Source: Haliotis rubra
Lineage: Eukaryota
Assembly: GCF_003918875.1 (NCBI RefSeq)
Contig: NW_025767001.1
Coordinates: 992,001 to 1,056,000 of the forward strand
Direction of reading: 5' to 3'
DNA length: 64,000 bases
Made by a program: the position numbers and the translations under genes. The notes under the pieces were generated by a model that was given only the letters and a program-made list of their open reading frames with translations, was not told the DNA's origin and searched no databases. Positions 1 through 64,000 of this stretch are shown here, one piece after another (within the stretch, counting starts at the first letter, position 1; each line of letters begins with the position of its first letter).

Positions 1-628
1 TGTGTTTTATTATTCATTCCCATAGTAACATAGATGGAAACATATTATTGTAACAGAAATGAGTGAGTGAGGGTTACACCGCTTGTATGAACACTCCAGC
101 AATATCATGGACATCAGACACAGGTCCACACAGAGTATCCATATGGGGAATAGAGCCTGTGTCAACCACGCAACCACTGGATGTTGCATTTTGGGCTCAC
201 TACAGTGACCAGATTGTTGGAAACGTAACTTCTACTTTGGCACTAACAGATTGTTGTATTTTGTATCGACTTGGTTCAAAACTAACACAACAATATAATA
301 GTCCACGCACTAACTTAACGCCCTAAATAGTCCCTTACTGTCGTACAATTAGAAACTAAGGTATTTTAGTGAGAAGCAGAACATTGCGTGTTCAGAACAA
401 TCAACATGTCTGACTGTTTTGTGCTCCTTTTATTATCGCCAGCAAGTTCGTCATTTATGCGGTTCGTTACTTCCCGTTCTGCATGACCTGAAAAGCGTGT
501 TACATGGGTGTTGAAATCTTGAACATTTCCACACTATCTGGTTATTGTACCGTTTGAGAGGATGCCAAACAATCGACCTCGTCACGAACCTGTCCACCCT
601 ACCAATGTGGCACCCCTTCTGGCATGCA

Positions 629-820
629 ACCCGTGAAACTGATTGGTTGGTTGGTTGACGGGCATCATCGTATCCCAGTTACGTAGATAAATGCTCACGA
701 TGCCAGTTGCGTAGATCGATGCTCATGCTGCTGATCACTGGAATGTCTGGTCCATTATTTACAGACCGCCGCACTATAGCTGGAATAATTCTGAGTGCGG
801 CGTTAAACAACAAACAAACT
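629..820 (+). mobile_element. Family B retroposon, rearranged copy
   Basis: Starts CCCGTGAA, contains GCGTAGATCGATGCTCATG and tail GCTGGAATAATTCTGAGTGCGGCGTTAAAC followed by (AAAC)n. Confidence 0.7.
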
Positions 821-1480
821 TATGGCATGCTTTGGTTGTTGCGGCTTCACATGTATGAATTGGTAATCCTTCAGTTTGTAATGTGACGCAGCACTCAAAC
901 AGCGAAACAGTCGCGTTTCTCTTCTCAGTATAGCATTCCATGTGAGTTTCAGGTTCAGCCATACGGGTTTTTATATTTGTTAGCTAATATTACTTCGGTT
1001 AAGCCAAGATTAACTGTATAAAATGACAAAACTTTAAGCAGCGTAACAAGATATGTACGCCTTTATATGGTGTATATTTAAAGCTGGCTGTGACTTTACG
1101 AGATCATCGTTCCACATGTTGGATATTAATGATGGGGAAATGGTGACAAAAGTAGACGTTGACGTCCAATGCAGCATCAAGTTGCTGCACTTACAGAATG
1201 TCGTAATATCAAGCATCGATTCCATATCATGACCTACAAGAACGGTTGTCACCTTTTATGAAATAAAAACGACTATTTTAACTGTCGAAGTTGCATGTGG
1301 AGGGCATTTCCGTATTTGACTTTGACAAAAATGATGTCCGATGAAATTCTCTGTTTTAACTTCACCATGTGTCCGGGTGTTTTGACAGGGTGAAGAACTG
1401 ACGTGCCTTTGCATGTCTTTGTGACCTGCGTAATGACTGGTATAATCACTACTTGACCAACTTCCCTGTATCATAATATA

Positions 1481-1837
1481 AGGTGAGGTGGGGTGAAATT
1501 GGGTTTAACGTCGTGCTTGAGAATATTTCGCTCATATGACGACGTGCATGCGTGTGTATGTGTGTGTGCGGCTGTTTGTACTAGCCAAGACTGAAGCTGG
1601 TTTTATAGTGCTAGCCCACTGAGATACTATGCCGCAGTGAAGCATGAATACCCCATTCAGACACATTATACTGACTCCGAGCCGACCAGTCCTTGTTGTA
1701 CCCATTAATGCCGAGCGCCAGGCAGGGACCAACAAGTACCATATTTTAACGTCTTTTGGTATGACGCGGGCGGGGATCGAACCCGCGACCTTCCGCTCTC
1801 CGGGCGAACGCTCTAACCACTACACCACGGAGGCGGT
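1481..1837 (-). mobile_element. tRNA-derived SINE family C (Meta/MESC-like core), full length
   Basis: Minus-strand head with A box TGGTGTAGTGG and B box GGTTCGATCCC, core GTCATACCAAAAGACGTTAAAATATGGTACTTG, (CACCT/CACCC)n tail, TSD ATCATAATAT. Superfamily assignment is from memory of the core. Confidence 0.88.
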
Positions 1838-3796
1838 AAATCATAATATGAAACGCCAGTGTTAAAGAATACCTACTCTGGTCTCGACTATCCTCAGTTA
1901 GAAATTCAGTTTGGTTTAAAAGAGGAAAAAGAGCTGTGAGAATTACATGAATGGAACACTGAAAATCAGGTATTCGCGACGTCATGAGAATCTTCCTGTC
2001 TCTATACATGTGTATATTGTGTGAGCGGGTGCTTAACGTCGGCTTTAACGTAATACCGTCCAGGATGCCGTTGTACAAAGCTACCTCAGCGCAATGACAG
2101 TCTCAAGTCACCAACATCGCTTTGTACAACGGCACTCTGTGATAGCGTTTTGTTCTTTGGTATTTTCACCATACCTGGTGGCACTGATTATGATCGAGTT
2201 CATTATTGGATCTAACATATTTTTCGACCATTTTATTTTGGATCATGGAGCTTTAGTTCTGTAGACTCCTGGGCCAAAAACGTACCTAAATAAAGAGGAT
2301 ACGAACCAGGAATTAGTATTAAAAGAGAGCCAGTAATAATGCTCTGGGGAACTAGAGATTTTAACTCTGTGTCTGTATAAGGGACGGCTCATTCTCGACA
2401 TTACAAGTTATACCCATTGTTTGGCTTCATCTCTGTGTGGGAAATCTCTTCTAAAGGAAGAGTCGATAGTACACTTCGGACTATATATGAGGATGAGGAT
2501 GAGTTTGTTTGACACCGCATTCAGCAGTATTACAGCTTTACGACGCGGTCTGTAAACAAACCATTCTGGACCAGACAATCCAGTGACTGATACTATGACA
2601 TACGATGACAGAGCATGCGTATATAAACATAATGATACCAGGTGTTTGCGAAAAGGTGAGCGTATACTGCCCGGTGTGTGACTGAAGTATATATTTAACT
2701 AATATGCTGCCAGATAGAACAAAGATACAGACATTGCGTAGTGAGTGAGTGCATTTAGTTTTACGCCGTCAACCAAACCAGCGAGCCTGACCATCCGATC
2801 CCTTTAGTCGCCCACTGCGTAGTGACTGGTATGAAAGTAGGTGTTGTTTTGTGCCGCAGTATACCGATACCACTGAACATTAGAAGTAGTCGAAACTTAC
2901 CAGTCAAACCAGAGCTTGATGTCATTAGCAACGTTTTATGTCCAGATACGATGAAATAAGTCAGCGAGTACTCTAATCAAACGATATTTTTAAAGGCACA
3001 ATGTCACACATTTTCGACAATACTTTAAGCTATATTATGCATATTTGGGCATATGCACTCCCTTTAGCTTCCTATTGATGCAATAAAAGACTTATAATCC
3101 CTTACGATTTGCCTGAAATCGATAATTGAAACTTCCAACAACTTCCAAACAGAATATACTTGCCATATATTGAATGTAAACAATTTCTCCGTACATCGAA
3201 AACTGTAGCACGCGGTGTTGTCGGTGTTTGGCGAACTGGTTTTAATCACAAGTTGCGTTATAATATATTTGTAAAGAGCGCTCCAAAGGACATAACTCTA
3301 TGGGTTCGCTTTAAATAATGTTGGTCCGGTAGAGGGCGCGAGAGTCGATTTAATGCAACGTTGCATCAATTCATTCAAACTTTTAAATTTTATACTGTAA
3401 TCTAAATACGTAACTTTGTTTGGAATAAATTATATGGTAGCTTCCTTGAGGGCTGATAGTTCTTTTGAGAGAAATGCATTATTGTCAAAATGGTGTGGTT
3501 TGACATTGTGCCTTTAAACTTGTCTTTTACAACATGCAAGGAGACTAGGGAGGTACTCTTCCCTGAAAGCAGTATAGAGTCTTTGATTGTACACAGGCTA
3601 ATATGTTCAGTAAGGCTCCGTATTTTGGAGTATTTTAATTTTGATCTTGTCACTAAATGCCACTGTACAATTTACCTATATGCTCCACCTTAGCAAATGC
3701 AAATGTATACAATAAAAGACGTCTTACATTCAACATTTGCTGTGGTTGCCTATTGTGTAGAAAATATATTTATCATATGAATACTATTCATGACTA

Positions 3797-3931
3797 CTCC
3801 CAATTGCGCAGATCGATGCTCATGCTGTTGATCACTGGATTGTCTGGTCCAGACTTGATTATTTACAGACCGCCGCCATATAGCTGGAATATTGCTGAGT
3901 GCGGCGTAAAACTAAACTCAATCACTCACTC
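3797..3931 (+). mobile_element. Family B retroposon, 5'-truncated
   Basis: Matches the 3' half of family B and ends in an (ACTC)n tail. Confidence 0.8.
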
Positions 3932-4581
3932 ATGACTACTCTCCTTATGTTACGTTTAAACATTTCAAAACTTTTAGAACGACGCTGATGTCCTACGCGA
4001 GGCCGTATAAAACCCCGAAACCCTACCGAAAGGGTTAAGAGCAGGTTTTCGTGCTTTGAAAAGAGTTTGATTTGAACTGAAACGGAAATATAAATTAAAA
4101 TACCCGAATCATCATTGATGATAAGGTAGTTCAAACACTGTATTTAAACACATCAGTGCATTTCCTTTCTATCTGCTCATTCAGTCATACCTCAAGGAAA
4201 AACATTCCAATTACAATCTTTCAAATTACAAATGATGGCACACTTTTCAGAACATGTTCCATTTATAACTGAAATTTAACCACACCAATCGACCCTTTAC
4301 CCGTAGGCTATTATATGATGCCATTTACTTTGATTTAATCAATATTCAATTATTAAAAAAGATCAGTACTTGTCATAATGAGAAACATGACAGATGAAGA
4401 TATTCCCGTGGGCTGATTTTCTTGAACCGGATGGCCATATTAACACAAGGTTTAATGTGACAAAAGTTGAGTTCTAACTCTTAAATTCAATGCCGTGAAC
4501 TTAATTTTTGTGTACATAGCTAATTTTGAAAATGTTTGAAATGGTTGGCACATAACATGTAGTGAATGAAACCGTGAGCTT

Positions 4582-5021
4582 GAAAGAAGAGCTGAGTTTT
4601 TTGTAGTGGAACATTACTGGAAGATGAAATTTCAAGAACACGGGTCGCTGTCTTGGAACGAAAATAGTTATAACGGACTGAAAAAATGTGTCCAGTTCTG
4701 AGTATTATGCACGTTCTGTCACGCCGTCGCTATTTTTTTGTTTAAAGAACAATGATGATATTTTTGTAATAAGTGCGGCCTTTCCAACAGGGTATTGTTA
4801 AAATCCCAATGAGGAGTCCGCTATAGAACTGATCCCCAGAATTTGTTCTTGTCATTGGCAACTAAATCGACCGGGGTTGCTTGATACAGATATGTGGATG
4901 CCATTTACAAATGTGACTCCTTTATTTGAAGCAAATTCCAGAAGAAGATCCGTATCAGATGCTTCATTGGCATTTTAGAAGATGCTATTTGATGAACATA
5001 GAGACTTTTCTGGGTTACATC
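4582..5021 (+). mobile_element. Possible highly decayed Tc1/mariner (Tc3-like) transposase relic
   Basis: ERRAEFFVVEHYWKMKFQEHGS resembles the N-terminal HTH of Tc3-like transposases; GACTTTTCTGGGTTACATC resembles a frameshifted DFFxWGY motif. Confidence 0.3.
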
Positions 5022-5106
5022 TTCTTTTTATTCTTGAGTACAACGTTTCAGGGCTTGTTCTGGCCCCATCATCAGGTAAAAACCATCAGGCCCCAAAATC
5101 TCTATT

Positions 5107-5241
5107 CGTATCCCTGGTGCGTAGATCGATGTTCACGCTGTTGATCACTGGATTTGTTCGGTCCAGACTCGATTATTCACAGACCGCCGTCATGTAGCTT
5201 GAATATTGCTGAATGCGGCGTTAAACAACAAACAAACAAAA
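5107..5241 (+). mobile_element. Family B retroposon, 5'-truncated
   Basis: 3' half of family B with (AAAC)n tail. Confidence 0.75.
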
Positions 5242-5317
5242 CACTGTTTGAAAGTGATTGTTAAACACATGCTTATGGTATAGTCGGATTCACACAACGG
5301 GCTCTTCTTATAGCAGA

Positions 5318-5455
5318 GGGTCGGTGGGGTAGCCCAGTGGTTCGGGTTCGATTCCCCACATTGGTACAATGTGTGAAGCCCATTTCTGGTGTCCCCCGTC
5401 GTGATATAGGTGGAATATTGCTAAAAGCGGCGTAAAACCCAACTCACTCACTCAC
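5318..5455 (+). mobile_element. tRNA-derived SINE family A, internally deleted
   Basis: A box joined directly to B box, family body, (ACTC)n tail, TSD TCTTATAGC(A/C)GAG. Confidence 0.85.
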
Positions 5456-5540
5456 TCTTATAGCCGAGACTGCTTATGATTATAGAGAGGGGTGTCATCG
5501 TATCTATTTACAACTACCACCTCAACCAACCAACCAGCCA

Positions 5541-5760
5541 CACGTGAAGGTCCGGGTTAGAATTGATCTTCAGCAACCCATGCTTGTCGTAAGAGGCGAC
5601 TAACGGGATCGGGTGGTCAGGCTCGCTGACTTGGTTGACACATGTCATCGCTTCCCAATTGCGTAGATCGATGCTCATGATGTTGATCACTGGATTGTCT
5701 CGTCCAGTCTTATTTACATAGGTGGATTATTTGCTAAGTGCGGCGAACTCACCTCACTCA
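5541..5760 (+). mobile_element. Family B retroposon
   Basis: CACGTGAAGGTCCGGGTTAG start, TGTCGTAAGAGGCGACTAA core, degenerate tail. Confidence 0.85.
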
Positions 5761-6030
5761 CCAACCCAAAGAAAGAAAGAAGAATGAGTAATAGTTACGT
5801 TAGCTGTAATGTACTGAGGCTATGACAAGGCATTTGGAGTGCGGCATTAGTAAGATAATCGTAGATCGGATCATCTGTTGGTTGATAGAATAAACCCACA
5901 TCGACCGAGAACGATTAGATCAGATAATGTTACGTGAATTCAAGCGATTAAACCTGGATAATGATCATATGAAATATATGCCTTAAGTACAGTTTATTGT
6001 ATGTATAGCCTAAGTCTCTGTATGTTTTGA

Positions 6031-6199
6031 GGGGCGGTGGGGTAGCCTAGTGGTTAAAGCGTTCGCTCGTCACGCCGAAGACCCGGGTTCGATTCCCCAC
6101 ATGGGTACAATGTGTGAAGCCCATTTCTGGTGTCCCCCGCCGTGATATTGCTGGAATATTGCTAAAAGCGCCGTAAAACCATACTCACTCACTCACTCA
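6031..6199 (+). mobile_element. SINE family A, full length
   Basis: Pol III A and B boxes, (ACTC)n tail, 13-bp TSD CTGTATGTTTTGA. Confidence 0.95.
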
Positions 6200-6570
6200 C
6201 TGTATGTTTTGAATTAGAATGGGGTCACAGGAGGGAAGCATCTAAGACGAAGCTATTCTGAACACAGCGGTCGATCATGGTTTTGAATTTTTCTTCTCCT
6301 TGGCTGCGTTTCCAGGTTTATCAGGATTATATCCGTTCTCGTGTGTTTCACCAAGGTACTTAATCGGCTCGGGCTTTTTCAAACAATCTCCCTCGCCATG
6401 ATGATGAACTACTGATTCAATGCGGCTTTAGATAATTCAATAACTCATTCAATACACGATGAGTGACAAACTTAGAGTGTAATATGGCGTCTCCGATAGT
6501 TTATACTAGTGCGTGAGTGAGTGAGATAGGTTTAACGCCGATTAGAACAGTATTCCACTAACATCACAGT

Positions 6571-6740
6571 GGGGCGGTGGGGTAGCCTAATGGTTAAAGC
6601 GTTGGCTCGTCACGCCGAAGACCCGGGTTCGAATCCCCACATGGGCACAATGTGTGAAGCCCATTTCTGGTGTCCCCCGCCGTGATGTTGCTGGAATATT
6701 GCTAAAAGCGGCGTAAAACCAAACTCAGTCAGTCAGTCAG
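6571..6740 (+). mobile_element. SINE family A, full length, (AGTC)n subfamily
   Basis: TSD TAACATCACAG; sits within an older antisense SINE tail. Confidence 0.95.
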
Positions 6741-7026
6741 TAACATCACAGCATGTCAGCTGTTCATGTGGGCTGAAAGCCTAAAGTGGTGTAGGACTCA
6801 GATTGACATCGGTGAAACCCACGAGCCCGTGTATAACGAACCGCCTAACGAACGTACACACATTATCAGGGGCAAACAAGGGTTCGAATCCATGGTCCTC
6901 GGTTCCTGACGCACCCAGGGGACGTAACTGTGCATATCGAGTTACGGTGCCTTAGACTGTCTAGTCATCGGTGCCCCTTCAAACGTATGCCCAATTCCAA
7001 GGGCAAATTGATGTGGCCATCCATAC

Positions 7027-7440
7027 TAGTGTTGGGAATTGGTTAAAATCTTACAATTGATGATTGGTTCATTACAACCGATCAATCATCGAAAAAATTG
7101 GTTAGCGTGATTCATCAAATTCTCCTGGTTATGTTTGTTAATGCACAATGTATTCTCCTGCACAAAATGCATTTACAAATTTCACATCTTTAAAGGAGGA
7201 CTAGTATGTTAGGAACATAAATTTCCTGGAATCTTTAAGATAATTTCAATCATGACAAGGAACCAACTTGTAGTACTTATGAAATGCAACAGACAAAACC
7301 AAACATGTGAAAAATGTTGTTAATGCAAGCAAGTGTGCCAAAATGGTTTGTGTTCGATTATGAGAAAACATGATCGATTGCTTGGTTGTTTAGTCATTGC
7401 GACCAATCTTCGATTATTTCAATTAATCGGACCACCGCTA
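7027..7440. mobile_element. hAT-like MITE
   Basis: Termini TAGTGTTGG...CCACCGCTA, perfect 8-bp TSD ATCCATAC (7019-7026 and 7441-7448), subterminal CGATT/AATCG motifs. Confidence 0.8.
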
Positions 7441-7524
7441 ATCCATACTCGTCAACTTTTCAATTGTCCAGCGGATTATATCTTCATTCTGTCATTATAA
7501 ACACCCTAGACCCACTCGCTATCA

Positions 7525-7702
7525 CTGACAAACTGACTGACTGACTGAGTTTGGTTTTACGCCGCTTTTAGCAATATTCCAGCAACATCACGGCGGGGGA
7601 CACCAGAAATGGGCTTCACACATTGTGCCCATGTGGAGATTCCAACCCGGGTCTTCGGCGTGACGAGCGAACGCTTTAACCATTAGGCTACCCCACCGCC
7701 CC
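7525..7702 (-). mobile_element. SINE family A, full length
   Basis: Family consensus on the minus strand, TSD CCCACTCGCTATCA. Confidence 0.93.
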
Positions 7703-7715
7703 CACTCGCTATCAA

Positions 7716-7860
7716 GGTCGGTGGAGTAGCCTAGTGGATAAAGCTTTCGTTCATCATGCCGAATACCTTGTTCGATTCCCCACATGTGGCGCCCGTGTGC
7801 TGCCCCCTGCTGTGACATTGATGGAATATTGTTAGCGGCGTAAAACCATACTCAATCACT
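7716..7860 (+). mobile_element. SINE family A, older diverged copy
   Basis: Degenerate A and B boxes and tail, head-to-head with the previous copy. Confidence 0.75.
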
Positions 7861-8673
7861 TGCTACAAAAGATGCTTGTCAGAAACAACTGTACCATCGC
7901 TGTCACTAACAAGCCTCTCGCTCATGAATATACTAATGTGATATCACGGGTATTTATCATAATAAGGTGAATAAATTATGAAATCAATTAATACACTGAA
8001 TTGTGGAGGAGAGCTGGTCAGTGGAGTGGCGTCGGCTGTCATCACGGACATTCGGTGGTCAAATCATATTATTTGCACAGCTATTGCCATTTACACCAAA
8101 CAGAATCTCAGTCCGAGGACAGTCAGTGCAACCTGTCATTTCACACTGACAACTTATATCTGATTCATAAATCGTATTTACTTATTTAGCTAACTGCTTA
8201 CGTTATTATCATTTGTATAATTAGTTGAATTTAACCTTATGAATATAAGGTGGGAGTTTAAGCGCGTCTTCCACAACCTTCTTCCAATGTTTGTTTGATT
8301 GAAATTACGTATTATTAAAAATTTCCTTCACGCATTTTAGGTAGCCATGTAGTTTTTGAATGAAATAGTGTAGAGTCTTTTGAATTTCTCGATTAGAGTT
8401 TTTAGGTAATTATCACCACTTGGTTATTTTCGCATTCAAATACTTTCTCACAAATTGGATAATAGTCTTTTTCTAATTCTTTCAAAGAAGAGTGTCATTA
8501 TCTTTTTCAGTTGTTCTCAGCGTATCTTCAAAAGGTCACCTTGTAAGATGAGGTGTAATTATAGGATACCATAACAATAAATGTGTCATCTGTTAAATTC
8601 CATAACTCATTTAGTTTCCTCTGCTGGACTGTTGTCTTGATGTAGCTATTATCGATGTTTCACGGATCTCAAT

Positions 8674-8835
8674 ACTGACTGAGTTTGGTTTTACGCCGCT
8701 TTTAGCAATATTCCAGCAACATCACGGCGGGGGACACCAGAAATGGGCTTCACACATTGTGCCCATGTGGGGATTCGAACCCGGGTCTTCGGCGTGACGA
8801 GCCAACGCTTTAACCATTAGGCTACCCCACCGCCC
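8674..8835 (-). mobile_element. SINE family A, full length
   Basis: 13-bp TSD CACGGATCTCAAT. Confidence 0.95.
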
Positions 8836-8952
8836 CACGGATCTCAATTGAACTTACAACAATAGCCGTATCGAGCATGCGTTCTCTACAACCCGCCCAA
8901 TACAATTCCGGAGGGTCACGAAAGTCCAGGTTGGATGTTCCATATGGGTACA

Positions 8953-9122
8953 GTGAGTGAGTGAGTGAGTATGGTTTTACGATGCTTTTAGCAATATTCC
9001 AGCAACATCACGGCGGGGGACACCAGAAATGGGCTTCATACATTGTACCCATGTGGGGATTCGAACCCGAGTCTTCGGCGTGACAAGCCAACGCTTAAAC
9101 CATTAGGCTACCCCACCGTCCC
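8953..9122 (-). mobile_element. SINE family A
   Basis: Family consensus with (GAGT)n on the plus strand. Confidence 0.9.
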
Positions 9123-9387
9123 TCGAACCCGAGATGATTTGCGTTACGAGCCAACGCTGTAATATTTGCTACTACCACCAAGAGCTGCACCCACTGCCCT
9201 TATATGGGTAGGGCGTGACACCAATATCTAGTGTCTTCCGCCGTGGTGTTGTGATAAAAGCCATTCAACTCACTGTCTAAAATTGCCACTGATTGACAGA
9301 ATCGGATGTATCGAACTGAGACTGAGGATTCGCTGGAGTTCGAAATAACCAGCGTTTCGTCATACATGTAGTTGTAAGGTCAGTTAA

Positions 9388-9507
9388 AGGGCACATGCAA
9401 CGCAAACACTACTTTGTAGATTCTGATACCTTTCGGTATGGACTTACAGTAACAAATTATCAAATATGCAAATTCAACTTATAAAGATGAAAAATAACGC
9501 GATGAAA

Positions 9508-9554
<47 letters not shown>

Positions 9555-10597
9555 GCGAAATCGGAGTTCAAACGATTCGCTAATTTCACTCACCCCAGCG
9601 AAAAGTGGGTGAAAAGTGGTTTCAACAGCTGTGCTGCGCTGCGCCCATAGCGCATGCGCAGTGATTAGGTTCGCGCGGCTTGAACCGGGAAGGCGACTCG
9701 TAAAAACACAGCAAAGTGATGCGTGCAAGGATTGTCGCTGTGGTCGAAGTTGGAGAACAAAAGATGTTTCTTGTGATTACCAGCATGTTGGGTCTACAGT
9801 AATAAAAATACACTGGTTCCATACTTTTTCTTATATGTTTTCACATCTTGCTATTTGGGGGTTGGCAGATTTGCAAACCAAGTTTTCAAGAAAGTGTAGC
9901 ATTAGAAATACTAATTTCATTGTTAAAAATTGCCCAGCTTGAAACCTGAAATGTTTTAATACATTTCTATGGAAACATAGAAAAATATGTTGATTGTGAT
10001 ATACAAAATACGTTGATTTATGGCTCGTGCACCTGGAGTTCTGTCTCTGTCACATTATGTAATTACACAGACAGGCAGGTGTGATACTTGTACACATCAC
10101 ATGTTATTATGTTTGTGGGTTGCAAACAAACTGCATCTATTTTTCTCGGATGACTTGATCGGGCGGAAACCGCTGCAAACTCACATTGTCAGTTTCAACG
10201 ACGAACGACAATTTCCAGCCACGCAGTAGTTCACCATCTCAGTATTTGTTGATTGGATCGAACACAAATGCAGAAACAAATGAGCATATATTTACATAAC
10301 CCTACATTTCTATATACACACACACACACTGAGCCGTCAGAGTATCGGAAAATGAACCAGCCAATGAAAGCCTTCGTAACACTTGAGTGCACACCCACCC
10401 GCTCTGACTGGGTTCGCTCTTCCGGGTGTTTCCTTTCGATGGTAGTAAACCCAAGTACAAAATATTGCACTTTTGATTTGCGATTGTACGCTTATAATTT
10501 TGTTTATTTGTATTGTCATTATCAGCAATGTATATTATATGTCATGAATAAATGATAATTGTGTTTTCATTATGTTTTCATTTGTTGCATCTAAGCT
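9388..10597. mobile_element. Kolobok-like non-autonomous DNA transposon with THAP remnant
   Basis: TTAA at both flanks, imperfect TIR AGGGCACATGCAAC / GTTGCATCTAAGCT, ends homologous to 12252-13324, internal (CA)n. Confidence 0.8.
10113..10237 (-). pseudogene. Decayed THAP zinc-finger N-terminus of a transposase
   Basis: MVNYCVAGNCRSSLK, frameshift, then DNVSLQRFPPDQVIREK*MQFV: THAP signature CxxxxC...FP...R..W with the Trp codon mutated to TAG. Confidence 0.8.
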
Positions 10598-10777
10598 TTA
10601 AATTTCGTTGTATACGGCTATCGACACGATATTTTAGTCTGAGCAATTCTTTGAAAATGGTATAAATAATGTATTCCAATATATGTATTCGTGCATAACT
10701 AACTAACTCGGAAACTAATAACGTCTATCTTAATACTTGTCCGTAAAACTAATAGGCGTTATTAGTTTCCATCGAAC

Positions 10778-11005
10778 CGGTCAAGATCCAGGTTAGAATT
10801 GGTCTTCAGCAACCCATGCTTGTAGTATGAAGTGACTAACGGGATCTGGTGGTCAGACTCGCTGACTTGGTTGACACATGTCATCGTATCCCAATTGCGT
10901 AGATCGATGCTCATGATGTTGATCACTGGATTGCCTGATCCAAACTCGATTATTTACAGACCATAGAGCTTGAATATTGCTGAGCGCGGCGTTAAACAGC
11001 AATCA
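10778..11005 (+). mobile_element. Family B retroposon
   Basis: Near full-length diverged copy. Confidence 0.85.
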
Positions 11006-11191
11006 AAACTGTCCATCGTCATTATTCGGGTTTGATGGTACTTATTACATATACCAGCACAGTCGATATCTTAGTATGAGCATTTATACTTTATGATCAT
11101 CTTCCTTAATGAAGAGTTATACTGTTGAACGAGGCGTTGAAATAATTATCATTTTCCTTGTACACAATACCTCTCTGTTCATTAATTACAG

Positions 11192-11526
11192 ACCGCCTCC
11201 GGGGTGTAGTGGTTAGAGCGTCCGCCCGGAGAGCGGAAGGTCGCGGGTTCGATCCCCGACCGCGTCATATCAAAAGACGTTAAAATATGCTGGTCCCCGC
11301 CTGGCGCTCGGCATTAATGGGTACATCAAGGACTGGTCGGCTCTGAGTGGGGTATTCATGCTTCACTGCGGCATGGTATCTCAGTGGGCTAGCACTATAA
11401 AACCAGGTTAAGTCTGGGCTAGTACAAGCAGCCGCACATACACATACACACGCGTGCACGTCGTCATATGAGCGAAATATTCTCAAGTACGACGTTAATC
11501 CCAATTTCACCCCACCTCACCTCATC
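11192..11526 (+). mobile_element. SINE family C
   Basis: tRNA head, 12-bp TSD TCATTAATTACA, small internal deletions. Confidence 0.9.
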
Positions 11527-11685
11527 TCATTAATTACAACTATGACCAGTAACTTCAATTTTGCAAAATTTTAAGTTGTTTCTGTCTCATCTACTTTAGT
11601 GACAAGGCGTTGGACAGTTTCGGTAAATTCAATACATAATCTATGTTTCATATTTGGATTCTGATGCAAAATCCCATTGAAAGTT

Positions 11686-11919
11686 GGTGAGTGTGTGAGT
11701 TTAGGTTTACGCCGCAATATTCCACCTATGTGGCGGCGGTATGTAAATAAGTCTGGACCAGACAATCCAGTGATCAACATCATGAGCATCGATCTACGCA
11801 ATTGGGATACGATGACATGTGTCAACCAAGTCGGCGAGCCTGACCACACTATCCCGTTATTCGCCTCTTACGACAGGCATGGGTTACTGAAGATCAATTT
11901 GAACCCGGATCTTCACGGG
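11686..11919 (-). mobile_element. Family B retroposon, full length
   Basis: Begins CCCGTGAAGATCCGGGTT on the minus strand and ends in the shared tail. Confidence 0.88.
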
Positions 11920-12251
11920 TATGGTTACGAGTGGAATGTGACTGGTCCCGAGCAGCAAACAGAAAGCCTTCGGTTTCACTTTTCAGGCCTCAACATACAG
12001 CAGTGTTCGTTCAAACGGCATTCCCTTGAAAAACTGAGCCAACGAAAATTTGTTATGAGATTTGGCTTGGTTGACATTAATTTCTGTCTCGTCCAGAAGT
12101 GCAGTACTGAAGCATCAACCAAATGAGTGCCTATTTCATCATAAACCTTGACATCCTTCATGAAGGGAATTATTAGACAAATAAATGTGTACAAAAGTGT
12201 AGAGCGGTTGGGCCAGCCGAAGGCACGGGTTTATTTTTCAGTCTTCTTAAA

Positions 12252-13324
12252 AGGTCACTTGCAACGTAAAACACAACTTTGCAGATTTTGATACCTTTCG
12301 GTATGGACTTACCGAAACAAATCATCAAAAATGCAAATTCAACTTATAAAGTTGAAAAATAACGCGATGAAAAAAACCGCGCGAAATCGGAGTTCAAACG
12401 ATTCACTAATTTTCCCCCGACTTTTCCGGGGAAAACGGGTTTCAACAGCTGGGCTGCGCTCATAGCACGTGCGCAGTGAAAATAGGTTCGCACAGGTTGG
12501 AAGCGGGCTGTCCGGTGAATACTCGGTGAAGGCTTTGGTGTGAGCTATTTTCCTAATGTTTTGTTGATATCTCACAGGCGCGAGCTTTTTATATGTTATG
12601 ACAGTAAATAAACTGTTTATATAATTTCATTTCTCTATTTCACCAAACGTTCTTCTTACCGAGTCACTTTCTCAGTTCGATACTTAAAAGCACTGTCATT
12701 ATTTAGCGTTGACATAATTTCTAACTGTGATATAGATATGTCGTTGTCGGAGACAAAACTCAATGTCTTGTTTTATTGACACCTGTGTGTCTGCCTGCCT
12801 GTCTGCTAATGACAATATTCAATACACAACTGGGATCACTGACCACATGCAATTTGAACTTAACACCAATCAGGCTATACATCATAAACAAACTGCATTG
12901 ATTTATGGCCCAAGTTCGGTCTCTGTCACATTATGTAATTACACAGACAGGCTGGTGTGATACTTGAACACATGACATGTTATGATGTCTGTTGATTGTA
13001 AAATGTTATACACAAAAGAAGAGCATGTATTTACAAAACCCAACATCTCTATATATACACACACAATGAGCCGTGAGGGCATCTGCAAATGAAGCAACCG
13101 TTACAATTGAGTGCACACCCACCCGCTCTGACTGGGTTCGGTATCCCGGCTGCTTCGTTTCTTGGGAAGTAAACCCAAGTACACAATATTGCACTTTTGA
13201 TTTGCGATTGTACGCTTATAATTTTGTTTATATGTTTTTTCATAACCAGCAATGTATATTATATGTCATGAATAAGTGATAATTGTGTTTTAATTATATT
13301 TGATTTTTTGATTGCCTGTGACCT
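12252..13324. mobile_element. Kolobok-like non-autonomous DNA transposon, second related copy
   Basis: TIR AGGTCACTTGCAA / TTGCCTGTGACCT, TTAA-type flanks, both ends homologous to 9388-10597 with a different interior. Confidence 0.8.
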
Positions 13325-13507
13325 TTAACGATTATGTAATGAATAGTTTCTCAACTAGAAATATCCACCACATATAAAAACAGATTAACACATGTCCCAT
13401 GCTATCGTTCACCATTGAGAACAGATATAAACCGCACCTTGGGTTATTTTGTAGTGACTGTTGCATGCTCAGGAAAGACGCTCGCTATTTGTTCTCTTAA
13501 AAATAAA

Positions 13508-13732
13508 TTATTCGATATCGTATCTAAATTCGCCGGTCTGAGGGAATTCGTTCACCCATGGAGAGAACGCACACAACGCGCCTCCCTTCCTACACCTTCC
13601 TCGACGTCTTTGTCCATCATCATTGCGACATGCAAACTTCAGTATGCTTGGCTTGGTTTCTAACCGTTCTCTGTAAGCACAAACTATTGGAATCAACCAT
13701 ATCAGCACCTCCGTTTGATGCCAACACTTCAT
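13508..13732 (-). CDS. Candidate first exon or ORF of a small secreted cationic peptide (74 aa if unspliced)
   Basis: ACAATGA start context, N-terminus MKCWHQTEVLIWLIPIVCA resembles a signal peptide, basic clusters RRRGR and RK, single-copy in the window, upstream motif cluster. No homologue recognised. Confidence 0.4.
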   Translation of the reverse strand: MKCWHQTEVLIWLIPIVCAYRERLETKPSILKFACRNDDGQRRRGRCRKGGALCAFSPWVNEFPQTGEFRYDIE

Positions 13733-13856
13733 TGTAATCAACAACAAGTGTAGCTTGTATCTTATTTATTATGCCTCGTTACTTTGTTTCTTTGTCGCTG
13801 CAATTCTTGCTGGCTGAACAGAGCACTCTTTTAGCAGTCTTTGAGATAAGGATGGA

Positions 13857-14225
13857 CTTATAAATAAACTGGAACTAGTCAAAGAGATTACCGGGGGGAA
13901 TATAAATGGACTATTTATGAAAGATTCATCCGCGTACGATAAGATCGAGTTGTAATTTGTTTTAATCATGTTTAACGGAAATGAATTCGTGACAAAGATC
14001 GTTGTCACGAAAATGGTATCACCAGCGCTGATTACATTTTCCTGATAACGCCTTCCAATGATGTCATGGGTGCCTATCCTTGAGCGGCGTGACGTCATAA
14101 CGTCAACTGCCATGGTTACCACGAACTATATGTACACGTGTTTTTTTCATCGAATGTTTGATTAACGATTTCTTAAAGGGAAGCACATATTTCAATAATT
14201 AATAGACAATCTTAGGGGGCTTCCC
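13857..14225. promoter_or_regulatory. Putative promoter/enhancer cluster (TATA-like, CRE, X-box-like, kB)
   Basis: TATA-like 13857-13866, perfect CRE TGACGTCA 14090-14097 plus TAACGTCA 14098-14105, RFX X-box-like ACTGCCATGGTTAC 14106-14119, GGGGCTTCCC 14216-14225 fitting GGGRNWYYCC. Confidence 0.45.
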
Positions 14226-14484
14226 ATCGTTTTCATGTAATCCCCTCCTTCATCATTGTCAATACGAATAGATGCCTGTCATAAACACATGGCCTAGAAG
14301 GAATGCCCATATGTGATGTTCAATGCATAGAGGTGGAAGCAAAATGTCTTAAATTCCTGCAGAATAAAAAATATCTAAGTGAAGGTTACCAGAACAATAA
14401 CGATAATATGATAATTGCCTCTGTCTTAGTAATTGATGGCAAAATGTCAGAAAGAAGAAATTTGATAATAATGCCCTTTGACTT

Positions 14485-14723
14485 TGTTTGTTATCCAACG
14501 CCGCTCACATCAACATTTCACCTATATGGCGGCGGTCTGTAAATAATTGAATCTGGACTAGACAGTCCAGTGATCAACAGCAAGTGTTTCGATCGACGCA
14601 TTCAGGATCCGATGACATGTGTCAACCAAGTATGCAAATCAGCGAGTCTGACCACCCGATCTCGTTGTTCGCCTCTTACGACAAGACTTGCTGAAGACCA
14701 ATTCTAACCCGGATCTTCTCTGG
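14485..14723 (-). mobile_element. Family B retroposon, diverged
   Basis: Reverse complement of the family consensus. Confidence 0.8.
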
Positions 14724-17439
14724 TCTGCCCTTTGACTGAGTGAAGTTTGCATTAACGGTGTTTTGACTAGTATTGTGTCATATTATGGCCTGCCATTGCT
14801 TTGCAGAAGGAAAGCCCGAAGTCAGGCATATCTCAGATGTTTACCCCTTTGTTGAAACCCACATGAACGAAACATGGGTTCGGAGCAAACAGGGATTGGC
14901 AAAGGGGTAGCAACTTTTGCACAACGAATTGCGTCGCTTTGTATGACCGGGTCATCCTTAACTCCATGAACAGCAGTTATTTGATGAAAAGGTGTTTACA
15001 TAGGACAGGGTAATACGCACATATACGGTAAAGCTACCAAACCGAAACATGAGTCTCATCAACCAAATCAGACATTGACCTACTTTTCAGCCGATCCGAA
15101 TTTTCTCGTATGAAAGTGAAAAGAGACACTACAAAAAACTATAGTTACACGAAATTCCAATTCCTTGTTTCATAAGAAAATGGTATTTACAAATGAATTT
15201 TAATTTTAAACTTTAAAAAAATCGTATTTCTATATTATATGGCGAGGTTTAGGCAGCATGACGTTAACTAAGACGTCACAGACTGCCCCTGTTTGATGAG
15301 GTCGTAAAATGATTCACAATTCATCTGGCTCGCTGGTTACGCCTGTTACGTGTTTCTCGCGCTTATTCGGTGTATTTTCATAACGTACAATGTGATTGAT
15401 ATAATATCAAGTCCGTACCAGACCGCCAAACTTATCTAGCGGCCGAGCCTCGTTTTGAGATTTCCACGATTTCCAGATTCCGTTTGTCAAAGCACGCTGT
15501 ACGACAGAGCACGCTGCACGACGAGTTTGCAACGATTAGAAAGAGCGAAGTGTTGCAATATACAAGTGAATAATAACAAATAATACTGATTAATATTTAT
15601 GTATCCAGTTGAAGGAGTTGATCTAAAAATTCTGGACTGGTTATTGTACTAAGTTGCGCAATAGGACGGAAACCCAGTCAGCAGGAAACGAGACTGTTGT
15701 GTAATCAATGTTTTGACTTACTCTGGCCTACGAAAATGAATTCCTCCTAACACCTAGTTAACATAAATACCGTACTCAATTATATAAAACTGAAAAAAAC
15801 CTGATGAATGTTTAAAGATATAATAGTGAATAGACGGAAATACAGGAAGAGGAAGAGATTAGCTACAGAGCAATCTTGTTGATGGGTTATCTGTGTTTAG
15901 TGATCTAATCCGGTGATTGCGTGCAGGGAATATACAGAACAATTAAGCTAAATCGGGCTAAATTTAAAGTTAGAAATCCATTTCTATAAATGTTAGTACA
16001 CATTTACCGACCTTGAAATAGACTGACACTCAGCAATACAATGTGACGTCACCTGGTATAGTAATGTGTTAACCCTACGTCATGAAATTGAAAATATATT
16101 TGACATATTTCTTTTCACATAACAATAATAAAACAATGTATTTTTTCCTAAATCAGATTGCTAAATTCTTCGAGGAAATTAATGTATAAACTATTTTCTG
16201 TGCGTTATGTCTGTGCATCGTTCAACAGCCTATTCCGTATTCATATCAAAGCCATAGTTTACTTCATTTATTCATTACATTACCACTGCGTTTTTCTCAA
16301 TACAGTAATATGTAACACACGTACCGTTGTCGATTGGAGCCGTAAAAGAATATAGAAACATGTCCTCATGAGCTCCTTAGAGAGAAAGAGAGTTTTTATG
16401 AATGTTCTTGTAATACCACAGAGAGGCACCAAATATTGGTCACTCGTGTTGGGAATCGAACCCTTTGGCATCACAGATAATTCTTTTAACCGCAAACCAA
16501 CCCCCCGGCCCCCGACGTCAAGAGTATGTCAGGAGTGTTGTGGAGATATACCGTGTGTTGTCAGCACCACCCACACATGTACGCGTGGGCCTGAAACAGA
16601 CGCAGACAGGGGTGAGCTGTTCTACGTCAACTACCGTGATGAATCACAGATGGTTTACCGCGCCATGGACACGATCCACAGCTACTCGGAACAAGGTGTC
16701 ATGCAAGGTTAAAACGCAATGGTTCACTGCGTCAGTATGGGAAACTGACGTTTTAGTGACGTTGGAAAACTGACGTTTTAGTGACGTTGAGATGGCGCCA
16801 TGATGATTAAACTGTTGAAATAGGCATGGTTGACATGGACGGATTCACAAATTATTGTAAATGTAGAATTTACAGAAGCTTTTTGATGTCCATATTTTTC
16901 TACATATTCACTATCGGTTATGTAGAGTCTGGACGCTGCTAGGTTTAGAATGCAGCTGGTGAAACATGACTGATTTTGTTGTGTAAAGCAACAGTTTCAG
17001 AAGATATAAAAAATTAAGTGTTGGGCTGGGTAACAAGGCTGCACGTTTTCCATCCGACAAAATCAACTTTCAGGTGTTTTTACACTTAAAAACAACAAAC
17101 AGCAGCTCTAATTGTCATCAATGTTTAGATACAACCTTAAAGAGACCACATGTCCTGCAGGTTAAAATAATTCTTTTGGGTATTTGGTGTCTGGTTTTGT
17201 TTCGTTTATCTAACTGTTCTGTGAAGGGACGATTCTCCACATGCAAACTAACGTCCCTTAGCCGCTAAATTAGTCAAGGTTTCGATTCCCTGAATCGGTT
17301 CGTCCTAGATCCATACGATGGTAAATGCCTTTAGTTTATACCTGTGTCGCTGTACCATTCCTTCCACCTTGAGTCACATGCTGACAGTTATCTGAGTAAT
17401 GGTATGTTTCATTGACATTTTAGAAGTTGATGAATAATA

Positions 17440-17605
17440 AGAAAAGTATAATACTTTATGGATAACAACTTAATATTTTAATATTCATAATATTTTATTA
17501 TGATGCGACGTCTTGCTTGAAAGCTGTATAAGAAGCTATAACGAAACGTCGCATCATAATAAAATAAAGAAGTTGTCATCTATAAAGTATTATACTTTTC
17601 TAATA
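17440..17605. mobile_element. Penelope-like inverted terminal remnant
   Basis: Imperfect palindrome around CGAAACGTCGC...AATAAA, related to 40044-40214. Confidence 0.55.
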
Positions 17606-18914
17606 ATCTGAGCACCATAAAGTTCACGCTGAAAGAACAGGGACTACGTCGGTGCAAAATATTTTGTTTGACATTTTATTACTTTGAATGTTGTCCGCAT
17701 ACCGACACATAGTTAGAGATATTGTATTATGAAAAACGCGGTTTCGGAATTACTGTTCGACTGCACGACTATTTTCTCCACGATCAAATCTTTTATGTAA
17801 ATATTACCAATGGAACAATTATGTGTGAAATATTTAGTACGCCACAAAACACAATGCTATTGTATGTGTTTACTTCTGTGGTTTTCCCAGCATTAAATGG
17901 TGAATATATTTAATTGCAATCTTTCCCTGACAAGGATATGTAAACAGATATAGGAACGGGCATACTTTCTGCTTGATCCCAACAGATCAAATTTACAGAA
18001 AACTATCAAAAATTGAAATCAACTATTTAGCAATAAAGTATGTATATGTAAATTACTTACAATAGTTCGCATTTGATACTTTCTCTAGTTATCATACCAG
18101 TCATAACTTCAAAAGAAACGTGACGTCTTTAAATCATTAAATGTCACCCTCAAAATGAGAAGTTGTCCTTTGACTTATTATCAAGATATAAAGAACGAAT
18201 AACAATTTGTTGTGAGTTTCATGCAAAGCAAGCTTTGCAAAAGTACCCGGAAAGAATGTTTGACTATTCTACATGTCATCTGCTTCGCAAATAGGTTTCC
18301 TGACGAACATAGCAAACTGCATCACTGGGAGTCCCTAAGGGCGTGACTCGTGTGACGATGATATCGACGAAGGAGCGTGACATCTTCACAGTAGGCGTGG
18401 TGATTAGAAGTAAGACATGATTAACTGATGGTGATTAATGAAAGGAGGAGCCAGCACCATTGCTTGACAACGGTGTAAAGAGCTTTACCGAAACATAGCT
18501 TCATAAATGGATGAGCAAGTTGTCAAAAATACTTTACTCAATTAGAAAGTTCAATTTAATTTGTATATCTAACATTGGCAATAGAAAAAATTAATCAATA
18601 GTTGATCACCAAGGTTACTGTGCAGTTTTTGCGATACTTAAATTGTAGACCTATGCCAGTGCTTCACTCAAATAAACTTTTATAAAGGATTCGACGATTT
18701 GAAATTACTTTCTGGTTGTTTAAAAGGCTTCTAGTTTGTTTGTTTGTTTGTTATTTGACGAAATAAGAGCCATCACTGATATTTAGTGTTCTATTCATAT
18801 ATTGTTTACAGTAATTTTGCCTTTTACACAAAATGGAATATGTTTCCTTGGATAATTGAGACTGGCCATTCTTTTGCGTGTTACACACCTTTATGCTTGG
18901 CACTTTTATAATGG

Positions 18915-19145
18915 CGGCATTAATGGGTACAACAAGGACTGGTCGGCTCGGAGTCAGTTTAATGTGTCTGAGTGGGGTATTCATGCTTCACTGCGGCATG
19001 GTATCTCAGTGGGCTAGCACTATAAAACCAGCTTCAGTCTGGGCTAGTACAAGCAGCCACACATACACATACACACGCATGCACGTCGTCATATGAGCAA
19101 AATATTCCCAAGCACGACGTTAAACCCAATTTCACCTCACCTCAC
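18915..19145 (+). mobile_element. SINE family C, 5'-truncated
   Basis: TSD CTTTTATAATGG, (CACCT)n tail. Confidence 0.9.
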
Positions 19146-20396
19146 CTTTTATAATGGTCAGGCTTGGAGACTTGTAGCTCAGCGGAATGGATAGCTGATT
19201 GTGATACTGATCACAGGGTAGTCTGGTCACCACTACAAAGTATCTGCACTCATATAACAAGAACATTGTTTGTGGAGGCGTAATATGTAAAACAATCACT
19301 TACCTTTTTACTTATTTTCTGAAAAATGTGTGGGGACGAGTGCTGCCGATATATCAATACCCACTTGCCTTTTCCATAAACACCCTGTGTCGCTCTAATT
19401 TCATGAGATCAATTCACATTGTCTTCATTTGACGGCCACGATATTCGAGACTGATTATTTTCTGGAGTTTGGATTTTGACTCTCCCTAACATGCCAGTAT
19501 AAACATGATGTAGGGTTGTTTTACTCAGTTGATGTTGCAACACATGGACATTGTAACTCAGGTTAACGCAACGTCATGTTACCTGTTATGGCACCACATA
19601 ATTATGTTCTCTCGTGAAATGGAATCAAACATGATTAACAGTAGGAAAATGGTAGTATTGACAGGTATTTCAACTCTTTCAATATAACGTGTTGCTATAA
19701 TGCGACCGGGCAATTAAAAATATACCGGCGAGTGAGTGAGTGAGTGTGGGAGGGAGTGAGGGAGGGAGGGATGGAGCGAGTGAGATTTCAGCGTGGTAAG
19801 TGTACTAACCACTACGAACCATGTTCTGCGAAGGAGCGAAAAATACAGCTAATACGATCAATAAATTCAATGTCTTAGACCCCAACATTACAAGAATGAA
19901 TACGCCAAACGATTATTAACCCCTTCAGAGTTCCCTCCCTTTATCCCTCCCTTTATCCATCAGCGGTAAGTGCCTGTATTTTTGGGGCGCTTCTGCAGAC
20001 CCGCTAATTTACTGTTATGTATACGTATACTGATCGGATCTCAAACGTATCTACATTTCATTCCCAATGCTTTTACAATATATATTGATGGAATATATAA
20101 CGTTACTGTATCACCGTACATCCGTGATACTTCGCATACGTTCTGAAATCTCATCATGTTCAGTAAAAATATGAAAGTCGTGAATGCACGCGAGCAGATT
20201 ATCATGTCACAGACTCTACGGATTTTTAATGTTTCATCAACTATGCCAAGGTGAAATATCAAAAAGTGTTCATCTCTTGTGTAAACCGCTCAATGTAGAT
20301 ACATCATTCCTTGACAAAGAGTGTTGTTTCCAGGTTAAGGTGTTAGTTTTTAAATTTTCAGCACGTCAATATAAATGATCCAGTGACTTGGATTCG

Positions 20397-20837
20397 TATG
20401 GAATCCGAGAAGGGACATTGTCGCTATGTCGCATTGTCGCCCTCTCAAAAACAAGTAAAGTGAGGCAAAATAAACCAAAATGCGACACGCGACACGCGAC
20501 ATCGCGACAACGCGACATTTCGCCCATTTGTCGCATTGTCGCGGTGTCGCGTGTCGCGTTTTGAATAATATTTTTCTATTCCTCCAAAGGGCGACATGCG
20601 ACATAGCGACAATTTCAAGGTCAAAATATGTCGCGTTGTCGCCCGTCGCCCTATCTAAGATGTGTGAAAAGAAGCCTAAAAATTCATTAAAACGCGACAC
20701 GCGACATCGCGACAATGCGACAAATGGGCGAAATGTCGCGTTGTCGCGTGTCGCGTTTTGGTAAATTTTGCATGTATTTGAGAGGGCGACAACGCGACAA
20801 TGCGACAATGCGACAATGTCCCTTCCAGGATTCCATA
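20397..20837. mobile_element. IS3EU-like foldback MITE
   Basis: Termini TATGG...CCATA, about 28-bp TIR, perfect 6-bp TSD GATTCG, interior built of TGTCGC/GCGACA inverted repeats. Confidence 0.8.
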
Positions 20838-21017
20838 GATTCGACATATAATTGAAATGTAGTTTACAACGTCGTTACCCAAACTAATCCACTCACTCAC
20901 ACACAATTTACTCAAAGAAAGTATTTCTTTGGTGTAGGGGAAGGGGAGGTAAAGGGTAGGGGTATTGTTCCCATGCCATCAGTGGTACTGATTCAGAATC
21001 TTCAGAATCCCCTTGAA

Positions 21018-21184
21018 AGTGAGTGAGTGAGTTTAGTTTTACGCCGCTTTTAGCAATATTCCAGCAATATCACGGCGGGGGGCACCAGAAATGGGCTTCA
21101 CACATTGAACCCATGTGGGGAATCGAGCCCGGGTCCTCGACGTGACGAGCGAACGTTTTAACCCCTGGGCTACCCCTCCGTCCC
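21018..21184 (-). mobile_element. SINE family A
   Basis: Family consensus; head abuts the left arm of the inverted duplication. Confidence 0.9.
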
Positions 21185-21404
21185 GATACTGATATCAGAT
21201 CTCATTGATTCGATACTGAAATGGTATTACTTGTGGTTTTGTCGCTTTAATTGACAGAGAACTTTGCATTGTAACGGAATGAACACTCATAATTATTTCT
21301 GACAGAAGCGCCAGTCTGGTTCTACTCTTACATGAAGAAGATCAAATTTGGTTTCATATAACATTAAAGGAATCTGATGAATATTATGTAATTTGAAAAC
21401 CATA
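21185..21404. repeat. Left arm of a 220-bp inverted duplication (partner 24496-24715)
   Basis: Reverse complement of 24496-24715 with one mismatch seen. Confidence 0.95.
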
Positions 21405-21789
21405 TGCGTGGAACACCCATGGCATTTTGTTTGTGTTACGTACAGTATTCGCCAGGCTAACAACTTTCATGTCAACCAAACACACAACCATACATTTCTG
21501 CTGGTATATTAAAGCGACCACTGGTAGCATGTAGATTGTATTTTCTGCTGGTAAAAATGGACAATTTGGGCACAGACCAGTCGTCAAGTATCTTCAACTG
21601 AAAGGACAACTACAACACTCACTCATACGGGCATGATATCATCTATAGTCATCTATACGGGATGTTGCTTCATTTTTGTCACTGTCGGCAAAGTCCAAAA
21701 GGCGAGGAAAAACTTATGGAAGAAGAAGATTATGCAAGCTCAGGGGGATGGGAACTGACTCCGCGAAAGATAAGTTTGACACAATGCAT

Positions 21790-22271
21790 GTGGTGGTGGT
21801 GGCGGAATTGGGTTTAACGTCGTACTTGAGAATATTTCGCTCATATGACGACGTGCATGCGTGTGTATGTGCGGCTGCTTGTACTAGCCCAGACGTAAGC
21901 TGGTTTTATAGTGCTAGCCCACTGTGGTACCATGCCGCAGTGAAGCATGAATACCCCACTCAGACGGTAACCTCCCATTACCCCTACATGCCACTACCCC
22001 TACAGCTTATAACAACATAGTTTATGGTCTGTTGCATAACTAATCTCCTGCCTGTTACCTATTCCATACAGTGGACTGGTCCACTTAAGATGCACAACAT
22101 GACACAAGACACGAGCCGACCAGTCCTTGATGTACCCATTAATGCCGAGCGCCAGGCGGGGACCAACAAGTACCATATTTTAACGTCTTTTGGTATGACG
22201 CGGTCGGGGATCGAACCCGCGACCTTCCGCTCTCCGGGCGGACGCTCTAACCACTACACCACGGAGGCGGT
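21790..22271 (-). mobile_element. SINE family C interrupted by a foreign insert of about 146 bp (21966-22111)
   Basis: Both halves match family C; TSD CACAATGCAT. Confidence 0.88.
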
Positions 22272-22483
22272 CACACAATGCATATGATTATAGATGGCCA
22301 ACTCACGTCAATACATTAACCATATACGGCAGTGCAGTAACCGTGAGAGCATTCTGAGAAGTTTCTTTTCGCTTTGTTCCAATACTTCTGATTTTCTGAT
22401 CAGAATTGCTACCGGTTCATTATTAAAGCAGTCCCCGCGGTTTCGGTTGAACTACATATAGCCACAAATGTCAAGTAATCACC

Positions 22484-22650
22484 GGGGCGGTGGGGTAGCC
22501 TAGTGGTTAAAGCGTTGGCTCGTCACGCCGAAGACCCGGGTTCGAATCCCCACATGGGTACAATGTGTGAAGCCCCTTTCTGGTGTCCCCCGCCGTGATG
22601 TTGCTGGAATATTGCTAAAAGCGGCGTAAAACCAAACTCAATCAGTCAGT
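22484..22650 (+). mobile_element. SINE family A, full length
   Basis: Consensus match, imperfect TSD AGT(A/G)ATCACC. Confidence 0.93.
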
Positions 22651-22842
22651 CTAGTGATCACCACTAGCAGACTGAGACTAAATAACAGTTAAAGCAGTGG
22701 AAACGTCTCATGTCTATTCTCGGGAGAAATTCCAACCAATCCTTGAAGAAACAATTATCTGGCAAACATTGTGCAAATGATGAGACCACTTCTTCACTGG
22801 TGGACACCTTCTAACAAATAACCTGCAGCCGACTCCAACAAC

Positions 22843-23182
22843 GGAGATGGGGTAACCTTGTGGTTAAACCGTTCTTTCGTCACGGGGGCGGTGGGGTAGT
22901 CTAGTGGTTAAAGCACTGGCCCGTCACGCCGAAGACCCGGGTTCGAATCCCCACATGGGTACAATGAGTGAAGCCCATTTCTGGTGTCCCCCGCCGTGAT
23001 ATTGCTGGAATATTGCTAAAAGCGGCGTAAGACCAAACTCAGTCAGTCAGTCTTTCGTCACGCCGAAGACCCGGGTTCGAATCCCCACATGGGTACAATG
23101 AGTGAAGCCCATTTATGGTATCCCCCGCCGTGACATTGCTGGAAAATTGCTAAAAACAGCGTAAAACTAAACTCACTCACTC
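22843..23182 (+). mobile_element. Nested SINE family A pair (inner copy 22885-23050)
   Basis: Inner copy flanked by TSD TCTTTCGTCACG that splits the head of the outer copy. Confidence 0.9.
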
Positions 23183-23186
23183 AGGA

Positions 23187-23465
23187 CCAGTGACAATCCG
23201 CTTTAGAATTGGTCCTCAGTAACCCATGCTTGTCTTACGAGGCAACTAACGGGATTCGGTGGTCAGGCCCGCTGACTTGGTTGACACATGTCATCATTTC
23301 CCAAATGCGATGATCGATGTTCATGATATCAGACACTGGCCTGTCTTGTCCAGACTCGATTATTTACATACCGCCGTGATATTGCTGGAATATTGCTAAA
23401 AGCGGCGTAAAACTGAACTCTCATACCACCGTCAAACAGCTTGGATATTTCTGAACAACAAACAA
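23187..23465 (+). mobile_element. Family B retroposon with a family A tail fragment inside
   Basis: Diverged family B body; CCGCCGTGATATTGCTGGAATATTGCTAAAAGCGGCG at 23371-23420. Confidence 0.75.
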
Positions 23466-23864
23466 TCTAATGGAATGCAATAGCTGACATCTTGCATAAT
23501 CCTGACCGATGTTGATTCCCTCTATCTTAACGGATTGCTTCCTCGGCAAAACGGCAGTGACAGAAATGCGGGGTTGCTAACGGTACATGCAGTGATTACA
23601 CATATAAACTTTGTACTTAAAATGTGTATGTGTGCAGACCTGGTCTCGTCACTATATGGCTGAAATAATGCCGATAGTGCCTAAAACTTTAACTCACTCA
23701 CCCACTAATTGCCATGTTAGGCGTTTGATTACATGTATTTTCTTTCGAAGCAAATAATGTTGTCATGAGAAGTACTTGTAAATAGTGGGCGGTAGGATAA
23801 CAGAGATGAGGGTTCGGTGTCTGCTATGTACGGAAACCGTTTATGGTGAGACCAACCTTGCTGA

Positions 23865-24060
23865 GCGAGTGAGTGAGTGAGTGAGTGGGTGAGTGGGTGA
23901 GTGGGTGAGTTCGGTGTTACGCCGCTTTTTGCAGTATATTCCAGCAATATCACGGCGGGGGACACTAGAAATGAGCTTCACACGTAATACCCACTGGGAA
24001 CCTGGGTCTTCGGGGCGCGAAGTGCGAACGCCTTAACCACTAGGCTAACACACCACCCCC
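23865..24060 (-). mobile_element. SINE family A, diverged
   Basis: (GAGT)n plus family body. Confidence 0.8.
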
Positions 24061-24495
24061 CCCCACCACCCCCACCCACACACACACACACACACACCTT
24101 GCTGAGAGCAGTGTAAAACTCACACACTGGCATAGCGACGTTAAACAATGAAATACTTGCTATCAATGCTGGTGCAACATTTATTATAAGTTATGAGTGG
24201 AATAACCGTACCTCATCGCCTCCCCCACCCCACCCCTCTACGCCCCCTCTCCCTCCCTCAACACAAACACACACACACACACCACACAAACCTCAATTGT
24301 TCACGTCGGATCCTATACAATAATAGCAACTAGATATTTCATACGTCAGAAGACTTGTTGGTGTACCTAACACCAACGGTGTTGTGCCTTTCTAATTACC
24401 GCAGATATTCGACACTTCACCCTAACCTATACAAATAGAACGATATATTACCGGAATAGCAGATCCAGACGAGTCAGGTAATACTCAATATAAAG

Positions 24496-24715
24496 TATGG
24501 TTTTCAAATTACATAATATTCATCAGATTCCTTTAATGTTATATGAAACCAAATTTGATCTTCTTCATGTAAGAGTAGAACCAGACTGGCGCTTCTGTCA
24601 GAAATAATTATGAGTGTTCATTCCGTTACAATGCAAAGTTCTCTGTCAATGAAAGCGACAAAACCACAAGTAATACCATTTCAGTATCGAATCAATGAGA
24701 TCTGATATCAGTATC
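24496..24715. repeat. Right arm of the 220-bp inverted duplication
   Basis: Reverse complement of 21185-21404. Confidence 0.95.
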
Positions 24716-24880
24716 GGGACGGAGGGGTAGCCCAGTGGTTAAAACGTTTGCTCTTCACGCAGAAGACCCGGGTTCGATTCCGCACACGGGAACAATATGT
24801 GAAGCCCATTTCTGGTGTCCCCTGCTGTGATATTGCTGGAGTATTGCTAAAATGGCGTAAAACCATACTCACTCATTCAC
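24716..24880 (+). mobile_element. SINE family A
   Basis: Family consensus; head abuts the right arm. Confidence 0.9.
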
Positions 24881-25484
24881 TGTTGTCAGTATGATAAAAT
24901 GTATCACTTAGCTCCTGTTTATACCCAGAATACGACAAACATATTTTTCGTAAACAACTCAGCACATTACGTGCATCTACTCTGAAAACAGATATAAATA
25001 TAGATTTATTTACAGAAAACCTGTGGGGCGAACCAAGTCCACGTCAGTGTATGAAGCTACACGGTGCAGATCTGGATGAGATGAATCGAACTTTCTCCAA
25101 CTTCTATATGTATTTATATAATGATCAGTGACATTTCTGAAGTAAAAATACAAAAAGACTATATTTCTGCACATATACTTTCTCAGGTATTGCTGACCAA
25201 CTGCATGTTTTAATTGTAAGTGTGGTCAAATGTACATTAATACATACTGGGACATCACCACATCTTTGTAATTTATCTCTTGCCAGTGACAAGGCTTGTT
25301 CACGAAGGTCGATATCTTCTTTAATGTCGAAATCTGCTTGCTAATCATTCTGAAGTTGTCCCGGCCTACCTTCAGATATAAGTTTTAAGCTTTGTTAATA
25401 TTTTGCAGCTCAAAGTCTCCTGTGACCATTACGAGTTTGCCCGCGCTCTGCTTTGTACAATTCATGTAGATGGATTTCTTCTGT

Positions 25485-27500
25485 AATGTCTCGACAGTAC
25501 TGTCGACCATTACAAAATAGTGCTGCTTTAAATTCCGATCAAAACTCTGCACTTCGATTTCACATAGTTCAATTACTTCAGTAATGTTAAGTTTGGCCAG
25601 TACTGCCGACCATTACAAAATAGTGCTGCTTTAAATTCCGACAGAAGGAATGTTAAGTCTGGCTGGCCAGTAATGTTAAGTCTGTACCGACCATTACAAA
25701 ATAGTGCTGCTTAAATTCCGATCAAAACTCTGCACTTCGATTTCACATAGTTCAATTACTTCAGTAATGTTAAGTCTGGCCAGTACTGCCAACCATTACA
25801 AAATAGTGCTGCTTTAAATTCCGACAGAAGGAATGTTAAGTCTGGCCAGTACTGCCGACCATTACAAAATAGTGCTGCTTTAAATTCCGATCAAATCTCT
25901 GTGCAATTTATATGGCTCAATTCCTTCTGTAATGTTAAGTCTGGCCAGTACTGCCGACCATTACAAAATAGTGCTGCTTTAAATTCCGATCAAATCTCTG
26001 TGCAATTTATATGACTCAATTCCTTCAGTAATGTTAAGTCTGGCCAGTACTGCCAACCATTACAGAATAGTGCTGCTTTAAATTCCGACAGAAGGAATGT
26101 TAAGTCTGGACAGTACTGCCGACCAATACAAAATAGTGCGGCTTTAAATTCCGACAGAAGGAATGTTAAGTCTGGCCAGTACTGCCGACCATTACAAAAT
26201 AGTACGGCTTTAAATTCCGATCAAATCTCTGTGCAATTTATATGGCTCAATTCCTTCAGTAATGTTAAGTCTGGCCAGTACTGCCGACCATTACAAAATA
26301 GTACTGCTTTAAATTCCGATCAAAACTCTGCACTTCGATTTCACATAGTTCAATTACTTCAGTAATGTTAAGTCTGGCCAGTACTGCCAACCATTACAAA
26401 ATAGTGCTGCTTTAAATTCCGACAGAAGGAATGTTAAGTCTGGCCAGTACTGCCGACCATTACAAAATAGTGCTGCTTTAAATTCCGATCAAATCTCTGT
26501 GCAATTTATATGGCTCAATTACTTCTGTAATGTTAAGGCTGGCCAGAACTGCCGACCATTACAAAATAGTGCTGCTTTAAATTCCGATCAAAACTCTACG
26601 CTTCGATTTCACATAGTTCAATTCCTTCAGTAATGTTAAGTCTGGCCAGTACTGCCAACCATTACAGAATAGTGCTGCTTTAAATTCCGATCAAATCTCT
26701 GTGCAATTTATATGGCTCAATTCCTTCAGTAATGTTAAGTCTGGCCAGTACTGCCAACCATTACAGAATAGTGCTGCTTTAAATTCCGACAGAAGGAATG
26801 TTAAGTCTGGCCAGTACTGCCGACCATTACAAAATAATGCTGCTTTAAATTCCGATCAAATCTCTGTGCAATTTATATGGCTCAATCACTTCTGTAATGT
26901 TAAGGCTGGCCAGTACTGCCGAGGGGCGGTGGGGTAGCCTAGAGGTTAAAGCGTTGGCTTGTCACGCCGAAGACCCGGGTTTGAATCCCCACATGGGTAC
27001 AATGTGTGAAGCCTATTTCTGGTGTCCTCCGCCGTGATGTTGCTGGAATATTGCTAAAAGTGGCGTAAAACCAAACTCAGTCAGTCAGTCAGTACTGCCA
27101 ACCATTACAAAATAGTGCTGCTTTAAATTCCGACAGAAGGAATGTTAAGTCTGGCCAGTACTGCCGACCATTACAAAATAGTACTGCTTTAAATTCCGAT
27201 CAAAACTCTGCACTTCGATTTCACATAGTTCAATTACTTCAGTAATGTTAAGTCTGGCCAGTACTGCCAACCATTACAAAATAGTGCTGCTTTAAATTCC
27301 GACAGAAGGAATGTTAAGTCTGGCCAGTACTGCCGACCAATACAAAATAGTGCTGCTTTAAATTCCGACAGAAGGAATGTTAAGTCTGGCCAGTACTGCC
27401 GACCATTACAAAATGGTGCTGCTTTAAATTCCGATCAAAACTCTGCACTTCACATAGCTCAATTCCTTCTGTAATGTTAAGTCTGGCCAGTACTGCCGAC
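25485..27500. repeat. Modular tandem array: constant 59-bp core plus one of three spacers (7, 40 or 44 bp), about 22 cores
   Basis: Core AATGTTAAGTCTGGCCAGTACTGCCGACCATTACAAAATAGTGCTGCTTTAAATTCCGA; unit lengths 66, 99 and 103 bp. Confidence 0.97.
26923..27089 (+). mobile_element. SINE family A inserted in an array core
   Basis: TSD CAGTACTGCC(G/A)A duplicated from the core. Confidence 0.95.
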
Positions 27501-27619
27501 CTTCCAATGTAGAGTAGACTGTAAACCGACATCGCTCGGGACCGGTGAAAAATGGCGGTTCAGAGGGATGTCGGTTTGGAGGGTGTAGTTGGAAACTGAA
27601 TCCAAAATTAGTCCTTTAT

Positions 27620-28080
27620 TGCTTTAAATTCTGACAAAACCTTTGTGCACTTCATATAGCTCAATCCCTCCAGCATTGGTAATCTCGAACTGCGCTGGTT
27701 TCGAACTGTTGATCATTTCGAAGTTGTCCCGTCCTGCTCTCAGATATAATCATTGTTCAACACATGTAGCACAATTCCTTCTCTGTGGTCAAGTTCAGTC
27801 CCCCTTGCGCCGTTGTTTTGTATTCTGTGTCAGTATGCTGACAGATTAAGCATCATTATCAGAACGAATATTGGATTCTGATGTCCGGTTCTGGCATGAC
27901 TGAAGAACGCCTCAGAGTCTGTATAGCGCAGTGCGGCGAATGTGTACACTAAATCAAATTTATCTGTTATAGTTTTTGTTCCTTGTTGTTTGTCGCGATA
28001 ATCCATATTCATCATATTCAAGCTTTATGGAGCCGACTTGTAAATAATCAGACAGGCCTGGGAATATTATTATGAATATT
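27620..28080 (-). pseudogene. Decayed coding-like relic flanking the array (continues at 25250-25540)
   Basis: Repeated peptide motifs DYLQVG, LYLRAGRDNFEMI and LYLKVGRDNFRMI with many stops and frameshifts; family not recognised. Confidence 0.35.
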
Positions 28081-28563
28081 GTCCCACGCCAATGCATATT
28101 TCAAATATATACCAGAAAGCCGTGACATCTTGAATGTCAATTTGACTGCAGTTCTTTTATAATTCGCCGTCATGCATCTTATCGTAAAAACAGTAACAAA
28201 GCCATTTGTACAAGTATCAGTTTGTAGTCAACAATTTTCAGTGTCTAAGTGAGTGAATGAGTGAGTGAGTGAGTGAGTGTGTCCAACATTATCGCGGCGA
28301 GGGACACCAAAATGAGCTTCACATTCGGTATCTAGAGTGTAAGATGTGTAAGTGCAGTTAGGTCACATATGGTGACCTGTTCTCAGGTGGTCACTCCTCT
28401 CGGTAATGTCCGTGGACAGCAGTAGATCCATGATCGCCCTTGTAGCAGACGTGATGGTCATCGTTGAAGGGGTCATCACGAATTCCCTTGCGAACACTCA
28501 AGAAGGAAAGTCATTAGTATATTAGGCTAATGATTACCAAGCTTCGCCACTGGGAATTAGGCA

Positions 28564-29058
28564 TCTGGCACCAATTGCGATAAAATGAATTAATTTTGGA
28601 CAGAATACCAACATATACACGATACATACTTACCGGTAAAACAAACTCTTGTCTTTGAGAAGGATGCGGTAAAGGGAATGGTTAACCAGAACCTTGATTG
28701 AGTACTCCAGAACAACTCATAGGGGCTTCTGATATTATTGTTTGATCGGCTTTCTAGGAGCTGGTGAGTTAATAATAAAGCATAAGTCTTTATGGATGAA
28801 ACCTTCTTGTTTACTGCATGGAGCGTTGTTTCGGTGTGGATTCCTACACCGTTAGCTTTTACAAGATGTTGCTATCCATAAAGTCATATACTTCATTATT
28901 CTGGCACCAGTTGTGATCAGATGAATTAATGTCGGACAGAATAACAACATATACATCAAACATGCTTAACACTAAAACAAACTCTTCTCTTGGAGAACGT
29001 TGTCCTGACCGGGAGAAAAACATTTAAAAAGCGGGATTGGTCTTGCAGAACCTTGACT
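28564..29058. repeat. Diverged direct duplication of about 140 bp with a Penelope-like hairpin remnant (28786-28890) between the copies
   Basis: CTGGCACCA...GGACAGAATA...AAAACAAACTCTT at about 28564 and 28900. Confidence 0.7.
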
Positions 29059-29522
29059 GTGTTACAAGTCATCAGGGCTTGTGGCAGTATGTTTAGACGA
29101 ATATGGTAGACACTGACCACTGGTCAAGGATTCACCTGGATTCTGTTGTATGTCACAGGCGAAGTGTCTGGTTTTAGATGAAAACAGGAATTGATTATTG
29201 AGAATATTTACGTCGCGGCTGTTTGTGGGTGTTCAATCATGGTCTTTAACTATTAGATACGTCAGTATTGATGTAGGAACGTTGATTCTGATGACGCAAA
29301 CCCGTGGTCAAATTGTATTTCTTAGCATTTTGGATGCGCTGGTAAGGCTCAGGTTATATTACATTATTATGCGTGGTTACTGAACACGAGCTTATTTATC
29401 TTGCCATGTAACTATATTTCATTTTCGTCTTTACTTGTCTACCATATAGAAAATGATCGCTTCTCATAGCTATAGTAAGTGTATCAGTGTTGTTAGGTTT
29501 GCCTTAATATGCATTATATGAC

Positions 29523-29698
29523 GAGTAAGTGAGTGAGTGAGTTTAGTTTTACGCCTCATATAGCAATATTCCAGCATTATCACGGCGGGGGACACAAGAA
29601 ATGGGCTTCACACATTGTACCCATGTGGGAATTCGAACCCGTGTCTTTGGCGTGACGAGCGAACGCTTTAATCACTAGGCTACCGGACCATCCCCCCC
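29523..29698 (-). mobile_element. SINE family A
   Basis: Family consensus on the minus strand. Confidence 0.88.
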
Positions 29699-30289
29699 AT
29701 TAAATAACGAATGATACAAGAGAAGTAGTGAGTTGGGGTCAGATTGATATGAGAGGAAAGCCCAATCTGATGACGCTCGCTTTGGTGACACTTTCGAGTA
29801 AGGGTTTGGTGCAAACAAATCTAAAAATGATGGAGGCGAACCAGCTTCGAACCATCACATATTTAGCATTCGAAGAACTAAATCTACCACGAGTATGAGT
29901 GAGTGTGTTTTACAACAACGCCGCTTTGAGCGGTAGTTTGATCAGAGATATCTCGGCATGTTTTGTGTGGGAGGAGGTCCCGAAGTGATGCAGGTGTTAG
30001 AGATTTAGAGTGTTGTCGAAACCCATGAGCACGTGTGCTGACAACCCCCAAATACATAAACAGGACGAACCGGATTTCAAACCCAATAAGCATGTAGGTT
30101 TCTGGCCCTGCTTAAGGGATCTTAACAGCAAATTACAGTGCCTGCGACGAACGGGGCAACTATACGAATATACGTGTATAATGAATCTAAAACGTTCATA
30201 TAACCCTAACATAGTATTTCCGGAATATATTTGCGTGAATGAATTATTTGACCCCGGTGGAATGTCATAAGTCCCAGGAACTTAAGAAT

Positions 30290-30479
30290 TCCAGCAACTC
30301 TTACTTGTCGTTAGAGGCGACTAACGGGATCGGGTGGTCAGGCTCGCTTATCTGATTGACACGTTACCATATCCTAATTACAAAATTCGATGCTTATAAT
30401 GTTAACCACTGGACTCGGGTATTTACAGGCCGCCGTCATATAGCTGGAATATTGGAGTACGGCGTTAAACAAACAAACT
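30290..30479 (+). mobile_element. Family B retroposon, diverged
   Basis: AGAGGCGACTAACGGGATCGGGTGGTCAGG core and shared tail. Confidence 0.8.
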
Positions 30480-30610
30480 ATTATAATCCCCAAGCGATTT
30501 CATGGGCAAAATTTTATCGCCAAACATGATGGTCTTGAATGGTCTGGGCCTAAAACGGGGGTTCCACCATCCTGTCGTTGTGTGGTAACTATGTATTGTA
30601 CGATTACCAT

Positions 30611-31237
30611 ACAGTTTTGGTATTGTGAACATGTGCAAGCCTTTTGGAAATGTTTTCTACAAATATTGTATGATAAATGTCAACATGTTCACAACATGAA
30701 ATTGGACCGGCAACTTACTGTGTTTGGAATGAGAACAAATGTATATACTGATGATGTGTTTGATTTAATATTGTTGTTAGCTAAATTCTTCACATATAAA
30801 TGTAAGGTATTAAAAACTAGTCTTAGTTTTAAACATTTTAGACATTATTTACAAGATAGATACTTTATTGAAAAGACTATATCCTTCAGTAAAAGTGAAC
30901 AAGATAAGTTTTATAAAAAATGGATGTTATATCATGATTTTACAAATTTTAAATGACTTTCTGAATTCTTTCTTCTTGTTCCCTAATGAAGAAATATTTT
31001 AGGCTGAATGAACTTGAACTTAGACAAACTTACTGTAATTGTTTGAAACTTTTAAGTGTGATTGGTGAGTGAATGTGTTGTGGGGTCTGGTGTTGTTGTT
31101 TTGTGCTTTGTTAGAGAAAAATCCTGCTTTTCTGTTGTCAAAGTGTTCTTGCAAAAGACTCTAAAGTCCCTTGGCTCTATTGCCTTTTATTGTAACAGGG
31201 GAAACAGGAATAAAAACTGTCAATTATAAAAAAAGAA
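30611..31237 (+). mobile_element. 5'-truncated L1/Tx1-clade LINE (ORF2 C-terminus, 3' UTR, poly-A)
   Basis: FWYCEHVQAFW...LILLLAKFFTYKCK...KFYKKW is typical of the L1/Tx1 ORF2 end; AATAAA at about 31209 followed by an A-rich tail. Confidence 0.85.
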
Positions 31238-34200
31238 TTATAATCCACAAGCTATTTCATGAGCAAAATTGTATCGACAAACATGATGGTCTTGAATGAT
31301 CTGGGCCCAAAACGGGGTTCCACCATCCTGGCGTTGTGTGGTAACTATGTATTGTACGGGGTTCCACCATCCTGGCGTTGTGTGGTAACTATGTATTGTA
31401 CGATTACCATTCTGCCTGGCAGCTACTTCAATGACTGCGATGACTATGTTCTGGAGAAACCGTAAATGACCTTGACGTTGTTCAAAACAAATACTCTGTC
31501 TTGTAAAAATGTGAAAAAAATAGTTATAGGAAAGTAAATGTATAACTAACACACTAACGTGTATAGAATCTCACGAATCGGGGATGTAGCTCGTGTCGTA
31601 CACCTTACTGTTCCTTCACCATCGTACATAACTTTGGTCCAGGAAAACGTGGTATGCACAGTCAGTTATTATCGATAAGTCGATGGTCAGTGTTTAGGAA
31701 TGTGGTATGTTTATCGTTAACATTTTTATCGTTATGCGGAGCTTCGTCGGGTAATTACTGAGGTGTATGAGTCGAGTTTTATCATACAGTCAAACGAAGT
31801 TGATGGGTCCTAAGTAAATACTTCGAGTTATCCGAGGTTCTATACACCCGAAAATAATGAACAAATATTGAATACGAATACGAACTTTCACTTTGAAACA
31901 ACTGTAAGTTTGAGACAACAATGTTTAATAACTGCATGTGGGGACATTTTGGGTTGCGCCACTGAAACTTGCTGACTCAGCATCGGCCGCCTTCGACTAC
32001 AGTGCATGTTTTCAGTGTGACATATAGCACGCGTGTACATGTACATCAGCTCATACCCTATAATCAGCGGTTATAATTTTATACTTACCGCCCCCTCGTA
32101 AGACACTTTGGTTAACACGCGTTTAAGTCGATAGAATTAGCATATTCAGAATTTGAAATCAGACTACATATAGACATAATTGTATTACATGCAAAACAGG
32201 TTTGGAAAAATCTTCAAAATGCCGTCCCCCGAATTATGTGCCAGACATGTGGTGCCTGCTGTACTATAATTATTTCCAAACATACAATAAACCAATCAAT
32301 GTTGCTTTACTGTCTCATATAAGCATGTGTAGTAGTAAAAAGAACGTAGCTAATTGATAGTATGTAAAGACGATCACGATCATTGAATGCATCACGCTAT
32401 CTTGACCATTTCAAAATCACGCACGCCGTCGTCGATGTCAGTCATCACAGAATTAATTGACCACTAAATTGCTTTCCAACGGTCAGATGTCCAGTGGTAG
32501 GAACTCAAGATTGCCACTTGTCTCCACGCTATCCTTATTAACAACATAGCGAACACAGACCCCGTCACAAATAACATTCTAATGGCTTAATGAATCTTCT
32601 CCGGGCCCACACACCCCTCCACAGATGCCTGTGTATCGTAATTTGTCGGGGCTTGGTACTTGAGATTTGCATCCTCAACAGTTAGTGGGTCATCATCCAG
32701 TCAACAGTTGTTATGGGCGGCTTCAGAGCCTGCACATGAATACGAAGAGCCAGTACGTTAGGTTCGGCACACAAGCGTATAACGAGGAATGATTTGCTAA
32801 AGAGTGCGATGATAGCGGTTCTGGAACGCTGCATTGTTCTCAGCCCGTGTAGGTGTAGCTCTGGTACTGAAGATGCCTGAAGGACTTGGTACTGAAGATG
32901 CCAGAAGGACTTGGATGGCTTCCGGTCGTGTTGATACAATAGGTCGTGATATCTTCCAGAGGTGGCTCTCATTTACACGACATTTTATGAAGGAGAACGT
33001 ATTGGCATGAAATGTAAAAAATGCGTAACTTAAAGGAAAAGATATATTATACATCACAGAAAAGATAAGCACGAACAGCATGCCTTGAGGGGACTTAAGT
33101 TTTTGATTGATTCTTATTTATATAATAGGTACAATCATACATCATATAAGAAAATAGATGAAAGAAAATTAAACCGATGAAAAGACACTTAACATTTACA
33201 AGAATTTGGTAGCAAGGAAAGAATGACACAAGACGGAGTTTTAACAATAAAGAAATACATGTATTTTGAGCAAACATTACTTAAACACACCGCTCAAATT
33301 CATTTGAACTCGAATTACGTTTGTAGTTCTATTTGGGTGAAAATAATAAAAAAAACCCGTGTTTTTCGTCATGTGCAAGTGCCTTATTTGCATGATTGCT
33401 GACAAAGCGGAACAATCGTGTTGATTAGTCATGCAGGTATGTCACATGTGGGTGATTAGACTAACGCTTAGTCTCTGAATATATATACTTGTAACAGCAA
33501 CAAATACACCCATTTAAACTGAAAGGAGCCCCAGTGAGTTGGGAGATTCAGAGGAAATTTAGACTTGCTTTATTTAGGGCTTTTAGCATTGCAGGGAGGG
33601 CAAGGGAGTAGGGAAAAAAATGTGGTTCAGGGACTGTGGGCCAGACTAATGGGGGATAAGACTGTCATACTGCTGGAACCTTCGGCAGTTTCAGACAAAC
33701 CTTCATCAGTCATTCATTTGACCACCCCCGAAGTAGAAGGCAAAGTGTCACAACCCCTTAGGAGACCAGTACACCCGCACATTTCACCTACGTAATTCGT
33801 CTCACGGTAACGTCGTCATCAGCGAAAACGTTATGATATTACATGAAATGAATGTGACGCTAACCGCGTGGAACATTAATCAACGACGTTGGGCGAGAAT
33901 TGTGCGACGTCGGCAACGACATTATTGTCCTCGAGTAATACTTATGAAGGAGAATCACTTGTACTCCCAACATGTTTGCTATGGAACACAGATTTGAACA
34001 GGCTCCGTGTTTAGCGTCTCTGGAGGGGTTGTGGTTGTGGTTGTGGGTTTAGGGTTTGGGACGCCATTCCTAGTGACTTATCTTCCGACTTATATTGTGT
34101 CGGGTACTGGCTTGCGTAACTAGAAATGGCGGTCATAAAATGTATTCATTCTAGTATATTACCAATTTCTAATCCTGAAAATGCCAACTGATTTGCTCTA

Positions 34201-35512
34201 TGTCCTTGTGCAATAACAAATTCCAAGAGTCCATGTGTTCGACTGCTGACAACTCTACATTTACTCGAACCAAAATAATGACAGCTTCGTTTTACACGAG
34301 CGAGAGACTAATAATCATTTTTGTTTTGAGTCAAAATTGTTTGTAATTATTTACAACAAAAAACGCGAGTGTCAAGTTTCTTTTGTACTTCAGTTTACAA
34401 CACAACACTTTCCCAATTGCACTGAAAGCTGAAAGTGACAGCAGACAAGTAAAAGTGCTGTTTGAAATTATCAGTTTCAACTGAATTGATTTTAATAGTT
34501 TCTTACGAACATTAGTTCAACTAACAGGAAGAAATTTACTTCTTCAAAAAGTAATTTCATCTTTTGCAGCATTCCGTGCAAAACGATAGAGGTAATTACT
34601 AAATCATACTGTAACAACGCAAAACAGCATGGTAGCAGTTTCTGTAATTTACAGTAATTCTATTTCCATAATCGCCAACAGGATATTTGGAACACCAACC
34701 GGTTTATTATTCATATATTCTACGACGAGTAGTTGAGATCTTTACGATGTTAAGAAAATATAATATTCTCGATAGAAATAATTGCGCAAGTGATAACGCT
34801 TTGTTTACGCCAAATTCCACGTGCCAGGATGATACAAATCAAGATTGTAAGGTAATTGGCGCCCGTGGGGATGAGGAAATGATATAATTTTATGGCAAAG
34901 ATATGCCAGCCGTTTAAATCACTGCTATGATTTTTCTCCATACACTTGCGCAAGAATTTTGTTTTGCGAAATATTTATTGATTTATTTCGTAACAAGATT
35001 TCCGTGATGAACTGTATTCTGTAAGGATTATTTCGTAATTTCTGTCCGTTGGTCTATTTGTCGTTTCTGCTTTTTTAATATTTCTATATTTGTATTGTAT
35101 TTATATATAAAGATGTTATGTTCGAGGAATTGTCTCCACAATTCGCATTAGGAAGTGGTCAAATTGTGTTTTGATTTGTGTACAAACTATTCCACTTGTA
35201 TCCTTGTACATGCAAGTGTGTATGAGGCTTGTTGTACGCCAGATTTATTGTACTAGCCCACTAAGAAATCATATTGCAGTTAATCACGGATACCCGAGTC
35301 AGACATCAGTCCGTTTTTATCCCCTTTGGTAACCAACATCATGAAAGATCTTTTAACACCGTTGGCATTTGGGGATCTGACCGCACCACACCGCACTGTT
35401 GACCAGGAGAATCGAACCACGGACCGTCCGCTCTACAGTCGGACACTCTCTAAATTATACCACTCAAATGATTCGCAGTCCGTCTCTACGTTTTTAGTCT
35501 AGTGTACGCAAA

Positions 35513-35675
35513 GACTGACTGAGCTAGTTTTACGCCGCTTTTAGCAATATTCCAGCAACATCACGGCGGGGAACACCAGAAATGGGCTTCACACATTGTA
35601 CCCATGTGGGGATTTGAACCCTGGTCTTCGGCGTGACGAGCCAACGTTTTAACCACAAGGCTACCCCACCGCCCC
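35513..35675 (-). mobile_element. SINE family A
   Basis: TSD TGTACG(C/T)AAAGA. Confidence 0.92.
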
Positions 35676-36844
35676 TGTACGTAAAGAGCATTAAAGAGCA
35701 TTGTATGTTGTACACGTGTTTGATTTGTACAGTTCTTACCACATGTCACTAGGCGTCCGTAATCAGATGCATCTCCATCATCTGGTAGCTGTAGAAATAG
35801 TTTTACAAACATTTGATCAAATCACTCCCAGCAATCTGGCATTTCATGTATCGTTTTCTCCAATTTTCCTCCATTACATATTTAACATTGTTTTATATTC
35901 GTATTTATTTTGTTAGTTTTCTTACACTCGAGGATATATGATACAAGTATGAAATAATTTGATTAATGTTATGATTTTCTGCAGTATGAACTTAAATGAC
36001 AATTTCGAAATGTCATGATAAATATGAGAAAGTGGTTATATAACATGAGGAAAACCATGTTTACTTTTTCAATATCTTTGACGTCACATACAGCGTTGTC
36101 ATGGAGATATGGAATGTTGTTTAGCGTCTGAGGCAGCATGATGATTGAATTCCGTCGCTTGGTCCTGAATAAAGAATTGATACAAACCTGGATCAGGCAA
36201 TGATCATTTTTCTCTCAGATCAAAATTGCAGAAAGTTATAAACCCTGTCACACTTTCATTCGAAATTGAATTGAAAGCACACAAATACGTTTCTACCAGT
36301 CCGTGACATGTCAATCCATATTGTCATTGAAACCTAATTATTATGTGTTGGGCATTTATTCATTTTAACTGATCATAGAAATCCCAATGTTTTCAATCCC
36401 CAAAACAATGATCCTTTAAAGCAGGATGGAACATTTGGAGATGGCGAAGGAAGATAATCCTGAAATAGCACGAGTTTGCCGTAACGCGCATTCCGTATAT
36501 TTGGTTGTTGATAATGCTTGCACTGTGCATTGAACCACTTAACTGCTTTCGCTAAATGGATCATTATTTTCTTTCACCGTTTACAGTTTCTCACCTTTGT
36601 GCTACACCTGGTCTGGTGTCAATTCTATTTCATAGTGTTTCATACACTTGCTTGTTATACAGCTGGAATCGTTCTCAGGAATATGGAAAGGGTTTTGTCG
36701 CTTGTATTTCAAGGGAAATAGTCTTGTTTGTTTGCATGCTCTGCAACCTAAAGAACCGTTCGTAAAATGATTATTCAGCCAGCGAAAACTAGGCACAGGC
36801 GGACCATGCGATCAAGTGCGTTAAATGCGGATAAGGTTCCAATC

Positions 36845-37885
36845 AAGGACACACCTTCTGTGCATGTACTATCATCAAGGACACACCTTCTGTGCATGTA
36901 CCACCAGCAAGGACTCACCTTCTGCGCATGTACCACAGTCACCCCACTCCGAATGTGCCACAAGAAGTCACCTCCTGATGATGCCGTGGCCAGTCCGCGT
37001 CTTGTGAAGATACCCTGAAGATTCTCCTCTTTTGAGGATACTTTGGTCAATTCACATCCCTTCTGAAGATGCAACGACAAGCCTCCCTCCTCTGAAGATG
37101 TCCCGTCAAGCCTCCCTCCTCCGAAGATGCCACGAGAAGTCACTCTCCTCTGAAGACGCCACGACATAATCATCCTCCTCTGAAGACGCCACGACAAGCG
37201 TCCCTCCTCCGAAGATGCCACGACAAGTCACTCTCCCCTGAAGACGCCACGACATAATCATCCTCCTCTGAAGACGCCACGACAAGCGTCCCTCCTCTGA
37301 AGATGCCATGAGAAGGTGTCCCGACGAGTCAGCCCTTCTTAAGATGCCCCATCAAGCCACCCTCCTCTGAAGATACCATCAGTAGGTGTCCCGACGAGTC
37401 ATCCCCTCTGAAGATGTCCCGTCAAACCACCTTCCCCTGAGGATGCCACGACAAGCCTCCCTTCTCTGAAGATGCCACTACAAACCACCCTCCTCTGAAG
37501 ATGCCACGACAAGTCAACCTCCCCTGAGGATGCCACGACAAGCCTTCCTTCTCTGAAGATGCCACTACAAACCACCCTCCTCTGAAGATGCCACGACAAG
37601 CCTCCCTCCTCTGAAGATGCCATGAGAAGGTGTCCCGACGAGTCAGCCCTTCTTAAGATGCCCCATCAAGCCACCCTCCTCTGAAGATACCATCAGTAGG
37701 TGTCCCGACGAGTCACCCCCTCTGAAGATGTCCCGTCAAACCACCTTCCTCTGAAGATGCCACGACAAGTCACCCTCCCCTGAGGATGCCACGACAAGCC
37801 TCCCTTCTCTGAAGATGCCACTACAAACCACCCTCCTCTGAAGATGCCACGTCAAGTCACCCTTTTCTGAAGCCTGCACAACAAG
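36845..37885. repeat. 29-bp minisatellite with higher-order duplication
   Basis: Unit CTGAAGATGCCACGACAAGTCACCCTCCT and variants; block 37291-37436 recurs at 37605-37749. Confidence 0.95.
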
Positions 37886-38151
37886 TCATCAACGTATGAT
37901 CGTGATCAAAAATAAAATATCTGTCAAGTACATTTCGATTGTTCAAATAACTCCAGCAAACATTTTGCGATACGATCCATAGTGAACCCAAGACCACTTC
38001 TTGCCATAGTGTTTGTAGTTGATATTTCGTAGTATAATTAACGAAGGGACAGATTCAAGTTATTGTCATTTAGGGATAAGGGTCGTGTCAAGATATGCTC
38101 AACTAAATCTGAATCCGCCTTGGCGCTGTTCTTTAGTTTGTCCGTTCCCAT

Positions 38152-38282
38152 CCCGCCGAAGACCCGGGTTCGATTTCCCACATGGCTACAATGTGTGAAG
38201 CCCATTCCTGGTGTCCCCCCCGCCGTGATATTGCTGAAATATTGCTAAAACCGATGTAACATCAAAGGCACTCACTCACTCA
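38152..38282 (+). mobile_element. SINE family A, 5'-truncated
   Basis: B box through (ACTC)n tail. Confidence 0.85.
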
Positions 38283-40043
38283 CCATTCCCGTCCTCAGTG
38301 GTAACACCTCTAACCATGTACTTCATTATGTGCTTTTCTTCTGTATCTAAACTGACGCGTGATCATAAATAGGTTATTCTTCCAGTAATTAAGTTCATAG
38401 ACCATATGCATAACGATCTAATGTGAACAAACAATTACACGTATTCCTGTCCTCATATAATAAAAAAACAACAACTAATTTTAAAATCTCTATTTTGATA
38501 AATGTCCTCAAATGTTAATATTCCCAGTACTATTTTGCAATCTTCTTGATCTTGTGTTTCAACTAATCCAAGGACACATTTAAGTTGCAACAGAACTAAT
38601 GTCATCAGCACGAAGAAACCGATCGTTAAAATTAACTTGAGATATTTTCGAAGTCTTGATTCATCATGAAAGTTCAGATTGAACATAGCAACATGACTCG
38701 TTCAACAACGATATTGTAGCACGTAGACTGTCGTAAGTGTACCACTAATAAAAGTACTGTTCACAACAAGCAATTCCATTTTAATTCGCGACAGTACCTT
38801 CGTGCCACAAACGTAATTGCTTGGAAAGCAAACGGAGAGCCATATGGTCACAATCAGTACGCAAATTTATGCCTGTCAGTTGTGGAGGAATTTATGCTTG
38901 TTTTGGAGCAGACTATATACAGGTTGTCAAACTACAATCACTCTGAGGAACAGAACCATGAATTCCTTGTCGCAACTGGACCAATCATACATGCTTCAAA
39001 TGCACATTAGGCTTGCTTTAGAGGCTGAAACTAACTGCGTCAAACATGCATTTGATAAATACATCAGTAGGAGTGTGTTTAAATTGTAAAACATAAAAAG
39101 TACCGTTAATCCTTCAATTTATTCCATGATTAACTCGTTTACGATAATTAAAACAGAATGGATTCTTTGCAGCGCCTAATGTATGATCAATTTTAGCACA
39201 CAAACGTATTCTCAAGAATGTATTGGATATAATGCTGGGTTTCCTGGTCATGACATAAATCAATTCCAGTTCGTCTCGACATTCGTTCATAAATAAACGT
39301 CTCTGATAACATCTTGCAGACAGAATATTGATATCAATTAAGCTCGAGAAACAAAATTGAAAAAATAACCTTCAATTGCCTTATAGAAGGTTTCATTTTA
39401 AAAGAGTATTTGCGAAAAAACGCATGCTATAGACTTAATCTCCTCTCGTTAACCGATGTTTTCTGTTCATATTTGCTGTCTCGTTTCCCGCTGGCGCATA
39501 ACAATATTCAAGTTATCATATGAGAACCACAATAAAGTCTCTAACTTGCCTCACAAAAATACATTAATTGTTTCGGCTATTGACAAGAATGGCTTTATGT
39601 CCATATAAAGTGGTACTTCCCAATTTGTTTGGAAAAAGCAATATCAGCTTTTCGTGCGGTGGTTTGGAATGGCGATATTGAAGAGACGTATCTCTGTGCT
39701 TTGTATCATTACGAAACCGTATTTGAGGGATGGGATGGGTCTTTCATTAGCAAACGGCAGTCTATATTCGACTAAGCATGAGTTCCGTTACATGCTCTGA
39801 ATTGAATTAAAAGATATGCTGTTGGCGATTTGCATTGTCATATTTAGATTCCAATTCTTCTTTCTGGAACTGAAGCAATCCATTTTTTATTTAATGTGAT
39901 TGGTCTAAGACTTGAAAGCAGTTTAACTAACATATTTATAGCTTTGGATAATTCAGCTTCTCTTTAAAGAAGTAACAGCCTTTTTCACATTTCGGTTTGA
40001 GGATTAAATATATTTTAAGACACTGTATTGATGTGATTACCTT

Positions 40044-40214
40044 ATAGAACAAACTTTATGGATAACAACTTCTTTTTATTCGTGAGTGCGACGTTTCGAT
40101 ACGGATTCTTGTACCGTTGTACGAAACGTCGCACTCACGAATAAAAAGAAGTTGTTATCCATAAAGTTTGTTCTATATTGTACTTCCCAACTTCTAAAAT
40201 GCCACTCAAAGAAA
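40044..40214. mobile_element. Penelope-like insertion consisting of inverted terminal sequences
   Basis: Perfect 56-bp inverted arms 40043-40098 and 40122-40177, CGAAACGTCGC...AATAAA motif, flanking direct repeat ATGTGATTACCTT. Confidence 0.7.
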
Positions 40215-40613
40215 TGTGATTACCTTGTTGTAATTTTGATGCTGAATTCTCTTAAAGTATTAACTGGACACAATCAATTAATGAGGAAATACAATAAAAT
40301 TGACGTATATCACTGGGGTTTCAAATAATCAAAAACCTTCGTTTTGATGAAGTACATGGCTTTGTTCCTGAGCGATCTTGTATCCATGTATACAAGTCAC
40401 CCTTCCTTATGCCTAGTTGATGGAGGCAAGACATAACGTTTCCTTGACTTTCGCTGACATATAATGTAACAATCGACTATATTTTCCTGAACTATTTGAA
40501 GTATACAAATACTTCAGCAAATAGCGGTTCAGGCGTATTCCACACGTCAAGACTCGGGACCTATACATAGCCAAAGACATACAACTATGGTCTCATTTCT
40601 CCCGTACCTCCTA

Positions 40614-40848
40614 CCCGTGAAGGTCCGGGTTAGAATATTGGTCTTCAGTAACCCATGCTTGTCGTAAGAGGCGACTAACTGGATCGGGTGGTCAGGCTTG
40701 CTGACTTGGTTGACACATGTCATCATATGCCAGAAGCAAAGATTGATGTTCATGCTGTTGATCACTGAATTGTCTGGTCCAGGCTCGATTATTTACAGAC
40801 CGCCGCCATGTAGCTGGAATATTGCTGAGTGCGGCGTTAAACAAGAAA
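40614..40848 (+). mobile_element. Family B retroposon, full length
   Basis: CCCGTGAAGGTCCGGGTTAG start and shared tail. Confidence 0.9.
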
Positions 40849-40924
40849 CTACTTATGTCATGACTACCTGTTGTTTTGAGTCTTGAACAGACAAGCCGAT
40901 AGATGTTCGCATCAGCAATACATC

Positions 40925-41743
40925 TGTTATAGTCACTAATTCAGGACAGCCATCGCCCAAATATTTAAAAAGTAAAAACCTATGTAGTCAAGACATGCGA
41001 GAGTTTATTGTAATTATTTATAAGACGCTAATCTGTATTCTATGTAATCCTTATCACTTCCGCATTGTACATTGACTTGTCAGGCAATTAATTACTGTAT
41101 CTGACATTTAAAACCCTTTTTGGCCATTGCCCTTGGCCGTGTCTGCCATCATATCAACTGGTCAAGGAAGTGCTATTGTTTTTCTAATTGTCCATTGTTG
41201 AGTCGTCACCTGTCCATTGTTGTCAAAAACTGTATATATACTTAGTATGCTCACATCTATACGGAAGGAAGAAAAACAGAGTACGAGTCCGGTATTCCGA
41301 CTGTCTGTAGGGACGACCACGAGCAGGAGAATGCCGCTCGTAGGAAACGCACTGGGGTTGAGCAGGTACTCCGCTCACCTCGCTTATGTCTTGTGTATTT
41401 GTTTGTCATGTACTAAAGAAGTTTGAACTCAACGTATTCCTTCGTCTTGTCAACGTATTGTACGTACACCTCATCTTAAACATGAGCTAATTCCCCAATC
41501 GACCATATACCACGCGTTGATACATCCACAGCATTTGTGTAGTATCACATAATCAACCACGCAAAGAGTCTGGTCGCCAGATTCTAGTGTTAGTTGGTTG
41601 TTCTGACATGTCCTGTTGGAGGAGCCCTTAGTCTGGACCGGGATGCTTGCGCTGTGAATTATTTCGAAAATATATTCTGAAGACACTGACATTAAATACG
41701 TCAGACAACTAAATGTCAGATGCCTTGAGTTAGGATATATCAC
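40925..41743 (+). mobile_element. Possible solo LTR
   Basis: TGTTATA...TATATCAC ends, internal TATATATA and ATTAAA near the 3' end; no TSD found. Confidence 0.3.
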
Positions 41744-41788
41744 GGGGGCAAGCAGTTATCTCTTTTATATATTTTGTTCATAGTAATG

Positions 41789-41988
41789 TTTGTTTGTTTG
41801 GCTTTGTTCATTGTTTAGCGCTTCACTCAGCAATATTCCATCTATTTGCCTGTGAGCATCGATCTACGCAACTGGGATACGATGACATGCATCAACCATA
41901 TCATCGATCCTGACTACCTCACCTCGTTAGTCGGCACTTACGACACTCAGCGTTTCCTGAAAACAGTTGTTACTCTTACCTTCACGGG
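41789..41988 (-). mobile_element. Family B retroposon, old
   Basis: Ends CTTCACGGG on the plus strand; diverged body. Confidence 0.75.
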
Positions 41989-42571
41989 TCTGTTTACAGT
42001 TATGGGTATTTTGTGTTGAATTAAGGTGTTTGCGACGGCAATCTGCTGTTAAGACATTATAGAAATACTGGTGAACATATGTTTTGTCTGGAATGGATAT
42101 TCAATGATAGTTTTACAACATGTCTGAAGAGGTACCTGTAAGTACGGAAATTAACTAGGCAGGCTTCAGTTGGGTTTATCAAACCCGATAAATTGCTGTT
42201 GCCAAAAAGCGAAAGCTGCTGTAAAAAATATGAATGATACTTTTCTGTTCAACAGCGTTGAAGATAATTTTTTATTTTTTTGCAATGTGTAAGAAGGGTA
42301 GTCTTGAAAGGTCTGAACCGAAATATGACGAACTGTGTTAATGGCGTTGATGCCACCGGTGGGACAGGATAAACGTATTCCGGCGAACACCCGGTATTAT
42401 CCCCGCTAACAATTTCGCGTTGTCACAACGTTATGCTTTCGTTGTTACAGCGTTATTCTTTGGACTCCCATTTACGTTGTCCCAACGGTTTAGCGACGTC
42501 ATCTTTACGTCGCCACAAGGTTAAAGTTATTTGACGCGTATTTTACATTGTATTCGCGTTCTATTTAACGT

Positions 42572-42745
42572 GGGGCGGTGGGGTAGCCTAATGGTTAAGG
42601 CGTTCGCTCGTCACGCCGAAAACCAGGGTTCGATTCCCCACATGGGCACAATGTGTTAAGTCCATTTCTGGTGTCGCCCGCCGTGATATTGCTGGAATAT
42701 TGCTAAAAGCGGTGTAAAAGTAAACTCACTCACTCACTCACTCAC
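42572..42745 (+). mobile_element. SINE family A
   Basis: TSD TCTATTTAACG. Confidence 0.93.
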
Positions 42746-42974
42746 TCTATTTAACGCTAATAGTTGAATAGTTTTCCCAGTAGTCAGTACATAAGCAGAT
42801 ATTCACTTCAATGCTAAAGTGTATTTGCATGTTGTTTTGGTCGTGTGTTTTCTGAAGCTGTAGTTGAATAGTGGAGAAAGAACCTGAGAGTGAAAACTTT
42901 TACAGACAAACTTTGTTGTGACAGCAATCTATAAGAAACGTTGTTATAGCGTTGTGAGGAGTCCAAAACATGTG

Positions 42975-43560
42975 GTGAGTCCCTTCTTAAGTATGGAAAG
43001 AGGTATACAGATGGCGCAAGCTCCGGTGAATACGGAGGATTTTTGATGAGTTCAAAGTTTCCTCTGATTCATAGGCAGGAGTGAACAAAAGACTCATCCC
43101 TGGTCAAAAATCTTTCAACATGTCATCTTGGTCTGCTACAAAACCATATAAATTCTCACCAGGGATGAACTTAAAGCGTTTCTGATCAGGATTCAGTAGC
43201 CTGTTCAGTGCTGATACCTTGGTCGTGCAAGTTCCGCGTCACACTGTTTTCAGTTTTCTTATGAAAATGGTTACAGTATCAGCTATTTGATGTCTAGTGA
43301 CTGGACGATTTCTGGAATGTTAATTTGATAAATTTTCTCTAAATATACTTTCTCGGTGGCAGTGTAAGGTCTTCGTGATATCTTCGAGAATTGCTTTTCC
43401 TCTCTAGAATCCCACCGTCGGCTATTTAAGAAAGGAGAATCAACCCCTTAATCTGACATATAGTTCGCATGAATGCCTATTGGAGTTAGTCCTTTTAGTG
43501 GGAGTCCCTTGATGACGGTTCGGAAGCTACTTTTTCCACTTTAATGCCTGCTGCCAAAAG
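42975..43560 (-). mobile_element. Decayed mariner transposase
   Basis: Minus-strand fragments RLLNPDQKR, ERFLTRDESFVH and FELIKNPPYSPELAPS.YLFP match the WVPxxL, TGDExW and YSPDLAP regions. Confidence 0.8.
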
Positions 43561-43706
43561 GTGTAGCCTGGGGGTTTATATGTTTCAAATGCGCCCTATA
43601 AATCTGAAAATTACTGTAACTGACATAATCAAAATGTTAAATGAATATTATGTTTTATGCTTTATTTCTGTTCATGCCCAGGCGTTTTCAGCCATCTCCC
43701 ATTTAA

Positions 43707-43877
43707 GAGTGAGTGAGAGAGTGAGTTTGTTTTTACGCCGCTTTTAGCAATATTCCAGCAATATCACGGCGGGAAACACCAGAAATGGGCTTCACACATT
43801 GTGGCCATGTGGGGAATCGAACCCTGGTCTTCGGCGTGACGAGCGAACGCTTTAACCACTAGGCTACCCCACCGCCC
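43707..43877 (-). mobile_element. SINE family A
   Basis: TSD CATTTAAGA. Confidence 0.93.
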
Positions 43878-44267
43878 TCTCATTTAAGAAATCGTAGAAT
43901 ATAGCAAATAAATGCAACACATAAACACTTCTTCATAAAACCGATATTTGATATTCTATGTTTAAGTATTTGGCTCTGAAAGTAATAGAAAGTATTTTAT
44001 TATAATTTTAAAAGGTTTTTTTAAATGGGATGCTCCTGAGCAGTACTATTAAGACAAAACCAGGCTATCTCATGTCTTCATTTTAACCTTTAATATTTGA
44101 AATCAATGTCTATCAAACTGTATCAAGCATTTCTAAGCAATGCAACACTAATATTAAACATCATATTTTAGATTTCAGGTGAGATGAACCCAAAGATGAA
44201 GGTATGTTTAAGATTCCGTGCACGATAATGTAAATGAGGATGTTAGTGTTTTTCGCACAAAGCAACG

Positions 44268-45610
44268 AACAGCAAAGGGAACAGAGCAACATAAAAGCAA
44301 GGAAAGATTAACAGGCAAGGCGAGGCGAGGCGAGGCGAGGCGAGGCGAGGCGAGGCGCACAGCAAAGGGAACAGAGCAACATAAAAGCAAAGAAAGACAT
44401 GACCTTTTACCTCAATTCAGAGTATGTAATCCGTAAAAGATTAACAGGCAAAGGCAAGGCAAGGCAAGGCAAGGCAAGGCAAGGCAAGGCAAGGCAAGGC
44501 AAGGCAAGGCAAGGCAAGGCAAGAGGCAAGGCAAGAACAGAAAAGGAACAGCAAGGCAAGGCAAGGCAAGGCGAGGCGAGGCGAGGCGAGGCGAGGCGAG
44601 GCGAGGCGAGGCGAGGCGAGGCGAGGCGAGGCGAGGCGCACAGCAAAGGGAACAGAGCAACATAAAAGCAAAGAAAGACATGATCTTTTACCTCAATTCA
44701 GGTATGTAATCCGTAAAGATTAAAGGCAAGGCAAGGGCAAGGCAAGGCAAGGCAAGGCAAGGCAAGGCAGGCAGCAAGGCAAGGAGCAAGGCAAGGCGAA
44801 GGCGAGGCGAGGCGAGGCAGGCAAGGCGAGGGAGGCGAGGCGAGGCACAGCAGCAAGGGAACAGAGCAACATAAAGCAAAGAAAGACATGACCTTTTACC
44901 TCAATTCAGGTATGCACATCCGTAAAAAGATTAACAGGCAAGCAAGGCAAGGCAAGGCAAGGCGAATTCAGGAGGCGAGGCGAGAGGCAAGGCAAGGCGA
45001 GGCAAGGCGCAAGGGAACAGGCGAGCAACATAAAAGCAAAGGAACAGAGCAACATAAAAAGCAAAGAAAGACATGACCTTTTACCTCAATTCAGAGTATG
45101 TTATCCGTAAAAGATTAACAGGCAAGGCAAGGCAAGGCAAGGCAAGGCAAGGCGAGGCGAGGCGAGGCGAGGCGAGGCGAGGCGAGGCGAGGCGAGGCGA
45201 GGCGAGGCGCACAGCAAAGGGAACAGAGCAACATAAAAGCAAAGAAAGACATGACCTTTTACCTCAATTCAGAGTATGTAATCCGTAAAAGATTAAAAGG
45301 CAAGGCAAGGCGAGGCGAGGCGAGGCGAGAAAGGCAACAGAGCAACATAAAACCAATAAAGACTGACCTTTTACCTCAATTCAGAGTATGTTATCCGTAA
45401 AAGATTAACAGGCGAGGCGAGGCGAGGCGAGGCGAGAAAGGCAACAGAGCAACATAAAACCAATAAAGACTGACCTTTTACCTCAATTCAGAGTATGTAA
45501 TCCGTAAAAGATTAACAGGCGAGGCGAGGCGTGGCGTGGCGTGGCGTGGCGTGGCGTGGCGTGGCGTGGCGTGGCGTGGCGTGGCGTGGCGAGGCGAGGC
45601 GAAGCAAGGC
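44268..45610. repeat. Composite tandem repeat with embedded (GCAAG)n, (GCGAG)n and (GCGTG)n microsatellites
   Basis: Anchor GACCTTTTACCTCAATTCAGAGTATGTAATCCGTAAAAGATTAACAG recurs about 7 times, separated by pentamer tracts. Confidence 0.95.
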
Positions 45611-48107
45611 AACATTCTTTTTCGAAAGCAAACCAAAGAAATCATTTGAAAAACATTGACACTGCAAAACAAGGTATTAAAAACAAACAAAAACCCAGGA
45701 AACAACTTGTTGAAGATAAGCAAAGGGCAGTGAAAAGAAACAACTTAACTCATTCGTGCTCATTATTCAGAAAACAATTGTAATCCTTGCTCATCAATCT
45801 TTCTAAAGCGGCATGCACATGTACTTGATGTTTTGAAAGACAATATTGATTCTGCCCTTCTTGATACTCCCGGCACGACGATTGGGTGATGCGGCTCTCT
45901 CAGCTACTTACGGCATCCGCTTCACGTCAGGACAAAAAAGAACATGGTGGATTTTAAGTGTATCTTCAAGAAAAGTTTCGATTCGGAAGTCATGCAGCGT
46001 TTGAAAAAAAATGTGACACAGGTCTTATTTTCATTAGAAACAAATCAGCAAGGGCGCTTTTTACAACGTGTTCCATGAAAAAAAGCCGCTATAAATTAGA
46101 TTTATAAAATGAAACACAGGACAGACCATGATTGTATGTTATGTCTCTTCAATTCTCCTTCTTTAAGCAGTATAAAATTGGCATGGAATCAGGGGGTTCC
46201 TGTATTACAGAACACTAAACTAATCAATAAAATCATGGGAATGTCATTTTTATGGTTTGTTCTTTACTTTTCAACAAGACATGGTAATGCTTTATCAAAA
46301 CAAGCTGAACGAAATTAATCACAAACTGTTTTCTAACATATGGTGTTGCTGTTGATTTTATAATTAATACCACGTTGGTTTTAAAAATGATATCATGAAG
46401 AGGAGCGTAAGGGATGGGGTCGGGCGGGTCGGGGTTCGGTGGGGAAGTCGGCTTTGAGTTGAGTGGAGCTGAGTGAGTAGGTTTGGACAAGGATGAGCCA
46501 GTGTGGAGAGGAGTGGAGAAGGGTGGGATGGGTCGGGAGTAGTCGGAACTGGGTGGGTGTTGGGAAAGGGTGGGATGGGTGGAGATGAATACGGTAGAAT
46601 GGGGTGGAGGAGAGTTGGATTTGGTTTGATTGGGATGTTTTGGGTTAGTCAGTGTTCGCGGTAGGTTTTGTACGAGCGCGTGCAGAAATACAATTATAGC
46701 TATGTAGTCCAAATCTTCTGCGTGTGAAATTTTCATTACAATAACATCATTTTGAACAATGAGAATTTCCAAGCTTCGATGTATTTTCGTCTGTGAGCAG
46801 CCTAGTAGCTTTTTTTTATTTTTTTTTATGTAAAGGTACTTTTTAAAAAATTAAGTAAATCAGAATCCCTGCAATATATTTTGCGTGTTTTCATGATTTT
46901 TTTGGCGTGAAAAACGCATGTTTCTGCGTTAACGCGCACACCGGGTAGTGAAGGGATGAAGGTCGGTTTCGGACTTGGTTATGGTAGGGGTGGGTTGACC
47001 ACGGGTTTGGTGTTGGAATGACCAGGAATCATAATCCAGATTTGGCAGAACCAGTTGTTGGAGGCAGCCAAGACACGTAACGTGACGTTCATCAGTACAC
47101 TCAGAACTCGTACATGTAGAGGTACTGACCATCACTGAGTCTCGGGGCCAAAATGCCTTTAAGTTTAATGTTTTAGTGATCTGTAGAATGTTTTCATTTG
47201 TATAATTATACATACTGAAAATGTCAGAGTCTATTTTGTTAGTATTTCTGCAATATGCTGTAAATATCTCATGCCATTTGGCATTTTCCATAAATAGCGA
47301 ACATTTATAACATTTTGATCTATAATCAAACGTAAACCGACACACAAGCGTTGTAAATAACAATTTATATTCCTGAAGAAACGGTTTTGTATATATTGCA
47401 TGCATTTATCCTTTATTACGGTATTTCGAAACAGCTTTCATCTTTAGTATGCATTCTTAAATGTGTTTGTTCTTTGATAAATTACACTGTATAGTTTGTA
47501 TTTAACAGGAAAAAATAATTTCACAATATGAAACTATTGGCGAAGGGGGCAAGCCATTTCCAACAGTTGATACAACTGAGTACTCTATATTTAGCACTGA
47601 CCACTTGTTTCCAGTCAGGGGTGCTATCCTTATTTGACTCAAAGTTCAAGGTTTTTAAGGTGTGGCGATGAAAGCTGGGGTGATCTTACGAGTTTGTATT
47701 CTGTTTACTAGTGACACTCTGACCTGTTATAAGTGGGTATAATGTAGCGTGATGTTTCTGGAACACTGTTAATACAGCAAAAATATACAGTTTACTCTCT
47801 CACCTCCTATAACGCCACAGTGCTAGGTTGGCTCTTTTTTATCTTTCAGTCATACAACAGATCTAGTGATACTAGAAGCACTCATGGCCTAAACAAATGA
47901 AATTGTGTCATTAGTACAATTGATGCAAATTATCGCGTCTTTGGGGTTTGCCCCAACTAAGAAGGGTCTTTCGGGAGCTTTGATCCGTCTGAGAATAACT
48001 ACACGTAGGTGGTGTGTGAATTACACAGTGCTACCGACTCCCTGGGGCACTTTAACCCCTAGATACCCCACCGCCCCCACCCTGTGTAATGCGATATCAG
48101 ATCAATG

Positions 48108-48336
48108 ATCTCTCTCTCTGTGTCTCTGTCCCTCTCTCTCTGTCCCTCTCTCTCTCCCTCTCTCTCTCTCTCCTCCTCTCTCCCCCCTCTGGTCCCCTCT
48201 CCCCTCTCTCCTCCCCCTCTCTCTCTCTTCAGTTGTTCTCTATAGCCCAATTTTACTCTCTCTTCTACTCTCTCTCTAGCTAGTTCTCTCTCCCTCTCTC
48301 TCTCCTCAGAGTTTTATATATTATATGTATGTATTA

Positions 48337-48376
<40 letters not shown>
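48108..48376. repeat. (CT)n-rich microsatellite
   Basis: Direct observation. Confidence 0.95.
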
Positions 48377-48379
<3 letters not shown>

Positions 48380-48940
48380 ATAGAGTGGGAAACGCGTGAG
48401 TGACTATTGCTGAAGGCCATGCCAGCAATTCTGCAGCTGTTCGCGGCGAGAATGGTAAATGACATTGTTGTGAATGATAGCATATATTTGGTCCAATCAT
48501 CCAATGTTTCTTTAATTGTTAGGATGCACATCGAAGAGTGGTGGAAACATTCCGCTTTGTGACGTGAACAAAACTGAGCACAACAACGTGTATCTATTTC
48601 TGTTTCTTTTATGCACTTGAAAATTGAAACAATCATTGTGAAATTTGTTGTTTTATTCAACCATCTCTCATTCCTGCATATTGTTGATTTTCTGATATGA
48701 GATGTTTCAGATACCCAAGAATGGCGCCTTGTGCTTATCAAATTTTAACCTCATGATCGAAACTCAGTGATTAATTTTATGGAATGCAAACTGGATATTT
48801 CTTCACAGGCGCACTATTTGTCATTATTGTAATAATATTTCGTATCACCGGAATAATGTGTTGTTCATTTTATAAGCATTAGAACACACGCAGCTGTCTT
48901 CATTCACCAATTGTGACGATACTTCTTGCTTCTGTTTCAG

Positions 48941-49089
48941 ATGGCGGAGAAACTAGTATCATCCCACCTTTAAAACACACAGACGAGAAATTGGCGTTCT
49001 CAATGGCACCAGTTGTCCTACCCTCTTGGTTATCGGAATTTCTGCTCGAATTGGCGAATTCAAAACAAGATTATATGACCAAGAAATGA
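48941..49089 (+). CDS. Candidate terminal coding exon, unknown product
   Basis: Strong acceptor CTTCTTGCTTCTGTTTCAG; phase-1 frame GGETSIIPPLKHTDEKLAFSMAPVVLPSWLSEFLLELANSKQDYMTKK*; no upstream partner exon confirmed. Confidence 0.3.
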
Positions 49090-50361
49090 AACTGAAGCCT
49101 CGGCCACACCGATGATCTCGTATAACTGTCAAGTAGCCAATTTCCTTCCACTTACTTACCCAGGAGACCAGTCAAGTCGCCTAAACTGTTTCACAATTAG
49201 ATCCACGTATAAAGACTAAGAGAAGCAAGAAAATATCCACAAGACTATGACAATTTAACTTTCTAATAATTTACGTCCCTTTTGTGTCGAGCAATATATC
49301 AGCATCTTCAGGCTTTGATGTCTACAGTTCACCACTAATGAGGTGCAATCTGGCATGCACGTTCTTCAAAGATTTCAAAGAGCATCGCAATACTCTTGCT
49401 GACAGGTCGTTTCATGGGGGTTACTGCGTTTAATGCCTAAGTAAGGTAAGGCTATAAAACTAATATATGATTGACGCATCAGTGACAAATATGATGTCCG
49501 ATGAACTTCCCTATATACTTTATTTGTGTCATATATTACATTTGTTACATTTATTTTTCTGTTGAACAATTGATGTACCTTTGCACTACTTTCAGTCGTT
49601 AGCATGAAGGAACGCTTGCTTTTAACGATACATGCAACAATATTCTAGCTGTGTCATGGCGATTAGTAAATTCGAATCTGGACCCGATAATTCAGTGACT
49701 GACTTCGATCATCGATCTTCGCAATTAGAATAATTGACATGACATGCATGAACTAAAACCCGAAAGTACATGTTGGATTATTGGCGAATTCCGTTCATCT
49801 CGTAGGTTTGAAATCTACAACCTCAATTGTTGACTGAATGAATGTTCTTCTCATTGAATCGCCAGTGTTCATGCAAAGATTTGAAGTAGTTCGGTCCTCT
49901 GACACTTGTATAGTTTGCGTTTTGCTTTCGTAAGCTGACATACGGTATGAACTGTATCAACACCAGCTTACTCACACACGTTAACATGCATTACGGAGCT
50001 GACTTTGAGTACACTTTGTGGACACATATCTGCAGTTTATTAGGATAATTAAGTCGGACTGTAACTAATTACCCAAGAGGACAAATGACAGTCTCCGGTT
50101 TCATAGAGTGCCTGTGAGCAACTGTATTGCTCCGACCTCCATCACGGAGATGTCCTGTTTCATCAAACAAGACTGAGTGCTGTGTTCGTGAAATTGACGA
50201 ATGTGCTGGAAAAGTGAACGTTGACTATTCCGAGAACACTTTCGACATGTTCACCAACAGCGTTTCATTCCTTTGGTGTAAATATTCGTTAACAATACCA
50301 ACCTGTCCCGACCGTTGTTGTACGAGGGGAAATCGCTAAATGTAACATCAAATTCTGATAT

Positions 50362-50682
50362 GTGGTGGTGGAATTGGGTTTAACGTCGTGCTTGAGAATA
50401 TTTCGCTCATATGACGACGTGCATGCGTGTGTATGTGTATGTGCGGCTGCTTGTACTAGCCCAGACTGAAGCTGGTTTTATAGTGCTAGCCCACTGAGAT
50501 ACCATGCCGCAGTGAAGCATGAATACCCCACTCAGACACATTATACTGACTCCGAGCCGACCAGTCCTTGTTGTACCCATTAATGCCGAGCACCAGGCAG
50601 GGACCAACAAGTACCATATTTTAACGTCTTTTGGTATGACGCGGTCGGGCGGACGCTCTAACCACTACACCACGGAGGCGGT
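50362..50682 (-). mobile_element. SINE family C with deleted B box
   Basis: TSD TCAAATTC(T/C)GATATGT; absent from the paralogous segment. Confidence 0.9.
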
Positions 50683-51628
50683 CAAATTCCGATATGTAAA
50701 CATAGACCAAGTGGAAAGCGAGTGAGATGCCTTTACCATAGTTTTGAACTATATTTTTAGTTGCAGATAGGCGTGCCAGTTTATAGTTGACATGTGTAAA
50801 GCTTTCTTTACGCAACTGGAGAAACCCATGACGGGATGCAAGACCGAAGGACAGAACTTAAGTGATAATAACTGGTGATAACACACAACTAAAGGATGCC
50901 ATTTGAGTTTCGGCTACAGACCAACTGGTCACCTAATGGAAAGAGAGCAGGGGTATGAACCTTGATTTCTTTAATTTCCGTTTACAAGTATGTCATCAAG
51001 TGAATAAGAGAGTCCTAATCTGTATGAATTCCTAAGATGCGATACATTCGTATTGCACAAATTTAGACACAGAAATGTATTTACCATATACACTATTTCA
51101 ATTGTACTTATTGTTGTTTCAATTACTGATTTGAATGTAAGAAAAGGTGTCTCGACCCGAATGTCTGTTACCATGACAACGTATGACGTCATCGAAATTC
51201 ATAAAATGTTTGGTGACGACAGAACATCAAATTCTAAAAAGGGGTATTTATTTCATAGACGGATTAAGCATTCCTTCATGTACAATTCATTTAGTCACTG
51301 AGTAACTGAGATCGAACCGTCTCATATCCAGTGATCATGTAATGATTAAAAACGTCTGGAGGTTTGATTATTTGCCGACGAAACATACCATTTGACAAAA
51401 AAACATGTATATGACCATGTGTTCTTGCAAAGAAACATCCGATCACATGAAACATATTTTGGTCTACACATCACAGTGTCCAAGAGGTACTTCACACACG
51501 GAATGTCTTTGATAGTACAAAGGATCAATAAAACTTGTCTGTCCAGCCGTTCTTTGCTGAACTACTCAATGCAAATAGTCCTCATCACAGCCCTGAGAGG
51601 TTGAAGGTGAACGAGGCCTTGGCTTCAA

Positions 51629-51683
51629 TGAACTTGTTGTTCTATATTTGGCAACCTCTGTCACGTATGGAGCAACTATGTCC
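51629..51683. promoter_or_regulatory. Conserved 55-bp block, putative core promoter/enhancer (paralog 63747-63801)
   Basis: 54/55 identical between otherwise diverged duplicates; minus-strand TACGTG, GTTGCC/GTTGCT half-sites and TATA-like motif. Confidence 0.4.
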
Positions 51684-51946
51684 ACGACTTGGTTCCTGAG
51701 TAAGGCGTCGACACTCACATCGGTATGGACGATGACAGTTCGTAATTAATAGGGATCCGGTAATGTTAACGTACGATATAGTGAAAACAACTGACTAGCC
51801 TATGCATAACTTCATGTTGGGTGCCATCGGTGGGGCAGGATACGCTCACATTTTGGCGAACACCTGGTATCATAGCTATTTGATAGTGATTCATAAACAC
51901 ATGCTCTGTCATTGTAACTGATCTTGTAAGTTCCGCCGTCATACGA

Positions 51947-52192
51947 CCCGTGAAGGTCCGGGTTAGAATATTGCCCTTCAGTAACCCATGCTTGTCGTAA
52001 GAGGCGACTAACGGGATCGGGTGGTCATGCTCGCCGACTTGGTTGCCACATGTCATCGGTTCCCAACTGCGCAGATCGATGTTCATGCTGTTGATCACTG
52101 GATTGTCTGGTCCAGACTCGATTCTTTACAGATCGACGGTATATAGCTGGACTATTGCTGAGTGCGGCGTAAAACTAAACGCACTCACTCAC
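51947..52192 (+). mobile_element. Family B retroposon, full length, nested in an older family B tail
   Basis: TSD TCCGCCGTCATAC; outer fragment bounded by ATAAACACATGCTC repeats. Confidence 0.9.
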
Positions 52193-53149
52193 TCCGCCGT
52201 CATACAACTGTAATATTGCTGAGTGGGGCGTTAAACAAACAAACAAACAAACAAACAAATAAACACATGCTCATAATATAGTCGGCATTGTACAATCGAC
52301 TCTGCTTTTAGCAGAAATTTCTTGTGGATGTGGAAAGGGTTTTGTCTCTTTTGTTACGTCTATGTCTAGGGCAGTTACCTCTTCACGGTAAAGTGATGGG
52401 TGTCATCTAGTTAATGTGCAACTGACATGTTCACGTAAAGTACAAATGACTGAAAGATATTGACGAAACAATAACAACCCACCGATCTTTAATGAACCAT
52501 GACAGTAATTAATATGTGTCTTTGAAATTATCTATAAACGTCTCCGCAGAGATATGTGTCTTTGTCATATGTAGTGTTTTATTGATCCTAAAGTACTAGC
52601 ACACATAATTGTAACATTATGGTTGAAATGTGTGCACAATAAGGGGAATAACACATTCAACATGATGGCCCACTGGTTTAAGTCACACGTAAATATCTTT
52701 TACTTGTGTAGGCGTGGTGGGGTGTATTGTGTTTTAATGTCACGTTAAGTGATTATTTCACTTACGTGTCAACGTGTATGCGCGCGTACGTGTATTTGTT
52801 TGAGATCTTGCACTAATCCGGCCTTTTCCACATTTTACTTCCTAAGTAGAGACAGGGGGGTAGCCATGTTGTAAAAGAGTTAACTCTTTGATACGAAGGT
52901 ATCAGTTCGATTCACAGCACAAAGTCTGAAATGTCTTGATGTTGTTTAAATGTATGGAAATAATGCTTTCACTTAAAATGCGAAAGCGAATGCGAAGGTG
53001 AATGAAAGCGAATCAATTCCTCCCAATACTACACCATTGGGCCAGATAAACCAGTCATATCTTTATCATACATTGATTCGCATCCATTCCTTCTTAGCAG
53101 ACTTAATGGAAAGAACTGTCATTTAATGTATGATTACAAAAGATCATTT

Positions 53150-54530
53150 ATCTGCAAACACCACAGAATGAAAAATTAGAGTCAGCCATCAAGATCGCCG
53201 TACTGCATCCATTTCTATGCAATATTTGCAAATGTACACATTCATCTGCACTATGTATGTATTTACGGTGGGTGTGTTTTGAAACGTTTAAACGTGGAAA
53301 AAACTGACTTACCAGACATAGAAACGGATATAAAGGCAATGTCAATGTGATAGAGTATGTGTTTCCTGTAGACAAAGCGGTTTGTTCTTTGACTGAATAG
53401 CTTCTCCTCTCCCTGAGGTGATAGTATTGGCCTGAGAGTAATGAGAAACGACGCAATACTGACTTCATCACACAGACAAATTTCATCTTTGATAACTTTT
53501 TTAAAGGCCAATTTGACATTTATATATTTTGCCCCGAAGTAACGTCATTTGAAGTAACATCAGTATAATTTCCAGATGGTCTGGTCATTCTGTGAAGGAC
53601 CTATGAAACAGGCATGGCACAGAAAAGCTGGGGTTCAAAATGTATTTGCTAATATCATCTCTGTCTCACATATGCTAGTCCTCAAATTATCATTCCGTTC
53701 ACATGGATATCAATCCCTCTAGATGTCGAGTTTTGCGGTCAATGGCTATCACAACCTTTTCAATCATGAGAGGTTCAATTTCTTTACAAAGCACAGACAC
53801 GTTGAGAGCACCATGAGCAAAATGCATTGAGTATTGGTTTCCCGTCACAGGCAGTCACATGTAAAGTACATTCTACCCTTTTCCGGGTATTACATTCTAC
53901 CCTTTTCCGGGTAGTTCCACCGGAACCGCAAATTGTACACTGGGAGCACTGACAGTCAACAGCACACCTCGATGTTCAGAGAGTCTTGTGACCACAGGAT
54001 CTTAAAACAGATGACATTTTATCTGATCAATTTTCCTGAAAGATTCGGAATACCAACATTGTAATAGTGAAAGTAAATCTATATTTTTGGACTATAATGT
54101 GTGAAGACTTTTCTCTGTCTGACACTCTCTTGCTTTTGCGTTCTATTTCTAAAAAAGTATCCAATTTACAGTGAAGAGAAGCAGGAAGAAATGTACTATG
54201 TTGATTTTGTATAGGGATTGCTTCCTGAAAAAAGACAAGCGTTAACATCAAGAGTTAAACGCCATGCCCATGAAAGAATAACATCATCAGGCCGTTCTTT
54301 TAGCTTTTGAGTTATGTGGTCGATGGCTATCGCAGCCGTTGCTATCCTGAGAGGTCAAGTTTCTTTACAAAGCTGAAAAACGTTGTAAATACCGACCTAG
54401 ACTAGTTCTTTGTCAGGAACCACTGTCTGAACATGCTGGTCTCATGTGATCTCTGTCGAAATATAGACACGTCAAATATATGTGTGAACAGATAAATATG
54501 ATGTACTAGTACACATTAGGAGGAAATGTA
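53150..54530 (-). pseudogene. Possible decayed F-box/leucine-rich-repeat gene
   Basis: Fragments LFTHIF...MFRQWFL, VKKLDLSG, VKKLNLS, LYHIDIAFISVS, RLNVS and CVHLQILHRNGC in collinear order with many stops. Confidence 0.35.
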
Positions 54531-55151
54531 CAAAGGCGGCTGTATTCATCGTGTTCATTCATTTCGTTTCATACAAGCCATAACATTCGGTAGTGTCGAT
54601 ACAATTCGTTAAAATACAATGAACGTTTTTGCCCACAATGAACTTGCCTTTCATGTCGACAGCCGCACCAATCTCTGTTGTCTACATGTTGTGGTACAAT
54701 CGAGCATGCTCCTACTATAAAGATTCCTCAAAGAGTCATACAGTACATCTAATGCTCAAAAGGGTTTTCGACCAGGGCTACAACATTCAAGTCTTATTTA
54801 TCAGTAAACTTTTCAAAACATTTATGGTAGTGAAGGAGACACATTTTCAAATTTAACGATATCCTATGCAATTCCCTGCTTTCACGTGGATCATAATCCT
54901 GTTCTCGGTGAACAATTGACCAGTCTTTGCGTGTATTTGTAACCGGTGGATACTTGTTACGCTCAGCTGGTACCATCACTATATGAGATTTCTTTAAATG
55001 AGCATCTGATAACGATAAAGTCAGAATAGTACAATAGAAGTGTTCAGCAGAAAATTTTGTTGATTATGGAAAAGATTTTGTCGCTTTTATCTACGAGTTG
55101 TTTTAAACTTACAGTCATCCATCCATAGTGTTTTCAAAACTAATTTTCCCT

Positions 55152-55746
55152 TCCCATCCAATGGAATCTTGGCGGATAATAGGATAATCAAGACTGGTTA
55201 TTCTTTTAGCATCGGCGTGTTTAGTTTCCCAGCCAATTGAATCTTGGCGGATAATACGATCATCGAGACTGGTTAACGTTATTATGTACCTACGGCGAGT
55301 TTAGTTTCCCATCCAATGGAATCTTGGCGGATAATAGGATAATCGAGATTGTTATTCTTTAGCATCAGCGTGTTTAGTTTCCCATCCAATGGAATCTTCT
55401 CGGATAATAGGGTGATCGAGACTGGTTATTCTTTAGCATCAGCGAGTTTAGTTTCCCATCCAATGGAATCTTGGCGGATAATAGGATAATCGAGACTGGT
55501 TATTCTTTAGCATCAGCGAGTTTAGTTTCCCATCCAATGGAATCTTCTCGGATAATAGGGTAATCGAGACTGGTTATTCTTTAGCATCTGCGTGTTTAGT
55601 TTCCCATCCAATGGAATCTTCTCGGATAATAGGGTAATCGAGACTGGTTATTCTTTAGCATCGGCGTGTTTAGTTTCCCATCCAATGGAATCTTCTCGGA
55701 TAATAGGGTGATCGAGACTGGTTATTCTTTAGCATCTGCGTATTTA
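55152..55746. repeat. 74-bp tandem repeat, about 8 copies
   Basis: CCCATCCAATGGAATCTT recurs at 55381, 55455 and 55529. Confidence 0.95.
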
Positions 55747-56449
55747 GCAGAAAGTCCTTACGGCTATGGAAACTATGGGTGTATTACTGTTGATTCGCAC
55801 AGCATTTAAGTTACATCATGGTGTGATGTGCGAGTGACGTTTGTGATGCAGCTCGTCTCACGCTTACCACAACCGAGAAGTTCTCAAACACGGTATTTAT
55901 TATGACATACCTACAACAAATGTGGAGAAGCGACTCTGGCATTCAGATTCTTTTTATATTTCTACCATTCCTAATGCACGGAACCTTTTGGCAATTGGGA
56001 CACCCTTGCTCCTTTGTTTTAAAAAAAATGGGTATCACACGGGATCTCGTTTTCCCGAAGATTAAATTCAAAATATGTTATAGATGCGACAGTTTTCCTG
56101 ATTTGGCATAAATACGAGACAACCAGAGTTTCTATGGTAACGAGATCTAAACCTAAACGCCAAGATTTAGGTTTGTAGAAATTGCATAAAACCATCTCAT
56201 CACTAAATGGTTTTCACGTTATCAACACATTAAGATAAAACTCACAGATGGTTCGATTAAGTGGAATTAACTTTAATCAGATTTTAAGTGCAACTATTGA
56301 TTCCACAGGCAATCAGTAGTCCATACACGATACCGTAGGCGTCCGCAAATCATTTATAGCAACAGCCAGATATACTTCACTGGATGTACGTGCTACCAAT
56401 ACACATTCCCAGAAGAACATGCACAGCCTAAAGAATGGGATAAAGTTTG

Positions 56450-56612
56450 GGTTGGTTGTTTTTATGCTTAACAACATAAGCATCGATCTACACCATTGGG
56501 ATACGATGACATGTGTCAACCTAGTCAGCGAGCCTGTCCACCTGATCCCGTTAGTCGCCTCTTACAACAAGCATGGGCTACTGAAGACAAGTTCTAACCC
56601 GGTTCTTCACGT
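56450..56612 (-). mobile_element. Family B retroposon, 5' part
   Basis: Reverse complement of the family 5' module. Confidence 0.8.
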
Positions 56613-56644
56613 GTTTTTAAAAAAGAAGAAGACAAAAGCCTCAA

Positions 56645-56752
56645 CTTCTTTGAGCGGCATATTAGAATTTGGGAAGTACAATATAGAACAAGCTTTATGG
56701 ATAACAAATTCTTTTATTCGTGAGTGCGACGTTTCGATACAGATTGTCAAGT
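56645..56752 (-). mobile_element. Penelope-like terminal fragment
   Basis: Reverse complement of 40122-40212. Confidence 0.6.
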
Positions 56753-59685
56753 AGGAATGACATATTAACATATTAACATGTTAATATTTTATTATTAACA
56801 TATTAACAAAATGGTCATCTCTTCCTAACAATGATGTCACATCATTTGGAGGCATTAGAGAAATGCGACAATTTAACTGAACCGTCAAATTAAGATATGT
56901 TATATGCTTTTTGCTTCAATAATCTTTTTCTGTGAAGAAAGTTAAGACATAACTAAATAGTAAAAGTAAGGTATGTGATATGTAACTACTATAGTTAAAT
57001 GAAAACATATATTCAACCATAGTTGTGATTCAGAGGAACACATCGGAAATGCAGTCGATCACAATTGTTCTATAAAGAAGTATATAAAGACATTACAAAA
57101 TGCGACAAACCTGGTCATCCAGTCTTTACAACGATGTCATTTTAATGGGAGGCATCAGAAAGAGACGACAATTTACCTGAACTGTCAGAATTAAGATATG
57201 TGATATGCTTTTACTTTCTCGATTTCGCACCCAAATCTGACGTCAACAGAATAACTAGCGTTATGGTTCAATTACACCACTTAAAGGTATCTGCGTTTAT
57301 GTCAGGCAAACCGCAGGAAATTACAAGATTGATTGGAACAAGCAGAATCATTTGTATCTTTGATTAGGATTTTACTGTTTTGGGATTTGACATTTATCAA
57401 ACTGGTTATCTTTGGCGATTTAGTTGTGGCACAATCTTACGTTATCTGTTGTATCTTTTGGGGTATTGTTTTCACAAATTGATTCTAATAGGAGTTGGGA
57501 GATTATTTACATTGTGATAGAAAGTGGTCTTTTGATCATAATATTGGACATATGGACAGGACGAAAACTATATTTTGGTTATATTATATTTCACATCTTG
57601 TCTTAGTGAGTGAATATAGTTTTATGCCATCTTTAGCCGTAAACCAGCAATATATCGGGGGCAGACTTCAGAACTGGGCTTTACACGTTGTATCCAGTGA
57701 CGTGTTAGTAAAAGCGACAAAACTCTTTAAATATTCATAAAATAAAGTCCATTGAACCACTGTAAGAAACATTCAGTCCAATGCGTGAAAAGATAACAGC
57801 TCCGAGCTGACAATGATTATTTGCCAATCCACATACCCAGTATGAAAGACGATCCTTATTAACAATATCGATAACGGCATCAATATTTACTGATAAAATG
57901 AAATCACAAACTATAAAAGGGCAAATATACTACAAAATCAATTTGATTCCTCACATATGCCAGTACTCAAATAATTCTCAGTAATCATGTCAAAAATAAC
58001 CCTTATAAAAATATCGTATTTGGCATTTTGTAAAGATAATGGAAATTGTTTTCTATACAGGTGTGAGATATCTCTACGTTTGAACCTGTTAATACTGTTT
58101 AAACACTATTTCTTCTGAAAAAAATTACAAATGAACTAAACGAATCAATAAGAGAGACATTATTAAAGATTTCTGTGGTTGTGTATAGATCTGCATCTAG
58201 AAAGAGTGGCTTTACGAAATATAAAGATGTAAACCTGTTTATTTCTTGTTGCATCAATGTGAATTAACCAATGTCATTTTGTGAATGTAAGGTTCCAGTT
58301 ATCACTAATCATCACAATTATCACTGAACAACAAGATCTATCCTTGCAGCTTACGTAGTTAATGTATGAGTCAGGGAATTGGTGGTCCACTTGCTTTGCC
58401 AAGTATCGCTCTTTGTAAGATATCAGCAAGATATACCAAGGCAAGGTCAACACAGGTCACGACATCAACTGAGACACTGGTCAAGAAGCAAATCAACGCT
58501 GTTTTCTAGAAGCATAGCAATATAGTCTTTTAAGAAACAACTTGTTGAAGATAAGCAAAGCACAATCTGACTCATTCGTCCTCATTATTGAGATAACAAT
58601 AAATAGTTAACTCTTGCTCATCAATCATTTTAAAGCAGCATGTACATTTATTTGATGTTTCGAAAGGCAACATTGATTCTTACCTACTAGATAGTCCAAG
58701 CACGATTCAAGGGTGAAGAGGCTCTCTCCCTGCTAATGGCCGCATCTGCTCCACACCAGCGCAAAAAGAGCAAGTTGATTTTTAAGTGTATCTTAACGAA
58801 AAGTTTCGATTCGGGAAGTCATGCAGGGTTTGAAAAAATCTGACAAAGCTCTTATTTTCATTTGAAACAAATCAGTTAGGGAGGCGTTTACAACTTGTTC
58901 TATGGAAAAAAAGATATAAATTAAATTCATAAAACCAAAACCCAGGATCAGACCAGGATGTATGGTATCTCTTCACGTCTCCTGCTTTAAGCAGTATATA
59001 CTTCATATATAATTAGGGGGTTCTAATCTACTGAATACTGAACGTATCAATAAGTGACAGGAACGCCATTTGTATGTTTTGTTCTATACTTCTCAGCAAG
59101 ACATGTTCATTTATTATCAAAAACAAGATGGACTGTAATGTGTCAGACGGAGATTGAAAGCGCGGAGTAGTGAGGGTCGGGTTGGATGGGGTTGGGGCCA
59201 GGTGGAGGCGTCGGTTTGAGTTGAGTGGGTAGGGTTCGGCAGGATGGAAAGGAGTGGAGAAGAGCAGGGTCAGGCCGGAATGGACGGTGAGGTCGGCTTG
59301 GAATTGAGTGGAGCGAAGTGGGTCGGTTTGGGGAGAGGGGTACTGTTGGATGGAGCGGAGTAGGGCCGGAGTAATTTGAATGGGTTATGCTGGGGGTGGT
59401 GTGGTAATTTGGTTATGGTAGGGGAGCGTTGATTATGTACAGGTTTGGTGTTTGAGTGACCATGAATCATAATCAAGATTTGCTACAACCAGCGGATCCA
59501 GGTATTCAAAGGGAAATAACTCTATGACAATGAGTTTATTAATACACTCATAACGTGTACACGAAGACGCACATTGCGCTAGTCGTCACGTAGTCTCACG
59601 GCGGTTTAGGATCATCTGGTTGAGAGGTCTGCTTGTGTTTGTGTAATCTCACAAACAGTGATACGTAAATGCTTTCATTTATGAA

Positions 59686-59921
59686 CCCGTGAAGATCCGG
59701 GTTAGAATTGATCTTCAGTAACCCATGCTTGTCGTAAGAGGCGACTAACGGGATCGGGTGGTCAGGCTTGATTTGGTTGACACATATCGTATCCCAATTG
59801 CGTAGAACGATACTCATGCTGTTGATCACTAGATCGTCTGGTCCAGACTCGATTATTTACAGATCGACGCTATATAGCTGGAATATTGCGGCAACTAATT
59901 AACAACTAACCAACCAACCAA
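59686..59921 (+). mobile_element. Family B retroposon, full length
   Basis: CCCGTGAAGATCCGGGTTAG start, (AACC)n tail, TSD CTTTCATTT. Confidence 0.9.
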
Positions 59922-60262
59922 CTTTCATTTCTACATAACACTCGGACGAAATATCACAGCTTATCTTGTTGACATTTCAGCATATAAGCTGTAAATATCG
60001 TATTTCATGTGGCATTTTTCATAAATATCTAACCTTTACAAAAAGCTGTTTGATCTTAAATCAAAATATAACTGACACAATGGATTTGTAAATCGCAAAC
60101 AATATACTAAAAGTATTGATATATCTGTGTATTTATCATATAACACGGCGTATCAAAACAAGTTTGTCTTTAATGAATTATGCTGTGTTGGCGTCTATTT
60201 TCATTGAGCGTAACTTAACAATATGAAACTATTCGTCGTAGGCAAACGGGGGACACGCGAGT

Positions 60263-60606
60263 TATGACAAAGGATTCCTATATTTGATGCATCAGGGATT
60301 TCAACTACTATCCGTGTCCACTAGTGCGTAGAAATTGGTTATCTCCCAATTGACAGACACCCATTTGACAGCCAGCCAGTTGACAGACACTGAACTAGAA
60401 AGTTAAATAGGGTTACACCTTAGGGGTATAATGGAACAGTCCACTGTCCAGTGAGTAGAGTAGGGTGAGCCTGAAACAGGTTCGTTACTGAGAAGTTTGA
60501 TTGTGTGTAAATAGAACTTTGTTGTGATTAAATGATAACCTCTCTTCTCTTCTTAAAATTATTTTTACTATCAATTATTATCGAATATAAAAACAGGTTT
60601 GTCACT
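60263..60606 (+). mobile_element. Possible solo LTR
   Basis: Inverted ends TATGACAAA...TTTGTCACT, near-match 4-bp flanks GAGT/GAGA. Confidence 0.3.
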
Positions 60607-60607
60607 G

Positions 60608-61445
60608 AGAGTTTTCATTGTGTTTATTGATTAAAACATTTTATGCATTCAAGAAAAGGTTTGGGCACAACTTATTCAACTAAGAAAAGCCCTCTCCCAA
60701 AAATAGGATATGTACAACAGAAATTAACTGAGGCACTTTTTGTTTGAGAGATGTAGATAAATGGCAAAGAGATATGTACATATTTGAGAACATTCTGCTT
60801 TTCAGTTAATGAGATACCTGCATTGCCATGAAAGAAAAAGATTAAGACAAGTCAATGTTCTAATTTTAACAATACTTTCTAAAGATTTTAACAGTTTACA
60901 TTAGTAACCAATGGACATTCAAGGAAGTAATGAAAAACATTCTCACATCCATGGACACATTGAAATGATGCGTCACTTTTTATATATTTATTCTAAATAA
61001 ATCATAATTAAGTGTACTCGTCATATATATCTTAATCTTGTGTGCAAAACATTTAACTTCTTTATTCCATGTGAATAATATTTAGGTGCACACTTTTCTT
61101 TCACGTGGATATAAGATTTAAATGATGCAACAGATTTGCAATTCCTAATAGCTATGGGACGATTATTCCATAATTTACGGTCATATTTTAACTGCTGATG
61201 GAATAAAAGATGATGTTGAGTACCTCAGTCTTGTACATGGTTGGCTAAAATTATTGGAGTTTCTTAATTCATAACTTATCTGTTTGCCTACTACAGGTGG
61301 GAGTAAATCCTGAAGAAAAACTGGTGTTGTTCTGTTCAGTCGGAACTTTAATTTCTGAAATGCTCCAATCATTTTAGATGTCATTTTGACAATGTTTTCA
61401 ATATGATGATGCCAACTCCCGTTAGACGAGAAGGTTAAAGCGGAA
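60608..61445 (-). mobile_element. CR1/L2-group LINE 3' fragment
   Basis: LTFSSNGSWHHHIENIVK, YELRNSNN...SSFIPSAVKI and CENVFHYFLECP are typical ORF2 C-terminal motifs; AATAAA near 60625 on the minus strand. Confidence 0.8.
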
Positions 61446-61985
61446 TGTTTATGAAAATCAAGTTTTTATTTTTTTTTTTATTTTTGCAGCAGCATTAAAA
61501 ATTCAAATGTCTTTTCCGCCATCTTTCAAAGTAAATAATACAGCTTCAGTTTTCTTCTTGCGTTCTTATTTGGACTATTCCATTATAATGTGTAGGTAAC
61601 GGGTAGTAGTTAATCTGTTCATTGAACCGTAAATGTTGTTGTTTTAAGGCGTCTGCGAACTGGCTGTCTGCGTAATGGGAGGACACCTAGAAATTCATTG
61701 CCAATCGAAATTCAAAATTTGATGACTAGAGGAAGTAGGCGATGACGGCTGTGATGATTTTTGGCCTATTATAATGCGACAATTCTTGCATGGCCCTCTG
61801 TTTCAAACTTATTTGTTCGCAGGTCCTGCGGACGTAACAATTTAAGTAAAATTAAAATTGTTATTGTAGATGAAAATTCTCACAGAATTGCCAGTGTTCA
61901 GATCAAGATTCAATCCCACTTTCGATATGGTTTATTCCTGTGGCACTGTGAGTTTTGATTCTGCTTTAAGATGACAGTATCAACT

Positions 61986-62462
61986 CAGATCACTCACTCA
62001 CTCACATTAACTGAAGGTTTGGAATCTGAAATTTGGCATCCAATTCATCCACGTAAATGGCTGAAAACAGATAACCTTATTTGTAGATTGGACGTATGTA
62101 CTGCTCATATAATTGCCAGGGATCAAAGATTCGATCAAACTTTCGAAATGGTTTATTCCTATAACTCTTTAAGTTTAACTTAAGCTGACTCACTATCCAA
62201 ATTGTATTAAACCCAGATCACTCACTCACATTAACTGAAGGTTTGGAATCTGAAATTTGGCATCCGATTTATCAACGTAAATAGCTGAGAATATTAACCT
62301 TATTTGAAGATTGGACGTATGTACTTCTCATATAATTGCCAGGGATAAAAGATTCGATCAAACTTTCGAAATGGTTTATTCCTATAACTCTTTCAGTTTT
62401 GCTTATGCATTAAGCTGACAGACTATCCGAATTGTATTAAACCCAGATCACTCACACACTCA
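61986..62462. repeat. Tandem duplication of about 228 bp
   Basis: CAGATCACTCAC...TTAACTGAAGGTTTGGAATCTGAAATTTGGCATCC at about 61986 and 62214. Confidence 0.9.
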
Positions 62463-64000
62463 CGTTAACTGGGATTGTGTAGGTGACGTTGAATACACAC
62501 TGTGACCAAACATCTTCAGTTCATTAGGATATTTCAGTCGGACTGTAATTGATTACTCTCCAGGGTAAATGACAGGCTCTAATTTCAAAGCGTAGTAACA
62601 GTTAAACTTATTGCCCACACACCTGCGGCACAAACTGAGATGGTATGCCCTGTTTTATCAAACAAGACTGAGGGGCGTGTTGTGGAATTAACAAATGCTT
62701 TGGAAACGTGAAAATTGGCTATACCGATAATCCTTTCTACATGTTCACCCATAGCGTTTCCCTTCTTTGGTGTATCGATTCCGTAAAAATGCCAAATTGC
62801 CGACATTGTTGTTGCATGAGGGGAAAATTGCTAAACTATTGTGTCACAACATCGAATACTGACACGTGAAATTTGACTTTAAAAAGTGAGTTTTCTTTAC
62901 CTCGGCTTTGAACAATAGTTTTGGTATATCGTGGAGTGTCATCTAATTGTTAACATGAATGAACACAGTTTACCAAGTTAGAGAAACCAGCTAGATGATG
63001 CACGATCGAAGATCGTAGCCGCCAACTTACGACGTGAACTGATGCTAACAGGATTGTAGCACAACTACAGGATGCAGACTACAGACCTGCTGGTCTCAGA
63101 GAAAGCATGTATAACAGCACTGAATTGTTTTATTCAGATGTATGAATATGTCATCAAGTGAATGCGAAGATGCAACACTTTATGAATTCACAAGATGCAA
63201 TACATTTGTAGTCACCAAGAAAGAAGGTATATTTACCATACACATTATCTAATATTTTCAACAATGCGTTTTAATGAATGATCTGAGTGTCACAACCTAA
63301 CTAATTAATACAATGACAAGTTCTTGAAACAGTTGATGATGTCACCAAAACGGGTATTTATTTCATAGACGGATTTAACATTCCCAAAGTATATACTGAA
63401 TTACTGTATTAGTCATTGAGTTACTGAGATCGATCCGTCTCACATGCATTGTTGATGTACAGAGAATTATTCATGACTGTACTCAGAAATCTTCTGGAAG
63501 TTTCATTATTTGTGGACGAAGCATGTTTGACAAAAACAAGAAGTTGATCATGTGTAAAGTAAAGGAACACCCGATCATATGAAACAGTTTTTGGTCTACA
63601 CATCACAGTGTGCAATACGTACTTCACATTCTGAAAGTCTTTGATACGAAGGATAAAAACCTTGTATGTCCAGGCGTTCTTTGATGAACTACTTAGTACA
63701 AATATACCTCATCACAGTATCAAGAGGGGCACGTTCTCGGCTCCATTGAACTTGTTGTTTTATATTTGGCAACCTCTGTCACGTATGGAGCAACTATGTC
63801 CGCGGCTTTGTCCCTGGTTAAGGAGTTGCCACTCACATTGGTATGGGCGAGGAGAATTAATAGGGATCCAGGATTGTTACTTTCCGAATTATAGGTTTTT
63901 CCGTTTTATTCTACTGGTGAGATGTTTTGCAGTTTGGAGATTGTACAAGATGAACAGCGTGTGATTGGTATTATGTTTAATATCTATCTCTATAAATACA

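What the first reader, a model, noticed from the sequence alone, without database searches (positions are those of the whole stretch)
25485..27500. Repeat-spacer array with a three-letter spacer alphabet
Seen: an almost invariant 59-bp core followed by spacer A (CAGAAGG), B (40 bp) or C (44 bp) in the aperiodic order C A C A B B A A B C A B C B A B A C A A C'. B and C are diverged relatives; CAGAAGG plus the next AAT equals the reverse complement of the ATTCCTTCTG end of B, suggesting A arose by a fold-back template switch. A and B units are 66 and 99 bp and keep an open plus frame (NVKSGQYCRPLQNSAALNSD...), whereas C units add a stop. Inference: the core acts as a recombination or template-switch hub that shuffles modules, giving a potentially hypervariable code. 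It is not CRISPR.
Basis: partly seen in the sequence, partly recalled or inferred. Interest (0 to 1): 0.7.

Follow-up and report, generated by a model that had tools for sequence, protein, structure and literature searches.

The report
Single-locus minisatellite with three unit variants
This is an ordinary non-coding minisatellite at one place in a probable abalone genome, built from three length variants of one repeat unit shuffled by block duplication; nothing suggests a programmed repeat-spacer system.

Summary

- The core occurs only at this locus in the 1.38-Gb assembly. The assembly's size and contig count fit Haliotis rubra.
- The flanks are unique sequence that carries older, decayed copies of the same unit.
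- One core is split by a tRNA-derived SINE. The terminal old unit is split by a fragment of a dispersed repeat.
- The order is not a free code. It contains nested block duplications: (CA)x2, BB, AA, (ABC)x2, (BA)x2, and a 231-bp C-A-core block repeated 880 bp away at 99% identity.
- Cores (97.9% identical to consensus) are no better conserved than tails within a type (97-99%).
- The open plus frame is broken by an in-frame TGA and by every C unit. It has no Pfam match.
- No Rfam family matches the units, and they fold no better than shuffles.
- A related organism's contig joins the two flanks through a single unit. A second individual carries a unit variant absent from the assembly. So the array expands and contracts, as VNTRs do.

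No RNA data were available, so transcription is untested. Interest is low.

The parts
25425..25479 (+). Old, decayed copy of the repeat unit (U0) in the unique left flank
   Evidence: Weak nhmmer match at 25451-25483. In alignment A1 its tail resembles the B tail (TTTGTACAATTCATGTAG...TTCTTCTGT). The repeat finder family D5 also includes it.
25480..25582 (+). Unit 1, a boundary hybrid. Core positions 1-24 are diverged (7 differences) and positions 25-59 match the consensus; a C tail follows. It contains a perfect 16-nt palindrome, TCGACAGTACTGTCGA, at 25491-25506.
25583..27472 (+). Homogenised array, units 2-21 (A C A B B A A B C A B C B A B A C A A C'). Each unit is a 59-bp core plus a 7-, 40-, 44- or 38-bp tail.
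   Evidence: All 20 genome-wide matches to the core 32-mer lie within units 1-21 of this array; none is elsewhere.
26258..26488 (+). C-A-core block, one copy of a higher-order duplication. The other copy is at 27138-27368 (231 bp, 99.1% identical).
   Evidence: Self-blastn. TRF also reports a 268-bp period, (ABC)x2, at 26096-26690 with 95% matches.
26923..27089 (+). tRNA-derived SINE inserted into the core of unit 17. The target-site duplication is 26911-26922 (CAGTACTGCCGA) and 27090-27101 (CAGTACTGCCAA).
   Evidence: Rfam tRNA match at 26934-26992, 28.9 bits against a cut-off of 29. It is 85% identical to the copy at 24716-24852. Contig depth is enormous in all four runs. The TSD was read.
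27473..27501 (+). Core positions 1-29 of the terminal old unit (T22). They match the array consensus.
27502..27617 (+). Fragment of a dispersed repeat, with an internal 22-nt inverted repeat at 27523-27544 / 27556-27577. It interrupts the terminal unit. Its start (through 27551) is also present in the contig of organism B.
   Evidence: At least 84 candidate copies in the genome, 75-93% identical. Alignment to five copies. Inverted repeat I4. X3 record 9 reaches 27551.
27618..27673 (+). Remainder of terminal old unit T22: a diverged core 3' end plus a B-like tail.
   Evidence: nhmmer E = 5e-9; alignment A1.
27703..27781 (+). Further decayed unit (T23) in the unique right flank
   Evidence: nhmmer E = 0.002; families D5 and D7; alignment A1.

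Best explanation
A single-locus, non-coding complex minisatellite (VNTR) in unique, apparently intergenic or intronic DNA of a mollusc genome, probably the abalone Haliotis rubra.

A short run of old repeats with a period of about 100-110 bp already existed here. Unequal exchange or replication slippage between two neighbouring old units amplified one roughly 100-bp segment. The crossover point lay at or beside the palindrome CAGTACTG in the core.

Three length variants of the unit coexist. The C/C' and B tails are diverged forms of the ancestral tail. The 7-bp A tail arose once, by a short template switch that replaced about 43 nt with an 11-nt inverted copy of the tail end.

Later unequal exchanges and short conversions, which are easiest in the indel-free 59-bp core, duplicated blocks of one to three units. 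They also kept the cores homogeneous across types. This produces the irregular-looking order.

A SINE then inserted into one unit. The array has no demonstrated function. It behaves as a fast-evolving length-variable locus.

Shown here: the anatomy, single-locus status, block duplications, the insertions, the lack of coding or structured-RNA signal, and the different array state in other samples. Inferred: the exchange mechanism, the template switch, and the order of events.
For: - Anatomy and unit order.
- Single locus: the 198-bp unit query gave one candidate region. The core 32-mer with up to 3 mismatches gave 20 forward hits, all in this array, and 0 for the control pattern. The left flank is unique. 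The right flank is unique apart from the 100-bp dispersed fragment.
- Decayed units lie in both flanks, and the boundary units are hybrids. Unit 1 is diverged only at core positions 1-24. T22 matches the consensus only at positions 1-29.
- Block duplications: a 231-bp block at 99.1% identity with an 880-bp offset, and TRF periods of 165, 268 and 367.
- Core variants are shared by adjacent units of different tail type: T45G in units 8 (A) and 9 (B); G43A in 9 (B) and 10 (C); G26A+A36G in 14 (B) and 15 (A).
- Inverted 11-mer: 7 of 5000 shuffles reach it. Short template switching is an established mutational mechanism (PMC5453318, found).
- No coding signal: an in-frame TGA, a longest stop-free run of 116 codons, and only sub-threshold Pfam noise.
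- No RNA family, and folding no better than shuffles, with z from +0.3 to +1.5.
- Variation between samples. In organism B one 834-nt contig, at flank depth (62), joins 25580 directly to 27471, and there is no depth over 25649-26611. In organism C, B-type unit pieces stand at about 2-4 times flank depth. In a second sample of organism A, a core+B contig carrying C>T at 25875, a variant absent from the assembly, stands at about 15 times flank depth.
- Interspersed variant repeats are a known property of minisatellites (PMC2363947 abstract).
Against: - Transcription and small-RNA production were not testable, because no RNA runs were listed.
- The exact unit order rests on one Nanopore-hybrid assembly (PMC6774278). 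Short-read contigs cannot confirm it. Some contigs of the source sample differ from the assembly at 25940, 26206 and 26227.
- B and C tails differ by about 12-25% while their cores are nearly identical. This mosaic needs core-restricted homogenisation, which is inferred and not shown.
- Depth ratios taken from contigs are crude.
Confidence: 0.85

Rival explanations
1. The array is the internal tandem-repeat region of a mobile element. Mollusc Helitron/Helentron- or MITE-borne satellite-like arrays are the model, and the array would be one copy of a dispersed family.
For: Mollusc genomes are known, from my own background knowledge, to carry such elements. A dispersed repeat fragment abuts the array at 27502-27617, and SINEs are dense around it.
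Against: The core and whole units occur nowhere else in 1.38 Gb. The left flank and the right flank beyond 27618 are unique. The dispersed fragment interrupts a unit rather than bounding the array. No terminal repeats enclose the array.
Confidence: 0.04
2. The array is expressed and functional. It could be a tandem cluster producing small RNAs (piRNA- or siRNA-like) or a repetitive non-coding RNA, or a variable peptide-repeat exon read in the open plus frame.
For: One plus frame is open through A, B and C units, and A and B lengths are multiples of three. Transcription could not be examined.
Against: - The open frame is interrupted by an in-frame TGA in unit 6 and by the frameshift at every C unit. 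The longest run is 116 codons, with no ATG-led ORF of 90 aa or more.
- By my own estimate, an AT-rich unit of 33 codons has one open frame among six by chance more often than not.
- No Pfam family reaches its cut-off.
- No Rfam family matches, and the units have no excess folding energy on either strand.
- A related organism carries a single unit here.
- A SINE sits inside one unit.
Confidence: 0.06
3. The irregular order is partly an assembly artefact. Long-read consensus or hybrid merging may have mis-ordered or mis-counted the units of a simpler array.
For: The assembly is a Nanopore/Illumina meta-assembly at about 30x long-read coverage, with haplotig purging. Contigs from the source sample include unit variants not in the assembly. 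No contig spans more than about one unit.
Against: All three junction types are seen in independent short-read contigs without differences or with few. X1 record 2 covers the A junction with 0 differences. X6 record 17 covers core+B. X3 record 9 covers the C tail. The A-junction contig stands at 7.5 times flank depth, against 9 A units in the assembly. Unit-specific variants form coherent blocks.
Confidence: 0.05

Closest known systems
Hypervariable minisatellites with interspersed variant repeats (the loci typed by minisatellite variant repeat mapping, e.g. human MS32/D1S8, MS31A, CEB1)
   Same: It is a single-locus tandem array of about 2 kb. It has a few unit variants in an irregular interspersion pattern, local block duplications, degenerate ends and differences between individuals or taxa. 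Evolution by unequal exchange and conversion is the accepted mechanism for these loci. Interspersion of repeat types is stated in the PMC2363947 abstract; the named human loci are from my own knowledge.
   Different: The units are longer (66-103 bp) and AT-rich (39% GC) rather than GC-rich. The variants differ by large tail replacements rather than single bases. Germline instability has not been measured here.
Short template-switch mutations (the four-point model of Löytynoja and Goldman 2017, PMC5453318; quasi-palindrome correction)
   Same: The A tail is a perfect 11-nt inverted copy of a sequence about 40 nt away. It replaces the intervening stretch in one step and returns at a 3-nt microhomology (AAT).
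   Different: Here the product was then amplified as a repeat-unit variant, giving 9 copies. The event itself is inferred from the end product only.
Satellite-like arrays carried by mobile elements in molluscs
   Same: Similar unit size and tandem organisation in a mollusc genome rich in SINEs and small dispersed repeats.
   Different: This array is not dispersed. It is a single locus embedded in unique DNA.
CRISPR repeat-spacer arrays
   Same: Only the superficial picture of a constant repeat alternating with variable inserts.
   Different: The genome is eukaryotic. There are only three 'spacers', they are themselves related to one another, and they recur. The 'repeat' is 59 bp and no better conserved than the 'spacers'.

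Membership tests
Minisatellite / VNTR with variant repeats | Head-to-tail tandem units of roughly 10-100 bp forming an array of 0.5-30 kb | tested here: met
   21 units of 66-117 bp. The array is 1993 bp, or 1826 bp without the SINE.
Minisatellite / VNTR with variant repeats | A locus-specific array in unique flanking DNA, not a genome-wide satellite | tested here: met
   The core 32-mer with up to 3 mismatches gives 20 hits, all here. The unit query gave one candidate region. The flanks are unique.
Minisatellite / VNTR with variant repeats | Two or more unit variants interspersed along the array | tested here: met
   9 A, 6 B and 6 C/C' units, plus point variants.
Minisatellite / VNTR with variant repeats | Copy number or internal structure varies between individuals | tested here: inconclusive
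   A contig from a related organism has a single unit. A second individual has an abundant unit variant absent from the assembly. These are short-read contigs, so no allele was sized.
Minisatellite / VNTR with variant repeats | GC-rich, strand-asymmetric core (the classical human hypervariable class only) | tested here: not met
   The array is 39.4% GC and the core 40.7%, the same as the window at 40.3%. It therefore belongs to the AT-rich or neutral kind of minisatellite, not the classical GC-rich class.
Transposon-borne or genome-wide satellite DNA | Many arrays or copies dispersed in the genome, or bounded by element termini | tested here: not met
   No enclosing terminal repeats.
CRISPR array | Prokaryotic host, unique spacers of uniform length, adjacent cas genes | tested here: not met
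   The assembly is 1.38 Gb and SINE-rich. There are three recurring, mutually related tails of 7, 40 and 44 bp. ORFs nearby have no Pfam hits.
Protein-coding tandem repeat | An uninterrupted frame across units, with a start or splice context and homology | tested here: not met
   Between 24 and 46 stops in each of the six frames. The longest open run is 116 codons. B unit 6 has an in-frame TGA. C units shift the frame. Pfam matches fall below the cut-offs.
Tandem non-coding RNA gene cluster (snoRNA, miRNA, tRNA) | A match to a known RNA family, or stable conserved structure in each unit | tested here: not met
   Within the units there is only a chance-level snoZ173 match (24.6 bits against a cut-off of 70). 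The tRNA match belongs to the SINE. Folding z-scores are all positive. Unstructured small-RNA precursors cannot be excluded.

The most novel reading that the evidence does not exclude
The palindrome-containing part of the core (CAGTACTG with its flanks, core positions 16-30) may be a locally fragile or nick-prone site that drives instability at this locus. Three independent events map to it within about 6 bp in unit coordinates: the phase boundary of the amplification, the SINE insertion (TSD at core positions 16-27) and the dispersed-repeat insertion (after position 29). A second SINE copy at 24716 also has a TSD containing TCAGTAT. If the array is in addition transcribed into small RNAs, it would be a young, individually variable small-RNA locus.
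Probability: 0.07. Interest if true: 0.4.

Novelty: new member of a known kind. Interest (0 to 1): 0.12.

Why it matters
It matters little biologically. The locus is a tidy example of how a complex minisatellite is born from a few old repeats, gains a new unit variant by a template switch, and is reshuffled by block duplication. It could serve as a highly informative VNTR marker for individual or stock identification in abalone, if the variability seen in contigs is confirmed. It does not point to a new kind of genetic system.

Tried and rejected
- Genome-wide searches for the unit, the core and both flanks ruled out a dispersed family or a transposon-borne array.
- Rfam at permissive E-values and folding of all three unit types on both strands gave no RNA family and no structure.
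- Six-frame analysis and Pfam on the longest open stretch and on neighbouring ORFs gave no coding evidence and no gene context. No ORF within about 7 kb has a domain hit.
- Sequencing-run search: no RNA runs and no raw or long reads were available, only Logan contigs. Transcription and unit order could therefore not be tested.
- I first read the organism B contig as showing a young, lineage-specific expansion. I dropped that reading after the tail alignment. The C tail carries derived states, is already present in organism B, and C' and B keep ancestral states. So the three types predate that split, and the single-unit state is better read as a contraction.
- Two scripts or queries failed for technical reasons: a regex time-out and term-format errors. 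A first paper search with '1.378' found nothing.
- A word search of earlier scan notes found nothing. The look-up by place returned only this same finding and two unrelated notes.
The window holds no N.

Full report
**What is there.** Window 25480-27472 holds 21 head-to-tail repeat units. Each has a 59-bp core (AATGTTAAG...TTAAATTCCGA) followed by one of four tails:
- A: CAGAAGG, 7 bp, 9 units.
- B: 40 bp, 6 units.
- C: 44 bp, 5 units.
- C': 38 bp, the last unit.

Tandem Repeats Finder sees the same array with periods of 66, 99, 103, 165, 268 and 367 bp.

- Unit 3 has a deformed 73-bp core.
- Unit 17's core is split by a 167-bp insertion at 26923-27089.
- The array continues past 27500 in decayed form (below).

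The split into 'invariant core and variable spacer' is partly an artefact of description. Cores differ from their consensus at 22 of 1062 positions (97.9% identity). B tails are 97.1% and C tails 98.6% identical within their own type. This is one repeat unit with three length variants.

**Genome and context.** The window belongs to an assembly of 1,378,282,171 bases in 2855 contigs. The published Haliotis rubra assembly has 1,378,265,264 bp in 2,854 scaffolds (PMC6774278). The difference is one record of 16,907 bp, about the size of a mitochondrial genome. I infer that the source is the blacklip abalone; the tools code organism names, so this is inference.

The window is 40% GC and the array 39%. 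It is dense in tRNA-derived SINEs and in other tandem arrays. No ORF within several kilobases of the array has a Pfam match, so I could not place the array in a gene.

**Single locus.**
- A 198-bp two-unit query gave a single candidate region in the genome.
- A 32-nt core pattern with up to three mismatches gave 20 forward hits, all inside this array. It gave none on the reverse strand and none for the control pattern.
- The 335 bp to the left are unique.
- The 406 bp to the right are unique except for positions 27519-27618, which belong to a dispersed repeat with at least 84 candidate copies.
- Aligning five of those copies shows that the family extends further on both sides elsewhere. Only a fragment lies here.

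The array is therefore not a satellite family and not the inside of a mobile element.

**Origin from older repeats.** A profile built from the long units also finds the following:
- a core start at 27473-27501;
- its continuation at 27618-27673 (E = 5e-9), on the far side of the dispersed-repeat fragment;
- a decayed unit at 27703-27781 (E = 0.002);
- a weak match at 25451-25483.

The boundary units are hybrids. Unit 1 differs from the consensus at seven positions, all within core positions 1-24, and is identical from position 25 onwards. The terminal unit is identical to the consensus over positions 1-29 and diverged afterwards. This is the footprint expected if the array grew by unequal exchange or slippage between two neighbouring old units.

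The switch point lies at the palindrome CAGTACTG in the core. In unit 1 this is part of a perfect 16-nt palindrome at 25491-25506.

**Relationship of the tails.** In alignment A1 the old flank units share TGT.CAA and CAT(A/G)TAG with the B tail. C' and C share a 2-nt loss and a T-to-C change. C has in addition a 6-nt insertion and two substitutions. So B and C' are independent descendants of an ancestral tail, and C derives from C'.

The A tail is derived. Across its junction, ACAGAAGGAAT is the exact reverse complement of the tail end ATTCCTTCTGT. That tail end is present in C', in one B unit and, slightly altered, in the old units. Only 7 of 5000 shuffles of the junction reach an 11-nt inverted match.

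One short template switch explains both the loss of about 43 nt and the inverted copy. The strand would copy 11 nt from the opposite strand and return at the AAT microhomology that begins the next core. This is an established mutational mechanism (PMC5453318, found). It remains an inference from the end product.

**The order is not a code.** Locally the array is a nest of tandem block duplications: (CA)(CA), BB, AA, (ABC)(ABC), (BA)(BA).
- TRF scores the 268-bp ABC period at 95% matches.
- A 231-bp C-A-core block (26258-26488) recurs 880 bp downstream (27138-27368) with two mismatches.
- The two AA pairs share the same variants: G26A in the first unit and T31A in the second.
- Point variants of the core are shared by adjacent units with different tails: T45G in units 8 and 9, G43A in units 9 and 10, and G26A+A36G in units 14 and 15.

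The last point indicates short exchanges or conversions confined to the core. Cores align between types without indels, which would explain why they stay nearly identical while B and C tails differ by 12-25%. In this trivial sense the core is where exchange happens. Nothing suggests a dedicated mechanism.

**Insertions.** The element at 26923-27089 has a tRNA-like head: Rfam tRNA, 28.9 bits against a cut-off of 29, at 26934-26992. It is 85% identical to another copy at 24716-24852. It belongs to a family so abundant that its contig depth dwarfs everything else in all four runs.

It is flanked by a 12-nt target-site duplication, CAGTACTGCCGA / CAGTACTGCCAA. The one mismatch falls on the array's polymorphic G26A site. 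The insertion is present in only one unit, so it postdates the last duplication of that unit.

**No evidence of function.**
Every C or C' unit shifts it into a stop. B unit 6 carries an in-frame TGA. The longest stop-free run is 116 codons, and no ORF of 90 aa or more with a start codon lies in the array.
- Pfam gives only sub-threshold noise on the open stretch.
- Rfam finds no family for the units.
- All three unit types fold no better than dinucleotide shuffles on either strand, with z from +0.3 to +1.5.
- No run on record as RNA holds the stretch, so transcription is untested.

**Variation between samples (all runs are short-read contigs).**
- Source organism, sample X1: the flanks stand at depth about 150. 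An A-junction contig with no differences stands at 1137, about 7.5 times the flank. This roughly agrees with the nine A units in the assembly.
- Second sample of the same organism, X6: flank depth is about 4-7. A core+B contig carrying C>T at 25875, a variant absent from the assembly, stands at 71. This suggests a different array composition.
- Organism B, X3: a single 834-nt contig at flank depth (62) runs from the left flank through unit 1 and its C tail, and passes directly from 25580 to 27471 into the terminal core and the dispersed-repeat fragment. No depth is seen over 25649-26611. That genome, or that haplotype, therefore has one unit where the reference has 21. The flank divergence is about 3% (21 differences in 675 nt).
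- Organism C, X7: B-type unit pieces stand at about 2-4 times flank depth.

The C tail is the most derived tail type and is already present in organism B. I therefore read the single-unit state as a contraction, not as the primitive state. Either way, the locus expands and contracts on a short evolutionary timescale, which is ordinary VNTR behaviour.

**Limits.**
- The exact unit order rests on one Nanopore-Illumina hybrid assembly at about 30x long-read coverage. No contig spans more than about one unit.
- Contigs from the source sample include unit variants not in the assembly (25940, 26206, 26227). Some may belong to the other haplotype.
- Depth ratios from contigs are crude.

**Verdict.** This is a real, correctly described, but ordinary single-locus complex minisatellite with interspersed variant repeats. 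It grew out of older local repeats, was reshuffled by block duplication, and was later hit by a SINE.

Noticed in passing
window 26911-27101 and 24707-24895: Two copies of the same tRNA-derived SINE family both sit in targets containing CAGTA. One TSD is CAGTACTGCCGA/CAGTACTGCCAA, inside the array core. The other flanking pair is ATCAGTATC / GTCAGTATG, at the 24716 copy. This may reflect a target preference of the partner LINE endonuclease.
   Followed up: partly
window 25491-25506, 26911-26922, 27501/27502: Three independent events cluster at core positions 16-30, around the palindrome CAGTACTG: the phase boundary of the amplification, the SINE insertion, and the dispersed-repeat insertion. 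By my own rough estimate the joint chance is of the order of 1%.
   Followed up: partly
window 27502-27617: Fragment of a dispersed repeat family with an internal 22-nt inverted repeat (27523-27544 / 27556-27577). The family has at least 84 candidate copies in the genome at 75-93% identity, and other copies extend further on both sides.
   Followed up: partly
window 22922-23184: Two tandem partial copies (134-bp period, 92% matches) of the 3' part of the same SINE family. Further tRNA-like matches lie at 22196-22268 (-) and 22495-22553 (+).
   Followed up: no
window 37062-37887: Large degenerate 29/58-bp tandem array (TCTGAAGATGCCACGACAAGCC.CCCTCC) with a 314-bp higher-order period. An overlapping minus-strand ORF of 148 aa has no Pfam hit.
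   Followed up: no
window 44313-45610: About 1.3 kb of (AGGCG)n / (AGGCA)n pentanucleotide runs, arranged with a 107-bp higher-order period.
   Followed up: no
window 55151-55747 and 61994-62459: Two more minisatellite-like arrays: 74 bp x 8 at 89% matches, and 223 bp x 2.1 at 90%. Tandem arrays are common in this window, which supports the ordinary nature of the finding.
   Followed up: no
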